Virus record (IMG/VR): IMGVR_UViG_3300035492_000236
DNA from: a virus
Taxonomy: Duplodnaviria > Caudoviricetes
Length of the DNA stretch: 64,000 bases
Strand: one strand, 5' to 3'
Shown: positions 1-64,000 of the stretch, piece after piece
Numbering within the stretch: the stretch's first letter is position 1
Layout of the letters: each line of letters starts with the position of its first letter
The notes under the pieces: model-generated
Database searches by the model: none
What the model saw: the letters and a program-made list of their open reading frames with translations, nothing else
Told to the model about the DNA's origin: nothing
Program-made: the position numbers and the translations under genes

Positions 1-1149
1 GCGCAGCTGGTAGCCGGCTGACTTCAGTTCGTCGAACGCAGTCACGGGCTGACCGGCACGGTCAGTGCTGTCGCCAGACACGAGGAAAGCAGCACCGGAG
101 AAGGACAGTTCCATGCCCATACCGTCGCCTTCCTGGCTCTTGTTGAAGGTAGAGCGCGGCAGGTTGGCGGTGTTCATCACCAGCACTTGGCGGGTGGTGT
201 CAGCAGCGCCTTTCTTCTTCACGGTGAAGTACAGCTTGGCCAGTTCCACGCGACCGTTGATTTCGTCAGACTCATCCAGTACGCCGGAGGTAACCAGCTT
301 GGGATGAGCAGACAGCTCCAGCATGTTCTTTTTCTTACCGGAGAAAGCCAGCGGGTTGGTCCGTACGCTGTAGTCACCGACCATCACGTGGTGCGGAGTT
401 ACCAGGCTGGCGTCAACGAAGTTCTCGGCGTTGTCGCCATCTTCCAACATGTAGGGAACGATGTCGATGGAACGGTCTTCCAGGACGGTGTGGTCAGACA
501 CGGCATCCAGGATGTTACGGCGCTGGAACGGTACGCTGTCTTTGGAGCGTACGGCATGACGTACGGCGCGGTGCACCATGGACTTGTTGATTTCCATCAG
601 CAGACCAGCATCAGTGGGGTCAGCCACAACGGTGGGCATGATAGTTTCAGCGAAGTTGTCCTGACGGGCGGCCTGTACGTTGAAGGTAAAGGAAGCGGCC
701 AGGTGCTTGTCCAGAGCTTGTTCGGTGAAGTATTCCAGGGCGATGCTTTCAGCACCTTGGTCGCTCAGGCCGTGGGCACCGGCCAGGATGGCAGGGCCAT
801 CAACGTCGCCAGATTCCAGCGCAGGGAAATCAGTACGCATGGCGGCATGAGCGTAACCGACCAGGTCACCTTTGGCCATGGCGATGATAGCACCGGCTTG
901 TTTCTGAGCTTCGGTCAGTTCGACATGGCTCTCGGCAGCGATAGCTTGAGCCAGTTGGTCACCCAGCTTCTCTTCGAGGTTGGCACGGTGAGTCATGCTC
1001 ACACCGTCCATGTGGGATTCCAGGCCGATCACGTTACCAACGGCCTTGCCGTCGCGCAGTTCGGTTTCGTTGGTGGCGAGCAGGTTCTCAGCAGCAGAAT
1101 ACATCTTGCTGAAGCCGACGCTAGCCTGACCTTTATTGAGTTTTGCCAT
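1..1149 (-). CDS. Major capsid protein (phiKZ gp120-like), 5' part, truncated by the window edge
   Basis: Manual translation from ATG at 1149 (RBS AAGGA upstream): MAKLNKGQASVGFSKMYSAAENLL..., open for 383 codons to base 1. The propeptide region has AxE/xLE motifs (IGLESH, IAAESH, PALESG, IALEY), and FAETIMPTVV resembles the conserved phiKZ-family MCP segment. Strong codon bias, and synteny DnaB - small head gene - MCP. Confidence 0.85.
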   Translation of the reverse strand, partial: MAKLNKGQASVGFSKMYSAAENLLATNETELRDGKAVGNVIGLESHMDGVSMTHRANLEEKLGDQLAQAIAAESHVELTEAQKQAGAIIAMAKGDLVGYAHAAMRTDFPALESGDVDGPAILAGAHGLSDQGAESIALEYFTEQALDKHLAASFTFNVQAARQDNFAETIMPTVVADPTDAGLLMEINKSMVHRAVRHAVRSKDSVPFQRRNILDAVSDHTVLEDRSIDIVPYMLEDGDNAENFVDASLVTPHHVMVGDYSVRTNPLAFSGKKKNMLELSAHPKLVTSGVLDESDEINGRVELAKLYFTVKKKGAADTTRQVLVMNTANLPRSTFNKSQEGDGMGMELSFSGAAFLVSGDSTDRAGQPVTAFDELKSAGYQLR

Positions 1150-1217
1150 TGTGACTTTTCCTTAATTGTTTTACATGTAAAAACAAACAGTACAAATTTC
1201 GCGATGCTAGCGACATG

Positions 1218-1769
1218 TTAGCACGGAATACTTTCCACATACAATGTGGTCAGCGACGGATTGTCCCGGAAGACCGAGGATTTGTCCACCGCCCCATTTT
1301 GGATACGCAAGCGGTTATGCATAACAGCCAACATATCAGTGATCACAGTATAGCGTTTGTCAACACCATCTTGCGTCTGATGCTCGCCACATCCCCCTAT
1401 AATATAGATGGATGCGCCTTCAGACTGTGTGTCCACGGTAAAGGTGATTTGTGCGAACTCGCCCACGCCAGACGCCAACAACCCAGGGTTCGGTTCTCGA
1501 TCCCGACCTTGCTGCAAATATGCTTCAAGTTCCGGCATATCGGGAAGTGGGTGGGCAAACAACGAGTTGTACATAAGATACAGTTCCGGGCCGTATTCCT
1601 TACCCCTGGTTAAAAAATTAAAGAACTCTATCTGGGCTTTGTGGTAATTAATAACATCAACTTGAGATACTATAGTCGACGTCAGGTTCTCATCAAGTAC
1701 AGCGAACGACGTGCCCGTGGATTGCAGGTCCTCACGGAGCCAGTCGGGAATGAACACTAACTTGGCCAT
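1218..1769 (-). CDS. Virion/capsid-associated protein upstream of MCP (phiKZ gp119-like by synteny)
   Basis: 183 aa ORF with RBS GAGGA, lying between DnaB and MCP as in phiKZ-like phages. Confidence 0.55.
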   Translation of the reverse strand: MAKLVFIPDWLREDLQSTGTSFAVLDENLTSTIVSQVDVINYHKAQIEFFNFLTRGKEYGPELYLMYNSLFAHPLPDMPELEAYLQQGRDREPNPGLLASGVGEFAQITFTVDTQSEGASIYIIGGCGEHQTQDGVDKRYTVITDMLAVMHNRLRIQNGAVDKSSVFRDNPSLTTLYVESIPC

Positions 1770-1806
1770 TACTTATTTCCTCATTTGAATTTTTTTCAGG
1801 GGCAGC

Positions 1807-3321
1807 ATGGAACAGAAAATTGCACTCGTGAATAGTCTTGCGTTGATCTATCACGAAAGTAAACTCGGTGAGCGCGGCCGCTATAACGCTCTTATTAAGA
1901 AAGTCATAGCCAGTATTAAAACCCCCGAACTGATGGCTGACGGGGACAGTCAAGCTGCACTGGCTGGCGTTAAGTCCATCGTTAAGGACTTGGTAGAGGA
2001 CGACCTGGTCTTTGATCGCAAAGCGATCCTACAAAAGATTCGGATTTATTGCTCTTTAGACCAATCATTTTACAAAAATATCGAGCATGCGCTGTCAGAC
2101 GATGAAGACTCTGTAGATGATGTTAAGAAAACCATTGCCAGTTACGCGTCGCAGCTGAGCCTGTACAGTAACCGCAGTGAAATGCGGAGATTGATCTCAC
2201 GAGCATCGTTTGCCGTGAATAATGACGCAGAAGCCAACCTGAAAGAAGTGGCGCAAGAACTCCAGCATGAGCTGTCCAAACTCAATCGCCATGGTGGGAA
2301 TGCGGCACGACCTAGTTTGGTGGCCTCAGTTGGGACAGACAACCCGGAAGGGTTCGAAAAGATCTTTGAGAACACCAAACGTCAGCTTGAAGGTAATGTC
2401 CTTAAGACCGGCTGGAAGTTCCTGAACCGCATGATGGGCATCAACAACGGCATCGTCCCTGGTGAGCTGTGGCTAATGCCAGCGCTCCCCCACAACGCCA
2501 AGACCACGTTCTCACTGATGCTGTCGCTGAGCCTGGGATTGTTTAACGACCCAGCACCATTCGTCCCTGAAGGTAAGAAGGCCATGATCCTCGATCTCTC
2601 TTTTGAGAACGAGTTGGAAACTAACTTGCCGATTGCGTACAAGGCCATCAAGGAGAACCTGGAAGGGGTACCGGTCAACATCAAAGACATTGATCCTGCA
2701 GAGGCTTCTAAGTACGTTTGTGACAAGCTCCGGGAGCGCGGTTGGGAATACAAGTTCGAGCGACACATCAACTCGGCTTTTGAGATCTCGGCGCTAGAAG
2801 AGACCTTTGCGCTGTACGAGTCACAGGGCTACCATATCGTGGTGTGTCGTGCAGACTATCTTGGCACTATTAATCGAGCAGGGCTGGGTAATGGTACTAT
2901 TGGCAGTGACGTGCGTGAGTTGTACCGCCTGGCACGTAACGTTTGCGCGCCTCGTAAGTGTGCCTTGTTGGCTCCACATCAATTGTCTCCTAAAGCCAAG
3001 GAACTGAAGTCCATTGATCCAATGAAGTACGTTCGGTTACTGCCAGGTAAGGGCTACTACGACGGCTGTACCACGGTGGATAACGAGGCTGACGGTGAAC
3101 TGTACTTCGGTATTACAGAAGTGAACGAGCAGTCGTTCCTGGAAGTGCAGCGTGGCAAGCACCGGACACTGGTGGATACACCGGTGGCACACCGCTACCG
3201 TGTCATCCCTTTCAGCGATATGGGCACCTTACCGTGGGATGTGCACCTTGATAAAGACAACAGCATTAAATCGGTGAACACCAACTCTATACTGGGTGAG
3301 ATGGACGGCCTCTTCGGATAA
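1807..3321 (+). CDS. dnaB: DnaB-like replicative helicase (phiKZ gp118-like)
   Basis: 504 aa. Variant Walker A LWLMPALPHNAKTT, SFENE (H1a), ADYLG (Walker B/H2), PHQLSPKA (H3), QRGKHR (H4). Divergent from the MCP operon. Confidence 0.85.
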   Translation: MEQKIALVNSLALIYHESKLGERGRYNALIKKVIASIKTPELMADGDSQAALAGVKSIVKDLVEDDLVFDRKAILQKIRIYCSLDQSFYKNIEHALSDDEDSVDDVKKTIASYASQLSLYSNRSEMRRLISRASFAVNNDAEANLKEVAQELQHELSKLNRHGGNAARPSLVASVGTDNPEGFEKIFENTKRQLEGNVLKTGWKFLNRMMGINNGIVPGELWLMPALPHNAKTTFSLMLSLSLGLFNDPAPFVPEGKKAMILDLSFENELETNLPIAYKAIKENLEGVPVNIKDIDPAEASKYVCDKLRERGWEYKFERHINSAFEISALEETFALYESQGYHIVVCRADYLGTINRAGLGNGTIGSDVRELYRLARNVCAPRKCALLAPHQLSPKAKELKSIDPMKYVRLLPGKGYYDGCTTVDNEADGELYFGITEVNEQSFLEVQRGKHRTLVDTPVAHRYRVIPFSDMGTLPWDVHLDKDNSIKSVNTNSILGEMDGLFG

Positions 3322-3362
3322 AAAAAAAAACAAAAAAAAAAAAGGAGGGGCTAAGCCCCTCC
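3320..3362 (-). terminator. Intrinsic terminator, probably bidirectional
   Basis: Stem GGAGGGGC/GCCCCTCC (3344-3362) with a long A-run at 3320-3343 (U-tract on minus), between convergent genes. Confidence 0.8.
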
Positions 3363-3365
3363 CAG

Positions 3366-3875
3366 TTATTTTCTTTTTTGCCGCATGACGGATTTAATCG
3401 TCGGGGCGGCGTTGATTTCTTTCAGGAAGGTGAGGTAAAGCTGACGCATGCGTTGGTACGCATCCTTGCGCTCTTGCTGATTATCTGCGGTGGTGAGTAC
3501 TGCACGTTGGAATGCCACCTGCTGCTTCAGCTCCTTCCGGCAGACGTCAGGAATCACCCGTTTACCCTCGGCTTTGCTCAGTGCCAACAACACCGAGGAG
3601 TCCATTAGGAAAGCATCGCGATCGAACAGCTTTAAGAGTTCGTCCTCCTCAGGCTTACAGGTGGGTTTGTTGTTCTTCACTGGCTTAGTAAAGTCAAGCG
3701 TCGCAATGCTAACGTTGACATCCACCAACTCAGTGACCTGTTCACGGGGAAGTGGCAAACCACAAACCACGATAGTGTCTTTATCTACCACCACATCGTC
3801 GGTAAATCCCTCGAACCACTCCTTGGCGCAGAATGGACCAACTTTGTTAATCTGGTAACCCTTAACGTATTTCAT
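3366..3875 (-). CDS. Hypothetical protein
   Basis: 169 aa ORF with RBS GGAG; no motif recognised. Confidence 0.7.
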   Translation of the reverse strand: MKYVKGYQINKVGPFCAKEWFEGFTDDVVVDKDTIVVCGLPLPREQVTELVDVNVSIATLDFTKPVKNNKPTCKPEEDELLKLFDRDAFLMDSSVLLALSKAEGKRVIPDVCRKELKQQVAFQRAVLTTADNQQERKDAYQRMRQLYLTFLKEINAAPTIKSVMRQKRK

Positions 3876-3897
3876 CTGAACTCCATTATTGTTATTT

Positions 3898-4299
3898 TTA
3901 TTGATAGGCGCGCACAGTCTCGTACAATCTACCGCGGAGATTATCTACGTCCACGGTACCTTTAGTGGCAACGGTCATCCTGAATTCTTTCATTAACACA
4001 TCAGCCTCACGCTGGAAACGTTCGATGATGTCTGCGCTTTTGTTATTAGCGATAACACAGGCGGCAATCGCGCGAGTGCTGTCAGATACCCGCGTCACGA
4101 AGTCGACGTAAGCGGCATCGCCTGCTAACTCATCCTCAACCCGAATGAGTGAGGACGCTTCAATGGGAATCCCGCCGTAACTGAGATATTCACCAGAGAT
4201 ACGTAAATGTTTCAGTGGCACCACGTATTGTACCGGCTTGGTGGTCAGTTTGCCACCAACAGACACTTCGGTGACCAGACCTTTCAGAATGTACAGCAT
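3898..4299 (-). CDS. Hypothetical protein
   Basis: Start reassigned to ATG 4299 (MLYILKG), which has RBS GGAG and lies 34 nt downstream of the candidate promoter motif. Confidence 0.7.
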   Translation of the reverse strand: MLYILKGLVTEVSVGGKLTTKPVQYVVPLKHLRISGEYLSYGGIPIEASSLIRVEDELAGDAAYVDFVTRVSDSTRAIAACVIANNKSADIIERFQREADVLMKEFRMTVATKGTVDVDNLRGRLYETVRAYQ

Positions 4300-4332
4300 G
4301 CTAAACTCCAAGTATGGTTGTTGGTTCACCTC

Positions 4333-4345
4333 GATAATATATATC
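4333..4345 (-). promoter_or_regulatory. Candidate early (virion-RNAP) promoter GATATATATTATC
   Basis: One of six copies of a GATATATT(T/A)TATC-like motif, each upstream of a minus-strand gene; resembles the phiKZ early consensus TATATTAC. Confidence 0.55.
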
Positions 4346-4367
4346 TGAAGATTTTTTTATACGGCAC

Positions 4368-4395
4368 AAAAAAGAGGAGAGGCCGAAGCCTCTCC
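4368..4395 (-). terminator. Intrinsic terminator with cUUCGg loop
   Basis: Minus strand reads GGAGAGGC-TTCG-GCCTCTCC followed by CTTTTTT. Confidence 0.85.
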
Positions 4396-4524
4396 AAAAA
4401 TCAGGATTCAATGACTAACAACAACTAACCCCGCGCAAGTACAGGTGAACGTAACCCACGCATCGTAAACACTCAGAGTTCGCAACTTTACCCAGAGGTT
4501 GTCTACATAGTATAACGGTTTGTT

Positions 4525-5253
4525 TTAGTTAGCCTTAACACAACCCATTACGTCGGCCCGATACCGGTCGCCGTTGTAGCTCACGGTGGCGGTAACACCG
4601 CTCTGCTCCACCACCGCAGTACCTAGACTGCGATAGATAACTGCCCCACACACTGTCGGTCCAAACTCGTCGTCCTTTTTCAAGGACTGGCGAGTGACGT
4701 TATGCGGTACAGTAACCGCGGCATTCAGTGCAAGATAACGCCCTACCACTAACACCGGGTACACAACCGGCACTCGCTCTACCGGCTGAGGCCCCACCCA
4801 CACCGCATCTTCCATCAGTACGTCAGTCATGCAGACCACACCATGCTCCCGCCACCGGGTGATGTGGTCAACACGGTACGCGCTGAACGGCACGTGCTCC
4901 ATCTCAGTCTCGACCATTGCCGGAGTAATGTCGTGGACCAATTCCAACTCACCGCAGCCGAAGGCAACACCGAGCTTGGTAGCAACTGTCTCGATGAACT
5001 CCCAACTCTGATACGGTAGGGCAGTACGCAGAACCGCAGGCAGGGTGTACAATCCGATTGCAGCCTTGATCAAGTCTTCTTCTACCTTGGCTTCAACGGT
5101 AACTTCTTTGCTGTCGATGGTCACAGTGGACATTACCGGGTTGATGGACACCGATGTTGGGTTGGTCACCGCCTGTCCGAGCAGCTGCATCACATACTCG
5201 TTAAACGCAGGTGAGTACAAAGTTGGATCAACGTTGACGATCTTGGAAGACAT
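4525..5253 (-). CDS. Hypothetical protein at the distal end of the structural operon
   Basis: 242 aa ORF with RBS AAGGA; no motif recognised. Confidence 0.7.
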   Translation of the reverse strand: MSSKIVNVDPTLYSPAFNEYVMQLLGQAVTNPTSVSINPVMSTVTIDSKEVTVEAKVEEDLIKAAIGLYTLPAVLRTALPYQSWEFIETVATKLGVAFGCGELELVHDITPAMVETEMEHVPFSAYRVDHITRWREHGVVCMTDVLMEDAVWVGPQPVERVPVVYPVLVVGRYLALNAAVTVPHNVTRQSLKKDDEFGPTVCGAVIYRSLGTAVVEQSGVTATVSYNGDRYRADVMGCVKAN

Positions 5254-5287
5254 AAAGTATCCTTTTCTAGTGCATGTAATGGTTATT

Positions 5288-6610
5288 TCACATCATGCCA
5301 TCATCCTTTAAAAATAACGACAAACGTACTACGTTGCGGTGCTCTGGTTCGATGAAGCCTTTCTGCGGGATCGACGAAACCAGCTCTGCCGAAAGCAATG
5401 TGCCATAACGTTGCTTCAGCACTCCATTCGCCCCGTAATAGAAAGTGGTGGGCATGCCTGGCCGTAACGGCTCCAAGGTTCCATGTAACCAAGTCACGTC
5501 CACTACCTCACCGCCACGTTGGGCCATTACTGACGCAATGACCAGTGGGTTGTCTGAAAACCGGGTTGATGACGTCACCGTGTTCTGAATGTCTTTAAGG
5601 TGTCGACTGCCACGATACTCCGTCATGTATTGTTCTGGCAGGCGCTCTGGATCAACCGTAGGGTCCGAGGTGGATGTGTTACCATTAATAGACCGCATGT
5701 CCGCATACCGCACTCCCGTCCCGCCGTTCAGCGCATCCTCGTCACTATATCGTCGGTGCTTGGTTTCCCCTGTCGCGATCACTGTCACGGTCTTACCTAC
5801 GATATGAAAGTTCTTAGGCACGTCCCGATAACGCGCCGGAGGCGCGTTAAACACCACCAACCGAGGGATGTCGTAATCACGCTTGGTGATATTGAACGGC
5901 GCAAAGATGTGCCACTCTAGCCCGCGAAGGAAGCAGCCCAGCCCTTGGGCATATATCCCATACTCACGTTGCAGGTAGTCAGGGAACGCCATGAATCGCG
6001 TCCCTTCCGGTATTTTAATCGGATTGAACTTTCGCTGAGACGCGCCAGGTTCAACCGTAACTGTGGCCACGGCTTCGGTTTGGCTGAGTCGGTCATGTAG
6101 CCTGGTTTTAGCCAAATAATGCCGTAGCACATCTACTGCGCAGCAGTTTGGATAGATGGCACCGATTTCCCGTAGGCGAAGATCAAAGGCTGCCGAGGTG
6201 ATCAGCTGGAACGTGATCACTGAGAACGTCGTCAAGTCCAGCGCGCCAGGCTCTGCGACGTCGGTGATGTTACCATCACGCTTACCGTCTTGGTGACTGA
6301 TAATCACCGCATGGTACTCTTTAGTGTACGGCGTACCTCCCTCATAAGGTCGCTGTGTCAGTTTCATGGTCATGTCTTCGTGGCCGTGCAACACCAACTC
6401 GGTGTAATGCGACGCTTGCATTGCCACCGTCACTTGAATATCTTCAAACAAGTTCTCCAAATAAAGGTGACGCTCCGTCAGGGCGGTAACCGCCACCGAC
6501 TTAAACCGCATGCCAGAAACCGAAACCTCCGCATCATAGCGAAACGACGGCAGCGACACCGCCCGCGTTAGCTGGCGGTTGATGGCATTGATGAACGGAT
6601 CTACACTCAC
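5288..6610 (-). CDS. Virion structural protein (phiKZ gp101-like), possibly baseplate hub-type
   Basis: 440 aa, coupled to the upstream gene. Synteny with the gp98-101 cluster. The beta-rich C-terminus (LRPGMPTTFYY...GTLLSAE) is reminiscent of hub folds (inference). Confidence 0.55.
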   Translation of the reverse strand: MSVDPFINAINRQLTRAVSLPSFRYDAEVSVSGMRFKSVAVTALTERHLYLENLFEDIQVTVAMQASHYTELVLHGHEDMTMKLTQRPYEGGTPYTKEYHAVIISHQDGKRDGNITDVAEPGALDLTTFSVITFQLITSAAFDLRLREIGAIYPNCCAVDVLRHYLAKTRLHDRLSQTEAVATVTVEPGASQRKFNPIKIPEGTRFMAFPDYLQREYGIYAQGLGCFLRGLEWHIFAPFNITKRDYDIPRLVVFNAPPARYRDVPKNFHIVGKTVTVIATGETKHRRYSDEDALNGGTGVRYADMRSINGNTSTSDPTVDPERLPEQYMTEYRGSRHLKDIQNTVTSSTRFSDNPLVIASVMAQRGGEVVDVTWLHGTLEPLRPGMPTTFYYGANGVLKQRYGTLLSAELVSSIPQKGFIEPEHRNVVRLSLFLKDDGMM

Positions 6611-7164
6611 GACCTGCCTCCTAACCGGTGACGTATGGTGGCCTGTTGATGGATTTCGGCAAAGATGGATTCATCATGTTCGAAGTCCTTCAACTGGATC
6701 GGTGCCACGAAGCCGGAGGAGAACGTCCGGTGATGTCGCTTCTGCTCGCTGGGGATCTCCAGTTCCACCAAACCGTGACGTCGGCCTATTTTGGCCATTT
6801 GTCTCGCTAAGTCGTTGAACTCCCGCAGCCCTTTCAGCGGCACCGCCTTGCGACGAATCGCCCCCTGCGTCACGACACGATGCCAATCATTAAGGTGATC
6901 TGCCAGCATCCGGTAAATCACTACTGCGTCTTTGGGATCGTGGATATCAACCCGCACTTTCCGGCCAGCGAACTCTGCTGCTTCCGCAGGTGTCATGTAC
7001 ACTGGCTCCATGGCTGATGCCAATTGCAGATCCCACGCTTCATTACCAGTGGAGACCCTGCCGAAATACTCGGTGTCGTTTTCATCAAACGTTTCGTTTC
7101 GTGGGACGTAAAACATGTAAGGGTAATGGAACAGCTTATATGCTGCGGAATGTTCTTCTTTCAT
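6607..7164 (-). CDS. Conserved hypothetical protein (phiKZ gp100-like by synteny)
   Basis: 185 aa ORF abutting neighbouring genes in the structural operon. Confidence 0.6.
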   Translation of the reverse strand: MKEEHSAAYKLFHYPYMFYVPRNETFDENDTEYFGRVSTGNEAWDLQLASAMEPVYMTPAEAAEFAGRKVRVDIHDPKDAVVIYRMLADHLNDWHRVVTQGAIRRKAVPLKGLREFNDLARQMAKIGRRHGLVELEIPSEQKRHHRTFSSGFVAPIQLKDFEHDESIFAEIHQQATIRHRLGGRS

Positions 7165-8532
7165 TTAGTCACCTCGACGGCAATAATGAATTAGGACCAG
7201 CAGAATCGGCATATAGTAATACTGGTGTTGGCGCGGTTCGAGGAAGATCGACTCACACAGCCACTGTACGAGCTCACCACTGACACGTTCGCCTTGCAGC
7301 ATCCGATACGACAACAGCTCCAGCACTGACATCTGGACCGGGTCTTCATCGTAGAATGCGCTTGAGAGCACGTAGGACGTTCCTGACAGTGTCGGGAACA
7401 CGGGCCGATCAATCAGTTGATGTTTCTCCGCCAGGGCGTCAGGGAGCATCTGAGGGGTTGTAATAGCGTCATTGTCGGAGAAGTCGACCCATGCAGTGCA
7501 CACTCGGATGGCGTCCGGGTAATCCGGCACACCGCCGTCTGGGTAAATGGCCTGACTATAAGGCGACCATGTCACCCCACGGTACGCGGCAATCCCCCCG
7601 AACGCTTTGACAGACGTCCCTCCTAGTTTCCGACAAGCATCCATCATGGGCCAGAATGCCATCTCCCGGAACGCATCCCATAGCGTGGGAATGTCCTCAG
7701 CATCCACCGTACCGTATCGGTACAAGTCAATGGGACGCAAGACATCACCTAACCCCACGTGTTGACAGAACGCCGCATGGAACCCATCGTACGTCAACGT
7801 TGGTAAGTTGGGTAGTGCAATAGAGTTCACCGCCCGTGACCAAAAACGGTCCATGAACTGCTGGCGGATGCGAACATCATATTCGTTCAAGCTCAGCAAC
7901 CGTCGGTGGGCTTCTTTCGACATGAACGGACTGTCGTGCAGCTCCACCATGCTGGTTTCAAACACCACAGATTCCACTACCTTGGCTTCCAGGTCAGTTT
8001 CCCATACCGTGGTGTATTCACTCACCAACTGATAACGAATGCGGTAGGTGGCCGATTTGGTGTCGATCAGTCGCTCACTGGAGGTGATGAGAAACAACCC
8101 GGTTCTGCCAGAGCCAATGTCCGCAACGAACATGTCACCCGTGTTCGGGATGAGACCATACTCGATCGCTCCCTCACCAGTGACAGTGAACTCCTTAGTC
8201 TGAGTGTCTTGCACTGGCTCCAGTGCCTGGTCAACCTTGATGACCATCCCTTCTACTTTCAGGTATTGCTGATGAGCTGGGAGAGTACCACGTTGCAAGG
8301 GCTGCAAAACATCGTCCAGTCCCAATTGTTGGCGATAATAATCGACTGTCCAGCCATCGCCGCCGGTGTGAATGATCAAGTGACTGACAGGGGCATATTC
8401 GGTATCCACTATCGCTTTGCGGTCGGCAACATCAGTCACTACAGGTTTATGTTCTACCACGCCATCCAAGGACGTCTGTGGATTACTGCCGACGGGTGGC
8501 TTGGGGGTTGGTTTACGCGCTGCGAGTGCCAT
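7165..8532 (-). CDS. Virion structural protein (phiKZ gp99-like), possibly neck/head-completion
   Basis: 455 aa. Motifs YYRQQLGLDD and PNTGDMFVADIG resemble T4 gp14-type neck proteins (inference); synteny. Confidence 0.55.
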   Translation of the reverse strand: MALAARKPTPKPPVGSNPQTSLDGVVEHKPVVTDVADRKAIVDTEYAPVSHLIIHTGGDGWTVDYYRQQLGLDDVLQPLQRGTLPAHQQYLKVEGMVIKVDQALEPVQDTQTKEFTVTGEGAIEYGLIPNTGDMFVADIGSGRTGLFLITSSERLIDTKSATYRIRYQLVSEYTTVWETDLEAKVVESVVFETSMVELHDSPFMSKEAHRRLLSLNEYDVRIRQQFMDRFWSRAVNSIALPNLPTLTYDGFHAAFCQHVGLGDVLRPIDLYRYGTVDAEDIPTLWDAFREMAFWPMMDACRKLGGTSVKAFGGIAAYRGVTWSPYSQAIYPDGGVPDYPDAIRVCTAWVDFSDNDAITTPQMLPDALAEKHQLIDRPVFPTLSGTSYVLSSAFYDEDPVQMSVLELLSYRMLQGERVSGELVQWLCESIFLEPRQHQYYYMPILLVLIHYCRRGD

Positions 8533-10102
8533 ATCTCGGATCCAGGTAAGTAAAGAGGCGACTGTTCATCACCGTAATCATGATACGAATGGATTTGCCC
8601 CAAGGACCCATGTTCGGATGGGTGGGACGTAATCCGCCATTGCCGGCATTGGTGATGCCGTTCCCGCCAATCAAGTCGATGACTTTATCGAGATTGTGCG
8701 TGGGGTAGGTTTTTCCCGTCTCCGGTTCAATAGCCGGCCGCAGGTACGGGAAGAAAGTGTCAATCACAGCATCCACGAACTCCGGGTGTCGTCGAATGCT
8801 GTCGTATTGACAATCACTGAGGATGGTCCAGTCAGTTTGCAGGGCGATGGCAAACTGGTAGTTCTTGGTTAAGTCAGGCAGGTAGTCCAGCCACACCTCA
8901 TTGGTTGCGCAGTCCACTCCGACCAGGTCCATGTCTAGCGGTACACCGTCTTCATAGACGATGATTTTCATCACCGAACACTTACCATTCTTCCCACTGC
9001 AGTATGCATCGCGCAAATACGCCAGCGTGCTATCATCAAGGTCTACGCCAGGAATTCCGTCAAGTGGAAACAGGAACGCAGGCTTAGTGATTTCGTCTTT
9101 ATCAAACACCAACTGTCCGATGATGATCGGTACATACCCGCCAATGGACGGCAGGTTCAAGTTAGGGTAATCGCAGGCTGGGACGTAAATGGGGAGTGTA
9201 ACCTCAGCAGGCGGCGTCAATTGATTACCGGCGTTGACGTGGACGTTACTACTGGCATCATCTTCAAAGCTCATGCCTGGGTGTGTTTGGTCGACCCACC
9301 ACTCTTCTGGCAACAAAGTGTTATTGAGTATCACCGGGTAGCGCAACACCACAGCTTCGGGCCGGGTGTAACTAAAGCGGTACTGGTATTCCCCCACCCA
9401 ACTGACTTGGTTATCGTCGCGGACCTGCTGCGGACCATCACCGGTAATCACCCCCACCACCCGACATGCTGTATGGCGCATTGCGTACTCTTGGCCCTGC
9501 CCTGCCATGTTACTGATCAACGTAACGGCTTTGCTGAAGTTCCAGCGTAGATATTCCAGTAGGGACTTACCGGATGGAACGTTAGTCTCCATCGCACGGT
9601 AGCAGGCAGCGGCCAGATTCAGGCAAGCGGGGGGGATGACGTAGTGGAAGTCAAACTGCGTAACCATCACAGCACGGTCTTGATCGAGAATACGCTGGAT
9701 GGCATTACACCAGTTGGCGACAATCGCACGAGATGGTGCGCGCCGACGAACTGTAACCGTCACGTCGTAACGCACTTGCGTGGGCGTCATTGAGATACGG
9801 TTGTCAGTGTCTTTGAAAAACGGCAATTCGAAATCAGCACCGGGAGCCCGCTCTATCCGGTTCATGACATCACGCTGCTCATCGTAGTCGATCACAACCC
9901 GGTCGGTGTTGCCGTAGGACAGCGTACGCTGCTCGCCCACGGTGGAGTCAGGCTGCGCCACCTCGCGACCCTCACTGCCCTCGTAAACAATGTCGGCACC
10001 CTCCAGCCCCAAATAGCGCAGTAAGTTGCGACTCACACTGTCGTGGATGTTCTTTTGGATAGTGTTATTCACATCCGGAATTTCAACAATTTTGATTGGC
10101 AT
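8513..10102 (-). CDS. Virion structural protein (phiKZ gp98-like), possibly neck/tail terminator
   Basis: Start reassigned to ATG 10102 (MPIKIVE), RBS AGGAGG; first gene after the terminator at 10139-10173. Confidence 0.55.
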   Translation of the reverse strand: MPIKIVEIPDVNNTIQKNIHDSVSRNLLRYLGLEGADIVYEGSEGREVAQPDSTVGEQRTLSYGNTDRVVIDYDEQRDVMNRIERAPGADFELPFFKDTDNRISMTPTQVRYDVTVTVRRRAPSRAIVANWCNAIQRILDQDRAVMVTQFDFHYVIPPACLNLAAACYRAMETNVPSGKSLLEYLRWNFSKAVTLISNMAGQGQEYAMRHTACRVVGVITGDGPQQVRDDNQVSWVGEYQYRFSYTRPEAVVLRYPVILNNTLLPEEWWVDQTHPGMSFEDDASSNVHVNAGNQLTPPAEVTLPIYVPACDYPNLNLPSIGGYVPIIIGQLVFDKDEITKPAFLFPLDGIPGVDLDDSTLAYLRDAYCSGKNGKCSVMKIIVYEDGVPLDMDLVGVDCATNEVWLDYLPDLTKNYQFAIALQTDWTILSDCQYDSIRRHPEFVDAVIDTFFPYLRPAIEPETGKTYPTHNLDKVIDLIGGNGITNAGNGGLRPTHPNMGPWGKSIRIMITVMNSRLFTYLDPRYGTRSA

Positions 10103-10138
10103 ATTGTTAGCCCTCCTACATGATGTCTGAGAACGCAC

Positions 10139-10173
10139 AAAAAACCAACAGCAGGGGCCGAAGCCCCCGCTGT
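10139..10173 (-). terminator. Intrinsic terminator with cUUCGg loop
   Basis: Minus strand ACAGCGGGGGC-TTCG-GCCCCTGCTGT; a G-U wobble forms only on the minus-strand RNA; a T-run follows. Confidence 0.85.
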
Positions 10174-10197
10174 CGATTCAACTAGCTAAGGGTAACC

Positions 10198-11442
10198 TTA
10201 GGCAGCTTTGTAAGCACCGATAGACGCGGCGATGTAGCCAGCGATACCGGCACCGGCGTTCTTCAGACCGGTAATCACAGCACGCTCTTGGGCCTTGGCG
10301 TTGCCAACCACTTGACGGGCCTTGGCCAGGTCGGCTTTGGCTTTACGCTCCTTGTCAGAGTCGCTGTCCTTCTTGGCGTCTTTAACAGCCTTGGCAGCTT
10401 CACCCACTGCCTTGGCCAGCTCTTCCATGGCGGCATTGGCGTCACGGAAACCTTTCAGTTTGGTTTCCAGAGCGTCGCCGATGGCGTACAGGGCCTCAAC
10501 ACCAGCTTTACACTTGGCAGCGTCCAGGGGCTGGATCTTTTCTTTACCGGCCGGCTTGTCCGGGGCGGCTACGAAACGGGTGTAAGCGATGTCGTTATGG
10601 GTGTAATCGACCACGTAAGCATTGCCAGGCAGCGCGCGAACGTTCAGGTTGGTAGCGCCCTGAGGAACGATGGCCAGCTTCTTGGAAACTTTCTTACCGA
10701 ACTCGGTAGTGGCGGTTTTGGCACCATCGCCCACGGGAGAGCCACCGCGAACCAGTTTGTTGGCGTCGCTAACAGAAGCTGCAACTTTGGTGGCCAGTTT
10801 GTCCAGCGAGGCGCTGTCTTTACCCAGACCCACGCAGAAGTCGTAGTTGAAAGCTTCGTCCACGGTAAGCTGTTTAACCCAGCCACCATCAACTTCTTTC
10901 TTGTCCTGCACGCCCAGACCCTTGTTCAGACGGGCTTCCAGTTTCTCGGCGCGCTTCTTCAGCGACTTACCGGCGTTGGTCAGCTTCAGCAGCTGGTCTT
11001 TGGCCTTGGCGATCAGCTCTTTCAGCCACTTAACGAAAGTGTCCCACATGTTAGCGGCAGCGTCTTTCAGGGACTCTACAGCCACCTGGGTGGCACGACG
11101 ACGGCCATCGGCAGAGGAGAAGGATTCCAGGCCAACTTTCTGGCGCTTCACGCCCCACTTGGCGGTGAAGGCTTCGGCGGCGATTTCGGTGGCGCGGGCG
11201 GCAGTTTCATCCATGCCGTCTTCTTCCAGAGAAGCTTCGGCGTTGTCGGTCAGGGCGTCCAGTTGCTCCTGGTCATGCTCCAGTTCTTCACCGTCAGCGA
11301 TCAGGCTTTCGATGTCCTTGTCCTGGCCTTCGATTTCCACCAGGTCGGCTTCCAGAGTTTCGGAAGGCACTTCCATCAGGTCGGCGTTTTCTACGTTCTC
11401 GTCGAACTCTTCAACCGCAACCCAGCTTTTACGATAAGACAT
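10198..11442 (-). CDS. Abundant internal head protein (phiKZ gp93-97 / SPN3US gp53-54 paralogue family)
   Basis: Start ATG 11442 (MSYRKSWVAVEEF), RBS AAGGA. Acidic propeptide with AxE/xLE sites (VAVEE, VGLESF, VAVESL), Ala/Lys-rich mature region, highly biased codons. Confidence 0.75.
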   Translation of the reverse strand: MSYRKSWVAVEEFDENVENADLMEVPSETLEADLVEIEGQDKDIESLIADGEELEHDQEQLDALTDNAEASLEEDGMDETAARATEIAAEAFTAKWGVKRQKVGLESFSSADGRRRATQVAVESLKDAAANMWDTFVKWLKELIAKAKDQLLKLTNAGKSLKKRAEKLEARLNKGLGVQDKKEVDGGWVKQLTVDEAFNYDFCVGLGKDSASLDKLATKVAASVSDANKLVRGGSPVGDGAKTATTEFGKKVSKKLAIVPQGATNLNVRALPGNAYVVDYTHNDIAYTRFVAAPDKPAGKEKIQPLDAAKCKAGVEALYAIGDALETKLKGFRDANAAMEELAKAVGEAAKAVKDAKKDSDSDKERKAKADLAKARQVVGNAKAQERAVITGLKNAGAGIAGYIAASIGAYKAA

Positions 11443-11544
11443 GTGTATTTTCCTTTTATGGTTAACCATTACAACAAACTAAACCTACACAATATAGGTC
11501 GATTTGGAAATAGGGCCCGTTCAAGGTGAACAGGGGGTTGCCCC

Positions 11545-12093
11545 TCACAAAGAGGGGCGATGATCCATCACTGCGTAAATCTTCGACAGCGCTGTCAGAG
11601 TTTGCAGCATATCATCGATGCCGTTTTTACGGAGTAACCACATATGCAGGATGTCTCGGTGTGCATATGATAGTAACTCTTTACGCACATGGCCTTGTCC
11701 AAAGGATGGTGCCGTGACCCGATTGTCGCCTTTGAAGCGCGCAAACTGTTGTCCGGTGATACTGCCTTTGTTACCGACCAGTCCTTCTTTAGGAGTGTCA
11801 TAGATATCGTTAATGATACCAGCCCACAGTTCCAGCCGGATAGGCCGACCTTCACCCAGGATGAAACCCACAGACTCATTATAGAAACGACGCACAGTGT
11901 CGCTGTCATACAATGCACCTGTGACCGGCGGTTTGGCTGCAAAGCCAGACATCAGCGGAATCAACGTTGCACATACTTCGATCACACTATGGATTGTTTC
12001 AAACCGACGAGCTTGCATCGGGTTCGCTTGAAACAGCGTCCACAGGTCATCGAGCTGCACAATCGAGGCCTTAACTCGGTCGATTGAGACCAT
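11545..12093 (-). CDS. Virion head protein (phiKZ gp91-like by synteny)
   Basis: 182 aa ORF overlapping the upstream gene in the head cluster. Confidence 0.5.
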   Translation of the reverse strand: MVSIDRVKASIVQLDDLWTLFQANPMQARRFETIHSVIEVCATLIPLMSGFAAKPPVTGALYDSDTVRRFYNESVGFILGEGRPIRLELWAGIINDIYDTPKEGLVGNKGSITGQQFARFKGDNRVTAPSFGQGHVRKELLSYAHRDILHMWLLRKNGIDDMLQTLTALSKIYAVMDHRPSL

Positions 12094-12997
12094 ACTTCTT
12101 CTCCATCTTCTCGATCTTCTGCTTGATGAGGTTGAGACGTTCTTCTTCGTCTTTCAGGCGTCGCTCCAATGCCGCATCACCTTTACCTTGCTCCAGTCGC
12201 TGCTTGATCAGGATGGTCCGGTACTCCAAAGCACGAGCGTCCGCCTTAGCTTGATCGTAGCGGGCCAACTGACGCTCCGCCCAGATCATACCAATACGGT
12301 AACTAAAGGACAGCGGGAAGGGCAGGTTGGCCATGTGGAACGGGTCCATGCGACCACTCCCCACCACGACCCGCATGTCGGCTTCGGCGGTGGCATCGAT
12401 CAACATGTCGGGAATCTTACCCAGATCGCTTTCCAGTTGCTTGGCGTCGGTATCCATGATACGCATTGCAATCACGAACGAGTGACGATTGGCCATCAGG
12501 TATTGCTGGTCATCTGGCGCGACGCCATCCAACGGGCGGCGACTATCGGACAGGTTGTTCAGTTCTACCGCCGACACATAGTTGAAGTACAGCCGTGCGT
12601 AGTTCACGAAGAACTCGGCCACCTCGGCCAGCTGCAGCAAATTGGCTTTGCCAAAGGTCAGACCACTGGACACCACACGTGCACCGAACTCTTTGGTCAC
12701 CTGGTTCTTCAGCAGCGGCAACGTGGTCTGCATGTTGGTGGCCACTTTGTGGATCAACTCCAGGCTGTTGGCATCGCGGTACGGTACCTTGCCTTTATAA
12801 CCGGTGACAATCACGTCGTTCAACTGCTTAACTTCAGCGGATGCCCAGTCACGTTTGCCAGGGAGGGCTTCCGCCAGTGCTTTCATCGACGGAATGGTCT
12901 CACTGTCGAGCTCATCCGCCAGGTTCATCAGACTATCGCGCAGAGACGATGCCTCAAACGACGGCAGCATCCCTTTAATGTATTCAACCACACTCAT
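12071..12997 (-). CDS. Internal head protein (phiKZ gp90-like)
   Basis: 308 aa with a C-terminal coiled coil; synteny. Confidence 0.6.
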   Translation of the reverse strand: MSVVEYIKGMLPSFEASSLRDSLMNLADELDSETIPSMKALAEALPGKRDWASAEVKQLNDVIVTGYKGKVPYRDANSLELIHKVATNMQTTLPLLKNQVTKEFGARVVSSGLTFGKANLLQLAEVAEFFVNYARLYFNYVSAVELNNLSDSRRPLDGVAPDDQQYLMANRHSFVIAMRIMDTDAKQLESDLGKIPDMLIDATAEADMRVVVGSGRMDPFHMANLPFPLSFSYRIGMIWAERQLARYDQAKADARALEYRTILIKQRLEQGKGDAALERRLKDEEERLNLIKQKIEKMEKKYGLNRPS

Positions 12998-13011
12998 GGT
13001 CAGTTCCTTAT

Positions 13012-14247
13012 TTAGATGACAGGGGCATTGCCGGCTTGGTAGGCCTTTACAATGTCTTCTACGTTGTTGTTAGCGCCCTTGGAGGCACGCTTCAGGTCAC
13101 TCTTGGATAGGGTATTGGACGCATCCACAGACCGGTGGTAGAAGGTCACAGTGTCCCACTTGGTGTCCACTACAGCCATGATCATAGCGGCGGTGCTGGC
13201 AAAGACTTTCTCCCGCACTTTGAAGTTATCCAGATCGTCACCGAAGTGGAAGGCGGCTTCGTCGGCGGTTTCCTGCGACATCACCAGAAACGCCGAAGCG
13301 TTATTAATGGAGGGAGACAGCGAGAACAGGCCAGACAGGAAGTTACGATTACGGCGACGCATCATATGCTCATAGAAGCCCGATTTGTCACGCACACGCG
13401 CCCGGCGGGCTTCTGCAACCAGATCGTGGCAGAACAGCAGGTCTTTAACGAACGACAGATCACCGTTGCGCATCCGACGCCAACGGGTACTGAAAGTGTT
13501 ATCCACGCCGGCGGCAGAGACGATGGTCTTCATTGACTCTTGGTCGGTGTTGGTTACGGCCAAACGGATGGTCAGTGGCACAGTGATCTTGTTACCATTG
13601 CGCTCCAGGGTCAGCTCCAGCATTTTACCTGTAGACAGATTGGACAGCTCATCGATGGTCTTCAGGTCATTGCGACCGAAGCCACCACCACCGCCTTTTT
13701 TGCCGTCACCTTTACCGCTATCGACATTAACGTTCTGATTGACGTTAACGTTCACTTCGGTTTCTTCGGTGATCTGTTCGCCACGCAGCCGGCGTTGTTC
13801 CCGCTTCAGTTCTTCGGTGACCTTGTCCGCTTCCAGCGCGAAGCACTCAGCGGCGATAGAACCGTGGTAGGCGGGACCGCTGGACGGCAAGCCGTATTCC
13901 AGCGACTCCGTACCAACAAACTTGTAGATGGCGGCACCTGACCCCAAGATCGATTCGATCGGGTCACGTTTTACAGCCAGTTTATCCAGCACACGTTTGA
14001 CGTTGATCTCCGGCACATCCACCAGCAGCGTGGCAGCGCTCAAAAAGTACCCAGAGATCAGGGACAGACCCCGGTCCAACACGTCCGGCAGGTAATCCAG
14101 ATACAGCAAGTCGTTTTCGACCAGGGTCAAAAAGTCGTTGCGGGTGGTCCGGGTATATTCCGGCAAGGAATCACCCCGCTGCGCAAACAGATCAGGCAGG
14201 TTCGTCACGATGCCTGACAGCAGGGTTTTGGTTTCTTCTGCTAACAT
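13012..14247 (-). CDS. Internal head protein (phiKZ gp89-like)
   Basis: 411 aa with candidate cleavage motifs ESLEY, IAAEC and FALEA; synteny; divergent from the gp88/87-like pair. Confidence 0.6.
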   Translation of the reverse strand: MLAEETKTLLSGIVTNLPDLFAQRGDSLPEYTRTTRNDFLTLVENDLLYLDYLPDVLDRGLSLISGYFLSAATLLVDVPEINVKRVLDKLAVKRDPIESILGSGAAIYKFVGTESLEYGLPSSGPAYHGSIAAECFALEADKVTEELKREQRRLRGEQITEETEVNVNVNQNVNVDSGKGDGKKGGGGGFGRNDLKTIDELSNLSTGKMLELTLERNGNKITVPLTIRLAVTNTDQESMKTIVSAAGVDNTFSTRWRRMRNGDLSFVKDLLFCHDLVAEARRARVRDKSGFYEHMMRRRNRNFLSGLFSLSPSINNASAFLVMSQETADEAAFHFGDDLDNFKVREKVFASTAAMIMAVVDTKWDTVTFYHRSVDASNTLSKSDLKRASKGANNNVEDIVKAYQAGNAPVI

Positions 14248-14279
14248 AATTCGATTACTCCGGTGAAGGAAAGTTTAAC

Positions 14280-15413
14280 ATGTCAGAACACGACAATCAG
14301 GTCCCCACAGATTACAGCGATCCGGCCACGCTGGAACTTATTAGCAAGCTCCGTCGGCGACGTGTAGATCGGCTGACCGGACGTGGCGATGCGGCCTCGC
14401 CTATCACAAACACATTAATGGGGTTTAACCATAGAATGGCGCCGACACAGGTGCCGAAGAACCGGGAGCGGGTCGGGTACACCTTTTTTACCCGCCCTGA
14501 CATGCACATTACCAGGGAGACCGCACGGGCCTCACGACGCATCCAGAAGTTGGTCGACATGCCCATGAATAGTGCTCAGCGGGCAATCATTGCCATGCTA
14601 GACCCCCTGTCGGAATTCACCACTATGGTTAAAGGCAACACCGCGCTGGGACTACGTTGCCACCCCGACATCCCGTTTGATAACCGCCAGGCCTTTCTCC
14701 CCATCCTAAGCAACCGCCTGGTGTCATTGTCAGGATTTCCTGACAATACCTTGGATGTGTACCTGTCGAATGAGGGTATTAAGCGAGAACAATTTGCTTT
14801 AATCGACTCACACTACGCGGTGAACAACGCCTACACGTTAAACGCCGTGTTTCAGAACCTGGACAAGGACATCATCACCGAACTACTATCCACTTGGCTG
14901 GAATTAATGTCCGGGTACTTTGACGGAACTTTCATTCCCCGGATGCGCAACATGGTCCAGCATGAAAAGAATTACGAGACTCGCATTTATCGGTTGCTGA
15001 TGGACCCCACCAACCGCTTCGTTACGAAGATCGGGGCGGGGATTGCCGGCTTCCCTGTTAACGACACTCTCGGTTCGGTCATGAATGTCGACACAGCCAA
15101 TCTGTTAACTGAAGCCAATGACCAGATCAACGTGCAGTTCCAGATGGTGGGGGCACAGTACCTCGACCCGATCTTGGTGGAGGAGTTCAACGCCACCGTA
15201 GCGCTATTCAATCCAGACATGGTGCCGGAAGATTACAGTGCGGACGTATACCGACCTTCTGGCTGGGAGAACTTGGCACGTCTTTACCCTGACGAATTGG
15301 CAACGTTCAACTACTACGGCTACCCGTACATAGATCCACAAACCATGGAGTTACAATGGTACGTGGACGTCGAAGACTATCATCGTATCCTAGAGGAAAC
15401 TGGCAATGGCTAA
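14280..15413 (+). CDS. Virion structural protein (phiKZ gp88-like), probably tail-tube-like baseplate protein
   Basis: 377 aa with GYTFFTRPD and PILSNRLVSLSGFPD motifs; plus-strand pair with the 976 aa gene as in phiKZ. Confidence 0.55.
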   Translation: MSEHDNQVPTDYSDPATLELISKLRRRRVDRLTGRGDAASPITNTLMGFNHRMAPTQVPKNRERVGYTFFTRPDMHITRETARASRRIQKLVDMPMNSAQRAIIAMLDPLSEFTTMVKGNTALGLRCHPDIPFDNRQAFLPILSNRLVSLSGFPDNTLDVYLSNEGIKREQFALIDSHYAVNNAYTLNAVFQNLDKDIITELLSTWLELMSGYFDGTFIPRMRNMVQHEKNYETRIYRLLMDPTNRFVTKIGAGIAGFPVNDTLGSVMNVDTANLLTEANDQINVQFQMVGAQYLDPILVEEFNATVALFNPDMVPEDYSADVYRPSGWENLARLYPDELATFNYYGYPYIDPQTMELQWYVDVEDYHRILEETGNG

Positions 15414-18336
15414 CCACATTCGAGCATTACTGGCAGACATGCGCAAAGTGATGTACAACCCCTCCCTGTTGCAAGATGCGGTTCTGGATACCTTAACCGC
15501 AGTGAATGATGGAGAGGACATTGAGATCCTCGATCCAAATAACCCGGTGGTGTTTTCTATCGAAGCTGCCGCCACCCTCGCCCAGGCCAGCATCGAACAG
15601 GGACAGAAAGTCCTGCGGCGGCGTAATGCAGTCATGGCCACGGAATGGGAAGACCTTTACGGCCACATGTCTGACCGCGACACATTGGGTCGGTTTGCGC
15701 AACCGGCGCGCACCACAATCGCCCTACTCATCGGTAAAGATGAAGTGATGAACAAAGCGATGCCGCGCGATCATTCAGGTGTGCGAAAACTGGTGATTCC
15801 CACCGACACTGAAATCATCGTAGCGGGACACCCTTTCACTTTGCAATACCCGATTGAATTCCGGGTCATGCCGTATGGCGGCATTCAGGTGATTTACGAC
15901 ACCAGCGTTCAATCGCCGATCCGCGAACTGTCCAGCAACACCCTCGACTGGCGGATGGCATCCGTCCCGTACGACGGACGACCCATCGACACCATGATCG
16001 TGCAGATACCAGTCCTACAGTACCGCATTACACCATTCACTGACGTTATCACCGAAGGGGTGAGTTGGCGTCATCGCTATCAGTTCGAAGACCAGTACTT
16101 CACTGCGCGTGTGTGGGTACGTGAACGCACCACCTGGAAGGAGATCGGCACCACCCACTCTATTGAGGTTATCGATCCCCTTAAGCCCACTGCCCAACTG
16201 CAAGTACTGAATAATGAACTGCAGGTGCATATCCCGGACGTGTACGTTCGCACGGGACTGGTACGCGGCGATGTTCGGGTGGACATATACACCACGCGTG
16301 GCAAAGTGGAACTTGACCTGTCCAAGTACGAGGCCAGTGACTACCAGTTCGTGCTGCGGGATTTAAGTGGACGCATTGATCGCCAGTTCTACACACCACT
16401 GAACACGTTCTCTCAACTGTCAATGATGTCTGCCGACCAACTCCGTGGTGGGCGCCCTGCCCTGACTTTCATGGAATTCAGGGACCGGGTGATCGATAAC
16501 TCATTCGGCGCACGCAAGTTACCAGTGTCTGAGAAGCAGCTGGAAACCGCCCTGGCCGACGAGGGTTTCAGTGTGGTCAAGAGCATTGACTATGTGACTG
16601 AGCGGATCTACTTGGCTTCCATCGACATGCCAGAGTCCACCATCCCTGGGTTATCTACCGCCATCGGCACCATGAACGGCATCGTAACGGCCAGCGTGGC
16701 CACGCTGGCCACGCTAGATACCGTGAAGGACAACGGCAAGCGGCTGACGATTCTACCTTCCACACTGTACCGTTACCAAAACGGTGAGGTTACGTTGGAC
16801 ACCGTCGGTGGGTTAGGTGAGTACCTGCGAATGGAGGCCAATCAGCTGGTGGCGGAAGTAAATGCCAACACCCTTTTATACACGCCGTTTCATTACGTGC
16901 TGGATATCAATGGGGAGATTGCTGAGAGCCGACCGTACTATCTCAGCAGTCCCGCCATCACAAACAAACGGTTCAACACCACCAACGAGACCTTGGCGTT
17001 GGAGGTATCAACTGACACATACAACCTGGAACCCCACGACCGTGGCTATCGGCTACTGATCAAAACCAAGAGCGACAAGACGTATCGTTCCTTAAAGAAC
17101 GAACAGTGTCATGTGCAGATCAGCTTCACTCCACGGGGTTATGTTGGCCAGTATGCGTATCTGGATGGAACCTATGTCGGTACGGATCCGGACGGTGAGC
17201 GGGTGTTTGAGTTTATCCTCGACACCAACCTTGATATCGATCGAAATCACGACTTGATTGTGACGAACTTTATCATGGTTGGCGATAGTGTAACGCCCAT
17301 CCCCATGCCATTGAATGTCAACATGAATGTGATTTACAGTGTGTCTGATTACACCACTCCTGATTACCGGGCGGTGGAGGTTGATCGCATTCTGCGCTCA
17401 CGTGATTTCGGGGCAAAGGCGGCGACCCATGAAGAGCTACGGTTTGACCTGGGGTCACATCTGGGCGCACTCTGGGCCAACACACGCACTGTGGCAGGCA
17501 CGCTCCATTACGTTAGACATGAAGAGGATGTCTATGACACCTATGCGGAGGACGTCTATGAACGGGATGAGGTGCTGGGAACGCACAAGTACACCATCGA
17601 GACCGTTGATGGCAAACCTGTGGTAAAGCGTAATCTACTGCACAAAAAAGGCGATCCTGTATTGAAGAACGGTGAGCCTGTAGTACTACACCAGGCAGGC
17701 GATGTGGTACTGGGCAGTGACGGTAAGCCCATCATCGCACAACCTCGTAAGGTATTGCGGCGAATGGAGATGTTCTTAATGGACGCCAAATTCCTGATCT
17801 CTCAAACACAGGAGACCCAGGAATACCGGAAGATGGTTGAACAGCAGTTGCTCAAGTACATTCTGGTTGACATTCCCTCGGTCGACACTAGATTACTGGA
17901 AAAGACCTCACTGTATTTCTTCCCCAAAACCACCATGGGCATGTTGGATGTATTGTTGGGCGATGGTAATATTACCAAATTGCCTGCCGAGACCCGGTTC
18001 TCCATCAGGTACTACCTGACAGGAGCTACGCGTCAGAACGGCGACTTCCTCAACGCGTTGGCAGAGACCACCCGGTCAGCCATTAAGGTGAACTTGCGGG
18101 GGCAGACAATCTCAGCGTCGGCCATTACCGCGGAAATCAGACGTCGTCTTGGCGACGAGATTATCGATGTGGAAATGGACGGTATTGGCGAGGGGCAGGA
18201 TATCTTCATCTTCAGCATGAAGGACCCGTCAGCTCGCCCTGCAATTGGGAAGAAGTTGTCGGTCAATCCGGACTGGTCCGTATCGATTCGTGACGACATC
18301 TCAATTGCCTATAACCGGCATGATGTGACAGCATAA
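15406..18336 (+). CDS. Large virion structural protein (phiKZ gp87-like), probably baseplate wedge
   Basis: 976 aa, beta-rich, translationally coupled to the gp88-like gene; synteny. Confidence 0.6.
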   Translation: MANHIRALLADMRKVMYNPSLLQDAVLDTLTAVNDGEDIEILDPNNPVVFSIEAAATLAQASIEQGQKVLRRRNAVMATEWEDLYGHMSDRDTLGRFAQPARTTIALLIGKDEVMNKAMPRDHSGVRKLVIPTDTEIIVAGHPFTLQYPIEFRVMPYGGIQVIYDTSVQSPIRELSSNTLDWRMASVPYDGRPIDTMIVQIPVLQYRITPFTDVITEGVSWRHRYQFEDQYFTARVWVRERTTWKEIGTTHSIEVIDPLKPTAQLQVLNNELQVHIPDVYVRTGLVRGDVRVDIYTTRGKVELDLSKYEASDYQFVLRDLSGRIDRQFYTPLNTFSQLSMMSADQLRGGRPALTFMEFRDRVIDNSFGARKLPVSEKQLETALADEGFSVVKSIDYVTERIYLASIDMPESTIPGLSTAIGTMNGIVTASVATLATLDTVKDNGKRLTILPSTLYRYQNGEVTLDTVGGLGEYLRMEANQLVAEVNANTLLYTPFHYVLDINGEIAESRPYYLSSPAITNKRFNTTNETLALEVSTDTYNLEPHDRGYRLLIKTKSDKTYRSLKNEQCHVQISFTPRGYVGQYAYLDGTYVGTDPDGERVFEFILDTNLDIDRNHDLIVTNFIMVGDSVTPIPMPLNVNMNVIYSVSDYTTPDYRAVEVDRILRSRDFGAKAATHEELRFDLGSHLGALWANTRTVAGTLHYVRHEEDVYDTYAEDVYERDEVLGTHKYTIETVDGKPVVKRNLLHKKGDPVLKNGEPVVLHQAGDVVLGSDGKPIIAQPRKVLRRMEMFLMDAKFLISQTQETQEYRKMVEQQLLKYILVDIPSVDTRLLEKTSLYFFPKTTMGMLDVLLGDGNITKLPAETRFSIRYYLTGATRQNGDFLNALAETTRSAIKVNLRGQTISASAITAEIRRRLGDEIIDVEMDGIGEGQDIFIFSMKDPSARPAIGKKLSVNPDWSVSIRDDISIAYNRHDVTA

Positions 18337-18340
18337 GACG

Positions 18341-18373
18341 CTAGGGTGGGGATCTCCCCACCCTAGTTCTTTT
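18341..18373. terminator. Bidirectional terminator between convergent genes
   Basis: 12-bp perfect stem CTAGGGTGGGGA/TCCCCACCCTAG followed by TTCTTTT. Confidence 0.8.
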
Positions 18374-18380
18374 ATGTGTG

Positions 18381-19922
18381 TCAACTCACCCGTTTGGTGC
18401 CACGGTCTACAATTTCCACCGCGTAGCGTGCACCTTCGGCCAACTTACCCAAGGCTGCGAACGACATTTGAACCACGTTCATGACATCCTTAGTCAGATC
18501 CAGCGTGGACATCAAGGCATCCATGATCTCGATTTCCTGCTTCTGATCGGAGTTAGGTATGTCTACCAAGATCGGCTGGGTCAGGTACGATCCTTCGCCT
18601 GCTTTTCCTTTTAGCAGCTTTATAGAAGCATTCAGATCACTCATGCGCTTGCGCAGGACGGACAAATCTGACTCAAATCGCGGCTTACCCTTTTCATCAA
18701 AGATACTCCGGTGTAACCGGCCGAGCTGATCCAGCCCTTTCTCTGACATCAGTCCAGTCACCACCTTACGATGACGAGCTGGGCTGATTACCTTACCTTT
18801 CTGGTAATCGCCATCCACCCACATCCCCACGTAGTTACCACTACGTTCGTTGATCGCATCCAGCACGGTGCGGAACTCAGGATCAATGGCAGCACGGAAC
18901 TTACCCGATCGCAGGCCACGGTCCGTCATTGTGGCCGACGGCATGTCTGTCTCAAACGTGATAATTGGGGCAGGATCCTGTCGTTTGTTGTCAATGGCGC
19001 GGCTGGCTGTACCTAACATGTGAATGACAGACTGCACTGCACGCTTGAGGTCACCATCGACAACGTATTGACCGTCTGAACCTTTTTCAGGCTCGCGAAT
19101 TCGACCGACCTGCTCCACAGTTGAGCGAAGTACGTCAATCAAACTGCTGGCACGGCTAAGCCAATTGTGCATGGCCAGGAAGTGGGTTGATGTCATCTGG
19201 ATCTTACCATCCTTACCCTCCCACTCGTACGCTTCCAATACTTGAGGAATGGCACCGTGTTTGGACAGCAACATCTCCCCCAGCACCATATGCTCCCGCG
19301 TATCGCGGTCGGTCAGGCGAAACACACTTCGTATGGAATCCGCATACAGTGCAGCGGCATCCTTAGCCTGACGCTCATCCAGCTTGGTTTTCTCCATCAA
19401 TGCAGACAGCCGATGTAGGTATCCGTTTTGTACGGAATCCTCAGACGTGAGATAACGACCAGGAAAACTGCCGGTGGCTGCTGAAGTGGTTACGGTAGAA
19501 GCGGCCGGCTCTTTTGCGACAGGGACAACCTTCTCCGCTGCTTCCTTCACGTCTTGATTTACTTTGTCCGTGTTAGTGATGGCACCGCCTTTACCACCCA
19601 GCGTACCGAAGGCATCGGACAACCAAGAGATCACCTTGGTAATCACGAAGATGATGGCCGCCGCCGCCGCTGTCAGCACACCCAGTCGTTTAAAGTCAAT
19701 GCGCTCCAAGGCCAGGCTACGCATGGTGTTGGACGGGAATGCCGTAAACGCCTTGATGTTTTTGTCACTGAAGATATCCGGACACACGGCTTCCAATACC
19801 GCAGCATCATCGCGCGACATACCTTCCAACGCAATCCGTTGGCGAATGACTTTCAAGTTATCCGCCACGGCCGTATATCGAAACGGCAATTCCTGCTCTT
19901 CAAATGCTTCCATGGCGAACAT
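18381..19922 (-). CDS. Internal head protein with cleaved propeptide (SPN3US gp45-47-like family)
   Basis: Start reassigned to ATG 19922 (MFAMEAFEE), RBS GGAGG. AxE sites FAMEA, IALEG and LALER, followed by the hydrophobic helix GVLTAAAAAIIFVITKVISWL. Confidence 0.65.
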   Translation of the reverse strand: MFAMEAFEEQELPFRYTAVADNLKVIRQRIALEGMSRDDAAVLEAVCPDIFSDKNIKAFTAFPSNTMRSLALERIDFKRLGVLTAAAAAIIFVITKVISWLSDAFGTLGGKGGAITNTDKVNQDVKEAAEKVVPVAKEPAASTVTTSAATGSFPGRYLTSEDSVQNGYLHRLSALMEKTKLDERQAKDAAALYADSIRSVFRLTDRDTREHMVLGEMLLSKHGAIPQVLEAYEWEGKDGKIQMTSTHFLAMHNWLSRASSLIDVLRSTVEQVGRIREPEKGSDGQYVVDGDLKRAVQSVIHMLGTASRAIDNKRQDPAPIITFETDMPSATMTDRGLRSGKFRAAIDPEFRTVLDAINERSGNYVGMWVDGDYQKGKVISPARHRKVVTGLMSEKGLDQLGRLHRSIFDEKGKPRFESDLSVLRKRMSDLNASIKLLKGKAGEGSYLTQPILVDIPNSDQKQEIEIMDALMSTLDLTKDVMNVVQMSFAALGKLAEGARYAVEIVDRGTKRVS

Positions 19923-19923
19923 G

Positions 19924-20355
19924 TCACTCACCTCCAGTGATCTGGGTAAAGGCAGCCTGCATTGCAGTGTGGAATTTACCAACCCACAACTCGTAATGGC
20001 TGGTCAGACCATCACCTGCCTTCAGGTCGGTATAAAAGGCGTCGGTGGACGGACCCACACGTGGGTTATTAATAGCGTGGTAGCGAGCCAGCCACAGTCT
20101 TTGTACATCCGCCAGTACTTGATCGGTGCGCACCAAGCAGATTTCATTCACCGAAGAAATCAGCTTCATGGCAGGCCCTTGCACCAGCGTGCGGTAGAAA
20201 CCCATGTCTCCACCCACCTCTCCAGCAAAGCACGGTGCGGAGTACGCGATGCTAGCCGCCAGACATTTCTCCAGAACCGTGCTCCGGTTCGGACCCACCA
20301 AACCAGAATTGACCTGAAAGCTGTGCAGGATCTCCCGCATGTTTGAATTACTCAT
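19924..20355 (-). CDS. Small virion head protein (phiKZ gp85-like by synteny)
   Basis: 143 aa, RBS GGAG, within the head operon. Confidence 0.55.
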   Translation of the reverse strand: MSNSNMREILHSFQVNSGLVGPNRSTVLEKCLAASIAYSAPCFAGEVGGDMGFYRTLVQGPAMKLISSVNEICLVRTDQVLADVQRLWLARYHAINNPRVGPSTDAFYTDLKAGDGLTSHYELWVGKFHTAMQAAFTQITGGE

Positions 20356-20370
20356 TGGTTTTCGTCTCCA

Positions 20371-21639
20371 TTATTGAAACTTGGCGGCGGCAGCAAACAG
20401 GTCGTTGTTTGCCAGACGCTCTAATGATTGTTGGAATTCCATGCGCTTGCGCGACTCGTTGCCGGAAGGGATCACGTACAACCACATGGCTTCAAACAGG
20501 GTGGGTTTGTCCTTCACTACTTTACTGATAGCGCGGATGGCGTCCAGGTCCGCCAGAATCTCTTCCCGACGGTACGGTGCTAGCGACCGGTTTTTCAGCT
20601 CACTAACCATCTCTCGGTCGATGCGATCGAACCGCTCCCTGGGGTCGTCGTAGAGTTTGTCCATCGGCCGGGCGGCCAGCAACATGCCAATGTTAGCGAT
20701 CAAAGTAAGCGGACTACCATATGCGGCCACGGCGGTGCTGGCAATGAATGCCACTGTCTTAAGCAGTTCGATGGTCACATGCAGTGGCCAGGACATGTAT
20801 GCGGGATTGAGCCACTGACTCCGATGCAGTTTATCCAGGGAAGTGATCAGGTACTTACCTGCACCATGGCGCACTGCAAACTGGTCGGCGGAGAACTCAA
20901 ATGCCCGGTACGAGTAAACCTCATCTCCTTCTTCATTGCGACGCTGCTTCATCGTCTCACACACCAGGTGGGTATGCAACGTACCGCGATTGTCAGACGT
21001 AACTACTGTTTCTTTATCAGGAACAGTGATGCCCATGTGCTTGTCATAATCGAGCAGCACCTCGATCCGGTCTACATTCCGCTCCAGTTTGAGGATGCGT
21101 TCGACCGCTGCCGTGATAGCGTAATTGGCACTGACCAAATCGATGAGGCGCTCAAAATAACTGGACAGGTGACCCATCTCATGCAGAATGATGGCAGCGA
21201 TCTCATGGTCACTGAACTTGTTATTCTTCAGCAGGCCAGTCGACAGATTCACTACAGACGTCAGTTTAGTGAAGTCACCATACACCTTGCCGTCTTTACG
21301 GTCATAGATTCCAGAGAACCGCCCCTTGACGAATTTGCGCACCGACTCCAGATCGTCGTTAGTAGCATAAATCCGCATAAAGTTAGCCCACAGCGGATGG
21401 TTCTTATCCAGTTGCGGCACCCGCACGCTGGCATCAACGAACGGCAGATTGATGATGTTGAACTTCACGGAGATGCCAGTGTGGTCTTCAATAAGGCTAG
21501 GCATACCACGCTCAGCGAAAACGGCGTCCGTGAATTCACCCGCTCGTCGAATCTCGCCGATCATAGCGGCTAGCGGCTCAAACAGCTTGGCTGAAGATTG
21601 AAAGTCTATGGCTTCAGCAGCCACCCATGATTTCTTCAT
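20371..21639 (-). CDS. Virion head protein with zinc-metalloprotease motif (phiKZ gp84-like; M48/zincin-like)
   Basis: Likely start MKKSWVAAEA (alternative start 21654). Contains AAIILHEMGH (HExxH), a downstream EFSADQFA and a hydrophobic segment. Confidence 0.7.
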   Translation of the reverse strand: MKKSWVAAEAIDFQSSAKLFEPLAAMIGEIRRAGEFTDAVFAERGMPSLIEDHTGISVKFNIINLPFVDASVRVPQLDKNHPLWANFMRIYATNDDLESVRKFVKGRFSGIYDRKDGKVYGDFTKLTSVVNLSTGLLKNNKFSDHEIAAIILHEMGHLSSYFERLIDLVSANYAITAAVERILKLERNVDRIEVLLDYDKHMGITVPDKETVVTSDNRGTLHTHLVCETMKQRRNEEGDEVYSYRAFEFSADQFAVRHGAGKYLITSLDKLHRSQWLNPAYMSWPLHVTIELLKTVAFIASTAVAAYGSPLTLIANIGMLLAARPMDKLYDDPRERFDRIDREMVSELKNRSLAPYRREEILADLDAIRAISKVVKDKPTLFEAMWLYVIPSGNESRKRMEFQQSLERLANNDLFAAAAKFQ

Positions 21640-21654
21640 GTTAGTTGTTTCCAT

Positions 21655-22953
21655 TTAAAGGTTGGTGATGATGCCCAAGATTCTGGTTTTACTGATGCTA
21701 GACATCAGTTGACGACACGCATCACTGTAGCGGCCCGCCATCAACACCACCGGCAAAATCTGGTTGGAGATTTCCGTCAGGGATTTCATGTGTTCCTTGA
21801 ACGACTGTTCTTGGTGTTTGAATTCCTGTTTGTTCCAGAACTCGCTCTTGGCATCTTTGCGACGGCGGACACTGCGCAGTTTGCTAACGATAGTGGTGTT
21901 GTCGATGTCGAGTTTTCCTGGACCCTCCAGATCTACATCTGCGAGTTTAGTGTCGGGCATTTCTACCCCATCGCCAGGACGGTAGCTGAACTTGCGTCGA
22001 GACAACTCCTTTGCCTTCTCGAACTCCTTAGATCCGCGAAGACCTTGGATGCGTTCAACCCGTTTGCGAAGATCGACCACCTTGTGACCGAGCTCACCCA
22101 CACGCAGGCCGGCCTGTTGTCCATTCGATGCATTCAGTACGTCACTGGCTTGCTTAAGGCAATCAGTCAACCCATCAAAAACGCTCGAAACATCGCGAAG
22201 GATACCAGGGAGCCTATCGCCATAAACGGTCCCAATCATCACTGCACCAGAAACTGGGCGATTGGACGCCAGGGCTCCAGCCATGTGAGGTGACTTGCGG
22301 TAGATCGGACCATTTACGATAGTCTCGAACTCCTTCTTGAAGTTCTTGGTGCTGATCTTTTCGTTCTTGCGAACCAGTACTTGCATCAGGGCAATCTTGT
22401 TAACGTCTGTCTCATTAAACAAGTACTCAACCACTGCCTTATTGAGGTCCTTGTCATCGGTACGCGGGTTGAGTGTTGCATTACGCATCTTCTCGCCAGA
22501 GTCCGCCACGGCCTTGCTGAGTTTGGCATGATAATCATTCATCAGTTTAAAGTGGTCATTAACTGCACTCTGGTACTCCTTGCCCAAGTTACCACCGCCG
22601 ACCTTACTGTCACCACCACTACCACCACCAGAAAGTTTACCCACGATCCAGTCAATCAGTTTACCAACCGCATAGCCAACACCGGCACCGATCACTGCCG
22701 CGCCAGCGATCTTACCGACCGCTTCCAACACCGACTCAACCGCCACGGTCTGTTGGGTTTTGGACGGGTAGGTGGTGAGCTTCCGGCGATCCACTTGCTT
22801 AAGGGCGCCTGGTAACACGGCTTCGATGACATCGTAGTCTTCAACACACACGCCAACGTGCTGCATTCGTTGGATGCGCGGGGCCAACGCACCCGCAATC
22901 ACCGATTTGTCGAAGTCAAACGCCTCGACCGCGACAGAAAAATCCTCAGTCAT
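21655..22953 (-). CDS. Internal head protein, paralogue of the 18381-19922 gene
   Basis: 432 aa. AxE sites VAVEAF and VAVESV, then GAAVIGAGVGYAVGKLIDWIVGKLSGGGSGG. Confidence 0.65.
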   Translation of the reverse strand: MTEDFSVAVEAFDFDKSVIAGALAPRIQRMQHVGVCVEDYDVIEAVLPGALKQVDRRKLTTYPSKTQQTVAVESVLEAVGKIAGAAVIGAGVGYAVGKLIDWIVGKLSGGGSGGDSKVGGGNLGKEYQSAVNDHFKLMNDYHAKLSKAVADSGEKMRNATLNPRTDDKDLNKAVVEYLFNETDVNKIALMQVLVRKNEKISTKNFKKEFETIVNGPIYRKSPHMAGALASNRPVSGAVMIGTVYGDRLPGILRDVSSVFDGLTDCLKQASDVLNASNGQQAGLRVGELGHKVVDLRKRVERIQGLRGSKEFEKAKELSRRKFSYRPGDGVEMPDTKLADVDLEGPGKLDIDNTTIVSKLRSVRRRKDAKSEFWNKQEFKHQEQSFKEHMKSLTEISNQILPVVLMAGRYSDACRQLMSSISKTRILGIITNL

Positions 22954-23041
22954 CTCTTGCTCCGTTAATTAATTAAGAGGGTTGCCAATCATACGTTATC
23001 GACAATCGACAAAAAAATAATCTCGTCAGGGGTATCGTGTA

Positions 23042-24450
23042 ATGGTCAAAATACCACCCGATCAAATCAAAGGTATCGAGTGTAAACATGTGGCATACCA
23101 GCAGTCCATCGACCGCTCGGAAAATGACATGCTACTCGTAAAGGAAGTGGTACACACAAAAGATGGTCAACAGATCCCACGCATTAAGCTGATGGAGAAT
23201 TTCAAGCGGCCAGTTTACGTTACCAAGAAACCTTATCGGAACCACGAAGACAAAAAAGAATACGAAGAAGAAAGTAAACTCGACCGGTACGATTGCACCC
23301 AGGCAGGCATGTCGACCACGCTACAACGGGCATTGGGTTTCAGCGTACCCAATCCCGCGAAGCAGCTGCGTGAGGTGTGTCGCAGTCCTTATATCTACAA
23401 CGCGGACCTGAACTCCACCACCATTGTGAAAGCCGCCTACAAACGTAAATGGCCCGACGTGGTGTCATTGAGTAAGGTGGCTGTACTCGATATCGAGACC
23501 GATGTGTTGTACGGGACTGGTGAGCCTATCATGGTATCAGTGACCATGGGCAAGCATAAAGTCATCGCGTTTGCGGATTGGTGGGCGGCAAAAGTCCACA
23601 ACCTCGAAGGGCGGCTAAAAGAACGGTACGCACACCACCTGTCAGCGGTCACCATCTACGGCAAAAAGAAAGGCACCTACGTTACTCGTAACTTGGTGGA
23701 AGAGACCGGGTCAGACATTACCGTCATTGCGGATTGCAATATTGCTGAAGGTCTTCGTCGGGTGATGGAGTTAGTGCATCAATGGATGCCAGACTTCTTG
23801 GCCATCTGGAACATCGACTTCGACTTACCGCACTTGTTGCGGATGTTAGATAAGTACAACGTCCCGTATGAGGACGTGTTTGTGGATCCGTCAGTACCAC
23901 AACGGTATCGTCGCGTGTGGTATAAGCAAGCCAAAGCCGTGCGCGAGACCAACTCCAAAAGCATTGCCCAACACCCGGCCGACCTTTGGCACGTGTTGTT
24001 TTGTTTGGCAGGCTTCTACACCGTAGATGCCATGGCAGTGTTCAAGAAGATACGGACCGCGTTAGGGAACGAACCGGACTACAAACTGGAAAACGTGTTA
24101 AGGCGACACCTGGGTATTGGTAAACTGCGGATTCCGGAGTGTAAGACCGACCCCGAACAGGGCCTACCCTGGCACGTGGAGATGCAGCGGGATTTCCCGA
24201 TCGATTATGCTGTCTACTGTATGTTCGACTGTATCTCCATCGAACTGCTAGATCAGCGTACCGGCGACTTGGCAGTTACCCTGCCAGTGTTGTGTGGCAT
24301 TAGTGACTTTGCGATTTTCCCTTCACTACCGAAACGGCTGGTAGATAACCTCACCTACTTCTATCGTGACCGTGGTCTGATTCCTGGATGTGTGGGGGCA
24401 GACATCACCACCGACGAAGACGAGGGGGTGATCTCTATGACTCAGTGGAT
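23042..24450 (+). CDS. Split family-B DNA polymerase, exonuclease/motif-A subunit (phiKZ gp82-like), exon 1
   Basis: ExoI VLDIETD, ExoII WNIDFDLPHL, ExoIII YCMFDC. The frame is interrupted at ...SMTQWI by a group I intron; the apparent stop at 24478 lies inside the intron. Confidence 0.85.
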
Positions 24451-24970
24451 AAACTGTATGAAAGCGTGTTTTGCGTAGCGTATTGGTTGCCGTATTGTAA
24501 CCATTGCCGCATTACTCGTTTTCAGTAACAACTGTCCCACCCTCGAGTGATTGGGGGTTGATCGATATCTAATTGCTGGAACATCCTAAAGCTCAAGACG
24601 CGACAACGTGACTCGAAAGGGTGAGCGTGACCGTTGCCGAAAGGCAGAAAAAAGACTTGAGATGCCCTATGCTTAAAGGAGTGCCCGTCGGGAGACGCGC
24701 CGCTAAGGGGTGATATAATGGATGATCAGCAGCCAAGGCTCTGTGGAACGTCGGGAGACGCGCTATGGGCAAGGTTCAACGACTATGGCCTAACTAGCCA
24801 GTACCTGCCAAGCGGCTGGGGAAATGGTATCCGCCTGCGGGTTGTATTCGATACAACAATGCGCAGGATGATAATATAGTCTGGACATCTGGGGAAACCC
24901 CAGAGCAGCGTCGCCGACCGGGAGGTCCGCGATGGCGGTTTGAGGTTAGCGGCCTCAAGCGAACATTTCG
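24451..24970 (+). ncRNA. Group I self-splicing intron (subgroup IA2), 520 nt, no homing endonuclease ORF
   Basis: P element AATTGCTGGAA (24571-81), Q ATCAGCAG (24725-32), R GTTCAACGACTA (24774-85), S AATATAGTCT (24873-82). P3 GATATC(24564-69)/GGTATC(24826-31); P7 GACTA/TAGTC; P8 CCTGCG/CGCAGG; P7.1 and P7.2 hairpins; P9 CTGGG-GAAA-CCCAG. Exon 1 ends in U, the intron ends in G, and splicing restores the frame QW-I-VTLPAH. Confidence 0.92.
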
Positions 24971-25307
24971 TGTAACATTACCTGCCCATATGGTGGAACT
25001 CAATGGTCTTAAATGCGTTGCAGAGATCCCCGAACTCACCACTACATTTCGGGCACAGACTGCTGACGATGATATCACACAGGCTTACCCTACTGGGGAA
25101 GTGATCATGAACGTCTCTAAGGAGACGACCTGTATCGAATTATGTGAGATCGAAGGCGTGTCGGAAGAAGCCCGGCGTCGTCAAGGCATCAACCTCACGG
25201 GTGGCAATACTAACGCCATCGAGATATGTAATGAATTGTTGAACATGCCGTACATCCACGATGTATTGGACGTATTTAAAGCTGACATTGAGGCAGGATT
25301 AGTATGA
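24971..25307 (+). CDS. Split family-B DNA polymerase exonuclease/motif-A subunit, exon 2
   Basis: In frame with exon 1 after splicing (1409+337 nt = 581 aa + stop). Carries PolB motif A variant ADDDITQAYPTG. The ORF track lists it as a separate 105 aa ORF from 24990. Confidence 0.88.
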
Positions 25308-25957
25308 AATCGTTTTTAGCGATGGCCATTGAGTCCCACGGTGGCAAGGAAGAAGAAAAAGAGTACAGTTACTTCGTTAAGCTCACTCAGGCGCAATTGA
25401 ACGACATCATTGCCATGGAAGGGGCGGTCGTAGGTAGCACCTTCTCCGAAACCAAACTGCCCTCAGAGAACGGACTGGCGTCGCGACTGCGGCGTTATCA
25501 GAAAGACGGGGTTGCTACTTATGAGCTCACAACTAAGGAGTACCACGGTGAGCACAAGACCAAACTGGAGACCAACGACACGCTGTCTGAAGCGAACTAC
25601 CGCTCGCTAATGCAGCTGGGCATCAGCACTAACGTGCGTAGCCGCATTCATCTGCCAGTTTACAAGCACGGTGAGCCGGTGATGAAGAAGCACGGCCCAC
25701 TGCAGTGGGAGTTTGATTTGTATCACGTCGCTGACGACAACCAAGTCAGTGCGTGGGCAAAAGTGGAGCTGGAAGTAGATGTGGTGGCATTTGGCGACAT
25801 TATCGACTTGATTCCGTTCGCGTACGATGACCTGATCCCCTCAGACTCCAGCAAGGAAGAAGACCGGGCCTTTATTGCACACCTCTACGCCAACGTCTAC
25901 GACGTGTCTAAAAACCCAACTAGTGCTGCAGAAGAAGACGTGCTCACGTTCTCGTGA
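25304..25957 (+). CDS. CYTH-like (triphosphate tunnel metalloenzyme) protein
   Basis: 217 aa. Motif series EKEYSYFVK (ExExK-like), RLRR...YELTTK...KLETN, WEFDLY, KVELEV; ATGA-coupled to polymerase exon 2. Confidence 0.6.
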   Translation: MKSFLAMAIESHGGKEEEKEYSYFVKLTQAQLNDIIAMEGAVVGSTFSETKLPSENGLASRLRRYQKDGVATYELTTKEYHGEHKTKLETNDTLSEANYRSLMQLGISTNVRSRIHLPVYKHGEPVMKKHGPLQWEFDLYHVADDNQVSAWAKVELEVDVVAFGDIIDLIPFAYDDLIPSDSSKEEDRAFIAHLYANVYDVSKNPTSAAEEDVLTFS

Positions 25958-25966
25958 CACATAACA

Positions 25967-25996
25967 CCCTCTAGGAGCCTGCGGGCTCCTAGAGGG
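25967..25996. terminator. Hairpin terminator between convergent genes
   Basis: 13-bp stem CCCTCTAGGAGCC/GGCTCCTAGAGGG with a 4-nt loop. Confidence 0.7.
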
Positions 25997-26005
25997 GACG
26001 TCTAT

Positions 26006-26605
26006 TTATTTGCTAGGGAAGAAGCCAGCGAATGCTTTGGCTGCCGCTTCGTTTTTCACGTGGCGCAGCGCATACTCAACGTCTTTCATCGCACGGATCT
26101 TGGTGGGATCCTCCAGACGAACGTAACAGGTCAGCAGATCCAGCACGCCCACGAAGGTTTCCCGGTCGGCGGTGGTTTTGATACCATTAGCATATCGATA
26201 CAGGATCGTCGGGGCAAAGGCACCGGCCTTGTCGTTCTTGATCGCATTAACCAGCGTATCAAAGATACCACGCAGCTCGCCATTGTTCAGGGTGAACATG
26301 TTACGTACCGCAGTGACCAGGCCGGAGGTAGCCAGTTGGGTATCTTTGGTGTCGCCGGAAGCCACGCCGCACTTGGCAGCATAATCGGCGATTTGAGCCT
26401 TGATGATCTTAACCCGCTCCGGATTAGAGGCGGTATCTGCACCAGCCTGTTTGCGGAACATACCTGCCGGGGCGGCATTTTCGGAACGGGTGGCTTTCTG
26501 TTGCTGCTCCCGTTCACGCTCCTGGCGGCGATCCTGACGACGCTCAGGTTGATTGCGCTCTTCCTGATTGGGCTGTTCTTCGATCTTCTCGATATCGTCA
26601 CTCAT
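26006..26605 (-). CDS. Hypothetical protein with charged low-complexity N-terminus
   Basis: 199 aa. E/R/Q-rich first ~45 aa followed by a helical domain; RBS AAGGA. Confidence 0.75.
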   Translation of the reverse strand: MSDDIEKIEEQPNQEERNQPERRQDRRQEREREQQQKATRSENAAPAGMFRKQAGADTASNPERVKIIKAQIADYAAKCGVASGDTKDTQLATSGLVTAVRNMFTLNNGELRGIFDTLVNAIKNDKAGAFAPTILYRYANGIKTTADRETFVGVLDLLTCYVRLEDPTKIRAMKDVEYALRHVKNEAAAKAFAGFFPSK

Positions 26606-26625
26606 GACTATTCGTCCTTTTACGG

Positions 26626-27912
26626 TTAACTGATGTGTAGTTCAGGTTTATACTCGGCCACTGCCAGCTCAATGCCGTGCATAGACGACATATACGCGAG
26701 CATGATGCCGGAACCCAGTTCAGAGATTTCTGCTGCGGCAGCACTAGGATCGCGCGCCAGCGCCTCCACCGCACAAGCCGAACAGTAGTCATCGTCTGGC
26801 TGTTGACATAAGATAGGGCGACGTAGGCCCACCACTTTATTAAAGTGACGTTCAGCACTTTCTTCCGTCAGGCGCTCAGTGGTGCTACCAACCACCACGT
26901 TCATGTTCTGATATGGCTTCCAATTGTCCTTGGTGAGGATGAACTTATGCACTCGCTTGGTGCCACAGTCCCCCTTGATAACCCGTAGACTTTGGAACAT
27001 TCGCTGCAGCAAGGTAACCTTCTCACCACCCTTAGCGGTGTTCAGGCCTCGGTCCAACGAACCTTCACGGGTGGAGTTGTACAGTTCCGGCAGGTGCTTC
27101 ATGTCCCAACCCTCGTTCAGGGACTTCGACACGAACGTGAATCCACCATCCTCGCGGAAGGCACTTTCCACCCCCGACATCACGAACATTTTCTTTCGCT
27201 TAACCGAGTAGTCTTTGCCGCTGAGGTAGAAGCCGGCGGCGTCATCGTCTTTAAGCCATTCCTTATCAAGCGCCACCAATTCATCTTGGATCTTTGCAAT
27301 GACCGACTGATCATTCAACTGGTCCTTGTATTTCTCAATGAGTTCGTCACGGCGCTTCGCCATTTCAGGGTGTGTGGTCAGGGACTTGGTTGACCCAGTC
27401 GGGGTAATGTACGGACACAGGCTGGTCAGTTCAAACATGGCCTTAACAAACCGAGACACCTCACTGGGGTAAAATTTGTCAGGTGCCCGGTCTTCCTCAC
27501 GCTCAGGCTCATCGACCACGCGATTGATAAACTGCTTAACTAAATCACCGGCCGTCACCTTGTGCTGAAAGGGGAGCTTCTTCCCAAACGCATAGTGCAC
27601 TACCATATAGTTAAACAAGGCCCGGCCATAGGTTGTTTCCATTTTACTGTCGTGGTTAGGCAGATCGCCAACCTCAAAGGTGGCTAGTCCACGGTTATCC
27701 AAAATAGGGTCCGTGCTGGGAATGCCCTCTAGCTTCTCCCATGACTGCTCTGGCGTGTACCAATACACACCGTCGGATCGGTAGTCGACATCGTACGGTT
27801 CGAGCTCGTGATCGGTCGGCAGTCGAGACACAGAAAATAAGCTGATGCGCCATGCCCGCCACTTCCACCGGTCAGCCAGGCAGCCGCGGACAAACAATTC
27901 ATGCGGTGTCAT
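26626..27912 (-). CDS. rpoC: Virion RNA polymerase beta-prime C-terminal subunit (phiKZ gp80-like)
   Basis: Start reassigned to MTPHELFVRG (27912). Bridge-helix-like GLNTAKGGE; zinc ligands DCGT and RPILC...YCSAC; trigger-loop-like MSSMHG. Confidence 0.8.
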   Translation of the reverse strand: MTPHELFVRGCLADRWKWRAWRISLFSVSRLPTDHELEPYDVDYRSDGVYWYTPEQSWEKLEGIPSTDPILDNRGLATFEVGDLPNHDSKMETTYGRALFNYMVVHYAFGKKLPFQHKVTAGDLVKQFINRVVDEPEREEDRAPDKFYPSEVSRFVKAMFELTSLCPYITPTGSTKSLTTHPEMAKRRDELIEKYKDQLNDQSVIAKIQDELVALDKEWLKDDDAAGFYLSGKDYSVKRKKMFVMSGVESAFREDGGFTFVSKSLNEGWDMKHLPELYNSTREGSLDRGLNTAKGGEKVTLLQRMFQSLRVIKGDCGTKRVHKFILTKDNWKPYQNMNVVVGSTTERLTEESAERHFNKVVGLRRPILCQQPDDDYCSACAVEALARDPSAAAAEISELGSGIMLAYMSSMHGIELAVAEYKPELHIS

Positions 27913-28762
27913 GCTCCACATCCTCAGTAGGTTGGTACAAAGTCTCGAGGGCGGACAGTACCGCTTTAGAGATCGCAATACGCTCAGGCAAGTCGTCAGT
28001 ATGTGACAGCAATTCGACGTAATGATCAACCATCTCGCTTGCTGCAAGCAGGGTGTCGTTCTTCACATACAGCAGGCCGGTAACTGCTAACGCCACCTCC
28101 TCTTGGTAGTTAGCGGAGGTCAGCCGGTCAATTTCGATCTGCGTTAACAATTCGTCCATAGGGGCGCTGTAGCCACCGTCATCTAACACGTCAGTGATCA
28201 CATTGTCTGGATACGTGGCGATGAAGGTGGCGGCACGCGTGGCTGCCTCTGCGTCCACATGATCGATGGTGGTATCGCTAAGCAGTTTGGCCACTAAGAT
28301 ACTGTGAACAATTCGCATCAGTTTCGGACTCACTGCTTCGATGATATCAATGTAGTCGCTGTCGAAACCACCTACCACAAACGCCACCAAGTTCGCCATC
28401 ATGATCGACTCAGGTTCGCCCGATTCATAGATAGCCATCAGCGACTCATAATCGTCGAATGCTTCCAAGTCGCCCAACAACACTTTGATAACTTCCAGTG
28501 CAGCGCGTGGTGATGCATACACAGACTCAGTGCTGACAGTTACCCCTAATCGCATTAGCAGTTCAGCAGCACCCCCACAGATCAGACTTTCGGTAGGGAG
28601 AATGATGTCCGCTACGGCGTCATTTTGCGCCACTAACGTAAGCACTTCATTCAAGTGCTCTTCGTAACCGACGTCATACAACTGTTCGGTCAGTTCCATT
28701 AAAACCTCAACTCGCTCGGGACTGCGCCCATCTTCCAATATAGATCGGTATAACTCGAGCAT
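27899..28762 (-). CDS. Acidic conserved protein (phiKZ gp79-like by synteny)
   Basis: 287 aa, acidic and helical; overlaps the start of the vRNAP subunit gene. Confidence 0.6.
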   Translation of the reverse strand: MLELYRSILEDGRSPERVEVLMELTEQLYDVGYEEHLNEVLTLVAQNDAVADIILPTESLICGGAAELLMRLGVTVSTESVYASPRAALEVIKVLLGDLEAFDDYESLMAIYESGEPESIMMANLVAFVVGGFDSDYIDIIEAVSPKLMRIVHSILVAKLLSDTTIDHVDAEAATRAATFIATYPDNVITDVLDDGGYSAPMDELLTQIEIDRLTSANYQEEVALAVTGLLYVKNDTLLAASEMVDHYVELLSHTDDLPERIAISKAVLSALETLYQPTEDVEHDTA

Positions 28763-28889
28763 CTCATTATTCCACTTTATGGTTAAAATTTAGGCACGGT
28801 GGCCATCATACGTACCTATTTCATAGAATGACCCTCGACTTGTCATATATACGTTATTTTACGTCGAGGCCTAACACGCAAGGTGTACC

Positions 28890-29351
28890 ATGAGAAAAAA
28901 TGAACAGCGCAGGCCCCGCCCGTCAAGAAAGACTCGCAACAAAAGCTACCGCAGTCCTGAGCCAAGACTGGACATCGATAGCAAAGGCGCACACAACCGT
29001 GAGGTTATGTTTCAATTGCGTGCATGTGATGAGTTTATTGATCAAGTCAATGGAACGTTACAGGTCTTTGCTAAACGTATTGACCGCGATGGTCGGACCG
29101 CACTGGGCGAGTACCACAACGAGTGTGTGACCATCCTCGACACTATCAACGATGACCTGCACGATTTCTGCAGCAAGCTCAAGCCGCTGCAACAACAGGC
29201 CAAAAGTTTCATGGATAACCCGCAAGGTGAAGCCTGGGAATGGACCATGAATACTCATTCCATCTGTGAGTCGCTGAACCTGCTCCGCGACCAGTACGTT
29301 ACCCTGTATATGGCCAACTACAACTCCCTGATGGATCAACTCGATCGCTAA
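28890..29351 (+). CDS. Hypothetical coiled-coil protein
   Basis: 153 aa with a basic N-terminus and a helical body. Confidence 0.7.
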   Translation: MRKNEQRRPRPSRKTRNKSYRSPEPRLDIDSKGAHNREVMFQLRACDEFIDQVNGTLQVFAKRIDRDGRTALGEYHNECVTILDTINDDLHDFCSKLKPLQQQAKSFMDNPQGEAWEWTMNTHSICESLNLLRDQYVTLYMANYNSLMDQLDR

Positions 29352-29365
29352 CTGAGGATACATTA

Positions 29366-30877
29366 ATGTCTAACGAAGAAGTGCAGCACACCCACCCTGC
29401 CAATCACGAACCGTTGCCGACCGAAGTCGAAAACACCCCGCCTGCTGAATCCGTCAATGTTGAGACGGCTGCATCGGGAACGGTGGACGACAGCGAGCCT
29501 GCACTGGCCGAAGTGGCGTATGAGCAGACCGCCCCTGCCGTTGAAGAAGGTGTCGCCAAAGGCAATCTCCAGTACCAGCCACAACTGACGTTCTACAACT
29601 ACGGCATGGAAGTGCTAACTAAATACACCCTTAATGCCGACATCGACACTGAAGTGGTCAGTAACTACACGCCGGAACTGATCCACACCGACAAGTTGAC
29701 CGAAGCAGACACGTACTGGTCGCAACACATTCGTCGTGAAGGTGGTGCGGTAATTGGACCCCGTCGTCCCAGACTGGCCTCTACCGGTGGTACCCTGACA
29801 GGCATGGCAGCCATCGAGTCAATTCGTCGGGTGGCTGGCGCTGGCGGCTCCCTGACCTACGAACTGGCCCATAGTGGCCTGGTAATCACAGTTACACCGG
29901 TCAAAGAAACCGAGATGATCGATTTCGAGTTTGATCTCACTCGTGCTGCCACTCAAGTTGGTCTGTCCACCACCGGTCTGCTGCTGAACGGGCGCAGTGG
30001 TGTGTTCAGTGAAGCCCTGGTGAACTTGGCGCTGGATCACATCACCTCGTGTAACTTCAAGGAAGTGGGTACTAACTTCCGAGCACTTGCTGACTACATC
30101 GATCCGCTCGACTATGGTGCATTAATCTGGGGTATGTTGGCCACCACCTTGGCCAACGGCCATCCGTGGGAGTTTGCCTGCACCAACGGCGAATGTAAAC
30201 ATCGCCGGGAAGCGCTGGTGAACTTCTCACGGATGTTGTGGGTGAACCGCAATGGCCTGACCGAAAAACAGCAGAACATGCTGGTCAAGTTCAGTAACAA
30301 CATCACCGCCGCCCAACTGACTGAGTACCGTCAGGAGTTTACTGACAAGGCCGCCACCTACACCATGAGTACAGGGGTGATCGTCCACTGGCAACGGTCT
30401 ACTCTGGCCGAGTACCTGCGTCAAGCCAAAGAGTGGGTCTCTGCCATTGAGAAGCAGTACAACACGGCCATGACCAACTACTTTACTGAAGCGGAACGGC
30501 GCCGTTACCTCAATGGGCAAATCCAGGCCCGGCGGATGCACAAATACATTCACCAGGTCGGTAAGATCATGGTTCCGTCTGCGGTCGAGGGTGAGTATGA
30601 TGAGATCGTCGATCGCGATGCAATTCATGCGGTTCTGCTGGAGCTGACTGCCATTACTCCCGACATCCGTGAGTTTGAAACTGCTGCCGTGGACTACATC
30701 GAATCCAACACTGTACAAGTGGTCGGCTATCCTGGCGTGAAGTGTACCAAGTGTAACCATGTGCCGAAGGGCCGCGGTGGTGAATTCCGTAGTATCGTGC
30801 CGGTCGCGGTGGATCGGGTGTTTTTTACGTATGTTCAGCGGAAAACTTTGGCCTTGATGGATCTGGCGACCGTATAA
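29366..30877 (+). CDS. Conserved protein (phiKZ gp77-like); candidate tail/baseplate assembly chaperone
   Basis: 503 aa with two Cys pairs (CTNGEC, CTKCN) as in T4 gp26/gp51-type assembly factors (inference). Ends 51 nt after a T6 slippery run. Confidence 0.6.
   Translation: MSNEEVQHTHPANHEPLPTEVENTPPAESVNVETAASGTVDDSEPALAEVAYEQTAPAVEEGVAKGNLQYQPQLTFYNYGMEVLTKYTLNADIDTEVVSNYTPELIHTDKLTEADTYWSQHIRREGGAVIGPRRPRLASTGGTLTGMAAIESIRRVAGAGGSLTYELAHSGLVITVTPVKETEMIDFEFDLTRAATQVGLSTTGLLLNGRSGVFSEALVNLALDHITSCNFKEVGTNFRALADYIDPLDYGALIWGMLATTLANGHPWEFACTNGECKHRREALVNFSRMLWVNRNGLTEKQQNMLVKFSNNITAAQLTEYRQEFTDKAATYTMSTGVIVHWQRSTLAEYLRQAKEWVSAIEKQYNTAMTNYFTEAERRRYLNGQIQARRMHKYIHQVGKIMVPSAVEGEYDEIVDRDAIHAVLLELTAITPDIREFETAAVDYIESNTVQVVGYPGVKCTKCNHVPKGRGGEFRSIVPVAVDRVFFTYVQRKTLALMDLATV
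30819..30827 (+). promoter_or_regulatory. Candidate -1 programmed frameshift site GTG TTT TTT ACG
   Basis: Six consecutive T in Phe-Phe codons. The -1 frame is open from 30793 to 31272 with no ATG/GTG/TTG before 30925. Confidence 0.5.
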
Positions 30878-30924
30878 CTGCGGAAACGTTTTCTACACGT
30901 TGGGATAAGAATGGGCAAGACGCG

Positions 30925-31272
30925 GTGGCTGAACTGTTGGCCACCGATACTCACCAGGTCGAGGACGGCATTCAGTATACCGAGAGTTTGCGCTACTTGC
31001 GTGAAGCTTATGACGAAAACTTCCGGCTGGAAACCGGTCCAACCGGGGTGGAGATGTGTGACAGTGAGCACGCGACCCGCGGGTCGCTGTTTGAATACTG
31101 GATGGGTAAGTTCGTACAGTTTCAAATCGCAACGTTATTCAACATCTCCTTGAACGAGTACCTAGACCAACCACGGTTTCGCATACAGGCAATGAACCGC
31201 ATCGCTGAACAAGACAGTCACAGTGAGGTGGCAACTGCCAATCGGCTAGCTAGCCAGCTCGGTAAGAAGTGA
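30925..31272 (+). CDS. Small protein, or C-terminal extension of the gp77-like protein via -1 frameshift
   Basis: GTG start with no clear RBS; the frame extends upstream to 30793. FNISLNEYLDQPRF resembles the C-terminal T-domain of tail assembly chaperones (inference). Confidence 0.65.
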   Translation: MAELLATDTHQVEDGIQYTESLRYLREAYDENFRLETGPTGVEMCDSEHATRGSLFEYWMGKFVQFQIATLFNISLNEYLDQPRFRIQAMNRIAEQDSHSEVATANRLASQLGKK

Positions 31273-31288
31273 CAAACAAGCGGACATC

Positions 31289-31320
31289 AGGTATGGGCCT
31301 AAGCCCATACCTACTTTTTT
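31289..31320. terminator. Terminator between convergent genes
   Basis: Stem AGGTATGGGC/GCCCATACCT followed by a T-run. Confidence 0.8.
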
Positions 31321-31325
31321 GTGCA

Positions 31326-32636
31326 TTAAACGTTACCTGTATTTGTTCGGGGGAATTGTCTATCACTACCCCAAATAATTCTCACCGCACCAGCGCCATG
31401 ACCGACATATGTAAATGCAGTAGTGTATCCACTTCTGAATCTAACACCACCAGCGCCAAATTTAACTTTTATTGGGGAGCTACCTGCTGTTCCCTCTTTA
31501 CCGCCCGAACCATCACTCTTAGGTTTTGGGCCACCAACCCCGCTGCTTCCAGCCCCAAGGATGCCAACACCGCCGCCACAATACGGTGGGTAATAATACC
31601 GATCATTCCTGTAGCTTGGTTGATATATGGCGCCCGCAGAACCACCACCGCCACCGGCGCCACTACTTGAAGTACCAGCAGTGCCAACAACAGTAGAACC
31701 CAATGAAGTAGGATCCTGGACACCATGACCACCGTATCCACCATTTCCGTAATAACCGCCAGCACCGCCGCCACCGCCACCGCTGTCCCGGTTTATTCCG
31801 CCCTGACCGCCGTCACCACCGCCACATTCTTGATGACCGATAGGCCAAGTTGTAGATAGCAATGTTACTGTGCCGTTCGAAATAGAACTATTTCTCTTAG
31901 CGTTATCGCTGCTAGCTGCCCCGGAAACTATAGTAAGTACCTCACCTGGAGTCACTGGGATGTCGTTACGCCAGCGCAAATTACCGCCGTATCCACCATT
32001 CCCGTTATTGGAACTTGACGCCACCTGCCCGCCGGCAACTACAACCGCACTAATCAAATGGCAACCGTCGGGCACTGTCCATTTAAGAGTGCCAACGGTT
32101 GTGAATTCAATCTGCCCAGGAAGTATCGACGGTGGCACCTCGAACCCGTTTAACTCTCGATAAGCTATCCGCGAATCAAGCGATAGTTCAACAACTATGG
32201 GTACGCTACCCTTGAAAGCCGTGTTGTTGCTTTTTGCGGCAAATTGCAAACTACCATCGATAGTAACCACAACATAATAGCTCTGGTCAGTATATAAATT
32301 GTACTTACGAGTAATCTCCTGCATGATAAGGTCAGGGTCAATACTCCCGTCTTCTTTAACGTCGACTTCACGAATTTTTACCATTACCTCGCTGAATAAA
32401 GTTGCCAAATCGATACGATTAAAATAAATCGTTGCGTAAGGAACATCTAGCCCCTCCACGACGCCTACTCTACGTACTCGTAATTCGGTGTTAAATTGAT
32501 CCCCTATCGACGTTATGACGGGGAGGTTCTCACCTACCACCAATTCGGTTTCGCTAAAGTCGGTCTGGTTAAAGTAGTTAAAGAGCTCCCTAACCAACAC
32601 ATTGGGATGTTTACTTAGATCAACGTTGTATTGCAT
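31326..32636 (-). CDS. Tail fibre/tip-like virion protein with glycine-rich C-terminal domain
   Basis: 436 aa. N-terminal ~165 aa domain (YATIYFNRIDLATLF) typical of phiKZ-family tail-associated paralogues. C-terminal Gly-rich domain (VVVAGG...GGGGGGAGG...GAGAVRIIWG). Visibly more AT-rich than its neighbours. Confidence 0.7.
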   Translation of the reverse strand: MQYNVDLSKHPNVLVRELFNYFNQTDFSETELVVGENLPVITSIGDQFNTELRVRRVGVVEGLDVPYATIYFNRIDLATLFSEVMVKIREVDVKEDGSIDPDLIMQEITRKYNLYTDQSYYVVVTIDGSLQFAAKSNNTAFKGSVPIVVELSLDSRIAYRELNGFEVPPSILPGQIEFTTVGTLKWTVPDGCHLISAVVVAGGQVASSSNNGNGGYGGNLRWRNDIPVTPGEVLTIVSGAASSDNAKRNSSISNGTVTLLSTTWPIGHQECGGGDGGQGGINRDSGGGGGGAGGYYGNGGYGGHGVQDPTSLGSTVVGTAGTSSSGAGGGGGSAGAIYQPSYRNDRYYYPPYCGGGVGILGAGSSGVGGPKPKSDGSGGKEGTAGSSPIKVKFGAGGVRFRSGYTTAFTYVGHGAGAVRIIWGSDRQFPRTNTGNV

Positions 32637-32665
32637 TTTTTTGTCCTTTATCGTATACCGGTAAG

Positions 32666-32694
32666 AAAAAAAAAAAGAAGGGCCGAAGCCCTTC
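32666..32694 (-). terminator. Intrinsic terminator with cUUCGg loop
   Basis: Minus strand GAAGGGC-TTCG-GCCCTTC followed by an 11-nt T-run. Confidence 0.85.
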
Positions 32695-32696
32695 GA

Positions 32697-33053
32697 TTAA
32701 GTGCGGAGCTTCAAGGTCACCCACGGATACCATTTGTCCGAAAACGTCCTGTAAGCGATGTTGTGCTCATCCGGTTGTTTAGGGTCATGATGCCACAGAG
32801 TCTTGACGTAACGCTCGTAGCCGGCCGTGCCGCGTATATTAGAGGCACGATTGACCTGCCACGTATACCCGCGCTGACGAAACCAGAACGTCGTGACCTG
32901 TTCACGTAGCGTAAGGAGGTGAAACGCCTTGTATTCATCCGACATCCCATCGACCAGCCGGTTGACGCCTGCCTCCACCGAGGGGTAGGCGTATAACACA
33001 GTGGCCAAGAACGTCGTCAGATCCATATTGCGGTATTGAATCGGTATCAGCAT
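32697..33053 (-). CDS. Hypothetical protein
   Basis: 118 aa, starts immediately after the helicase stop codon. Confidence 0.65.
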   Translation of the reverse strand: MLIPIQYRNMDLTTFLATVLYAYPSVEAGVNRLVDGMSDEYKAFHLLTLREQVTTFWFRQRGYTWQVNRASNIRGTAGYERYVKTLWHHDPKQPDEHNIAYRTFSDKWYPWVTLKLRT

Positions 33054-33054
33054 A

Positions 33055-34623
33055 TCAGATCCAGAATTGACTGTTGAGGGTTCGGAATGACTTCACCTTA
33101 CCTTGGAACATCTTCTGTCGTCGGTTAAGGTACACACTATGTTTCGCAATCTGCTTACAGTGGAAGTACACAACTCTTGGCGTCAAGTCCCAGTCCCGCA
33201 CTTTCCGTGTCCTACCCAACAACTGTAGGTTGGCCTTCTCCTTCCCCATCGCTACCGTACAGATACTGATAACCAGCCCTTTGATATCTACTGCGGTAGA
33301 AGACTTGCCTGGAGTGGACACGCCGATGTCCGCGTTCACGAACACGTCATAGTTATCCCCTTGGATGTAACGCTGCACATCCAACTCAGGGTGCAGTCCC
33401 TTAACGTAGTTGGTGAACTCAGTACACATTTTCTTGGTAGAGAAGAACACCAAACACCGCTGTCCGGGCTGACGCCCCTTGAGATACCAAGCGGCCATGA
33501 CATCATACACCATCTTGAAGTACGCCTGCTGAATCCGTTTCTTGCGCATGATGGCTTTTTCGAATTCAGTGTGGTTGTACATCTTCATCCGATTCATTCG
33601 GTTGATCAAGTCGACGTTTTCGGTATGGAAGTAGAGGGAGTATGCGTCGATGTACGCGTCGTATTCCAGGCCGTTGTACCTGGCTGCCTTAGGTACCCGC
33701 TCAGCATACCGGGCGTCCATGAACGCGTCACCTTCGTCACCTAAGGTGGCGGAGAGGTCCAGCACACGGGGGGCACCCAATAGCATAAACGACCAATAGT
33801 TCATACGGAACAGTTGGTGGGTCTCATCATAAAGAACCAACCCCACACCTAACGTCTTGAGCAAATCAGTGAAGTGGCAGCTCTTATCACGCTTGAGCGA
33901 CTCCTGAAGCCAGTTGTCTAACGTGTGGCTGGAGATGGCGATCATCTTCACTTCTCGCTCGCCGGGCGCCTTACCTAAGCGACCTGCCTCGCCAATGGCA
34001 ACGATGTTGTCAAAGTCCTGCAGGTTCTTGATACGTACTAGCTCCCCCGGACGAAGGGACAGTGAGAACTTTTTAGCTGTGAGGTCACCAATCCATTTTT
34101 CAATATATGCGGCTTTGGTGATGAATAGCACGCGCCGTTTTATATTGACAATGGTTTTCATTGCCATGGCTGTCTTCCCGAGACCCGTCTGGATCTCTAG
34201 GATGTTGTGATGGAACCCATCACGACTGGCATGTGGTACTATGTCATTCTGGTATACGAACGGTGAGTCCTCTGGCTCCACGATATTCAGGGTGTGTCGG
34301 TCAAACTCAACCACGTCACCGTCATGCGGCTCTACCTTACGCACAACGATGTCCATAGTCCGGGACACTCCCAGACGTTTTTTGATGTTGTCTAGCACGT
34401 TAATGAGTTGGTCATACAAAGCATCGATGTAGTAGTACCGATCAAATGCTTCCTCATACACAAAATAACGATCGCCTTCCACTGTCTCAATCTGTCCACG
34501 AGACGGGGCCAACTTCGGTTGGATCAAACTCTCGTTGTAAAACTCCAGTTCACGCTTCACGTCGTAGTCGGACGTGTCCACGCTAAACCCGCGTGGGTAA
34601 CGCGTAATCAAAACATCCGCCAT
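33055..34623 (-). CDS. Superfamily 2 (DExH) helicase (phiKZ gp75-like)
   Basis: Start reassigned to MADVLITRY (34623). Motifs: I QTGLGKT, II YDETH, III SAT, V STPGKSSTAVDI, VI QLLGRTR. Confidence 0.88.
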   Translation of the reverse strand: MADVLITRYPRGFSVDTSDYDVKRELEFYNESLIQPKLAPSRGQIETVEGDRYFVYEEAFDRYYYIDALYDQLINVLDNIKKRLGVSRTMDIVVRKVEPHDGDVVEFDRHTLNIVEPEDSPFVYQNDIVPHASRDGFHHNILEIQTGLGKTAMAMKTIVNIKRRVLFITKAAYIEKWIGDLTAKKFSLSLRPGELVRIKNLQDFDNIVAIGEAGRLGKAPGEREVKMIAISSHTLDNWLQESLKRDKSCHFTDLLKTLGVGLVLYDETHQLFRMNYWSFMLLGAPRVLDLSATLGDEGDAFMDARYAERVPKAARYNGLEYDAYIDAYSLYFHTENVDLINRMNRMKMYNHTEFEKAIMRKKRIQQAYFKMVYDVMAAWYLKGRQPGQRCLVFFSTKKMCTEFTNYVKGLHPELDVQRYIQGDNYDVFVNADIGVSTPGKSSTAVDIKGLVISICTVAMGKEKANLQLLGRTRKVRDWDLTPRVVYFHCKQIAKHSVYLNRRQKMFQGKVKSFRTLNSQFWI

Positions 34624-34675
34624 AGAAACTTTTTCCTTATTGATTCTTTTCAATGTGCACGATGCCGAGGACATT

Positions 34676-34703
34676 GAAAAAAAGACGGGGCAGTGCCCCG
34701 TCT
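34676..34703 (-). terminator. Intrinsic terminator
   Basis: Stem AGACGGGGC/GCCCCGTCT with an A-run on plus (U-tract on minus). Confidence 0.8.
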
Positions 34704-34710
34704 GGTTAAT

Positions 34711-36687
34711 TTACGGTTTGTCGTCACCAACAGGGATATAGATCAAGTCATCCATGATGCTCGGCAAGCGATTCTTGAGCAGGTAACTGTCAAGGTTATC
34801 ATAGATGTCCGCCTGACCCTCGTACAGCATAGCCACCGACAGACTGCGGTTGGCAATGATGTCATCGTGGGTTTGGAACGTTCCTTCATGGATCGATCCA
34901 GGCATGCTCCAATCGCCTCGAGTCTTATCTTTGACCCGTGTGGCGGCCAGAATAGTGGCGATGTGACCCAAGTACACCCCGTCCAACTTTTCCGAAATCA
35001 GGTAATAGGCATCATACAATGCTTTGTCTACTTCCTTATAACGGGTCAGCATGGTGACGCTTTCCTTGGTAATCACCTTAGATTCGCCCGCATACCGCGC
35101 CGAACGAATGAACCGTTCCACCCGGTCACCAAACTCGGACATGTTCTCGTGTTTATGTGGGTACACAAACAACGGATTGCGCCCCTTCCAGCCGTCGATG
35201 TCGATGTAGTAGAACTGATCGTCTTCACGCCAGCCGTTACGTTTGGCATGCTTTAACAACGCAGGTGACAACGACGCCCGCGTCGAGTACTTCACCATGT
35301 CAAAGTCAGCGCCGTCATGCAACACCCCATTCGCATCCTTACGGTAGAAGCCGGCGTACTGCAATGCACTAACCCGTGCCAGGTTTATGTGGTCGATGTC
35401 GGACACATAGTTCACGTCTACCAGTCTGGGTGCCTCTTCCTTCAGAATGCGCAGGGTGATACTTTCCCCTTCGCGTGCCTCAGCCAGGAACAACTGATCA
35501 GGACGTTTCTCCTCCGTGCGCAGGAACGCCTCCTCACTGCGTCGCAGTCGCGCAATAAACGCGTGGATGATGAAATCCAAGTGCTTGGTGGAGATGATCA
35601 GCTGAGTAATCACCTTGTTGATGGCGGTGCAGCTCACATGGCCCGGATTGGTGTCGTGGGGGATGGCGTACGCCACGTCTCCATAACACGACTCACACAC
35701 CCCCTGCTTGGGCAACAGCCGGCACGTTGCCGTGGTGAAGAAGCTGATGTCCTTACCAATGAGGTGGGTGTCTTCCGGGTGGATCGTACGCTTCTTTCCT
35801 TTATCGTCGAGGTAAGTCAGTCCGACCATCGAACGGAACAACTCCTCACCAACATTATAGAAGACATGCGGTTCGGTAGACCCACAGTCCCCCTTGTAGA
35901 TTTTGCGCACGTATGCAATGACGAACTGCAATTTACGGTTGAAATACTCAGCTGCCGCCACCGGGTCTTTGTTGAACAACAGTGCCTTGGCCGCTGAGCG
36001 CGACTCTTTGGCAAAGTCAGTGATGTCGGTAAAGCCCATGGCAAAGCCACGACGCACCGGGTTACGGTAAATAACCGAGTCGATGTCAGTGACCCGACCA
36101 CGCGGACCGAACGACGGCAACATCTGGTTCATCTTCACGGTCTTGTATTCCACCGCCCGCACGATCGGGTTATGGGGATACTTGCCCGATTTGAATACCC
36201 GCTTGATGGTATCGTACGCCCGGTCAACCGTGGCCAGCGCCGGGGTAACTTGCCGGTTCGCTTCCATGATCTCGGGATCATCCAGGATCTCCAGGATCGC
36301 TTCGCCGTCCGTACTCGAGATGTGATCCATGGTCCGAGTAACGAGTGCGTTATACAACCCATTGTAGCATTCCGAATACGCCAGCAGCCAGATGTCTTCC
36401 TTGTCAATGTGGTCAAACTGGCGAGTGGATTGGATGGCCCGGTTGAGGATGTCCTGGAATACGTCGTCGGTCAAGGCCCGCCCATTCAAGAACAAGTCGC
36501 TAGTGAGGGGAATCTCATGGTAGTGCGTAGTCAGCTGCCAGAAATACCAACTGACGGGAATATCAGCAATATCCACTTCTTCGAGTGTGGTATCATCAAA
36601 CACCAGGTGACAACTCTCATCCAGTTCGAGACCCCATATCTCGTCTTCCGTGTAGTCCAGTAAATCACGGGCGTGGTAAGTGATCAT
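34711..36687 (-). CDS. rpoC: Non-virion RNA polymerase beta-prime C-terminal subunit (phiKZ gp74-like)
   Basis: 658 aa. ESRSAAKALLFNK...AAAEYFNRK (bridge helix), DCGS and TCR...CESCYG (Zn site), TQLIISTKH (trigger loop). Confidence 0.88.
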   Translation of the reverse strand: MITYHARDLLDYTEDEIWGLELDESCHLVFDDTTLEEVDIADIPVSWYFWQLTTHYHEIPLTSDLFLNGRALTDDVFQDILNRAIQSTRQFDHIDKEDIWLLAYSECYNGLYNALVTRTMDHISSTDGEAILEILDDPEIMEANRQVTPALATVDRAYDTIKRVFKSGKYPHNPIVRAVEYKTVKMNQMLPSFGPRGRVTDIDSVIYRNPVRRGFAMGFTDITDFAKESRSAAKALLFNKDPVAAAEYFNRKLQFVIAYVRKIYKGDCGSTEPHVFYNVGEELFRSMVGLTYLDDKGKKRTIHPEDTHLIGKDISFFTTATCRLLPKQGVCESCYGDVAYAIPHDTNPGHVSCTAINKVITQLIISTKHLDFIIHAFIARLRRSEEAFLRTEEKRPDQLFLAEAREGESITLRILKEEAPRLVDVNYVSDIDHINLARVSALQYAGFYRKDANGVLHDGADFDMVKYSTRASLSPALLKHAKRNGWREDDQFYYIDIDGWKGRNPLFVYPHKHENMSEFGDRVERFIRSARYAGESKVITKESVTMLTRYKEVDKALYDAYYLISEKLDGVYLGHIATILAATRVKDKTRGDWSMPGSIHEGTFQTHDDIIANRSLSVAMLYEGQADIYDNLDSYLLKNRLPSIMDDLIYIPVGDDKP

Positions 36688-38819
36688 CGTGTTTCCTCTT
36701 GATCCATCAGGTAGTTAGTGGCCTGCCGGCGAGTGGTGAATTTCTGCCCGTCGCATGCCATGATGTGGCGCAAGATTTCCATTGAGCGGTTATGGCCCAG
36801 CGGGAACTTCCCACGGTCGATGACCACGTCGAGGTTCATTGGCACTTCCGCCATCAGGATGTTGCGCACAATCTCCCCAGCTTCCACCGGGTTATTTGCC
36901 CGACTGTGGATTTCCGCACAGACATTATCCCCCACGTAGGCTTCCAGGTGTCGGGCTTCCGACTCACCCATGAACTTGATCGGGTTTTCGCTAACTGGTC
37001 GACGGTTCTTGTCCGCGCTGTGACGCTTGGCAATCGTGCCAAAGCTTTGGAACTTGCCCGCACTGACTGCGGAGAATTCGCGACCGGTTTTGTCCAATCG
37101 GATCATGTACAACTCGCCGACGATGAACGATTCTTTGGTACGAATCATTTCACCAGACGGGCCACGGAAGGTCAACGGTGAACGCACCGGCGGGTAATCC
37201 CGTTTGATGTTGCGCATCACCTCATCCATCGGAATGGGGTTACTGGATGGCACCCACAGTCGAAGGTCTTCTTCACGCAGGTCCTCGATGAACTCTACGA
37301 TCTTGTCTATCGTCTGATGGGTATGTGCTACCGCATTTGCCCAGATCGGATTAACGGCATTCAGGAACCCAATCAAGTACTCCCACGCCACCTCTGGACC
37401 ATCGGACTCGTACATCTCCATTGTGCGCTTCTGCACATCGCGACGCGCAGCATTCACGTAATGCTCAAAGCCTCGGTTGAAGTTGGTTCGCCGCAACATG
37501 GCGTTCTCAGACATCATGATGTCGACGCGGTTTCCGTAATCATCCACCGGCATGTCTTCATCATCCACCACCATGCAGACGATGCCTTTACCTCCCATGG
37601 TGTCAGTGATTTTACCAGACATGGCCAGCGGGATGGGGTACTTGACAGTGATCTCGATACGGTAGTTATCGATCATGTCGTAGTTGAACTGCTTAACCCG
37701 TCGAGGCTCTCCTGGAATCACCGCATCCGGTTTGTCAGCGATGGCCATCCGCACAGCCTGACGTGCCCGTGGAGTGAGTGGTACTTGTCGACCGCGACGT
37801 CCCAACTCCTTGCGCTGTTCGTTATAGAACAGGCGGATCTCCTCCTGGTATTTGGACAGCGCCTCGGCATACTCGTCACAGATCTCTTGCATGCCGGCTG
37901 GCGTGGCCATCTTCGAGCTCGGCAACCGTCGACCTTCCGCATCACGTTCCCTCGGCTTAGTGTCGTCGCGATGGATTTTGATATCCACCACCACGCTCTC
38001 CGGATCCACGAATGTGCAGATATCGTAGTGGCCGCAAGGCGTGGAGATCGCCCCCACAGACATTTCCACTGCGGCCAGTAGGGGATCGTACGGACGTTTA
38101 GCAAACAAAATACCGTCGTCGCGTATCTTCTCCCCTACTTTTGGAAACATCCGCCGATCATCACCTTCGCCGTAGATCATCAGAGGGTATTCTTTCTTGC
38201 CAACATCCATGGTAAAAGTTTTGTAGCCGTACGTCAGCATCTTCTCGGCGAAGCTACGAGAGATCAGGCACGAGTCCTCAATCACCATGGGATGCGACAC
38301 CAAAATGGCGTTCGCGTGAACCCCTACCGACCATTCCCCCTCGATGACCGATGGCGTTTCTGCCAGTACGGTGCCCTTCTTCAGCACCATTCCAGGCTTT
38401 AACTTGCGACCAATGTCAGTCAACTCCAGATTGTAACCAAAAGTTTGGTGGTTGGACATGTATTTCGGAATGATGATGATGTCAATTTCCGAACGGCCGC
38501 CGTCGGGATTGATGAGCTCAACAAACACCGTGGTTTCCATGGGTGTACGCAAACCAGGCCGTTCTACCCGTTCAATGGTTCGCAGTACCCGGCAAGTGTG
38601 CTCCACCACCACGTTGAACATGTAATTGGCGTAGTCGCGCTCAGGACCTGCGAAGATCTTGCGCAGCTCCGCCCCTACGCACTGCACCGTCTGCGGGTAG
38701 TGGGTGCCCTGCATGGCCACCCGTGCGCCAGACGAACCCTGCGGAAAGATCTGCAAGTTCGTTGTACATCCAACATAGTCCAGCCGGATTGAGCCGGGCT
38801 TGAGGTTGTTAATTTGCAT
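36684..38819 (-). CDS. rpoB: Non-virion RNA polymerase beta C-terminal subunit (phiKZ gp71-73-like), uninterrupted
   Basis: 711 aa. Motifs SSGARVAMQGTH, IEDSCLIS, GKITDTMGGKG, GELYMIRLDK, PIKFMGESE. Confidence 0.92.
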   Translation of the reverse strand: MQINNLKPGSIRLDYVGCTTNLQIFPQGSSGARVAMQGTHYPQTVQCVGAELRKIFAGPERDYANYMFNVVVEHTCRVLRTIERVERPGLRTPMETTVFVELINPDGGRSEIDIIIIPKYMSNHQTFGYNLELTDIGRKLKPGMVLKKGTVLAETPSVIEGEWSVGVHANAILVSHPMVIEDSCLISRSFAEKMLTYGYKTFTMDVGKKEYPLMIYGEGDDRRMFPKVGEKIRDDGILFAKRPYDPLLAAVEMSVGAISTPCGHYDICTFVDPESVVVDIKIHRDDTKPRERDAEGRRLPSSKMATPAGMQEICDEYAEALSKYQEEIRLFYNEQRKELGRRGRQVPLTPRARQAVRMAIADKPDAVIPGEPRRVKQFNYDMIDNYRIEITVKYPIPLAMSGKITDTMGGKGIVCMVVDDEDMPVDDYGNRVDIMMSENAMLRRTNFNRGFEHYVNAARRDVQKRTMEMYESDGPEVAWEYLIGFLNAVNPIWANAVAHTHQTIDKIVEFIEDLREEDLRLWVPSSNPIPMDEVMRNIKRDYPPVRSPLTFRGPSGEMIRTKESFIVGELYMIRLDKTGREFSAVSAGKFQSFGTIAKRHSADKNRRPVSENPIKFMGESEARHLEAYVGDNVCAEIHSRANNPVEAGEIVRNILMAEVPMNLDVVIDRGKFPLGHNRSMEILRHIMACDGQKFTTRRQATNYLMDQEETR

Positions 38820-38851
38820 CCTATGATCTCCTAGGTATAGAACTTCGTGGA

Positions 38852-38864
38852 GATAAAATATATC
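38852..38864 (-). promoter_or_regulatory. Candidate early promoter GATATATTTTATC
   Basis: 33 nt upstream of the nvRNAP beta subunit start; identical to the copy at 59724-59736. Confidence 0.6.
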
Positions 38865-38878
38865 CCACTTTTATTGGA

Positions 38879-39214
38879 GTGTTTTTTATGTCGCCGCTCT
38901 CTCGACTGGTCACGTACAAGCCACATCGGAGTCAAACGGACGTTGCTATCCGTCGGCTACTTGGCACGCACTATCATTATCTAAAGACGCATCCCGACAC
39001 ACGAAGAATGGTGGTCGATCATGAAAAGGCTGCCCCGTTCTATTATAACCTGTTCGCGTACTTACACAACGTTGGCATTGCGCGCGAGGTGCACTACTGT
39101 GTCATGTTGCTGTCGGACCTAATGAATCCCGAACAGTTCGACAGCAGCACGATGGAATTGGTGATTCCGGACTTGGTGTTGGTGGAAACCATCATCGCAG
39201 AAGCAGGTTTGTGA
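38879..39214 (+). CDS. Small conserved protein, possibly LysM/gp53-like baseplate component
   Basis: 111 aa, RBS GGAG, opposite orientation to its flanks. VMLLSDLMNPEQF...ELVIPD resembles the LysM-type wedge pattern (inference). Confidence 0.5.
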   Translation: MFFMSPLSRLVTYKPHRSQTDVAIRRLLGTHYHYLKTHPDTRRMVVDHEKAAPFYYNLFAYLHNVGIAREVHYCVMLLSDLMNPEQFDSSTMELVIPDLVLVETIIAEAGL

Positions 39215-39250
39215 TAAAAAAAGAGGGCCCAAGGCCCTCGTTTTTTTTTT
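39215..39250. terminator. Bidirectional terminator
   Basis: A7-GAGGGC-loop-GCCCTC-G-T10 between convergent genes. Confidence 0.8.
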
Positions 39251-39261
39251 ATTTGTGTTGA

Positions 39262-40491
39262 TTAAATACCCAGACGGCTCAGGCTAAACCGCCCACCACC
39301 GTCACGGTCATCACGACGTCGATCGCGACGGTCATCGCGACGGTCATCGTAACGGCGGCTATTACGGTCTGACAAGTCCAGCGGTCCGCGCCGACGACTA
39401 CGACGATCGTCGTAACGATCGTCGTAACGATCATCATAGCGGTCCCGGCGATCTTCCAGGTCACGAGGGTCACGTAGCATGTCAGACACGCTTACACGAC
39501 CGCTACCACTTCGACTGTCGCGGCGTTCGTCGCGAGCGTCATCATCGCGACGGCGACGGGGCACATCCGGTTCAAACGGCGGTTCGTCATCGTCGTCTCG
39601 CTTGCGCACTGTCACGTTCGCCTGGTCGTACATCGCGGCTTCCGGTTCAATGCCTGCATTACGGCCCGTAGTTTCCAGTTTAGTGCCCTCGTTACCGGGG
39701 AGTTTCGGAATGTGGCGACGGAACTTATCCATGTCATCGTATTCGGTCAACCACTCCAGCGGCACCAGCGGTACGGGATTTACCTTGGACAACACTTCCG
39801 CGTACTTATTGTACTGTTGGACACTGTCGCGGACCACTTGCAGCAGAACATCGAGATAAGGTGTGGCGTGGTTAGAACCATGGGGGGTCAGCACAGGCTC
39901 AAACAGGCACTTCACCAGCTCCCGAATAGTGTTGGCATCCTGGACAGAGATCGGCAACCCGAACGGCTTACCACCTTCAGTTTCCAGCAGCGGAATTGAC
40001 AAGTCAGCCCGGCGCTGCACTTTGGTTCCATCAAGGTCGCTAGAACGACTGACGTACAGTTTGAGGAAGTGTTCTTTGGCGAACCGGCCTTGCAGTTTCT
40101 TCCACGCTTTGACGGTGGTTTCTTTTGCATTAGGAATCGGCAGCTTGGCGAACAGGGGATTCTTCACATCCTTGGCCAACTTGGGGTCAGCCGCCACCGT
40201 CAAGATGGCGGTGATCAGGTTACTGTACATGATCGTGGTGTGGGCTCGCCACAGCCGCAGCATAAAGTGGTAGGTTTCCGACTGACCCATCATGGCGTCT
40301 TCACACAGTGGATGAAACGGCCACACCTCGGACCAGTCATTGGCGTCCAGGTACGCTTTGGTTGGAATAACCACATCCTTGTCGCCTATTTTGTACGGTA
40401 CTTGACTGACTGGATTCAGCACCACACCAGCATCGGTCACCACCGCGCCCAGGGACTCCAGGATATCTTGATAAAACTTTTGTACTTTCAT
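39262..40491 (-). CDS. Core nucleus-block protein (phiKZ gp70-like) with Arg/Asp-rich tail
   Basis: 409 aa; the last ~110 aa are RD/RRD repeats. Lies between the PicA-like gene and the RNAP beta gene. Confidence 0.7.
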   Translation of the reverse strand: MKVQKFYQDILESLGAVVTDAGVVLNPVSQVPYKIGDKDVVIPTKAYLDANDWSEVWPFHPLCEDAMMGQSETYHFMLRLWRAHTTIMYSNLITAILTVAADPKLAKDVKNPLFAKLPIPNAKETTVKAWKKLQGRFAKEHFLKLYVSRSSDLDGTKVQRRADLSIPLLETEGGKPFGLPISVQDANTIRELVKCLFEPVLTPHGSNHATPYLDVLLQVVRDSVQQYNKYAEVLSKVNPVPLVPLEWLTEYDDMDKFRRHIPKLPGNEGTKLETTGRNAGIEPEAAMYDQANVTVRKRDDDDEPPFEPDVPRRRRDDDARDERRDSRSGSGRVSVSDMLRDPRDLEDRRDRYDDRYDDRYDDRRSRRRGPLDLSDRNSRRYDDRRDDRRDRRRDDRDGGGRFSLSRLGI

Positions 40492-40545
40492 TAGTAAGGC
40501 CTCTGAAGGTTATGGGGAGGGTGGATTCCACCCTCCATGCATTTG

Positions 40546-42108
40546 TTAACGACGGCGCCGGGACGAAGACGGCAGATCCAAGTCCAGCAGGTCGAGGCCG
40601 CTGTTACGGCGGCGGTTGGTGTCTTCTACTTTACCGTCACGAATGCGACTGGTGGTATCAATACGCCCCTTCCCACCGACGAAATCATCGATGGCTTCAT
40701 CTACTTTCTTCCGCAGGTCGACGTAGCGCTCAGCGTTGTCGTCGATGAGGCTTTTGTTGCGCGTCACTACTGGAGTCAGCATGGCGTCGGCGAATGACGG
40801 GAATACGTAAGGAACCGTGGGGTTGTCGTCGATGGAAATCTCCACGCGGGTGAAACCACCCTCCTCGGAACTCACCGACAGATCCACGTCGAAGTAGCCA
40901 TTATTACTGATGACGTTGAACACCTCGCGAATTACCCGACCTTTGAAGGTGTCAATGACTGAGATGTCATCGAAGTCTTCACCGATATAACTGGCAGAGT
41001 CCTCCAGAATGAATTGCGGTTCACGGTCGTATGTCCGCAGGTTGTTGATTCGGAACTGCACGAAGCTGAACAGACACCCTAGCATGATGATCGGAATAGC
41101 GTGACAGACTTGGGCCGCTGCCATGGTTTCCGGACTGGCCCCATACCACACTTCTGACTCAAACGAGAATATGTTGTGGGCGATGGGGGCAATCTTGGTC
41201 ACCTCATCCAAATCCTGCAAGGACCGACGGTCTGTGAAAGGTACCAGGTCACGGTACTCGAAGAAGTTATCCTCCGCGTAGTTACTCCGTGAAGCAATGG
41301 CTTTCAGGAACAGGTTACTATCCACACGTTGCGGTCGCAGGATGTCCGCCGCTTCACTTTCCCGTGACATGTCCATGATGTCGTTGGAGTAGGTTCTGAG
41401 GTTACCGAGACCCTGGCGGTCGGCCGCCACCACCTGTGCCAAGTAGCGGTTGCTGTCGTTAGAATCGCGGCGGTTCATCTCCACGCCATACTGAAAGGTA
41501 TTGCGCAGGTCAATACTGTCATCGTGCCGGCCGGTTTCTTTGTGGGTGTCTACGGTATTAAACAAGTCGTAAGGACGCATCAGGTATTCGGAACCGCCAG
41601 ACCTGCCAGTGATGTCGATGTCACCGAGCATGGTTTGTTGGGAGTCCAACACCTTGCTGGAGATATAGGTACGACCGCGGCGGTCCTTCTTCTCGATATC
41701 CCGAATAAGCACCACGCTGTTAACGTACATCTCCAAGTCAGGCGCTACGGTGTTTTCGTGCGACAAATCCACACGGTCCGTGTAACCGACCACGAACGCG
41801 CGGGTAGCAGAGTTACGGTGGCGGGCGAAGCCTTCGATTTCCACTTCCGCGATAAACCGGTAGCGATTCTCACGCCACGCCCGTCGACCAGTGCGGCCAG
41901 CAATGCCCACTTCTTCGGCTTCACTGGACAGTCGCAGTGCTTCAGAGGCAGTGCCAATAAACAGGTCAGGTGATAGGTTGCCATGGTTACTGCGAACCAG
42001 CGATTCGATCGACTGCAACACATCACCCCCAACGTTAAACTCGAAGGGGTGACGGTACTGCTCTTCCAGGTCAGCCACTTCGATCAGGGTCAGTTTAGTC
42101 AGTCTCAT
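40546..42108 (-). CDS. picA: Probable phage nuclear import factor PicA/Imp1 (phiKZ gp69-like)
   Basis: 520 aa; position directly downstream of the gp68-like RNAP subunit is conserved in Chimalliviridae. Assigned mainly on synteny and size. Confidence 0.65.
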   Translation of the reverse strand: MRLTKLTLIEVADLEEQYRHPFEFNVGGDVLQSIESLVRSNHGNLSPDLFIGTASEALRLSSEAEEVGIAGRTGRRAWRENRYRFIAEVEIEGFARHRNSATRAFVVGYTDRVDLSHENTVAPDLEMYVNSVVLIRDIEKKDRRGRTYISSKVLDSQQTMLGDIDITGRSGGSEYLMRPYDLFNTVDTHKETGRHDDSIDLRNTFQYGVEMNRRDSNDSNRYLAQVVAADRQGLGNLRTYSNDIMDMSRESEAADILRPQRVDSNLFLKAIASRSNYAEDNFFEYRDLVPFTDRRSLQDLDEVTKIAPIAHNIFSFESEVWYGASPETMAAAQVCHAIPIIMLGCLFSFVQFRINNLRTYDREPQFILEDSASYIGEDFDDISVIDTFKGRVIREVFNVISNNGYFDVDLSVSSEEGGFTRVEISIDDNPTVPYVFPSFADAMLTPVVTRNKSLIDDNAERYVDLRKKVDEAIDDFVGGKGRIDTTSRIRDGKVEDTNRRRNSGLDLLDLDLPSSSRRRR

Positions 42109-42132
42109 TGATGATCTCCAATTACTACGATG

Positions 42133-43728
42133 TTAACGGTTGCGATTTAGTTTAATCAGGAGTTCTGCCAGGTCACACTTTAATGTGCTGGCCGGTTTAA
42201 AAGTGCCAAAGTCTTGTTGGAGGTGCTCGGCTACTTTCTTACTGCAATGCAGTTCCCATTGACGGTCCGCGTAGAGCTTAGCGAACTCACCAATGGCCAC
42301 GAATCCAGGACACAGTGCTTTCGGATCAGACGAGTCCCGTGTGTGGCGGTAGTACGGATAAATCTCCCGCAACTTCTCCCGCAAGTCTAGCGACGGGGTT
42401 TCAAACGGGGTGGCGATGATCGGTGCGTAGTAATCCGTTTCCACCGGTCTAGCGCTGAGCAATGGCGCCAGGGCACGAAACCGCCAGTGGATCAACGCTG
42501 CCTGTGTTAGACCCATGGCATTGATCATGGCTTCTCGATCAATGTAGGGGATTGCCCGCGGCATGATGAGGTTACCCAACACCCACTGCACTGCCGCCAC
42601 GTGGTCCGGCCGGATAGGACGAGGCGAATACTCGTGAAACGACTCGATGCAGGTTTTTACCAACGACGAAGGGATGGTCTCATCCAACTGCCGGCGCACT
42701 TTACGGTAGTCGTAAAGATACACTTGGTTGGTCAGATATACGTCGTCGCTGACAGACTGCCTAACCGAGTACGTTTCAAGGTACCCAATCTTATCTTCGT
42801 CGGCGCCACCGCCACGACTCACCCGCTCGCGCAGCGGTTGGAATTTATCGCCTAGCTTGCTGGCTTCCGACTCCACCCGAGTGTAGATGGTGGAGATAAG
42901 GTTGCCGCGGTCTGCGAAGGCGTTGATTTCCCGGATGGCTAGTTTGTCAATAATAGCTGTCGCAAACAAGTAATACGGGATGTCTGCCGAACCGAAGCCT
43001 GCTACCACCGACCCCAGACTTTCATGCGCTTTGACTTTGTGACACACCGCTTCCACGAACTCAAACAGCCGCTCAGTGGCCGGGTGCTTAATCAGTTCCG
43101 TCTTGCGCAGAGTCCGCAGCAAGTCGTATTCAAAGAACGCCTTGCGTTTGGTGTCGGTACTGTTATTACACCGCAGTGCTTTCATCCAGATCGGATACAC
43201 TGAACGGAAGATCACCGCCAACACTGCTAAGTCGAAGTATTCATGTGTCAGGTACGTGGTCACTCGGTCTTTGGAGTTGTACTGACTCTCGAACTTATCC
43301 TTGACCGTGTCCGGATAGTCGATGTGCTGGGTTTTCATGAACTCAGCCACTGCATCGAAGGGATGGTATTTGTCCACGACGGTGCGCACCACCTCTTCCA
43401 GCATCGCAGCCCGCTCTGCCGGATTGGGGATGGCAGGGTAATCTTCCACCACCCGCTCATACAGCTCAAACAGCTCGCGTCTACTTTGCGCAGGTAAGGT
43501 AGCCCAGTACCCATTCAGCTCTTTGAAGATGGCTTCCGTATACTGTTTGCGGATACTGTCAAACGACTTTCGTTCTTTTGCCGTGAGGTTCTGTCGGTTC
43601 AAGTTAGGTTTGAACTTCTCGAAATCGAGCACGTCTTCTCTGGCGGTTGGGTCCTTCGGCTCAAAGTCCGACTTCTCCAACTTCACACATAGCGTCCGTT
43701 GTTCGTCGGCCTCTACATAAATGATCAT
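42133..43728 (-). CDS. Non-virion RNAP promoter-specificity (sigma-like) subunit (phiKZ gp68-like)
   Basis: 531 aa helical protein; DEDKIGYLETYSVRQ resembles the gp68 family; synteny. Confidence 0.7.
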   Translation of the reverse strand: MIIYVEADEQRTLCVKLEKSDFEPKDPTAREDVLDFEKFKPNLNRQNLTAKERKSFDSIRKQYTEAIFKELNGYWATLPAQSRRELFELYERVVEDYPAIPNPAERAAMLEEVVRTVVDKYHPFDAVAEFMKTQHIDYPDTVKDKFESQYNSKDRVTTYLTHEYFDLAVLAVIFRSVYPIWMKALRCNNSTDTKRKAFFEYDLLRTLRKTELIKHPATERLFEFVEAVCHKVKAHESLGSVVAGFGSADIPYYLFATAIIDKLAIREINAFADRGNLISTIYTRVESEASKLGDKFQPLRERVSRGGGADEDKIGYLETYSVRQSVSDDVYLTNQVYLYDYRKVRRQLDETIPSSLVKTCIESFHEYSPRPIRPDHVAAVQWVLGNLIMPRAIPYIDREAMINAMGLTQAALIHWRFRALAPLLSARPVETDYYAPIIATPFETPSLDLREKLREIYPYYRHTRDSSDPKALCPGFVAIGEFAKLYADRQWELHCSKKVAEHLQQDFGTFKPASTLKCDLAELLIKLNRNR

Positions 43729-43750
43729 ACTGACCTCCTTTGTTCGCTAT

Positions 43751-43763
43751 GATAAAATATACT
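43751..43763 (-). promoter_or_regulatory. Candidate early promoter AGTATATTTTATC
   Basis: Intergenic, 23 nt upstream of the gp68-like start. Confidence 0.55.
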
Positions 43764-43807
43764 TGAAAGTTTTTAGACGGGCCATCAGCCCGCCTAAAAA
43801 ACTGAAG

Positions 43808-44449
43808 TTAGATGTTGATGAAGTCGTCGAAGTCTCCGTCAGCCGCCGGCGGACGATTGTTGTTACTATTGAAGTTATTGCCGCCGCCGCCGTAGTTGCG
43901 GTTACCGCCACCATTACCGCCGTAGCTCTTATTACCGCCAAAGCCTTTATTGGTGTCCTGACGCTGTTCTGGCATATAGTTCTTTTCCCACTCGCGAGCA
44001 ACGATTTCGCCTACGCGATTCACCCAGTTAATGGCGCGGCGGCGAGACATCTCAGATTCCGGCATCGGCTGTCCATTGAGAGCGTGTGCGTATTGTTTCA
44101 GTGGCAGGAATTCAAACCGCACTGCCGGAGTGTCGGGTGAGCCCAGCGCCAGGAATACCAGGCCATCGTTATCGCGACCAACCATGACTGTGGAGACCAC
44201 TTGATCACGCTTCTTACAGGCGATATCATGGCGATAGGTCTCTTTGGATGCGGCTGCCATTTTAACCGACGCCAACAGGTCATCCCAGGCATCGATGGTC
44301 AGGTCGGCATTGATCCACTTTTCGCCGCTACGAGCAGACAGCGACACCCGGTTAAACCGGTTCGGGTTGATTTGCAGACGGCCGGAACGGCCAGAGCCGT
44401 CGGGGCGAGTGCCGAGCTGGAGTGAGCGTTCTTTGAGTACTTCAGACAT
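43808..44449 (-). CDS. Probable nucleus-associated RNA-binding protein (ChmC / phiKZ gp67-like)
   Basis: 213 aa beta-rich domain plus a Gly/Asn/aromatic low-complexity tail (GFGGNKSYGGNGGGNRNYGGGG) and an acidic end; directly upstream of the gp68-like gene. Confidence 0.6.
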   Translation of the reverse strand: MSEVLKERSLQLGTRPDGSGRSGRLQINPNRFNRVSLSARSGEKWINADLTIDAWDDLLASVKMAAASKETYRHDIACKKRDQVVSTVMVGRDNDGLVFLALGSPDTPAVRFEFLPLKQYAHALNGQPMPESEMSRRRAINWVNRVGEIVAREWEKNYMPEQRQDTNKGFGGNKSYGGNGGGNRNYGGGGNNFNSNNNRPPAADGDFDDFINI

Positions 44450-44521
44450 GGTCTTTATCCTTAGATTTTTGTACGTACATACTGATACGTGTAGAGTAAA
44501 AAATAACGCCAGGCCCCGTCA

Positions 44522-45343
44522 TTACTGGTACTGGCGGAGAAATGCAAGGAGATGCGGTTCGTGTTCCAAGCTCACATCCTGCATGATTTTGCTAACGGTG
44601 GTGAGGGGATGCCAGTGTCGTTTCTCACTGATGTTGAGCAGCGCCTTGCGGATTTTCAATGGCTGTGGGCTGAAAGTGCTACTATCGCCGAAGATCTGCA
44701 ACATCATCAGGTTGAATGGGATCACGGGACCGTCTCGCTTCACGTTGAGTTTGGTCCACCATTGTTTCGGACCTTTTAAAGCGCCAGTATGCGACTCCAG
44801 TAGTTTGAGGTCGGGGAATTTTGACGAAGACACCATATCCAAAGGTAGGTGCGTCACGAGGACGCACCGTTTGCTCCCACTGAGCTCTCGTTTGAATACT
44901 TTTAGGGTGTCTTTATGTTCAGCCATGAAGTGGCGAATAACGTCTTTTTCCAAAGCCTCATAGACCATCTGCTTACCGGTGGTACTATTTTTGAAGTTTG
45001 CATGTGGCAGTTGCTTACTGATACCTTCATAGGTACATAAGTAAAGGTCCACTTCACATTGCGGGTTGTGGGTCTGGATGGCGATACTCGCAGCATCCCA
45101 GTCATCCTCTACGGTTTGAATCAACACCTCCGAGGTCAACATGGTCTGATCGTCCCGCTCAAACGCATTGTGAGCGTTACGTATCAAGGTGCGCAGGTTA
45201 AACCAAACGCTCTCGAAATCATTAATGGGTGGCCGACCTTTAAGGTCGGCTCGCTCACCGGTATGGGCTGCACCCTCGATCGCCAACGAGGTACCGATTG
45301 AACACTGATACAGCCCCACCGTTCTGTCTAACGGATCTGCCAT
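44522..45343 (-). CDS. Conserved protein, possibly degenerate PIN/FEN-like nuclease (phiKZ gp66-like by synteny)
   Basis: 273 aa. WFNLRTLIRN and LVTHLPLD resemble the 5'-nuclease pattern with substituted acidic residues (inference). Confidence 0.5.
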   Translation of the reverse strand: MADPLDRTVGLYQCSIGTSLAIEGAAHTGERADLKGRPPINDFESVWFNLRTLIRNAHNAFERDDQTMLTSEVLIQTVEDDWDAASIAIQTHNPQCEVDLYLCTYEGISKQLPHANFKNSTTGKQMVYEALEKDVIRHFMAEHKDTLKVFKRELSGSKRCVLVTHLPLDMVSSSKFPDLKLLESHTGALKGPKQWWTKLNVKRDGPVIPFNLMMLQIFGDSSTFSPQPLKIRKALLNISEKRHWHPLTTVSKIMQDVSLEHEPHLLAFLRQYQ

Positions 45344-46537
45344 TTACGCCACCATATCTTGGATGTATTGGATTTCATTCAACAAGGCAGACATGTCCGA
45401 CGGGACTTCGTCGCCCAACTCCCGTAAGATAATCCCCTCGATGTTCTCGGCGGTGATGTTGATGGTCTCACCTTTCAGGTGGAATGACTCATCTGCACCC
45501 ATCGTCAAATGCTTTCCGTCGCTAATGCGCTCACTTTCAATGACGATAGTCGGGTACTGCGCCCGCCACTCTTTCAATACCGCACCGATGTCATACTCAG
45601 CCGAGTACTGAACTCGCAACCGACCTACTGTGAACTCGTCCCCAAGTTCACCAAATCTGGCAAGTTGCGCCTCGACGTTGTTGATCAGTGTCACATCGTC
45701 AAGTCCTTCACCATTAACGGTGATATACTTCATTGCGTGTATGTTTTCAACGTGGTAGTTGTGTACATGATTGGCGACGATGTCAACCACCAGAAACCCT
45801 TTCCTTTCCTCTTCACCGTGAGCCAGCCGCTCGAACGAACTGGGCACCACGATGTTGTAATGGTGCTTGAACCTATGATCGTGACCGATGTAAATGCCAT
45901 AACGTGACCACTGGCTCCATTCGTCTTCGTTAAAGGTAGATACGGACTTTGCTGCCGCCTTTGGTATTTGGAATCCGAACATGCCATGCATGATCAACAA
46001 ATCCACCTGGTCGTACCCATGAGTAGCCATCAATTCCCGCCACTCATGGGTAATCTGGTCACAGTGCTCGCGACATTCGTCAGGCACGTAACCAATCACC
46101 ATCCCCAAAGACTTATCGTCCACAATTGACAAATCATCGATGTATTGCAGATCAGCCTTAATTTCCCGCTGTTGGTTTTTCTCATGCAGGTGTCGTGGCT
46201 GCTCCCAATCATGACTGGGCGTGCCTTCCAGCACACGAATGGCAGTTTTGGTTGAGACTGCCAGCTTCAGCAAGCGATCCATCCAATCAAAGATTAATTC
46301 AGAGTCTCTTGAGGCCAGCGTCACGATATCGTCGAATAGATCCCCCGAGATGAACAGGCAGTCCAGCTGGGCCATAAATGACGCACGGGTCACATAACGA
46401 TTCAGGTTATCAATGATGTACCTGGTTGCGGTGCGCCGATGGCCCAGATGTACATCGCTGATAACGGCAAACCGAAAAGCGTCCTTTGGGCGCAGGGGTA
46501 GCTCTTCGTATACTACCGTATCAACAGTAAAGGTCAT
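45344..46537 (-). CDS. sbcD: SbcD/Mre11-like metallophosphoesterase nuclease
   Basis: 397 aa with calcineurin-like motifs ISDVHLGH, SGDLFD, EGTPSHD, MHG and GHDH. Confidence 0.88.
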   Translation of the reverse strand: MTFTVDTVVYEELPLRPKDAFRFAVISDVHLGHRRTATRYIIDNLNRYVTRASFMAQLDCLFISGDLFDDIVTLASRDSELIFDWMDRLLKLAVSTKTAIRVLEGTPSHDWEQPRHLHEKNQQREIKADLQYIDDLSIVDDKSLGMVIGYVPDECREHCDQITHEWRELMATHGYDQVDLLIMHGMFGFQIPKAAAKSVSTFNEDEWSQWSRYGIYIGHDHRFKHHYNIVVPSSFERLAHGEEERKGFLVVDIVANHVHNYHVENIHAMKYITVNGEGLDDVTLINNVEAQLARFGELGDEFTVGRLRVQYSAEYDIGAVLKEWRAQYPTIVIESERISDGKHLTMGADESFHLKGETINITAENIEGIILRELGDEVPSDMSALLNEIQYIQDMVA

Positions 46538-47079
46538 GCCAAATCATATCCTATAATTTCGGGTTCATCGATGGCAGGCTTTGGAGCGTCTGCCGTTTGT
46601 TCGGTCTCGATCAACGGCAGCGAATGGTCACGGAACACTTGATTCAATGCAGTGACGATACGCTCCCGGTATTTTGGCAGTTGTCCTTCGACTGGCCGCA
46701 ACAGGGAAAGGTGATCGTAAAGCTGCTGGTCAGCAGCACCGGGCGCCTCTTGCCGGATAATTGCGGCATGATCAGCCACCCTGGCCAGTTTGAACTCTTC
46801 CACTTCTTGCAGGTCAGTGTGTCCCAGCAAGGCGGGGATCCGGTATTTCTCCTCGCCGGTGATGTCGTCTACCACAGAAACTTCCTGCGACGGATGGCCA
46901 GAAATCCGAATCCAGTTCTGTGCGTTGAAATCGCCTGACTGAACGGTAGCCAACACCGGCAGGCCATAAGTCAGGAAGTCGCTATACGACATCGCTACCA
47001 CGTTGACGTCCTGCGACAAAACCCGTTCGGCGTCGGCCAATTCGGCCATTACCATTCTGCGCTGTACTTCAGAAACCAT
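46534..47079 (-). CDS. Conserved hypothetical protein
   Basis: 181 aa, RBS GGAG, ATGA overlap with the nuclease gene. Confidence 0.7.
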   Translation of the reverse strand: MVSEVQRRMVMAELADAERVLSQDVNVVAMSYSDFLTYGLPVLATVQSGDFNAQNWIRISGHPSQEVSVVDDITGEEKYRIPALLGHTDLQEVEEFKLARVADHAAIIRQEAPGAADQQLYDHLSLLRPVEGQLPKYRERIVTALNQVFRDHSLPLIETEQTADAPKPAIDEPEIIGYDLA

Positions 47080-47132
47080 AACAAACTCTCCTCAGATTAG
47101 GATGCAACATACCATCATGCTGGCAGTAAAAA

Positions 47133-47534
47133 TTAACCTCGCAACACTTCCACTCGACGATACTTGACATAATCAGAGTCGATCCGCGTCAAGGTCTGCG
47201 CCGCGTTATATTGCTTGCCATTATCTGTCACCACCACTTCGATCTCCAGGTTGTGACGGCCACTGTCGTCGATAGCATGCGCCTCCACGGTGACTGTAGC
47301 ACCTTCTGGGAAATTGTTGGTAAAAACAAACGTCAGGTCTTTGGCCACTATCCGAGCCAATTGATCCATGGAGTCGCCGGCCCTGAAAATGGCAGACTGG
47401 AGCGACACCACATGACCGTTGTAGCGCAGGGTCTGAGATGGGTTGGTGTTGGTGTAGTACAGGATGATGCGATCTATTCGCTCCTCGGGAGTTTTAACCC
47501 ACCCGGAAAGCGTAAAGGTTGGAACCACACGCAT
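47133..47534 (-). CDS. Small conserved protein, possibly T4 gp25-like baseplate/sheath initiator
   Basis: 133 aa, RBS GGAGG; helix-helix-strand-strand pattern like gp25-family proteins (inference). Confidence 0.5.
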   Translation of the reverse strand: MRVVPTFTLSGWVKTPEERIDRIILYYTNTNPSQTLRYNGHVVSLQSAIFRAGDSMDQLARIVAKDLTFVFTNNFPEGATVTVEAHAIDDSGRHNLEIEVVVTDNGKQYNAAQTLTRIDSDYVKYRRVEVLRG

Positions 47535-47553
47535 AGATTACCTCCACAGTTGC

Positions 47554-47597
47554 AAAAAAAAAAGACGGCAGTGAGAGGGCCGAAACCCCCTCACTGT
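47554..47597 (-). terminator. Intrinsic terminator
   Basis: Minus strand CAGTGAGGGGG-TTTCG-GCCCTCTCACTG, then CCGTC and a T10 run. Confidence 0.8.
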
Positions 47598-47634
47598 AGT
47601 TATGTCTGAATAGAGTATGTCGACATTTACCCCA

Positions 47635-48252
47635 CTACAGACTTGCGTTGTATTGTGATGTCGGATCGTCTACCATGTTCCAGATTGCCTGCTCTGCTGC
47701 GGCCCACGAGATCTCGATATCGAGCTTGTCGGCACTGCTGAGTTCGGCTTGTTCTTCCTTGGTAAGGTAGTAAGTGACCGCACGATAACCGTCGTCATCT
47801 TTGCGCGTTACCCCACTTCTTACCATCCGGTACACGTCATGCGTATCGCCAATGGCGTTACGGTTCACGGCGTCCTGATCATAATCATCACGATACCCCT
47901 CTAGCTGGCGACGTTGCCACAGTGAGCGAACTTTTCGGTTAGCCATAAGATACCGCTGCATGGCGCGTGGTGCATGTTGCAGACCACCAATGTCCAACAA
48001 CTGCTGCACTTTGTCAATCCTGCCACGATTCTTCAAGCGACGGGTAGTTGCCAATGTTGCACGGTAGGCGCGGGAGTCTTCCAGACGACGGCGCACGTCG
48101 CGTGCTCGTTCCAGAAAGCTGTCGGTAAACCTACTACTCACTCGCTCATCGTTCAACTGTTCATCGAGGTAGCGCTCCATCAACCGCGTGGGGCGCGAAT
48201 ACAGGAAATCCCGTATTCCTCCTTCATCATATCCTGATATAATCTCAGCCAT
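47635..48252 (-). CDS. Conserved hypothetical protein downstream of nvRNAP beta-prime N subunit
   Basis: Start reassigned to MAEIISGY (48252), RBS AGGAGG, overlapping the RNAP gene stop. Confidence 0.7.
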   Translation of the reverse strand: MAEIISGYDEGGIRDFLYSRPTRLMERYLDEQLNDERVSSRFTDSFLERARDVRRRLEDSRAYRATLATTRRLKNRGRIDKVQQLLDIGGLQHAPRAMQRYLMANRKVRSLWQRRQLEGYRDDYDQDAVNRNAIGDTHDVYRMVRSGVTRKDDDGYRAVTYYLTKEEQAELSSADKLDIEISWAAAEQAIWNMVDDPTSQYNASL

Positions 48253-49795
48253 TACGACGTGACCTCCTGTAGTGGTTGAGGAAATTGTTGGCCATGGTGG
48301 CGACTTCGGGGAACAATGTAGCAATCCCCTTCACGCGGAATGCGCGGTCGGTATCCATCAAGCCAAGGTGGGACCGTAGGCGTTCGAAGCGACGCTTTTC
48401 ATCGGCACCCAATAGCAGCTTAACTTGCAATTGGTCACCATCGTAGTCCGCGTTACTACCCTTGATCACCAGATTGGAAATCAAGATGGCGTTTTCGTTA
48501 ACGTCGGTCAGTACTTTGGTGATACGGAAATATTGATCCGACAACCGTTCGAGCGTCGGGTTACGCAGCATGGCGATCGGAATACCGCCTTCCGGACATT
48601 CGTCAATAAGCTCATTGATGATGTCGTGGATCAGTCGGTTGTACTTGACGGTGGCTTCATCGATCAGGCGAAACGCCCTCGGTGGTGTCATGTACTCCAG
48701 TCGCAACAGCTTGTTGAGGATATGTACCCTCAGCAGCGTTACCGTCCAGGCCCACGGCGAATGTACCTCATCGTACGCATGGCCATACGGTAACGGTGCA
48801 ATAACTGCACGGCCAGTAAACGGTGATCGGGTACTGCCCAACTGGCGCCGGAACATCCCACTCTTTTTACTACACGTGACGGTATAGTAATTCTGGTAGT
48901 AGGACGACATCAGTTTGATGGTCTTGACTACACGTGACTGCACCACTTTGTCTGACAGCCGGAAAGGTGAGTTTTCAATCGAGGCGATGGTTTTCGGCGC
49001 ATCAAACGCATCCGTCATCGTCTTGTCGATGAAACTCATGGTTCCGCCACGCTCAGACACCATGATCAGTTTGGACGGGAATGGTAAGTACCGAGTGAAG
49101 ATACAATCCCGAAACTCGTTTATGTATGCCCGGAAACGGATGGCCTCACGCACGCGCTGGGCTGGGTTATTGAACCGGTACATCAAGAACCGTTTTGGTT
49201 CAAGGATAACGTCCATGATGCGATCGAAATGACGACAAAAGAAGTTGATGCCACGCTCGATCTTCTCTTCAGCCAGAATATCCAAGACCCGTTCAATGTG
49301 CTTGTTGCCACCTCGCTTCCCGTTGATCACTGGGACCTTGTACGTGGGGTTGGTAAGGTACTCGATCAGGCTGAATGAACTGGTGCTAAACGTCACTTCA
49401 AAGTGGCGCCAAAACCGCGGATGTACAAACGCGGTCACTTGATCTGGGACCCGCATCCACAGCTGGGACTCCAGCGGACGTTCGATTGAACGCACCACCT
49501 CAGTCCCACACTCATGGCACGTTTCCCCCAAGTTAAACCCACCTACTGTACAGCCATGATCACATGACGGCACTGTGTTCAGTTCATCCTCGTCGAAATG
49601 GGTGCGGATGAGGTCGTTGATGACGTCCACAGTTTTCCCGACACTGAACTCATCAGCCACATCGTTCACGATAATGGGTCGAATCTTCAGGTTGGCAAAT
49701 TGCTCTTCCAGACTGATCAAATCCAGACTGATGCCATTGCCCAGGTCCACAACGTCTTCAACAATCTCCGCCACCAGTTTCTTCGCTGGCAACAT
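48245..49795 (-). CDS. rpoC: Non-virion RNA polymerase beta-prime N-terminal subunit (phiKZ gp55-like), uninterrupted
   Basis: 516 aa. N-terminal Zn finger CDHGC...CHECG; KSGMFRRQLGSTR; GRAVIAP; RNPTL; catalytic NADYDGD. Confidence 0.92.
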   Translation of the reverse strand: MLPAKKLVAEIVEDVVDLGNGISLDLISLEEQFANLKIRPIIVNDVADEFSVGKTVDVINDLIRTHFDEDELNTVPSCDHGCTVGGFNLGETCHECGTEVVRSIERPLESQLWMRVPDQVTAFVHPRFWRHFEVTFSTSSFSLIEYLTNPTYKVPVINGKRGGNKHIERVLDILAEEKIERGINFFCRHFDRIMDVILEPKRFLMYRFNNPAQRVREAIRFRAYINEFRDCIFTRYLPFPSKLIMVSERGGTMSFIDKTMTDAFDAPKTIASIENSPFRLSDKVVQSRVVKTIKLMSSYYQNYYTVTCSKKSGMFRRQLGSTRSPFTGRAVIAPLPYGHAYDEVHSPWAWTVTLLRVHILNKLLRLEYMTPPRAFRLIDEATVKYNRLIHDIINELIDECPEGGIPIAMLRNPTLERLSDQYFRITKVLTDVNENAILISNLVIKGSNADYDGDQLQVKLLLGADEKRRFERLRSHLGLMDTDRAFRVKGIATLFPEVATMANNFLNHYRRSRRNG

Positions 49796-49821
49796 TCGGG
49801 AACCTCCAATATTAATGAAGA

Positions 49822-49851
49822 GAAAAAAATAGGAGGGGCGAACCCCTCCTA
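49822..49851 (-). terminator. Terminator downstream of chimallin
   Basis: Minus strand TAGGAGGGG-TTCG-CCCCTCCTA-TTTTTTT. Confidence 0.85.
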
Positions 49852-49866
49852 CTATGCTGTTATCGC

Positions 49867-51759
49867 TTACCGACGGTAGCGGGTGTGGACGGAACCACGA
49901 CCACGACCACTGTGGGTACGGCGACGACGGTTGGTCAGGTTGTCAGCCAGACCGTAGTTGGTACCGTGGTAGGAACGACGGCGAGTCCGGCCGTAGGCCA
50001 GGTCAGACGCCGCATCGACTTCCAGATCCAGGTCGGAGCTTTCGACGGCTTCGAACAGATCGGCCAGGAAGGTCGGGTTGAGGTACAGCTTGGTGGCGAA
50101 ACCCTTCAGCACGAATTCACCGTCAGTGACGAACTTGAACAGAGCGTTCAGTTTGGTCATGGCTTCATCGTAGTTGAAGTAACGCTCGTCCACCGCCATG
50201 CAGTCGTACAGGTCGGCTACCAGATCGGGGTAGTTGGTCTTCAGGCGATTCAGGATCGCCAGAGTGTCCATGTCCTCGATCGGACGACGACCTTCGCTGG
50301 TCACGTAGTAACCAGTCGGCACACGCACGGCGCCAGAAATGACGTCGCTGGCTTTCTTGGCTTTGGAGATGGCACTCCACTCGCCATTGGTCAGATCATC
50401 CAGGCTGTTCATCAGGTGCTCGAACGCATCCTGGTCGTTGTCGGCCAGGTCCAGCAGCAGCTTGGAGGTAGTGAAGTTCACACCGCCTTCGCGAATCATG
50501 ACCACGAACTCTACCGGGATACGACCACGGTCGTCGCGGTTGAAGATGTTCTGCAGCCAGGCATCGCCACGCTTCGGATCTTCATCCAGCTCGGCCAGGT
50601 CGTCCGGCAGCTCACCGCGCGGCCATTCCATACCGTAGGCGAAGCCGGAGATGCGACCATTGGCACCATGGAACGCTTGCTCGAACTGACGCATCCACAG
50701 ATCGTTGTCCTTGATGTAGGGCAGTTGGGACAGACCCAGCATCATCCGCTCGAAGTTACCGTCGCTGATGCCCTTGTGAGTGGTGTTCACTTGGGACACG
50801 ATAACTTCAGGTACGAACACACCCATATCGATGTCACGGGGGTCGCGCACTTGGTCCGGGTGGACTTCGTAACCCAGGAAGCGGGCGTTGACGTAACCAT
50901 CCAGGCTAACCAGAGTGGTGCCACCGGAAGAGGCCAGCAGGGTGGACTGCACTTTGTCGCGGAAGGTTTCTTCCACGGCGATTTGGAAATCGGAGCGCAG
51001 CGGCATGCCAGTCAGGTCCAGGGCATTGGGCTTGGGTGAGAACTGGATCTTGCTACGTACCCGAGCATTGCGGCGCAGGCGGTCGGCGCTGAACGGCACG
51101 CTGGCGCCGGAGATCAGGATGTTGGCATCTTCGGCGTCGAACGCCAGGGACTGAACCACCTGCTTGTTGGACACGTCCACTTCGCTGGGAATGATGGTGG
51201 CGTTGGTGAACACGTAATCGCCGTCGGAGGCGGCATTGTCACGCAGCCAGTCTTCGAAACGGGTCACCAGTTCATCATCCACGGAGTCGATGCTGGACAC
51301 GAACCGCAGTACTTCGTCATCACGACGGCTACGGTTACGGTCATGGACTGGGTAAGTCACTACTGGGTTGATCTGACCTTCGAAGATCAGCAGGTGCCAG
51401 TATACGTTGCCTGCGATTTGTTCAGCCATGACCAGGAAACCCTGCTCCTGGTTCATTTCCTTCATCAGCTCACCATCCGGCTCCATCAACTGGCAGGTAG
51501 GCTTGGCGCCCATATCTTCCAGGATTTCACGATAGGTGGACAGGAAGGTACTGGCGCGACCCTGCTCGCCAGTAACCGGGGAGAAAGTCCGGTCAACGGT
51601 CTGGCGGTAGTTGGAACGTTCGCTGCGTTCGGTACGCTCACGACGTTCTTCGCGGTCACCGCGATCGCTGCGCTCACGACGCTCACGACGCTCATCACGC
51701 TGCGCTTCAGCGTTGATGTTTTCTTCGGTGCCGTTGTCTTTGTTAACATGGAATCCCAT
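49867..51759 (-). CDS. chmA: Chimallin, phage nuclear shell protein (phiKZ gp54-like)
   Basis: Start MGFHVNKD (51759, RBS AAGGA) gives 630 aa. Segments GMPLRSDFQI, LDGYVNARF, FVPEVIVSQ, RPIEDMDTL and NPTFLADL resemble chimallin; canonical position just upstream of nvRNAP beta-prime N; very strong codon bias. Confidence 0.88.
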   Translation of the reverse strand: MGFHVNKDNGTEENINAEAQRDERRERRERSDRGDREERRERTERSERSNYRQTVDRTFSPVTGEQGRASTFLSTYREILEDMGAKPTCQLMEPDGELMKEMNQEQGFLVMAEQIAGNVYWHLLIFEGQINPVVTYPVHDRNRSRRDDEVLRFVSSIDSVDDELVTRFEDWLRDNAASDGDYVFTNATIIPSEVDVSNKQVVQSLAFDAEDANILISGASVPFSADRLRRNARVRSKIQFSPKPNALDLTGMPLRSDFQIAVEETFRDKVQSTLLASSGGTTLVSLDGYVNARFLGYEVHPDQVRDPRDIDMGVFVPEVIVSQVNTTHKGISDGNFERMMLGLSQLPYIKDNDLWMRQFEQAFHGANGRISGFAYGMEWPRGELPDDLAELDEDPKRGDAWLQNIFNRDDRGRIPVEFVVMIREGGVNFTTSKLLLDLADNDQDAFEHLMNSLDDLTNGEWSAISKAKKASDVISGAVRVPTGYYVTSEGRRPIEDMDTLAILNRLKTNYPDLVADLYDCMAVDERYFNYDEAMTKLNALFKFVTDGEFVLKGFATKLYLNPTFLADLFEAVESSDLDLEVDAASDLAYGRTRRRSYHGTNYGLADNLTNRRRRTHSGRGRGSVHTRYRR

Positions 51760-51825
51760 ATCTTCTTTCCTTCTTATGTTGGCCAAAATGTTTGTGAGAA
51801 GTTAATTGCTAGCTTAACTCACTCA

Positions 51826-51838
51826 GATGAAATATGCT
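51826..51838 (-). promoter_or_regulatory. Candidate early promoter variant AGCATATTTCATC upstream of chimallin
   Basis: Degenerate copy of the motif, 67 nt upstream of the chmA start. Confidence 0.4.
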
Positions 51839-51867
51839 TAAAATATCTTGGAATCGGGGTACCGCTC

Positions 51868-52932
51868 ATGATTGAATTCGTCAATAAGCAGTTGGCGCTG
51901 TCGCGAGGAAGGGTCACAGACCCCTCCTTCATAAACATAGCACGTGGTGTAAATAAAAACCACCGTCGCATCCGTGCCCAATACCTGAATAGTTCCATGG
52001 CGGTGAAACCAACCCATGTACTACTTAAACTATTGTCTGGTCTAGCCCTGACGGTCAGCATGACGCCCAGAGACATAGAGCTGCGGGCAGAAGCCTTGAC
52101 CAATCAAATAGCGCAGTCATTACGACTAACGTCCCCGGTCAGTCCCGGCGAGGGGAATATCGGCGACTTCATGGATGCGGGACACACATCGGTCTTGCTC
52201 CACAGCGATCGTTTTGATGCTGACATACCATGGTACAATTTAGAGCCTGTGGTGTTCCGTTACCACACCAATACCAACATTAACTATCTATTGGGGTGTG
52301 GTGATGAAGCCAGTTATGCATTTGTTGAAGTTAACGTGCCGATGTTGGCAATGCAGCTATACCATTGGACCCGTTGGCGCAACGGCGCAGACGTGGATGA
52401 AAGCATCCGTCAGTTCATCACCAAGTATCCACTGTTTAATGCAGTCAAGTCTTACATGGATGTCAGTCTGCTGAATAGACACTACTACCAGCTCACAGAC
52501 GCCGCTATCCCCGAAGACCGAAAGACGCCACAATGGCCCTTCATCAGTCATGAGGATGCGGTTGACAAGTCTGCGCTGAAAGTGGTCAACCAACTTCTAA
52601 CGGGCGGTAAGAGCATAGGACAGACCTTGTACTCCACCGCCGGCTTCTTCACGGAGAGTGCGTTGGATCGGTTTCAGCGACCTAGAGTACCGCGCACTAA
52701 CGCAGTGCGTTGGTGGGATTACGCGACCTTGTTACCAATGCTGCACTACGGACTAACCATATCCAGCATGTCTGGCTACAACGTCAATCAGGGCATACTC
52801 AGCAATATGGATCGCGATTTGGTCGCATTCACAAATACACGCACATTGGATAAAGTGCCAAAGCACCTATCTCTCCATATAATGGGTAACTTTATTGAAC
52901 CAACTCGGGAATTGATTGCGCGACTTCGCTAG
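51868..52932 (+). CDS. Conserved phiKZ-like protein, divergent from chimallin (gp52/53-like by synteny)
   Basis: Start reassigned to MIEFVNKQ (51868); the ORF-track extension to 51343 is antisense to chimallin. The 3' end overlaps the polymerase gene convergently by 41 nt. Confidence 0.7.
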   Translation: MIEFVNKQLALSRGRVTDPSFINIARGVNKNHRRIRAQYLNSSMAVKPTHVLLKLLSGLALTVSMTPRDIELRAEALTNQIAQSLRLTSPVSPGEGNIGDFMDAGHTSVLLHSDRFDADIPWYNLEPVVFRYHTNTNINYLLGCGDEASYAFVEVNVPMLAMQLYHWTRWRNGADVDESIRQFITKYPLFNAVKSYMDVSLLNRHYYQLTDAAIPEDRKTPQWPFISHEDAVDKSALKVVNQLLTGGKSIGQTLYSTAGFFTESALDRFQRPRVPRTNAVRWWDYATLLPMLHYGLTISSMSGYNVNQGILSNMDRDLVAFTNTRTLDKVPKHLSLHIMGNFIEPTRELIARLR

Positions 52933-55078
52933 TGGTCTTTGCATTCAGTCCACCGAAGTAATCCGACACCAACAGTGTTCGGTTTTTGTCGATCATGCAG
53001 ATGTTGAAACACTCCAGCACATGGTAGTACGGCTCCACTGATGCGAAGATAATGCGGCGGAAGTCGGCCACATCCAAGATCTCCTTAGGGATTCCTGTGG
53101 CAGACACCACCGCCTCCGGCAACAGTAAGTTGACAAACGTCCGCTTGGGGTACTTAGCTGACCAGGCCTTAATCCGACTTGCCAGCTCCCGGTCTTTCAT
53201 TTCCGCTATCCATTTATTGATGGCGGTCTTGTTCTCCAGGTTCACGGCGATCTTCACCACGTTGTAAGTTGGGTCGCCTGAGGCACCATACTTGGGACCA
53301 AACGTCTCTGCCCACATTTCATGGTAGAAGTAATTGGATGATTCCGGGATGCTGTACGCCTCCTTGTTTTTGACCTGGCCAGTTTTAAGGTATTGGAATC
53401 CACCATCCACCACATTCTGAACGATGTCCAGTTCGATTTGAGCAATTCGTTCCAGATGAGGAATGATGCGGATCTTGTCACCAGCCATGACTTTAGCACA
53501 CATGTCCTGAATGGTTGTGCGAAACTCCTTCATGATGATGTCAGGGATGTTGGAGGTGCGTAGCGCCACCCCCTTAACTTCCAACTCTGGATCTTCACGC
53601 AGCACGCCCTCTTGGGATGTGATCAACGAGAAATAATGCTTGGCTTTATTGGTCAATGCAAAAGCACTGAACTTAAATTCGTTCTTCATGGAGTAACGGT
53701 GGATGTTGGATTCTTCAACCCCCATGTTCGCTGACATCCGTCCCATCATGTGCGCAATGTTCTGGGTAGCGATGTAAATCATGACGTCTGAGACGTCGTC
53801 GGCCGCTTTGCCGGTCATCTCGCCTGTGTGCCATTCGGCCCATTCCTGCACAGTGGCCATGGTTGAGTCAGTATCTGATACCAGACTCACGCGACGAATG
53901 GTATCGGGCAGTCGAGCAATGGACGCCGGCACGTTGCGTGTGGTGAGTATTTCGCGGATCAGTACATCGTACTCGCGGGTAGCGGACACCACCTGATACG
54001 CCGTGGCTAAGAACTTATGATACCCTGCAACGTCCTTTTTCTTTAGCTCTTTACTATTGCCGTAAGGACCCACCACGTCCGCACGCAGCAGACTACACAG
54101 CGCTACTAAGTCGCCATCCAACAACTTCTCAACTTCCTCCGGGGGCACCGTCAAGGTGTCCTGCGGAGTTACCATTTTTGCGATAAAATTCCGCATGACG
54201 CGGTCGTTGAATTTACGCAGATGGTACAGATCGCCAATGTACACAAACGCGGCCCGTTCCAACGGCTCGATTTTCTCCACCAGGTCGCGAATGGTAGCCA
54301 TGGCCTTTCCGTTACGCCAGAACAGTTTGGTTGAGTACCTAATCACCTCCATGGTTTCTTCTACGGATGGGTAATGGAGATCGTATAGGTCCATACACTG
54401 TTTGAATGCCGCGAAATTGGTCAAGTGTAGGGTGGACAGGATATTATTCACTACAATGCCAGGCAGCCAATAATGACGACTGCCAGCCAGGACTTTTTCG
54501 TTGTTGGCGTTACCATAACTGGTGGCAGAGCGACACGTGGAGGTCAGTGATGAGTGGGTGGATTTATTATACAGAATGGTGTAAGGGGACGAGTGGGCAC
54601 CTGACGCTGCATTGTTCAACGTCTTTACTGAGTTCTGTTCGTTCTTTTTGTTGGCAGCCAACACCTCATCGTTATTAGCAATCGCAGTAAACATCTCCTG
54701 TTTTACTGCGGCCCGCTTAGCGATGTTCTCATCAATGAAAATAGACAACACGGACCGTTTTACAGACGGCGGCAGATAAAACGTCAAAGATGGTGAATTG
54801 ATGATGTTCTTATCATGGACAGTGCGCAGTAGGGTGGCCATATCCACCCTGGTGGCGCGGCGGTCTCCGGTCTCCGGGTCGCGCACGTTCACGTTAGCAA
54901 TCGGAGCTTTAAATTCAAACCGACCGCCTTTCTTGAATTCTTTCTTCAACCACTCTCGCACCACCTCCATTGGCTTGCCGGTGGATTTGTGCAGGTAGAT
55001 GGCAGTTTGTTCCATGTACCCATCAATAACGTTAATCTCGCGCTTGTACTCGTTGATTGGACGCAAAAAGGTGGACAT
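52892..55078 (-). CDS. Split family-B DNA polymerase, catalytic C-terminal subunit (phiKZ gp50-like)
   Basis: 728 aa. Motif B EQNSVKTLNNAASG, motif C VSDTDSTM, KAKHYF, EVKGV. No exonuclease or motif A recognised. Confidence 0.88.
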   Translation of the reverse strand: MSTFLRPINEYKREINVIDGYMEQTAIYLHKSTGKPMEVVREWLKKEFKKGGRFEFKAPIANVNVRDPETGDRRATRVDMATLLRTVHDKNIINSPSLTFYLPPSVKRSVLSIFIDENIAKRAAVKQEMFTAIANNDEVLAANKKNEQNSVKTLNNAASGAHSSPYTILYNKSTHSSLTSTCRSATSYGNANNEKVLAGSRHYWLPGIVVNNILSTLHLTNFAAFKQCMDLYDLHYPSVEETMEVIRYSTKLFWRNGKAMATIRDLVEKIEPLERAAFVYIGDLYHLRKFNDRVMRNFIAKMVTPQDTLTVPPEEVEKLLDGDLVALCSLLRADVVGPYGNSKELKKKDVAGYHKFLATAYQVVSATREYDVLIREILTTRNVPASIARLPDTIRRVSLVSDTDSTMATVQEWAEWHTGEMTGKAADDVSDVMIYIATQNIAHMMGRMSANMGVEESNIHRYSMKNEFKFSAFALTNKAKHYFSLITSQEGVLREDPELEVKGVALRTSNIPDIIMKEFRTTIQDMCAKVMAGDKIRIIPHLERIAQIELDIVQNVVDGGFQYLKTGQVKNKEAYSIPESSNYFYHEMWAETFGPKYGASGDPTYNVVKIAVNLENKTAINKWIAEMKDRELASRIKAWSAKYPKRTFVNLLLPEAVVSATGIPKEILDVADFRRIIFASVEPYYHVLECFNICMIDKNRTLLVSDYFGGLNAKTTSEVAQSIPELVQ

Positions 55079-55146
55079 GTTAGATACCTTGTTATTGTGT
55101 TTGTGTCACTGTCATATGAGGTACCTCCACATCATTTTTTACAAGA

Positions 55147-55175
55147 CAAAAAAAAGCCACGGACCCGAAGGTCCG
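55147..55175 (-). terminator. Intrinsic terminator ending the small-gene array
   Basis: Minus strand CGGACC-TTCG-GGTCCG then TGGC and a T8 run. Confidence 0.8.
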
Positions 55176-55180
55176 CGACG

Positions 55181-55585
55181 TTAGATGGTTTCAATGCTGA
55201 AGTCAGTGATACCGCGGCTATTCAGGTCACGAACGATCATCTCAGCGTCAGCACTGGAAGCTTTCGGAATGATGATCCGCAGTCCCTGCTGATCCACCAC
55301 AGTTACTGGTTCAATAATCCACGGCACCCCCACCGCTTTACGTTCCCCGGTGGCTGTCCGCACGATAAGGTAATCGTAATCGGTAGCGTTCTTCGGGGTA
55401 CCGGACGGCAGGGTGCTGTAAATATTGCTATGGATCGCATCTACATCATCGCCAGACATCGCAGCGGCCAGGCTATGAGCAACTACCCCTAGTACTGTAA
55501 CTCGACTGTAAATGTCAGGCAGCAGTTTGGTATGCAACTTAAACGTGACAGTTTGGCCGTTGCGCAATTCATACACGGTTGACAT
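55181..55585 (-). CDS. Conserved small beta-rich protein (phiKZ gp49-like by synteny)
   Basis: 134 aa with YDYLIVR...AVGVPWI; directly upstream of the polymerase as in phiKZ. Confidence 0.65.
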   Translation of the reverse strand: MSTVYELRNGQTVTFKLHTKLLPDIYSRVTVLGVVAHSLAAAMSGDDVDAIHSNIYSTLPSGTPKNATDYDYLIVRTATGERKAVGVPWIIEPVTVVDQQGLRIIIPKASSADAEMIVRDLNSRGITDFSIETI

Positions 55586-56180
55586 TCTTTAACTCCCATA
55601 TGACGATACGTTTGGTCTTTAAATCGACCTCCACATTATCAACGTCCAGATGTCTTGGTAGCCGTGGCAATTGCGACAGGTAATCGAACGACTCCATTGT
55701 TGAAGTGATCATGAAGCCGATGCCGTGTGCAATCGACATTGCCATGTTAACCATTTCATGTCGCCAGCGGCGTTCCCGCCGTGACGCCTCCGGGTCAACG
55801 TCTACAGCCAACTCGATCGATGCTGAATGTCGAAGGTAATTGGTCAACACCACGGCCCAGAATGGGGTGGATTCACACGCCCATTCTTCCACCATGTCCA
55901 TGAACCAGTCGTTCAGGCTGCGATCCTCGTCACTTTCAAAGATGGCCGCCACCATCTCCTCAATATGTCTGTCATCGAAGCTTCGCAGAAACGCATCCTG
56001 CGTGAGTCCTTCGATGTAGTGGCGACAGATCATCTCACACACTGCGCTTTGGTAACACAAGCGAAATGGGATGAGAATCTCTTCGGGTAGTCCGTTGACA
56101 CCAATTTGGTCATCGATCCACTGCCAGCCTGCGCGAATAGTGGCTGCGGTCTCTGACGGTAGGCCTATAATTGACCGCAT
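55569..56180 (-). CDS. Hypothetical protein, array member 9
   Basis: 203 aa, acidic, RBS GGAG; N-terminal strand, helical core, C-terminal beta hairpin. Confidence 0.75.
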   Translation of the reverse strand: MRSIIGLPSETAATIRAGWQWIDDQIGVNGLPEEILIPFRLCYQSAVCEMICRHYIEGLTQDAFLRSFDDRHIEEMVAAIFESDEDRSLNDWFMDMVEEWACESTPFWAVVLTNYLRHSASIELAVDVDPEASRRERRWRHEMVNMAMSIAHGIGFMITSTMESFDYLSQLPRLPRHLDVDNVEVDLKTKRIVIWELKNVNRV

Positions 56181-56189
56181 GGTAATCTC

Positions 56190-56708
56190 CTATCGTAACT
56201 CGATACTCGGTGCATAATGTACTTTGATGGTTTTTCGGCGCAGATTTACTTCTGGGATATCCCTCGAACCAAGAATACGCATGGTCAGACCACGACGGTT
56301 ACGCCGTTGCTCATTGATCAGGGCAAACCAATCATCATTGGATTCCAACCCATACTCTGCCAAGGCATCAATGATGGTCTCGGCCAAGTGGGTGATGATG
56401 ACTTCCATTTCTGCGACCGTGTCAAAAATTGTCGGGAGGTTGTCCGACACCCACTTCACTTGGTCGGTGTCTTCATCAATTTCAATGTTGGCGTCAAAGA
56501 CCAACTCCAAATAATCGCAGACTGCATGGTGGATTTGCTCCCACACTTCCTCATCCCGCCAGGACTGTGTCCATGCGGCAGCAAACACTGCAATTACCAC
56601 TGCCGGGTACAACAAGCTTGGAACATCGAGTACTTTGCTGACAACATCGTCGGCAATGTTCTCAGCCAACTCTATCGACCTCCTGGCCGGAATGATAACG
56701 TTTGACAT
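56190..56708 (-). CDS. Hypothetical protein, array member 8
   Basis: 172 aa, RBS GAGG; same predicted topology. Confidence 0.75.
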   Translation of the reverse strand: MSNVIIPARRSIELAENIADDVVSKVLDVPSLLYPAVVIAVFAAAWTQSWRDEEVWEQIHHAVCDYLELVFDANIEIDEDTDQVKWVSDNLPTIFDTVAEMEVIITHLAETIIDALAEYGLESNDDWFALINEQRRNRRGLTMRILGSRDIPEVNLRRKTIKVHYAPSIELR

Positions 56709-57064
56709 GATGGCCTCGTGCTGATTAAAACCTTGCCTGACGTAACAGACACACTATAGACCATGTTGGTATTTCTGTAACAACCCCATGCAATGTCTGT
56801 CACCTTTTCGTGGAAGTGTTGCTGCAGGCGCTGCATTTCAAGTCGACTGCAGATACCGCCATAATGAATGGCGGCATTCGCATTGACCAGTCCAGCATCG
56901 ATAAGGGCGTAAAGTGTGTCCTCCCCGACACTACACCCTAACGCCCGCTCCATCAGTGCAGTGACGACCAATCGCCGTTCAAACGTGGTCAGTTCACTAC
57001 ACTCAACATGCTTTGCAAACAACTCCACAAAATCAGCGACTGGTGCTACGACTGTCCCAATCAC
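56672..57064 (-). CDS. Hypothetical protein, array member 7
   Basis: 130 aa, overlaps both neighbours. Confidence 0.65.
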   Translation of the reverse strand: MIGTVVAPVADFVELFAKHVECSELTTFERRLVVTALMERALGCSVGEDTLYALIDAGLVNANAAIHYGGICSRLEMQRLQQHFHEKVTDIAWGCYRNTNMVYSVSVTSGKVLISTRPSCQTLSFRPGGR

Positions 57065-57533
57065 AAAATGCCTCCAGGGCGCGGTTGGCCGATTCTATCA
57101 TCAGCCGTTGAATGTGTCGAGGATAATCACTGGCCACCACTACCTCCAACACTAAATGCAGGTGCTCGCGACTCGCACGCGGCCGGAAGCTGTAATTGAC
57201 CAGACGATAACGATTATTAACCCAGCCGTCGATTCGGCTCAATTCCTTAAACATTTTGATCAAGGCATTGACCACGGCCAGTTTCATGTCATGCAGGCCA
57301 GCCTGTGACAGATGATTGGTGATCGACGATTCAGTGCAGAGGTAATCCATGGTGTTGGATATCTTGCCGTAATCAACTGGTCGCTGTTCCGCAATATCTA
57401 CGGTGAGATTGAGGATGCCGTTAAGATCGTCAATCAGTGAGCGCACCAATCCCGCTTCGTCGAAGTTATCAGTCCAAGGCAACATTTCCATGAACAACTC
57501 GTGGAAATTGTGTAACTCTACAATGATTTTCAT
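57033..57533 (-). CDS. Hypothetical protein, array member 6
   Basis: 166 aa, starts right after the upstream stop. Confidence 0.75.
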   Translation of the reverse strand: MKIIVELHNFHELFMEMLPWTDNFDEAGLVRSLIDDLNGILNLTVDIAEQRPVDYGKISNTMDYLCTESSITNHLSQAGLHDMKLAVVNALIKMFKELSRIDGWVNNRYRLVNYSFRPRASREHLHLVLEVVVASDYPRHIQRLMIESANRALEAFCDWDSRSTSR

Positions 57534-57534
57534 A

Positions 57535-57957
57535 TTAACTCCAAGGTTCTACTTTAAGTTTCAGAGTCGATAGGCGATTCCTCACATGGTAATCGACTAC
57601 CTGATGGCGACCGCAGTCAATACTCGACAGCGCGCGGTCAACTGCACTGCTCAACCCAACGAACCGTTCGGACGTCACCACCTCCTCCACCATAGTGGTC
57701 AATTCAAAAATGCCGATGTCTGGGAATTTGGGATATAGTGCCATGTAGATGGCAGTCACCGTATCGTTGGTGTGGCATTCGACATCGCCCGGTAAGAACA
57801 GGCATCCGACTAGCTCATTAAACACCAGCGTTTGTGTTGGGTTAAAAAAGCTATCCTCGGTATCATGTTCGGATTCGGAGCAGATGTGATGTAAGTGCAG
57901 GGCAACGTATTCGGCAATCTCCCAACTCCACCGACGGATGTCTACGGTGATATCCAT
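57535..57957 (-). CDS. Hypothetical protein, array member 5
   Basis: 140 aa. Confidence 0.75.
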   Translation of the reverse strand: MDITVDIRRWSWEIAEYVALHLHHICSESEHDTEDSFFNPTQTLVFNELVGCLFLPGDVECHTNDTVTAIYMALYPKFPDIGIFELTTMVEEVVTSERFVGLSSAVDRALSSIDCGRHQVVDYHVRNRLSTLKLKVEPWS

Positions 57958-57964
57958 ACCACTT

Positions 57965-58336
57965 TCACCCTATTGGGGTGACTTCAATGGTGTAGCTCAC
58001 CGGACCAAGGACAATAGCATCGAGTCTGAGTCGCTGCTTGCCCATTCGCTGTAAGATGCGGGCGGTGTCTTGCAACAGCGTATCAATACCACATTCCATC
58101 ACCAACAAGGTCAGGTCGTGGCCGCTATATCCAGGCGTGATGTCGCAATCATCAAACCAAGCGGCCAATTCCCGCGATGTCTCGGTCAGATCGTTGTGAT
58201 GTGCTAACAGTTGGGTAACCAACTCACGGATCACATCGTCGTTGCCAATAGGTGCGCGAACCAAATTCACCACATCGGTTTCGTTTAACTTATCCAACAA
58301 ATCCGTGTATGTCACGTCTGAGAAAATCCACTTCAT
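57965..58336 (-). CDS. Hypothetical protein, array member 4
   Basis: 123 aa, RBS AGGAG. Confidence 0.75.
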   Translation of the reverse strand: MKWIFSDVTYTDLLDKLNETDVVNLVRAPIGNDDVIRELVTQLLAHHNDLTETSRELAAWFDDCDITPGYSGHDLTLLVMECGIDTLLQDTARILQRMGKQRLRLDAIVLGPVSYTIEVTPIG

Positions 58337-58345
58337 ACTAAGCTC

Positions 58346-58786
58346 CTAGTTACAATACCCACCTAACTGTAGCCGAGGGTAGTGGATAGCATAATCGTCA
58401 ATCAGTCTAAACTCGGTACGTTTCAATGAACGCGAATAAAACTGATGCACCGCAGACACCACCTGATGGCGATGTCTGCGCACAACCCATCGGTCGGTTG
58501 GATTATCCGGGACGATGCGGGACACGATTAGTTCAGCAGCGCGCGTGTCATATCCGCCGAAGGTAGCTTCTTTGGTGCAAGCACTTAGGAAGAGCTCGAC
58601 TAAATCCACTACCGTTTCTACCACGTCCGTAAAGGTTGACGTGTGGCCCAATTCTTCCAACTCAGCCAGCACTCGGTCCACGGACCACGTTAAATCAATG
58701 ATGACCTTACGGTATCGCCTCTCCGTCGGGAAGAACATAAGGTCCATTCCAACGTTCGTCTCCGTAGGTCTGTCGAAATACGACAT
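58346..58786 (-). CDS. Hypothetical protein, array member 3
   Basis: 146 aa; the true start may be a later Met because the ORF overlaps the upstream gene by 80 nt. Confidence 0.7.
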   Translation of the reverse strand: MSYFDRPTETNVGMDLMFFPTERRYRKVIIDLTWSVDRVLAELEELGHTSTFTDVVETVVDLVELFLSACTKEATFGGYDTRAAELIVSRIVPDNPTDRWVVRRHRHQVVSAVHQFYSRSLKRTEFRLIDDYAIHYPRLQLGGYCN

Positions 58787-59324
58787 GTCGTAAATCCTCG
58801 CCGACTGTCACCGTCAACCGATCACCTTTCAGTGAGGCATCCACAGTCCGCCATTCATCGATGTGTCTGAAGAACGTTCGGCAGTAGTGACGAATTAGGC
58901 CATCGAACCACCCCGTCAGTACCTCATTGAGGGGCTGATGTCGCATCATCACCAATGCCAGCTCTGCTTCGTTACGCCACTGCGGCTCTTCCCGTATTAA
59001 CAACCTTGCCCCATAGTCAAACAGACAGTTGTCGTAATATGCAGGCACTGATTTAAAATGACGGACCATGGCGCCGCAGAGCAGGTTTTGGGATAGCTGC
59101 TCGGTTAACATGGCAACGATTTCCTCAACCCGCTCGGGATTACCGCGTTGACGCACTGTCTGTATTGCTTCGGACAATCGATACACACGGTCTTCACTGT
59201 CCGTGATCGCATGTACGTTGATAATGTCGGCATGCTCTATAATGAATGCCGCCACCTGTTCACGCACCCACCGAAAGTCATACACCAGCCGTTGCTGTCG
59301 CAACTCCGTTTGTTTATTGTTCAC
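58707..59324 (-). CDS. Hypothetical protein, array member 2
   Basis: 205 aa, RBS GAGG. Confidence 0.75.
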   Translation of the reverse strand: MNNKQTELRQQRLVYDFRWVREQVAAFIIEHADIINVHAITDSEDRVYRLSEAIQTVRQRGNPERVEEIVAMLTEQLSQNLLCGAMVRHFKSVPAYYDNCLFDYGARLLIREEPQWRNEAELALVMMRHQPLNEVLTGWFDGLIRHYCRTFFRHIDEWRTVDASLKGDRLTVTVGEDLRHVVFRQTYGDERWNGPYVLPDGEAIP

Positions 59325-59343
59325 ATGACACCTCTTACGATCG

Positions 59344-59691
59344 TCACTCGTACGTCCCCTTAATTACGAACCGGTTACCGCTACGTCGATACCTGATCTC
59401 ATCCACTTGGTAATCAACGGCATTGATGAATGTGCGATTCAACGGTCGGAAGTATGACCGACGTTGCGTCACTTCATTGACTGCCGACCGCACGTACGGT
59501 CTAAGTAGCCCGTTGTGTGCGAAGTAACCGTAGCCAACCACCGCTTCTATCTGGCTGATCAGCAACTCATACATGACCTGGATTGCGAACTCGTTGGTTT
59601 CGACGTACTCGGAATAGTTCTTAAATTGGCGTATGAAGGAAGTGCGAAATGGCTGAATGTCTAATGACATAATCAATACCGTAGGTCGCAT
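59344..59691 (-). CDS. Hypothetical protein, array member 1
   Basis: Start reassigned to MRPTVLIM (59691), RBS GGAG, 33 nt downstream of the promoter motif. Confidence 0.7.
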   Translation of the reverse strand: MRPTVLIMSLDIQPFRTSFIRQFKNYSEYVETNEFAIQVMYELLISQIEAVVGYGYFAHNGLLRPYVRSAVNEVTQRRSYFRPLNRTFINAVDYQVDEIRYRRSGNRFVIKGTYE

Positions 59692-59723
59692 CTTAACCGT
59701 CTCCAAAAAGCTCGTGTCATCCT

Positions 59724-59736
59724 GATAAAATATATC
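59724..59736 (-). promoter_or_regulatory. Candidate early promoter GATATATTTTATC heading the small-gene array
   Basis: Identical to the copy upstream of the RNAP beta gene, with the same 33-nt spacing. Confidence 0.6.
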
Positions 59737-59851
59737 TCTGTGACATTTCATTCTAAAGGGCAGAGCCCTATAGGAATACCGCTCAGGTTAAAAATAAGCG
59801 ACTTTACGGCGATGTTATGTCTACCCTGTACTTACCCATTAGGAGGTCCCT

Positions 59852-60664
59852 ATGGATGCTGTCACGCACGCCATCAACGATGTTAAATACGAGATCCCGG
59901 AAGAGATCTTGAACGATGCTTTTATCGATCGCCGCTCACGTTACATGCGGCGCCCCCAAAGCCTCGATGCTGCTATCCGCGAAACCATCATCGATCGCCG
60001 TATCAAACCCGACTTGGATAACCTGGGTGGAGTGATGGTGGTCATCGACCTTAACGGAGTGCCGTATGAAAAGCTGTCCAATTACGAGCGTATCTACACT
60101 ATCCCACGCTCCAAGACCATGGGTCGTACCATCTCCCAAGTGCTGCGGGTCGGCATGAACGTCACGTCCAACTACCAGGAGCGGATACCTGGTCAGTCGT
60201 CCGCCAGTTTCCAAATATCGCCGGTAGAACGATCGATCCAGTCGGTGGTGGCGTCCCACAACCCCATTCCGAACATCTCGAACGCGGAAGTGGAGATGTT
60301 GGGTGACAATACCTTCAAGATCAACGACTATCAAAACTTTACCACGGACATCTCCCTGGAATGTCTGATCAGCTACACCAAGGAACTGTCTGAGCTTAAA
60401 CGGCCTTACTTCCGTGACTTCTCTCAGTTGGTGGTATTGGCAGTTAAAGCGTACATCTACAAAGAGCTGTCATTGAAGCTGGACCGCACACGGCTGGAAG
60501 GTGGTCGTGACTTCGGTCGTTACAAAGAAATCGTGGATGAGTACCGTGATGCCAACCAGATGTACAACGACTTGTTAGATGAAAAATGGGCCAAGCTACT
60601 ATTACTCAACGATCAGAACCGTAAACAGAAACACATCATCCGCGCGGGCAGTATTCGTTACTAA
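59852..60664 (+). CDS. Conserved phiKZ-like protein, possibly neck/head-completion
   Basis: 270 aa, RBS AGGAGG, TATG (late-promoter-like) at 59816-59819. The C-terminal LAVKAYIY...EIVDEY...W is loosely like T4 gp13-type neck proteins (inference). Confidence 0.55.
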   Translation: MDAVTHAINDVKYEIPEEILNDAFIDRRSRYMRRPQSLDAAIRETIIDRRIKPDLDNLGGVMVVIDLNGVPYEKLSNYERIYTIPRSKTMGRTISQVLRVGMNVTSNYQERIPGQSSASFQISPVERSIQSVVASHNPIPNISNAEVEMLGDNTFKINDYQNFTTDISLECLISYTKELSELKRPYFRDFSQLVVLAVKAYIYKELSLKLDRTRLEGGRDFGRYKEIVDEYRDANQMYNDLLDEKWAKLLLLNDQNRKQKHIIRAGSIRY

Positions 60665-60667
60665 GGC

Positions 60668-60712
60668 AAAAAAAAAGAGGAGGGGAGTCCCCTCCTCCGA
60701 CTGGCTTTTTTA
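60668..60712. terminator. Bidirectional terminator
   Basis: A9-GAGGAGGGG/CCCCTCCTC with a T-run downstream, between convergent genes. Confidence 0.8.
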
Positions 60713-61135
60713 TTCGTCGATTGATTTCACCGGTATGTCCATCGGGTGCACTGTGGAAATCAACAACCGCTCCAAATCACCGTAACGTCCTGGCGAGTAT
60801 TTCATGTCATAGAGGACATGGCCAGAGATGCTGGTGTGTTCCATGGCAAAGGAAGTCACGACATCATCATGGATGTAATTGATGATGGCGCCCTCGTGCA
60901 TGGTTGCCACCACACGCTGAATGACCAGCCCGTCAGTCTTAAAATGTTTCTCCAAGGCCTGACGGAAGGCGTTAAACACCACAATTGATTTAAACCGTGG
61001 GTCGATCGCCACAAACCTCATGTAAGTGATCTTACCCTGAGTGAAGTGGACCTCAAAGCCGTTGATGAAATGTTCAAGCATCAACTCATTCAGACTGTTC
61101 AGTTTCTTGGTAATGTGGGCAGATGGATTGATCAT
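60710..61135 (-). CDS. Hypothetical protein
   Basis: Likely start MINPS (61135, RBS GGAG); alternative TTG at 61147. Confidence 0.7.
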   Translation of the reverse strand: MINPSAHITKKLNSLNELMLEHFINGFEVHFTQGKITYMRFVAIDPRFKSIVVFNAFRQALEKHFKTDGLVIQRVVATMHEGAIINYIHDDVVTSFAMEHTSISGHVLYDMKYSPGRYGDLERLLISTVHPMDIPVKSIDE

Positions 61136-61172
61136 AATAGACTCCAAGATAGATTAACGTTAATGTCTTTAG

Positions 61173-61185
61173 GATGATATATATC
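61173..61185 (-). promoter_or_regulatory. Candidate early promoter GATATATATCATC
   Basis: 38 nt upstream of the 61135 start and immediately downstream of a terminator. Confidence 0.5.
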
Positions 61186-61206
61186 TGAAACAAAATACGA
61201 CGACGC

Positions 61207-61243
61207 AAAAAAAAAAGCGAAGGATGGCGGAAGCCACGCCTCC
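61207..61243 (-). terminator. Probable intrinsic terminator
   Basis: Imperfect GC stem around TGGC-GGAA-GCCA with a 10-nt A-run (U-tract on minus). Confidence 0.55.
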
Positions 61244-61277
61244 GCCTAAAGGTCGGTGACACGTAAGGGTATCTTGC

Positions 61278-61703
61278 TTACGTATGATTCGCCCTGGCAT
61301 AACAAAAAACCGGATCAGTGAGCCCCACCACCAAACGTCGAATGAATTCATTCACTTCCTGCTCTGCATGCTCGTTTGCGACCTTCACTAACACGTCATG
61401 TTCCAAGTGGAACGTGCGCATCACCACCGACTCCATCTGTCGTGTCACCAACCGATGGCGATCAATCAATGACTCGCACAAGTGGCCGAGAGCTGGTTCG
61501 ATGGGCACGCGGATAACATCCCATTCCAGTACTGTCCCGCCCCGATGGAACGCGTTCTGCAACGCTTGGTCATTCCCATTTAAATGGAGCATGGTGCCTA
61601 CTGCACGTTTTATGCAAGCACTACGCACGTCTTCTGTGTCGATGCTGCTGAGCTGCTGCAGCCCTTTAGCGGACCCCAGCAGGATCTCTTTCCACGATAC
61701 CAT
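61278..61703 (-). CDS. Hypothetical protein
   Basis: 141 aa, TAATG-coupled to the upstream gene. Confidence 0.7.
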   Translation of the reverse strand: MVSWKEILLGSAKGLQQLSSIDTEDVRSACIKRAVGTMLHLNGNDQALQNAFHRGGTVLEWDVIRVPIEPALGHLCESLIDRHRLVTRQMESVVMRTFHLEHDVLVKVANEHAEQEVNEFIRRLVVGLTDPVFCYARANHT

Positions 61704-62128
61704 TAATGCACTCTCCCATTATCCCATTTCAGCTGATTGGCTTTCTCCAACCCCAACAATCGCTCTACCATGAAGTCAAACAGATTCAACAAGGGTCCGG
61801 CGTTTTGCGTTGGTGCCACCAGCGTGGTTTCAAAATGATGCTTGATCAAGTACGTCATCACGTCAACCACAGGTATGTCTGACAGTACCTGGTGCTCTGA
61901 GATCCGCAGTAATTCCGCCCAGCTAATGGCCGCAGGCGCTATCGTCAGCGTAATACTAGGTCGGCGGATCCGCACCGGCTTGGCTTCGTTGTGTACTTCT
62001 TCTACGGCTAACTCACGTAGCAATTCAGTCACCCGATCATCGCCGATCAAATGGTTCTTACCATAATCTCCCAGCAAGTAGCCCGACATGAACTCGCTGG
62101 GGGTTAACGTCATCATCTGTGTTTTCAT
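61703..62128 (-). CDS. Hypothetical protein
   Basis: 141 aa, ATGA-coupled to the HAD gene. Confidence 0.7.
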   Translation of the reverse strand: MKTQMMTLTPSEFMSGYLLGDYGKNHLIGDDRVTELLRELAVEEVHNEAKPVRIRRPSITLTIAPAAISWAELLRISEHQVLSDIPVVDVMTYLIKHHFETTLVAPTQNAGPLLNLFDFMVERLLGLEKANQLKWDNGRVH

Positions 62129-62697
62129 TCAGTATTCCTAATTCCCGTTCTGCGCAGGTCGTTTACGCGCCGCAACAGCGCCATACGCTCATGATCGATA
62201 GGCAGACTGGCAATCTCACGGGCCCGTTTAAAGTCGGCGTCTGTGAGCCCTACGGTGGGTTGTACGTGATGCGGCATCATCCCATACTCACGGTAGCTGC
62301 TCCACTGATCATCTAGCACCAGCAACCGCTCAGGCAGCATGATGGTGATGTAATCACCCAAAGCTCGCACTCGTCCCTCACCGCCGCCAGTGTCTTTTAC
62401 TTTATCCAGGATCCGCACACCCAAGAACTCCGCAATCCGCCACACGTCATGCCGTGACCCAAACCAGCTGGAGATCCCCACCACATCCCCATCCAGTTCC
62501 TCCACCAGCACCTGGAACTGTTTCAAGGTGTTGGTGTTCACAAAGTTACCTCGATCAATGAACCGGTACGGCAACTGTGGGTCATTGTGGATGTCTTGAT
62601 ACGTCAGTCCCTGCTCTGTCACTAACTCATACAGCCGAGCATTGTCCGCTCCACTGTTCAATACCCCGTCTATGTCTAATGCAATCAACAGCCGCAT
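62125..62697 (-). CDS. HAD-superfamily phosphatase (HAD_SAK_2 / RNA-repair type)
   Basis: 190 aa. Motif I ALDIDGVLNS, motif II ISSW, motif IV LVLDD, HVQPTVGLT. Confidence 0.8.
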   Translation of the reverse strand: MRLLIALDIDGVLNSGADNARLYELVTEQGLTYQDIHNDPQLPYRFIDRGNFVNTNTLKQFQVLVEELDGDVVGISSWFGSRHDVWRIAEFLGVRILDKVKDTGGGEGRVRALGDYITIMLPERLLVLDDQWSSYREYGMMPHHVQPTVGLTDADFKRAREIASLPIDHERMALLRRVNDLRRTGIRNTE

Positions 62698-62776
62698 GTC
62701 TCACTCCCTCTCAACCTCAAGCATAGGATGCCGCGCCGGCGGCCCCTCATACACACATCTAAGGCTGATTTTCAAA

Positions 62777-63696
62777 TGTCTAAAGGCAGGTCTTAAGGTG
62801 TCTATTGGTTTTCTTAGTTCTTACAAAAGTTAGTGATTTTATCTAAACTAAAACCTTTAAACTAACTTACTCCTTAAAGCTTCTCTAAGGACTACTGAAG
62901 TAACCTTCAATTACCCTTAACTATAGTTAACCTCTTCAAGGTAACCTTGAGATACTTACGGATACTTAATCCTACCCTTATTCCATAAGCTATCTAATCA
63001 TACAACTACTCAACTTGTACTTCGTACTTACTAACTTTACTTATCTTTTTTCTTTTTTCTTTATGTTTCTATATAGTTAATATAGATTATATTTATATAA
63101 TTTATATTATTCATTTCTTTTCTTTATCTTATTTTATTTATATTATCTATATAACTTATATACTTAATATATTTATTATATTTATATATATTATCTATTT
63201 ATTCTCTTTTATTCTTCTCTTTTGTTCTCTCGATGTTCCCCTACCCCCCCTTTCCCCCCCTTCCCCAACCGGGAAGGAGTCACATCTCATACATATATAT
63301 TACGGGTGTAAAAAATAACAGATTGTTAAAAAGCCTTCAAAACCACCCCAAAAACCAAACCAAACTACCACCCAACTTGGCGGATAGTTCCTGTTCTATA
63401 TGCACACAACCATCCAAGGTACGCTAGTTAGATAGGCAGTCAACCGTCGTTACCTAGACTGAACCGATGTAAGCCACCTATAGCGATGCTAGAAAGGGAT
63501 CCAGCTGATAGCGACCGAATGCCCACCAACCTACAATAACACCTCACAGAACACGCTAGAACGCGTTCTGTGGCCTTCCTGGGGGTTTGGTTGCATCAAC
63601 GTGGGCCGTGGCGCGGCTGGCTCCCGTTCTGCCTTAAGACTAACATTAAACAAAGCTTCTTAAAGTGTCTAAAGGCAGGTCTTAAGGTGTCTATTG
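62777..63696. repeat. Perfect 31-bp direct repeat (62777-62807 and 63666-63696)
   Basis: TGTCTAAAGGCAGGTCTTAAGGTGTCTATTG occurs twice, 889 nt apart. Confidence 0.92.
63040..63230. other. Extremely AT-rich, T-skewed non-coding tract (candidate unwinding element)
   Basis: Almost only A/T with TTTA/TATA repeats, in a genome whose coding regions are roughly half GC or more. Confidence 0.7.
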
Positions 63697-63952
63697 TTTA
63701 AACTTTAAACTTTCTAAATATAAAAACTTATAAGGCTATAATAACTCTTATAGAACCAATAAATACAAAAAATAAAACTAAAACTACTTAAAAATACTCT
63801 TAAAATGCTTGTGCTGACGCACCCTTTTCCTCGTCCCTCCGCTTCGCTCTTCTCTTCTCACTCTCACCCCCCTTGGGGGGGGGTCTTCTCTTCCGCTCCG
63901 CGGGTCCCTCCCGCTCGTCCTCTCTCCCCTACCCCCCAATCCCCCCTTCCCC
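63238..63952 (-). repeat. Two conserved G-quadruplex-forming motifs (63238-63266 and 63926-63952)
   Basis: Minus strand GGGG-AA-G7-AAA-G7-TA-GGGG and GGGG-AA-G6-ATT-G6-TA-GGGG. Confidence 0.8.
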
Positions 63953-64000
63953 ATCGAGGGAAGGGAGCATATTTACATAAGTATACAAAGCCTGTAAAAA

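Follow-up and report, generated by a model that had tools for sequence, protein, structure and literature searches.

The interrupted DNA polymerase gene

The window, that is, the whole stretch of 64,000 nucleotides analyzed here, belongs to a phiKZ-type (Chimalliviridae-like) jumbo phage, whose nearest deposited genome is that of Vibrio phage pVa-21, with the same gene order and 64% amino acid identity over the polymerase. Two open reading frames (ORFs) of 478 aa (23042-24478) and 105 aa (24990-25307), the lengths given in an initial annotation of this DNA, lie on its forward strand, and both match phrog_3011, a PHROG DNA polymerase family of 576 profile positions. Since the first ORF covers positions 4-468 of this profile and the second piece positions 463-568, the two ORFs are pieces of one family. 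Exon 1 (23042..24450, + strand) comprises codons 1-469 and the two first bases of Ile470, as indicated by the phrog_3011 match (E 1e-161), the alignment with contiguous homologues and Foldseek; the 478-aa ORF call overruns this exon by nine codons into the intron, up to a TAG at 24476-78. Exon 2 (24971..25307, + strand), delimited by the match to phrog_3011 positions 463-568 and by the alignment, supplies the third base of Ile470, the residues VTLPAHM..., the putative motif A (DDDITQAYP) and the stop codon. Its reading frame is open from 24972, and the ATG at 24990 is an artefact of the ORF caller, not a real start.

When 24450 is joined to 24971, an uninterrupted frame of 1746 nt results, which encodes a protein of 581 aa reading ...MTQWIVTLPAHM..., in agreement with the single protein containing QWIVTLPAHM that had been proposed from the letters of the sequence. 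This product aligns without gaps with the contiguous polymerases of pVa-21, SPN3US and phiEaH2, and its closest proteins in a collection of 5.8 billion (P0043 and P0044, 82-83% identical) are contiguous through WIVTL and exactly 581 aa long. At the DNA level, one of these two intron-less relatives (L009) reads TGGAT|TGTAACATTA across the junction and is identical to the joined exons over 15 nt, which bears out the predicted junction TGGAT|TGTAAC, at which the frame is restored; read from the sequence, only one in-frame register gives both a U at position -1 and a G at the intron end. W469, T472 and L473 do not vary among 39 aligned homologues, I470 hardly does, and the block into which the intron falls is among the best conserved of the protein. 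The initial annotation regarded homologues naturally divided into two proteins at this point as evidence against an intron; the site is contiguous in at least 264 of the 270 deposited phage genomes that have the polymerase gene, and the gene is a single piece in all 60 sampled rows.

The predicted structure of an intron-less homologue, 82% identical to the restored protein, matches the N-terminal and exonuclease half of the RB69/T4 gp43 polymerase (Foldseek E ~1e-12, roughly 480 columns). The exonuclease motifs expected in the exon 1 product are indeed recognizable, with the Exo I-III residues D150/E152, N257/D261 and Y392/D396 invariant in the 39 homologues. Further downstream, D502, D504, Y509 and P510 are also invariant, and the element D504-x4-Y509-P510 begins 34 codons past the I470 junction. 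The spacing of D504, Y509 and P510 equals that of D411, Y416 and P417 in RB69, as would fit a motif A. AlphaFold modelled residues 1-455 of the intron-less homologue with confidence, but gave pLDDT values of 33-56 over residues 462-550, which contain both the junction and the putative motif A. The earlier placement of the intron upstream of motif A is consistent with the invariant Dx4YP element; its structural side lies in this region of low model confidence. Searches with the polymerase against PDB sequences, and with the 581-aa homologue against Pfam, returned no match.

The remaining polymerase domains, namely the fingers, the palm motif C and the thumb, are assigned to a partner gene of 728 aa on the opposite strand (52892..55078, -), identified by PF20286 ('Divergent Family B DNA polymerase', E 2e-254), PF00136, phrog_2927 and an SDTDS motif. 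Judging from these assignments, besides being interrupted by the intron, the polymerase is naturally split into two genes located 28 kb apart (23042-25307, +; 52892-55078, -). Modelled with low confidence on its own (pLDDT 33-56), the C-terminal part of the first subunit (120 residues) may fold only against this partner.

Detection, extent and class of the intron

The segment between the two exons contains a match to the Rfam group I intron model RF00028 at 24484-24905 (+), which spans the full model (1-253) with 51.4 bits and an E value of 3.9e-10. This Infernal search, which the initial annotation had suggested, exceeds the gathering score of 50 by just 1.4 bits, a narrow margin because long insertions in P5, in L1 and in the P7-P3 interval cost score. 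The match is the sole RNA detected by Rfam in the 64-kb window, under gathering and permissive thresholds alike. Together with the restoration of the frame and the identity of the junction DNA to that of the intron-less L009, it delimits a group I intron of 520 nt without an ORF (24451..24970, +), which starts after U24450 and ends with the omega-G at 24970. The earlier claim that an ORF-less group I intron splits the DNA polymerase gene is upheld by the covariance-model match, by covariation, by contiguous homologues and by the identical junction DNA of the intron-less relative. We consider it very probable that this segment functions as a group I intron of subgroup IA (IA2-like) with no ORF of its own, and that the gene it interrupts encodes the N-terminal, exonuclease and motif-A subunit of the divergent family-B polymerase in an uncultured jumbo phage of the phiKZ type. 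The sequence comparisons show the fold, the two boundaries, the restored frame and the conservation of the split site, while splicing and catalysis are inferred.

The assignment to subgroup IA (IA2-like) is plausible: P7.1 and P7.2, extra helices typical of subgroup IA, are present, as are P9.1 and P9.2. Over the P3-P5 extension region (~24566-24677), the nucleotide identity reaches 72-79% in comparisons with phage introns from Staphylococcus (Twort-like), Enterococcus, Shewanella and Aeromonas.

Megablast with the polymerase gene gave zero matches among deposited phages, no related loci were found in IMG/VR, and exact-pattern scans of viral and metagenome contigs for the P7-P9 repeat found none. 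This stretch occurs in four DNA runs, all of them tar-pit metagenomes, and no RNA run was listed for it. An intron-less allele was absent from the contigs of these four runs, contigs being a form of assembly that loses rare variants.

Ribozyme fold and covariation

The predicted secondary structure was evaluated on a MAFFT alignment of nine related introns, made independently of any structure. In this alignment, 86% of 853 cells form standard pairs and 74 of 107 pairs show two-sided change; in controls in which the 3' partner was slid by 1-3 columns, 33-42% of the cells were paired and 22-30 pairs showed two-sided change, a comparison in which the structure is favoured by having been derived from the polymerase intron itself. 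All assigned helices are fully complementary in the polymerase intron, apart from one U-U mismatch in P7.2, a helix read by eye. This covers P3, P4, P5, P6, P7, P7.1, P8 and P9, which the initial annotation had already listed, and P2, P5a, P9.1 and P9.2, which are assigned here in addition; P7.2, also on that list, is present with its mismatch.

At the 5' side of the core, P2 (24539..24558, +) consists of 6 bp (ACCCUC/GGGGGU) closed by the loop GAGUGAUU; all six pairs are compensatory across the nine introns, and the helix is also found in the loose end of the contig that carries one of the paralogues described below. P3 (24564-69 with 24826-31; 24564..24831, +) is formed by six of six pairs, agrees with RF00028, and encloses P4-P6, the 5' strand of P7, P7.1 and P7.2. 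P4 (24574-79/24726-31), P5 (24583-86/24720-23) and the large P5 extension occupy 24574..24731 (+), on the evidence of complementarity and covariation. Within the extension we recognized P5a (24592-97/24656-61, +), with 54 of 54 cells paired and six of six pairs compensatory, two hairpins with GAAA loops (24611-22 and 24635-46, +), and a distal stem (24664-68/24707-11, +) with a GGGA hairpin at 24686-97. P6, P6a and P6b (24732..24775, +), again assigned by complementarity and covariation, hold the second CGUCGGGAGACG hairpin at 24749-60. The two identical hairpins of this sequence, at 24686-97 and 24749-60, were found as originally described, and the pair is common to the polymerase intron and its paralogue in the virion RNA polymerase beta gene; a third GGGA loop lies at 24920-23.

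The guanosine-binding site is located in P7 (24781..24881, +), where GACUA (24781-85) pairs with UAGUC (24877-81) in a pseudoknot with P3. All 45 of its 45 cells are paired, without variation, in the nine introns, and at the sequence level the segment formed by J6/7 and the P7 5' strand, as well as the 3' strand UAGUC, is invariant in 9/9 aligned introns. P7.1 (24786-89/24797-800) and P7.2 (24804-09/24814-19) follow within 24786..24819 (+), with eight of nine pairs compensatory. P8 and P8a form a long hairpin (24834..24867, +) with 13/13 pairs in this intron, poorly aligned across the relatives. The 3' domain (24888..24958, +) contains P9 (24888-904), P9.1 with P9.1a (24912-37, GGGA loop) and P9.2 (24940-58), with compensatory pairs at 7/7 positions in P9 and 6/6 in P9.2. 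P3 and P8 pair poorly across the alignment of the nine introns, which is probably due to misalignment.

Splice sites and the L1 insertion

The initial annotation could not fold a convincing P1 or internal guide sequence, and on this point our results differ: P1 (24447..24537, +) can be formed by the exon bases GGAU and the intron base A (24447-51) pairing with the guide UGUCC (24533-37), as supported by fold and comparison, with the splice-site wobble provided by U24450-G24534. The guide lies one base 5' of the 6-bp P2 (24539-58), and the element formed by P1 and L1 (24443-24541) folds with -33.5 kcal/mol, a value with a z of -4.7 that none of 200 shuffled sequences equalled. The comparative evidence for P1, drawn from the two paralogous introns (L008) and five same-site introns (L010-L014), is stronger than the fold energy. 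The pattern 'N GUCC C' stands directly 5' of P2 in eight introns, at a fixed distance from that helix and paired with the exon end, and in the paralogue of the beta gene the exon CGAU|G faces the guide C-GUCG at the same position, so that relative to GGAU|A / U-GUCC two positions are changed on both sides. A first guess at the guide, GUUUU at 24468, was dropped, because GUCC at 24534 is conserved in position and covaries. An extension of P1 through a bulged C (A24539 and C24540 with U24446 and G24445) was also rejected, as it clashes with the P2 supported by covariation.

P1 contains just four exon base pairs and closes over an 81-nt insertion in L1 (24452..24532, +), an irregular rod-like hairpin (MFE -28.4 kcal/mol alone) that extends P1 and stacks on it in the fold. 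Across the intron family, L1 measures 8, 8, 16, 24, 81 (the polymerase intron), 91, 939 and 1087 nt, a series that identifies L1 as a variable cargo site and the copy in the window as its ORF-less form.

At the 3' end, G24884 and A24885 in J7/9 (24884..24885, +) form P9.0 with C24969 and U24968, respectively, immediately before the omega-G24970 (24968..24970, +). Both strands are supported by covariation: the combinations GA/UC, GG/CC, AC/GU and GU/AC occur, and P9.0 is fully paired in eight of nine introns, the tail of the paralogue from the beta gene being taken from a loose contig end. The 3' end is, as judged from this comparison, fixed by the 2-bp P9.0 alone. For P10, which had not been foldable in the initial annotation either, the 3' exon UGUAAC offers no pairing with the bases that precede the guide, and none at +1. 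P10 was accordingly rejected as a feature of this intron.

Introns at the same site in other phages

The WI|VTL site is also occupied by group I introns, detected with Rfam, in five other metagenomic phages (L010-L014). Among the 120 polymerase clusters listed, 22-24 are 455-511 aa long. Six such truncated clusters were examined: in five the cut lies at WI|VTL and is due to a group I intron, and in the sixth (L015) it lies near motif A. The five introns at WI|VTL score 35-73 bits with Rfam (E 1e-5 or better), three of them at or above the gathering score of 50. One of them (L013) resides in a phage whose polymerase is only 44% identical to that of the window.

Two of these relatives (L010 and L011), which share 64% polymerase identity with the phage of the window, contain an intron of 1.4-1.5 kb at the same site and in the same phase (TGGAT|T...G|N-GTN-ACN). 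Their L1 carries an HNH endonuclease of 344 aa or 283 aa (phrog_59, E 1e-25), with a mutual identity of 56%, and the ribozyme core lies after the HNH ORF. As first reported, the polymerase intron itself holds no endonuclease ORF: no ORF in it exceeds 94 aa, and the three longest are without a Pfam match. A tblastn search with the HNH endonucleases of L010 and L011 found no homologue in the window or in L008. The presence of an HNH gene in L1 at the same site in two related phages gives indirect support to the idea that the intron has lost its endonuclease, and the polymerase intron is most likely, on the basis of these comparisons, a derivative or relative of the HNH-carrying introns of this site. 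The tree of the introns is poorly resolved.

The tip of the L1 rod (24481-24501) matches a part of the HNH coding sequence of L010 (L010:5042-5060) at 18 of 20 nt (z ~4.7; 0 of 300 shuffles). This patch is single, of low complexity, contains a 2-nt indel and is missing from L011, and it may represent a deletion remnant or a low-complexity coincidence. The similarity of this L1 to those of L013 or L011 is not significant.

Paralogous introns in the same genome

Two further introns of this family interrupt virion RNA polymerase genes elsewhere in this genome, on a contig (L008) reached indirectly, from the pVa-21 gene through P0007. Paralogue A (L008:13031-13428) splits the virion RNA polymerase beta gene at HDD|GKR and scores 39.2 bits with Rfam; it is cut by the contig end. 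Paralogue B (L008:9330-9798) lies in the neighbouring virion RNA polymerase gene and scores 32.2 bits. Both are ORF-less, with lengths of 470 and 469 nt, respectively, and are placed ~120-146 kb upstream of the window; both are below the Rfam gathering score and have P2, P7 and P9 in common with the polymerase intron. The 3' exon of paralogue B (…DGD…) is that of the intron of Vibrio phage 2 TSL-2019. In the same context, we observed that many metagenomic beta homologues (P0008, P0012, P0014, P0015, P0023, P0025 and P0028) measure ~980-1060 aa versus ~1385 aa; ~980-1060 aa is the length expected from a cut at the HDD|GKR site of paralogue A.

The polymerase intron is 72% identical to paralogue A and equally to L013, and this identity is distributed as a mosaic: the sequence resembles paralogue A at 24533-62 (P2) and 24668-712 (distal P5 stems), and L013 at 24773-862 (P7.1 to P8). 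In addition, the 63-nt stretch 24867-24929, from the P7 3' strand through P9.1, has an exact copy elsewhere in the genome. In all four runs this repeat, at a depth of ~2.4x, interrupts the Logan contigs. The mosaic identity and the 63-nt patch suggest recombination or gene conversion between intron copies. A broader scenario, which we put forward tentatively and regard as possible rather than probable, is that one endonuclease-less ribozyme lineage moved between the DNA polymerase gene and the two virion RNA polymerase genes of one nucleus-forming phage with a change of guide from GUCC to GUCG, for instance by reverse splicing, that its copies have been kept alike by gene conversion, and that L1 serves as a landing pad for HNH genes.

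Proposed splicing mechanism and alternative explanations

In the mechanism that we propose, GGAU and the first intron base of the transcript would pair with the guide UGUCC (24533-37) to form P1 atop the 81-nt L1 rod, and a free guanosine bound in the P7 pocket would attack after U24450. The omega-G24970 would then enter the P7 pocket, placed by P9.0 (24884-85 with 24968-69), and the 3'-OH of U24450 would attack after G24970, joining AU to U as the Ile codon and giving the 581-aa ...QWIVTLPAHM... protein. Replication would presumably depend on this splicing, and the intron would be retained because, unless its loss were precise, an invariant stretch of an essential protein would be destroyed.

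Three other explanations were weighed against a functional intron. If the intron were decayed, being unable to splice itself or dependent on a phage or host protein as chaperone, the polymerase subunit would be made poorly or not at all, and the genome would be crippled. Such decay could be read from the Rfam score barely above threshold, the unusually long L1 and the absence of P10, and the runs listed for the stretch are of DNA only; however, the core helices are all intact, with P7 and the J6/7 segment invariant, neither exon shows damage and their identity to intact relatives is 82-83%, the same phage DNA is present at 9-37x contig depth in four runs, and essential virion RNA polymerase genes of this phage contain two further introns of the family. 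We therefore judge decay to be improbable.

Even less credence is given to a genuine split of the gene, in which the 478-aa and 105-aa ORFs would be translated apart and the DNA between them would be an intron-like spacer. The family does already consist of two genes elsewhere and an ATG is available at 24990, but this ATG lies past the conserved VTLPAH residues with no GGAG-type ribosome-binding site visible just upstream, the relatives are contiguous through the invariant W-I-V-T-L block, and the supposed spacer has a full covarying ribozyme fold. An assembly chimera, in which the wrong halves would have been joined across the 63 nt shared exactly with a paralogue, is comparably improbable. 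The break of the Logan contigs of four runs at 24867-24929, at ~2.4x depth, is what such an error could leave behind, yet the contig ending at 24896 has polymerase exon 1 and the contig starting from 24900 has exon 2, the alternative pairing would fuse the polymerase to the virion RNA polymerase beta subunit, and the joined product matches the 581-aa relatives end to end.

Taking the segment as a functional group I intron has several implications. For annotation, two 'hypothetical' ORFs become one 581-aa polymerase subunit, and the same mis-annotation appears to affect Vibrio phage 2 TSL-2019, FishSpeaker, pAEv1810 and Goslar. The invariant W-I-V-T-L block emerges as a recurrent site of group I insertion, occupied in six metagenomic phages and almost no cultured one, and the introns found there constitute a natural series at one site, with an L1 of 8 to 1087 nt and with or without an HNH gene, which is useful for studying the gain and loss of endonucleases. 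In nucleus-forming phages, transcription takes place apart from translation (PMC12908238), and jumbo-phage introns must consequently fold without ribosomes on the upstream exon. Nevertheless, the polymerase intron overturns nothing in current understanding and adds one more selfish element of a well-known type.

Comparison with known systems

Group I introns are already known from DNA polymerase genes of phages and from jumbo phages that form a nucleus (PMC11620839, PMC12908238), and our literature search found no description of an intron at the WI|VTL site of a phiKZ-type polymerase. Polymerase-gene introns are known from the Bacillus phages SPO1, SP82 and phi-e (I-HmuI, I-HmuII) and Bastille (I-BasI), from T7-like phages and from cyanophage Pf-WMP3 (references in PMC11620839 and PMC12908238). 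As in these phages, the window has a group I intron that interrupts a strongly conserved block in the gene of an essential replicative polymerase, and like the introns of SPO1 and Bastille with their HNH endonucleases, the same-site relatives of the polymerase intron carry HNH genes too. The host genes of these known introns are family A polymerases, whereas the host gene in the window is a divergent polymerase of family B and phiKZ type with another insertion site; moreover, the copy in the window is without an endonuclease ORF, and its ORF-bearing relatives hold the ORF in L1.

Closer to the phage studied here, a group I intron has been described in the RNA polymerase beta gene (gp210) of PhiPA3, a nucleus-forming jumbo phage (Birkholz et al. 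2024, PMC11620839). Both phages belong to the same family and have essential polymerase genes interrupted at conserved residues, and in the genome of the window two virion RNA polymerase genes contain introns as well. In PhiPA3, however, the intron is found in an RNA polymerase gene and comes with an HNH gene, while that of the window is found in a DNA polymerase gene and is ORF-less. As a separate observation, RNA polymerase genes of deposited jumbo phages contain group I introns that leave the genes annotated as separate or run-on CDSs, namely in TSL-2019 (MK368614; L004:2945-3356, 51.7 bits), FishSpeaker (Shewanella, OP589283; L005:2419-2788, 72.5 bits) and Aeromonas phage pAEv1810 (NC_070999; L006:2446-2801, Rfam 42.3 bits).

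In the E. coli phage Goslar (MK327938; L016:1735-4514), Goslar_00068 ends prematurely near motif A, and the HNH/NUMOD1 gene Goslar_00069 comes next. The gene family (phrog_3011) is the same and the interrupting element has an HNH gene, and the gene of L015 breaks there too, being interrupted at or next to the putative motif A (L015:2501-3976, …IHNAD|), an interruption in which Rfam gave no match at E <0.01. The Goslar match differs in that it ends at about query residue 502, 32-34 codons downstream of WI|VTL, and in that its element carries an ORF. The polymerase gene has, with L015 and Goslar, a second interruption site at or next to the putative motif A.

The introns of Twort, of Twort-like and Enterococcus phages, and of the T4 genes td, nrdB and sunY belong to subgroup IA2. 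The polymerase intron resembles those of the Twort-like and Enterococcus phages in its nucleotide sequence (72-79% identity in the P3-P5 extension), in possessing P7.1 and P7.2, and in its GNRA-capped peripheral helices, and it differs from the Twort-like and T4 introns in residing in another host gene, in its much longer L1 and in its three GGGA hairpins.

Follow-up and report, generated by a model that had tools for sequence, protein, structure and literature searches.

Probable programmed −1 ribosomal frameshifting late in a jumbo-phage core gene

Introduction

The closest described systems are the tail assembly chaperone genes of phages lambda (gpG/gpGT), P2 (E/E+E′) and Mu, in which a −1 slip near the 3′ end of a gene yields a major short isoform and a minor, C-terminally extended isoform; the P2 slip heptamer, T_TTT_TTG, is a T run. 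Two further systems offer comparisons. Phage T7 gene 10 (capsid proteins 10A and 10B) undergoes a −1 slip at G_GUU_UUC, involving tRNA-Phe, to give a minor isoform with a longer C-terminus, and 10B adds ~50 residues without a conserved separate domain and needs distal 3′ sequence. Escherichia coli dnaX produces tau and gamma, isoforms with a common N-terminal body, by a −1 slip on the homopolymeric heptamer A_AAA_AAG, aided by an upstream Shine-Dalgarno (SD)-like element and a downstream hairpin, with the shifted product being the shorter one.

The lambda, P2 and Mu chaperone frameshifts are conserved across highly diverged sequences; their layout is described in a 2016 recoding review whose available part does not mention phiKZ or the jumbo phages (PMC5009743). 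T_TTT_TTY belongs to the efficient H_HH.U_UU.Y class of slip sites, and in E. coli U_UUC and U_UUU rank right behind A_AAG among tetramers; in E. coli reporters, tetramers by themselves are barely shifty (PMC4066793). Here, a core gene of jumbo phages is described that probably (at roughly 80%) undergoes a programmed −1 ribosomal frameshift near its 3′ end, giving proteins of 503 and 635 aa. No description of a frameshift in this gene was found in the literature or in annotation.

Results

Organization of the locus

The window is a 64,000-nucleotide stretch of DNA from a virus of the Caudoviricetes (IMG/VR record IMGVR_UViG_3300035492_000236), and all coordinates refer to it. The features of the locus are as follows.

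28890–29351, + strand: small syntenic gene (153 aa) lying upstream, where phiKZ has gp078
29366–30877, + strand: zero-frame gene of the gp077 family, encoding the 503-aa short isoform; stop codon TAA at 30875–30877
30820–30826, + strand: putative slip site G_TTT_TTT, with Phe codons F486 and F487 in the P- and A-sites and an in-phase U_UUU tetramer
30826–31272, + strand: −1 frame extension, 148 codons and a stop, matching PHROG 7580 (E = 1e-23)
30827–30877, + strand: dual-coding overlap, read in the zero frame as TYVQRKTLALMDLATV (the last 16 residues, within helix 482–502) and the stop, and in the −1 frame as YVCSAENFGLDGSGDRI
30878–30936, + strand: linker between the zero-frame stop and any well-placed start codon
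30925–30939, + strand: candidate internal starts, GTG at 30925 without an SD and TTG at 30937 with an SD-like GGTGG at 8-nt spacing
31289–31322, + strand: intrinsic-terminator-like hairpin (10 pairs, 6 of them G-C) followed by a T run, directly past the extension stop

The zero-frame gene carries GTG TTT TTT ACG in frame at 30818–30829, with the T6 run at 30821–30826, 16 codons ahead of its stop, and the open stretch of the −1 frame spans 30793–31272. The first ATG, GTG or TTG in that frame is the GTG at 30925, which has no SD, and the sole near-cognate codon ahead of it is ATA at 30874; gene callers give only a 115-aa ORF from this GTG. A slip after F487 would join 487 residues to 148 in a 635-aa protein (...DRVFF-YVCSAENFGLDGSGDRITAETFSTRWDKNGQDAVAELL...). 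In each of these particulars the sequence bore out the original prediction, which had also placed the pair away from any tape-measure gene. The neighbours in the window are indeed genes for RNA polymerase beta, a ~286-aa protein of unknown function, a virion structural protein and a helicase, and no tape-measure gene adjoins the gp077 homologue in the window or in the relatives. In most loci a ~280-aa gene on the other strand and a ~150-aa gene precede the gp077 homologue. The transcription unit likely ends at the terminator-like hairpin (31289–31322); a second hairpin, again with a T run after it, is present at 30800–30829.

Family and predicted structure of the two parts

The zero-frame protein belongs to the phiKZ gp077 / Goslar gp081 / RAY gp267 family, which is core gene cg18 (Table S3 of PMC10299810). 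It matches PHROG 4585 (E = 6.5e-93) and also PHROG 8054, and all PHROGs matched by either part are labelled 'unknown function'. The family occurs in 201 jumbo-phage records (tblastn) and forms 1159 clusters in a representative library; two GenBank homologues carry the label 'putative baseplate hub assembly protein'. The name 'gp77' in papers on Goslar, PhiPA3 and PCH45 denotes other proteins and not the product of this gene.

The AF2 model of the 503-aa protein (pLDDT 89, pTM 0.86) predicts an alpha/beta protein with two Cys pairs and a C-terminal helix at 482–502. The zero-frame tail is conserved and is modelled as a confident helix beginning at the slip site. For the extension, the AF2 model has a poorly ordered linker of ~50 residues and then a conserved helical domain, with pLDDT >90 at extension residues 90–130. 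No Pfam family was matched at E ≤ 0.1 by the 503-aa protein or the extension, and sequence searches of solved structures with the window protein and phiKZ gp077 returned nothing meaningful. Fold searches gave no match at E ≤ 0.001 with Foldseek against the PDB, and with VIA-align wide gave Z ≤ 6.6 for the main protein, to helical hairpins only, and Z ≤ 5.0 for the extension, none of which is proof that either fold is new. ESM Atlas features placed the extension near unnamed viral clusters only, at scores <0.9.

Conservation of the −1 frame across homologous loci

The loci compared came from 22 GenBank jumbo phages and 8 metagenomic contigs with 20–70% protein identity; an IMG/VR search with a single-protein query returned no locus and one with a 13-sequence alignment returned one. 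At 30 of 31 loci, reading in the −1 frame from the conserved Phe-Phe codons leads without a stop into the "downstream gene"; the loci are related by descent, such that counts over loci are not counts of independent events. Judged by sequence comparison, this recurrence puts the arrangement far beyond chance. The layout is conserved in its dimensions as well, with every locus having an extension of 148–177 aa beyond the slip site and a first ATG, GTG or TTG anywhere from 12 to 87 codons in. Between the slip site and that first start, 1242 codons summed over the loci contain no stop (~63 expected), and sixteen different distances from the slip site to a conserved Glu are all in frame. The stretch equivalent to the window's start-less −1 frame is likewise free of stops in the relatives, and the T run is retained, the outcome of the conservation check that had been proposed for the original prediction.

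The sole exception is RTH11, which has T7 where T8 is expected and retains both conserved tails, one base out of register; the discrepancy appears to be a one-base homopolymer difference. In-frame fusions were absent among the best 150 of the 1159 family representatives, all of which stop just past the FF region, and a search with the extension as query recovered no longer fused protein (weak evidence). The GenBank records all annotate two genes here, and the called start of the downstream gene varies by record; in phiKZ, 218 nt separate PHIKZ077 from PHIKZ076.4.

At a finer scale, both frames of the overlap (30827–30877) are conserved relative to pVa-21 and the three nearest relatives (L023–L025), and its substitution rate is below that of its flanks. 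In the linker (30878–30936), substitutions at codon positions 1, 2 and 3 number 69, 67 and 137, the same pattern as in the accepted coding part, and the only indel is of one codon.

The slip site

Most relatives carry T_TTT_TTT or T_TTT_TTC at the slip site, and the window's G_TTT_TTT is retained in L023–L025. The T_TTN tetramer is in phase at all 30 scored loci and the full heptamer T_TTT_TTN is present at 19 of them. The window heptamer is imperfect (G instead of T in the first position) and that of pVa-21 is A_CTT_TTT, which leaves the U_UUU tetramer as the sole universal element. TTT serves as the P-site Phe codon in 27/27 loci, compared to 188/529 Phe codons (35.5%) elsewhere in the same genes, and in RSL2 and Xoo-sp14 no other TTT occurs anywhere in the gene; by this comparison the slippery nucleotides are under selection beyond the amino-acid requirement, that is, a synonymous-site constraint. 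The T6 run of the window is identical in four metagenome run assemblies, which may be the source samples, with no indel across 30500–31300.

No convincing stimulatory RNA element was found among pseudoknot-free folds. Downstream of the slip site, the window fold has a z of +0.89, z averages −0.66 over 28 loci (one below −2 and one at −2.00), and the consensus fold (−6.2 kcal/mol) has one covarying pair. No SD-like element is conserved among the 28 loci, GGTGG being confined to the window, L023 and L024.

Candidate internal starts

An independent start at GTG 30925 would have counted against the frameshift; however, the closest relative, L023, has GTA at that position and the start is not conserved. 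The TTG at 30937 aligns with ATG in L024, L025 and pVa-21 (about 3–4 relatives) and with a Phe codon (TTT/TTC) in L023, and GAGGAA stands just ahead of the aligned ATG in pVa-21. Since the TTG has an SD-like sequence and an ATG counterpart in relatives, an additional independent start is possible, and a free-standing short form from TTG 30937 may also be made besides the frameshift product. At five loci the first start lies beyond the conserved motifs: phiKZ (85 codons in), AgentSmith (87), Ea277G (77), RAY (68) and L023 (74).

Comparison with known frameshifted genes

The original prediction had joined a −1 frameshift to a G/GT-type chaperone pair. The frameshift is strongly supported, on comparative evidence, by the slippery run in phase, the −1 frame that is open and conserved ahead of any start, and the synonymous constraint; the chaperone label is not. 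Identity with the lambda G/GT tail chaperones is not supported because the upstream protein has 503 aa and not ~140 aa, no chaperone family is matched and no tape-measure gene is adjacent; nor did PHROGs, Pfam or fold searches lend support to the idea that the C-terminus resembles chaperone T domains. The likeness to G/GT is one of recoding layout and not of family membership. What the locus shares with the lambda, P2 and Mu chaperones is the position of the slip near the 3′ end, a predicted pairing of a major short with a minor C-terminally extended isoform, persistence of the arrangement through strong sequence divergence, and the lack of an evident strong stimulatory structure. It differs from them in the length of the upstream protein, in lying next to neither a tape-measure nor a tail-tube gene, and in that the slip would replace a structural helix, as modelled, of a large folded protein.

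As in T7 gene 10, the site is U-rich, would be read by tRNA-Phe and lies near the end of a large structural-type gene; unlike 10B, the extension, at 148–177 aa, includes a conserved helical domain and persists throughout the phage group. The resemblance to dnaX would lie in a −1 slip on a homopolymeric heptamer and isoforms with a common N-terminal body, but here the shifted product would be the longer one and no stimulator was found.

A link to the T4 hub-assembly proteins gp26 and gp51 (PF12322) is a weak lead. Both they and the window protein are viral and bear CxxC motifs. In the ESM Atlas, most feature neighbours of the window protein are clusters with a PF12322 minority (the score is 0.91 for one with a 24% share), and a predicted structural neighbour (TM 0.49) belongs to a cluster with a 14% share. 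However, PF12322 matched 0/76 family members at E ≤ 0.01, compared to 216 and 178 bits for T4 gp26 and gp51 themselves, and NCBIfam gave nothing relevant among the same 76. Aligned with hhalign, profile A1 reached 29% probability against a 10-sequence gp26/gp51 profile, over 14 columns that cover the CPxCG knuckle only, and 13.8% and 7.5% against the single T4 sequences; it had no match in the T4 genome. A six-frame PF12322 search of five relatives' genomes found no match, with the controls silent too. The T4 proteins are also shorter (208–249 aa vs 503 aa), and although T4 gene 26 likewise has two products (26 and 26′), 26′ arises from an in-frame internal start and not from a frameshift.

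Discussion

Under the proposed mechanism, most ribosomes would stay in frame through GTG TTT TTT ACG and end 16 codons on, producing the 503-aa protein. In a minority of cases, with tRNA-Phe at the two TTT codons of 30821–30826, the ribosome would slip back one base on G_UUU_UUU, re-pairing perfectly in the A-site and at two of three bases in the P-site, then read TAC at 30826 and run on to 31272, producing the 635-aa protein as a minor isoform. The long isoform would thus exchange the C-terminal helix for a linker of ~50 residues and the conserved helical domain. On this reading, the "downstream gene" would encode, chiefly or exclusively, the latter half of a trans-frame protein.

The same 635-aa protein would result if the slip were made by the phage RNA polymerase, adding an extra U at the T run in some transcripts, and as the product is identical, all of the comparative evidence for the extension fits transcriptional slippage too. 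T7–T8 runs in many relatives, the known proneness of UUUUUUU to transcriptional slippage (PMC4066793) and the hairpin preceding the T run at 30800–30829 speak for it. Yet the window has only T6, and pVa-21, Noxifer and PS119XW have T5 and still an open, conserved −1 frame; what never changes is not the run length but the T_TTN tetramer, in phase and with TTT (or CTT) as the P-site codon, which leaves slippage by the polymerase unlikely. Still less probable is that the locus holds two ordinary genes, the second starting at GTG 30925 or TTG 30937, with the open −1 frame as a by-product of overlap and composition. Annotation as two genes in all GenBank records agrees with this, as do the GGTGG at 8 nt from TTG 30937, the ATG in L024, L025 and pVa-21 and the GAGGAA in pVa-21, but the start positions are not conserved (12–87 codons in) and fall past conserved motifs at five loci, the linker evolves as coding sequence with its frame kept across sixteen length variants, and the TTT bias at the slip site would be left without an explanation.

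Finally, a single 635-aa gene might have been split, either by mis-sequencing of the homopolymer or by a frameshift mutation of recent date. Homopolymer runs are error-prone, and the RTH11 record seems to show a one-base discrepancy of this kind; against this stand the same −1 offset in 30 independent records, produced by many laboratories on many platforms, the conservation of the zero-frame tail and its confident helical model, the agreement of four assemblies on T6 and the failure to find an in-frame fused form among the best 150 representatives, such that an artefact or decay is highly improbable.

From the weak similarity to T4 gp26/gp51, the best guess for the function of the two isoforms would be a role in virion or baseplate-hub assembly. 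A more far-reaching view, speculative and doubtful as a whole, is of an ancient and obligatory frameshift in a morphogenesis gene belonging to the core of phiKZ-like phages and their relatives, a Bacillus phage among them. The gp077 body would then be part of an assembly complex, perhaps that of the tail hub or tape measure, where it would serve as a gp26/gp51-like chaperone of very distant kinship, with the minor long isoform as an adaptor set by stoichiometry whose added helical domain recruits a second partner, a functional counterpart of G/GT on an unrelated and much larger scaffold.

A frameshift here would mean that all these jumbo-phage genomes are mis-annotated at the gp077 locus, with the small "downstream gene" being part of a second isoform, and that the core proteome of nucleus-forming jumbo phages (and some relatives) gains a hidden conserved domain, one apparently missing from the published list of core genes, as RAY gp266 is absent from the supplementary files of PMC10299810. 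A pair of isoforms at a fixed ratio, as in assembly factors such as G/GT, would offer a concrete handle on cg18. For the phage of the window, the tryptic peptide expected to span the junction of the long isoform is VFFYVCSAENFGLDGSGDR.

Reading frames in the window

The coordinates of the original prediction, which placed GTG TTT TTT ACG 16 codons before the stop of a 503-aa gene and the first start of an overlapping -1 frame at GTG 30925, were verified, and translation reproduced its sequence of a 635-aa slippage product.

29366–30877, + strand: zero-frame ORF of 503 aa, from reading-frame analysis
30818–30829, + strand: putative slip-site codons GTG TTT TTT ACG, read in the zero frame, with TAA 16 codons further on
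30793–31272, + strand: open -1 frame, from reading-frame analysis

The -1 frame lacks ATG, GTG and TTG upstream of GTG 30925, and a slip after F487 would join 487 residues to a 148-residue extension for a total of 635. The region 30500–31300 was identical, with zero indels, in four tar-pit metagenome run assemblies (contig depths 7–36x); as these may be the source samples of the window, the agreement shows that the T6 run is reproducible and nothing more. A 6-pair hairpin (CCGGTC...GATCGG; window 30800–30829) directly 5' of the T run was flagged as terminator-like, but may have arisen by chance, since the stems differ or are weaker in the nearest relatives. Additionally, the downstream ORF is carried on a 385,734-base database contig, which may point to a very large phage genome.

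Gene family

In a PHROGs search, the 503-aa protein matched families 4585 and 8054, and families 7580 and 12109 were matched by the -1 part, all four with function unassigned; a Pfam search had zero matches for either part. Homologues were identified by tblastn in 201 jumbo-phage records, including phiKZ (PHIKZ077), with hosts amongst Pseudomonas, Erwinia, Salmonella, Serratia, Klebsiella, Ralstonia, Vibrio, Xanthomonas and Bacillus, and an exhaustive HMMER search returned 1159 clusters at 50% identity. The core genome published for chimallin-encoding phages includes the gene as cg18 (Goslar gp081, phiKZ gp077, RAY gp267), an entry that reads 'hypothetical protein' and has no chimallin-specific mark (PMC10299810); the downstream gene, RAY gp266, was absent from the supplementary files searched (PMC10299810).

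Conservation of the putative slip site

The layout was compared across 31 loci (22 from GenBank phages, 8 from metagenomic contigs and the window itself) with 20–70% protein identity to the window. Both the T run and the open frame, whose conservation had been proposed as a check, are kept in homologous loci: in 30 of 31, an open -1 frame extends from a T5–T8 run past the zero-frame stop and into the annotated downstream gene. The run falls on near-invariant Phe-Phe codons (F486/F487, ≥90% conserved), and the variety of heptamers leaves an in-phase T_TTN after a T-ending codon as the sole motif common to every locus.

Slippery heptamers (loci of 30)
T_TTT_TTT: 11
T_TTT_TTC: 6
G_TTT_TTT: 5 (window, its closest relative L023, L024, L025, L029)
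A_CTT_TTT: 2 (pVa-21, pVp-JHP1101)
T_TTT_TTA: 1 (AgentSmith)
T_TTT_TTG: 1 (pEa_SNUABM_54)
A_TTT_TTT, A_TTT_TTC, G_TTT_TTC: 1 each

The exception, Xanthomonas phage RTH11 (OQ790161.1; L010:2651–2657), has T7 in place of the expected T8; its annotated 627-aa gene consequently continues through ~70 codons without homology, and both conserved tails persist in the other two frames, offset by one base. The probable cause is a homopolymer error in this record, though it may be a genuine length variant. A second run of at least six T's elsewhere in the main gene is confined to two loci, Erwinia phage Wellington and its close relative L028 from a metagenome.

Selection appears to act on the slippery nucleotides themselves: all 27 loci with Phe at the P site use TTT, whereas TTT accounts for 35.5% of the remaining Phe codons of these genes (188/529); RSL2 and Xoo-sp14 use TTT at the P site and at none of their other Phe codons (0/18 and 0/14, respectively). 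The A-site codon varies (TTT, TTC, TTA, TTG), as permitted under the Z_ZZN rule. H_HH.U_UU.Y heptamers are one of the most efficient classes in E. coli, where, of the tetramers, only A_AAG outperforms U_UUC and U_UUU (PMC4066793).

No joined CDS is annotated at the locus in any of the 22 GenBank records, and neither a literature search nor the accessible portion of a 2016 recoding review returned a description of frameshifting in the gene family. The mechanism itself belongs to a known class; what appears to be undescribed is the gene family, along with the family-wide conservation of recoding.

Probable translation of the extension

Counted from the slip site, the extension is 148–177 aa in all loci, and the first canonical start in the -1 frame lies 12 to 87 codons past the slip site. 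In phiKZ, AgentSmith, Ea277G, RAY and L023 (first start at codon 85, 87, 77, 68 and 74, respectively), conserved motifs such as [GR]H[VIL]x5FG and AYD precede this start. Between slip site and first start, the pooled loci contain 0 stops in 1242 codons (~63 expected from composition), and the distance to a near-invariant Glu takes 16 distinct values (79–103 codons) with frame always kept, though the loci are related and the trials not independent. This spread nonetheless shows repeated indels, each frame-preserving. Within the window's clade, 30878–30936, past the zero-frame stop and before a plausible start, has 69, 67 and 137 changes at the first, second and third codon positions, respectively; the accepted downstream coding part shows the same pattern (74/59/153). 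Stops in the equivalent linkers of relatives, which would have spoken against the prediction, were not found. Collectively, a 635-aa product made by -1 ribosomal frameshifting at the conserved T run has a probability of roughly 0.8, judged from sequence.

Transcriptional slippage at the T run would yield an identical protein and agrees with the T7–T8 runs, but does not fit the T5–T6 loci and is considered unlikely. Within the window's clade, independent initiation may contribute a separate short protein: TTG 30937 is preceded by an SD-like GGTGG at a spacing of 8 nt, and ATG occupies the aligned position in four relatives, including L024, L025 and pVa-21, the last with GAGGAA upstream. TTG 30937 may be a second, independent route to the C-terminal domain. 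Initiation there leaves the coding linker and the TTT bias unexplained. A sequencing error behind the frame split is very improbable, as the same layout recurs across records.

No stimulatory element for slippage was found in the window fold, the consensus fold or the 28 loci examined. Folding of the 103 nt from the window slip site is no more favourable than that of shuffled sequences (z = +0.89), the consensus fold for six close relatives reaches -6.2 kcal/mol with one covarying pair, and the 28 loci have a mean fold z of -0.66 and no common SD-like element. This absence suggests that the frameshifted isoform is probably a minor product. In Pseudomonas phage Psa21 (L011:2613–2680), the 67 nt 3' of the slip site have an unusually stable fold (z = -3.6), followed by Noxifer (z = -2.0); some phages may have lineage-specific stimulatory structures.

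Structure and function

An AlphaFold2 model of the 503-aa protein (76-sequence alignment) was confident (pLDDT 89, pTM 0.86) and places the slip site at the start of the last helix (482–502), which would therefore be missing from the long isoform. In the model of the extension, confidence was low for the linker and high for the small helical domain that follows it. Comparison to solved structures gave no convincing match for either model.

Of the proposed identity as a G/GT-type tail assembly chaperone pair, the recoding layout alone is shared with lambda G/GT; size, family (including Pfam) and gene position all oppose membership. Neighbouring genes in the window encode an RNA polymerase beta subunit, a ~286-aa uncharacterised protein, a virion structural protein and a helicase, with no tail tube or tape-measure gene among them, in agreement with the location away from any tape-measure gene given in the original prediction.

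The suggested comparison with T4 gp26/gp51 (L031:3803–5229) gave a mixed result. Both T4 proteins match Pfam PF12322 full-length, making them paralogues, and the window protein has ESM Atlas neighbours that include clusters in which a minority of members carry PF12322 (features 0.91, TM 0.49), but Pfam and NCBIfam matched 0 of 76 family members and profile-profile alignment was limited to a CPxCG knuckle. Two GenBank homologues are labelled 'baseplate hub assembly protein'. A relationship to gp26/gp51 is thus suggested only as a lead. The gp51 homologue of Acinetobacter phage Berthold (MN709128.1) is labelled 'tape measure protein assembly chaperone'.

Follow-up and report, generated by a model that had tools for sequence, protein, structure and literature searches.

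The nine small genes lying between the gp42-like gene and the SH3DP and DNA polymerase genes of an uncultured chimallivirus form a conserved, rapidly evolving and probably early operon, and this array occupies the place of phiKZ gp43-gp48, the block that contains the import factors Imp2 and Imp4. The window, that is, the whole 64-kb stretch of DNA that was analysed, originates from a tar-pit metagenome, and its nearest cultured relatives are the Vibrio phages pVp-JHP1101 and pVa-21. We tentatively favour, with somewhat less than even confidence, the reading that the unit carries nine separate families whose products would most likely be nuclear, some of them acting as import factors or travelling as cargo.

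The block constitutes one transcription unit, which opens with a promoter-like word, continues through nine small genes coupled in translation and then the SH3DP gene, and closes with a strong terminator. Its nine co-directional ORFs (m9 to m1 in order of transcription, 55569-59751, all on the minus strand) are overlapping or closely spaced, and each is preceded by a Shine-Dalgarno-like motif. Upstream of m9, the first gene, lies the promoter-like word AGAGATATATTTTATC (59724-59739, minus strand), which occurs three times in the window against 0.19 copies expected, and whose core AGATATATTTTATC is kept at the equivalent place in five relatives (pVp-JHP1101, L026, L050, L004 and L008). A sigma-70-like match (59757-59729) overlaps this word, a putative promoter. 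The last gene of the unit (55181-55585, minus strand) encodes a 134-aa SH3DP protein homologous to phiKZ gp49, a member of PF20287 (E 6.5e-29; 100.5 bits, with a gathering score of 25) and of phrog_3235 (E 1e-30), the same cluster that is matched by phiKZ gp49 itself. It is followed by an intrinsic terminator (55146-55179, minus strand) with a 10-pair stem (7 GC), a 4-nt loop and a T8 tail, which separates it from the divergent family B DNA polymerase gene (phiKZ gp50 homologue; 52892-55078, minus strand; PF20286, E 2e-254), the downstream boundary of the block, 67 % identical to its pVp-JHP1101 counterpart. The upstream boundary is a divergently oriented gp42-like gene (DUF7484; 59852-60664, plus strand; PF24302, E 6e-89) with 62-67 % identity to relatives and a phmmer match to phiKZ gp42 at 2.3e-30. 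Thus, ORFs, Shine-Dalgarno-like motifs, the PF20287 assignment and the hairpin with its T8 tail all agree with the first-pass annotation, which had described nine coupled minus-strand genes running from a candidate early promoter through a gp49-like gene to a terminator.

Pfam and PHROGs recognised none of the nine array proteins. At the DNA level the region matched none of 50,697 phage records, scanning viral and metagenome contigs with single proteins was without result, and word-indexed searches of 5.8 billion proteins added no further sequences for m1, its family or the m2 family. For m9 (59344-59691), the long ORF extends to 59751 and would encode 135 aa; because the promoter-like word falls inside it, the start most likely lies at 59691 (M21), yielding a basic protein of 115 aa (pI 9.5). 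This ATG is preceded by GGAG, the resulting length agrees with orthologues of 113-119 aa, and an iterative HMM search gathered ten positional orthologues of 94-119 aa. The GTG-initiated m8 (58707-59324; 205 aa) is, like one other member, widely conserved, with a family of more than 30 sequences at the equivalent position. It is the probable counterpart of phiKZ gp43, which in phmmer reaches the m8 family at 1.5e-5 (L035 member) and 4e-3 (pVp-JHP1101 member); HHalign of m8 against the gp43 family gave P 26 % and E 7.5e-4, and the position agrees, but the lengths do not (205 versus 357 aa). An ESM Atlas feature search with m8 returned no usable match.

The following gene, m7 (58346-58786), overlaps the end of m8 and has an ambiguous start (58747 or 58786; 133-146 aa); it matches only its positional counterparts, and these weakly (HHalign P 22 %; 20-25 % global identity). 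For the acidic m6 (57965-58336; 123 aa, pI 4.45; AGGAG upstream), the genes at its position in pVp-JHP1101, L026 and L050 encode 120-124 aa (HHalign P 20 %), and for m5 (57535-57957; 140 aa, pI 4.8) no sequence relative was detectable, its counterparts of 129-146 aa being recognised by position only, at 14-15 % identity. The best-conserved member is m4 (57033-57533; 166 aa), with a family in at least 28 loci and 45 representatives among 1.84 billion proteins. Counterparts of the neutral, GTG-initiated m3 (56672-57064; 130 aa; GGAGG upstream) are present in the closest relatives only (pVp-JHP1101, L026 and L050; 120-137 aa), where HHalign found no sequence match to them, and are absent from L004, L008 and L053-L058. 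The array ends with the acidic m2 (56190-56708; 172 aa, pI 4.5) and m1 (55569-56180; 203 aa, pI 4.8), the latter adjoining the SH3DP gene and overlapping its start. An alignment of ten positional orthologues of m1 favours the 203-aa start over the 154-aa gene call in the database. Joint modelling of m2 and m1 as an in-frame read-through was dropped, as MAFFT had aligned m2 orthologues onto the m1 half.

By sequence comparison, every array position has a family and a gene size of its own, nine separate families in all, and both gene order and position-specific gene sizes are kept in related phages including deeply diverged clades. Synteny of the block was seen with phiKZ, PhiPA3, Psa21, 201phi2-1, Phabio, SPN3US and pVp-JHP1101. 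For instance, pVp-JHP1101 gp216-224 (and the corresponding pVa-21 genes), annotated as hypothetical proteins, comprise nine genes in identical order and of similar sizes (117, 228, 145, 123, 146, 166, 137, 245 and 188 aa); however, while the flanks of pVp-JHP1101 are 62-67 % identical to those of the window, the array proteins share just 15-37 %, several being unrecognisable by BLASTP. Taken over their positional counterparts, array proteins are 13-37 % identical, versus 62-67 % for the polymerase and the gp42-like gene, and each of the nine genes diverges about three times faster than the flanks. In SPN3US (gp250-257), a Salmonella phage, and in related Erwinia phages, the equivalent slot holds eight genes instead of nine; genes of the m4 and m8 families are plainly among them (clusters c2 and c4), whereas the other positions bear no detectable similarity to window members. 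With a distinct family of fixed size at each position and the order kept, the array is an old, fixed set and not a variable panel.

The proposal that the nine proteins are an expanded paralogue family remains unproven, as they show no similarity to one another above that of unrelated small phage proteins. BLASTP, HMM and HHalign comparisons between positions revealed no links beyond composition, and profile-profile scores between positions were no higher than those of array proteins against controls (p = 0.85). HMM scores were raised for array proteins, yet shuffling or reversing the sequences left the excess as it was, and it is therefore compositional. Links of position 2 with 5 and of position 8 with 2 and 4, obtained with iterative HMMs, were gone with clean profiles and are thus attributed to drift. 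Compared with flanking small proteins, an N-terminal hydrophobic run is slightly enriched (p ~0.003) and C-terminal hairpin propensity marginally so (p = 0.04 and 0.25). The best local inter-family profile matches pair N-termini with N-termini or C-termini with C-termini, and the match of the m8 profile to m4 covers helix 4 and the hairpin of the latter (E 0.0028 among 251 window ORFs). Caution is warranted, as the apparent family resemblance is largely a matter of amino-acid composition and generic secondary structure.

AlphaFold2 models were obtained for two of the nine proteins; both start with a strand, have a core of helices and carry a beta hairpin late in the chain. The m4 model (pLDDT 84.6) has a strand at residues 2-8, four helices, a long hairpin (107-133) and a C-terminal helix (139-163), whereas that of m2 (pLDDT 85.7) has an N-terminal strand, five helices and two hairpins, one small and internal, the other short and terminal, so that the number and order of helices differ. 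The shared topology that had been claimed for all members is thus borne out in outline by these two models, but not in its details; of the acidic core, the acidity holds for about half of the nine proteins, but not for the basic m9 or the neutral m3. When compared with the ~351,000 models of BFVD, the m4 model retrieved three clear orthologues and then weak matches, including array members at other positions (Psa21 gp040 and Phabio gp062) and four Imp2-family models (PhiPA3 gp044 and proteins of SL2, 178 aa, 201phi2-1, 276 aa, and Phabio, 287 aa), each individually weak (within the top 40; E 0.03-0.23, TM 0.27-0.38). None of the Imp2-family models was among the top 50 for m2, and neither model retrieved the other's orthologues. 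Six weak neighbours were common to both top-50 lists, and the weak neighbours of both models were mostly small chimallivirus proteins. PDB-wide structure searches gave only sub-threshold matches, with neighbours differing between m2 and m4, and an Atlas shape search with m4 reached TM values of 0.39 or less; no solved structure of Imp2, Imp4 or the m4 family exists. Type III secretion gatekeepers (CopN, MxiC, InvE, SepL and BopN) scored below the level that the search tool treats as noise for helical proteins and have no sequence similarity to array proteins, and we do not claim a relationship with them.

The position given in the first-pass annotation for the phiKZ import factors proved correct: orf47 (imp2) and orf48 (imp4) encode factors for nuclear import that are specific for their cargo (Kokontis et al., 10.1101/2024.03.27.586873) and lie between gp42 and gp49/gp50, whose homologues flank the array in the window. 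Both have been described as cargo-specific adaptors. Imp4 concerns the import of the topoisomerase TopA, and the two were reported to be confined to Pseudomonas phiKZ-like phages (10.1101/2024.03.27.586873). Like the array, phiKZ gp43-gp48 is a run of small co-directional genes in the same slot and orientation; however, it contains six or seven genes instead of nine, and one-to-one correspondence can therefore be assigned only for m8 and perhaps m9. The array shares the location of the Imp2 family, between the gp42-like gene and the SH3DP and polymerase genes, but HHalign detected no homology of Imp2 (gp47 with its PhiPA3, Psa21 and 201phi2-1 homologues) to any window member or family (P 4 % or less; P 0.1 % with an enlarged m4 profile of 64 sequences), nor of Imp4 (gp48) and its homologues to the array, the best match being to m2 over 33 columns (P 5 %). 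Furthermore, while gp42, gp43, gp47 and gp48 of phiKZ were without transposon insertions, gp44-46 tolerate them; with three dispensable block genes of no known role, membership in the block does not imply an import function. An antisense-oligomer study makes no mention of these genes.

In phiKZ, imp2 and imp4 are needed for the phage nucleus to take up particular cargo by way of Imp1/PicA. A PicA homologue is also encoded in the window (40546-42108; E 7e-31 to phiKZ gp69), and given the import genes of the phiKZ block, array products are most likely early proteins that would be active within or at the phage nucleus. Synteny makes an import-related role plausible and, together with weak matches of predicted folds, suggests a putative adaptor function. 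At least some products may be cargo-specific import factors, or else PicA-dependent cargo, with m4 as the foremost candidate for a role like that of Imp2 and m8 as the presumed gp43 counterpart, and their fast divergence could reflect co-evolution with cargo or host partners.

Quite possibly, though we would not put it first, the nine are instead unrelated early accessory genes of mixed functions (host takeover, anti-defence, replication) gathered in a recombination-tolerant slot, their likeness being that of generic small acidic alpha/beta phage proteins. The lack of cross-position homology, the compositional nature of the score excess, terminal motifs barely enriched over flanking small proteins, the differing helix numbers and PDB neighbours of the m2 and m4 models, the insertions tolerated by phiKZ gp44-46 and the restriction of m3 to the closest relatives would all fit such an assemblage. 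However, order and sizes held across deeply diverged clades argue for retained functions and not for a free slot, two members of the phiKZ block have a defined import role, and the weak structural neighbours of both models come mostly from small chimallivirus proteins.

Conversely, the nine and phiKZ gp43-48 might be ancient paralogues of one fold, diverged beyond sequence recognition into a repertoire of cargo adaptors. This we consider unlikely: although the strand, helical core and late hairpin of both models, the like-to-like terminal profile matches, the alignment of the m8 profile with m4 and the BFVD neighbours (those common to m2 and m4, and those of m4 among other positions and Imp2 homologues) speak for it, profile comparisons equal controls, cross-family HMM matches were lost with clean profiles, neither model finds the other's orthologues, and the topologies of the two modelled members are not identical. 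Less likely still, the operon may encode replisome accessory factors that act with the adjacent polymerase and not in import. SH3DP is a domain associated with phage DNA polymerases, its gene is co-transcribed with the array, the polymerase is adjacent in every relative, and TopA, the Imp4-linked cargo of phiKZ, is replication-linked; yet Pfam and PHROGs revealed no DNA-binding or replication domain in any member, a terminator lies between the unit and the polymerase gene, and such fast divergence is unlike that of replisome parts.

Returning to the preferred reading of nine separate families with partly import-related products, the slot that holds imp2 and imp4 in phiKZ is occupied in Vibrio-type and SPN3US-type chimalliviruses by position-conserved, very fast-evolving small genes, which offer concrete candidate import adaptors for other hosts, with pVp-JHP1101, pVa-21 and SPN3US as cultured relatives. 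A bolder extension, which we regard as improbable at present, is that the gp42-to-gp49 slot of all chimalliviruses encodes ancient, fold-sharing adaptors dependent on PicA/Imp1, with m4 and its SPN3US-type relatives as the counterparts of Imp2. If true, Imp2-like adaptors, so far known with Imp4 as cargo-specific factors only from Pseudomonas phiKZ-like phages, would not be confined to these phages, and each chimallivirus would possess a set of about nine, fixed in position.

Upstream of the polymerase gene, the window carries the SH3DP gene (55181-55585; PF20287, E 6.5e-29), homologous to phiKZ gp49, and nine further ORFs, all on the minus strand: m1 (55569-56180), m2 (56190-56708), m3 (56672-57064), m4 (57033-57533), m5 (57535-57957), m6 (57965-58336), m7 (58346-58786), m8 (58707-59324) and m9 (59344-59751 in its long form). 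SD-like motifs occur at all nine array ORFs, neighbors overlap or sit a few bases apart, and a strong intrinsic terminator (55179-55146, minus strand) lies directly 3' of the SH3DP gene. The upstream boundary is a divergent DUF7484 gene (59852-60664; PF24302, E 6e-89) homologous to phiKZ gp42 (phmmer, 2.3e-30). The slot equivalent to phiKZ gp43-gp48 holds a conserved, coupled and terminated operon. As a promoter-like word, AGAGATATATTTTATC (59724-59739, minus strand), falls within the long m9 ORF, the most likely start of m9 is 59691, giving a 115-aa product in accord with its orthologues. The word occurs three times in the window versus 0.19 expected, always on the minus strand, its core is kept at the equivalent place in five related phages, and its copies may mark one class of promoters in this phage; the other copies (38852-38867 and 4333-4348) carry two and three mismatches. 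For m1, orthologue alignment favors the longer 203-aa start over the public 154-aa gene call, which is 100% identical across 76% of the ORF; contigs with that public gene reach 385,734 bp, large even for a jumbo phage.

The window comes from a nucleus-forming jumbo phage. On the minus strand at 52892-55078 it encodes a divergent family B polymerase (PF20286) that shares 67% identity with its counterparts in the Vibrio phages pVp-JHP1101 and pVa-21, and roughly 50% with those in SPN3US-like phages, and a PicA/Imp1 homologue (40546-42108) matches phiKZ gp69 at E 7e-31. The shell-protein gene (49867-51786, minus strand), for which the tenth codon of the ORF is the probable start, is 42% identical to a pVp-JHP1101 protein annotated as 'putative nuclear shell protein'; BLASTP against phiKZ gp54 returned no significant match. 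An overlapping plus-strand 529-aa ORF (51343-52932) is probably over-extended; on that strand, relatives carry a gene of about 355 aa at the position of the phiKZ head protein gp52. Window DNA was present in four tar-pit metagenome runs. Within 62000-64000, G+C falls to 0.44, GC skew is strongly negative (-0.27), and credible long ORFs are lacking.

We surveyed the slot in 48 viral-contig loci, eight usable of nine metagenome loci (one metagenome locus duplicating a viral contig), and annotated phage records, and found 7-10 small genes. In the nearest relatives, sizes agree position by position: from m1 to m9, 203, 172, 130, 166, 140, 123, 146, 205 and 135 aa in the window, 188, 245, 137, 166, 146, 123, 153, 228 and 117 aa in pVp-JHP1101, and 188, 235, 120, 164, 132, 120, 133, 223 and 119 aa in a related phage locus (L050). 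The top profile match of each array protein was its own positional counterpart, and none matched a different position. Global identity to these counterparts is 13-37%, compared with 62-67% for the flanking polymerase and gp42-like genes and 40-50% for SH3DP. The operon thus comprises nine distinct, fast-evolving positional families, among which only m4 and m8 are conserved as far as SPN3US-like phages; for m8 there is also a weak match to the gp43 family of phiKZ.

The first-pass annotation had instead read the array as a single paralogue family of adaptors sharing one fold, which now seems unlikely. BLASTP found no related pairs within the window, in HHalign, families from different positions scored against each other just as they did against control families (Mann-Whitney p = 0.85), and cross-position links from iterative searches were lost once clean profiles were used, leaving that proposal without sequence support. 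With family HMMs, array proteins of other positions did outscore flanking small proteins (cluster level, p 1e-5 to 1e-3); this signal is compositional, because shuffled and reversed sequences give an equal excess, which is not significant once the baseline from shuffled sequences is subtracted (p 0.03-0.5). A single order-dependent hint survives, and it is marginal: helix 4 and the hairpin of m4 align with the m8 profile (10.5 bits; E 0.0028 in a search of 251 ORFs). By simple propensity measures, the N-terminal pentad of array families slightly exceeds that of controls in hydrophobicity (p about 0.003), with a marginal excess of C-terminal strand propensity.

Predicted structures of two members, m4 and m2, give a mixed answer on the shared topology. 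The m4 model (25 sequences; pLDDT 84.6, pTM 0.80) has a strand (2-8), four helices (10-20, 26-48, 55-68, 77-98), two strands (107-119, 122-133) and a helix (139-163); the m2 model (10 sequences; pLDDT 85.7, pTM 0.82) has a strand (2-7), three helices (9-25, 31-47, 53-73), two strands (75-78, 83-86), two helices (98-119, 125-139) and two strands (153-155, 160-165). Both fit the verbal description of an N-terminal strand leading into a helix, a helical core and a hairpin, but helix number and hairpin place differ. Against BFVD, m4 retrieved three clear orthologues and then weak matches, mostly chimallivirus proteins, including PhiPA3 protein 044, a named Imp2 homologue, and proteins of SL2 (178 aa), 201phi2-1 (276 aa) and Phabio (287 aa) identical in length to the Imp2 homologues of those phages; Psa21 (165 aa) and Phabio (153 aa) matches fit other array genes. 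For m2, nothing fell below E 0.14; its list shares six weak neighbors with the top 50 of m4, and neither list contains the orthologues of the other. Solved-structure searches gave sub-threshold matches only. At the sequence level, the array has no link to Imp2 or Imp4: when the phiKZ-clade families were compared with every window family by HHalign, P stayed at 5% or less, an exhaustive HMM search found just 45 m4 relatives among 1.84 billion representatives, and the enlarged m4 profile still falls short of Imp2.

In phiKZ, gp42 on the opposite strand is followed by gp43-gp48, gp49 (SH3DP) and gp50 (polymerase), a plan likewise found in PhiPA3, Psa21, 201phi2-1 and Phabio. In phiKZ itself, orf47 is imp2, required for Nlp1 import and itself imported via Imp1, and orf48 is imp4, required for host TopA import (Kokontis et al., preprint, 10.1101/2024.03.27.586873); therefore, the first-pass statement that phiKZ import factors map to this slot was right. 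A later preprint terms both cargo-specific adaptors. A phiKZ transposon screen recovered zero insertions in gp42, gp43, gp47 and gp48, and tolerated insertions in gp44, gp45 and gp46 (6-11 sites; PMC12676376 supplement); the widely conserved m8 and m4 may be the window's equivalents of the insertion-free genes. That these genes, lying upstream of a polymerase, encode replisome accessory factors strikes us as improbable. The main rival, a mixed set of unrelated early accessory genes, is quite conceivable. We tentatively prefer a reading in which the array proteins would have a role at the phage nucleus, where some would be cargo-specific import factors or PicA-dependent cargo, with m4 as the best candidate for an Imp2-like protein.
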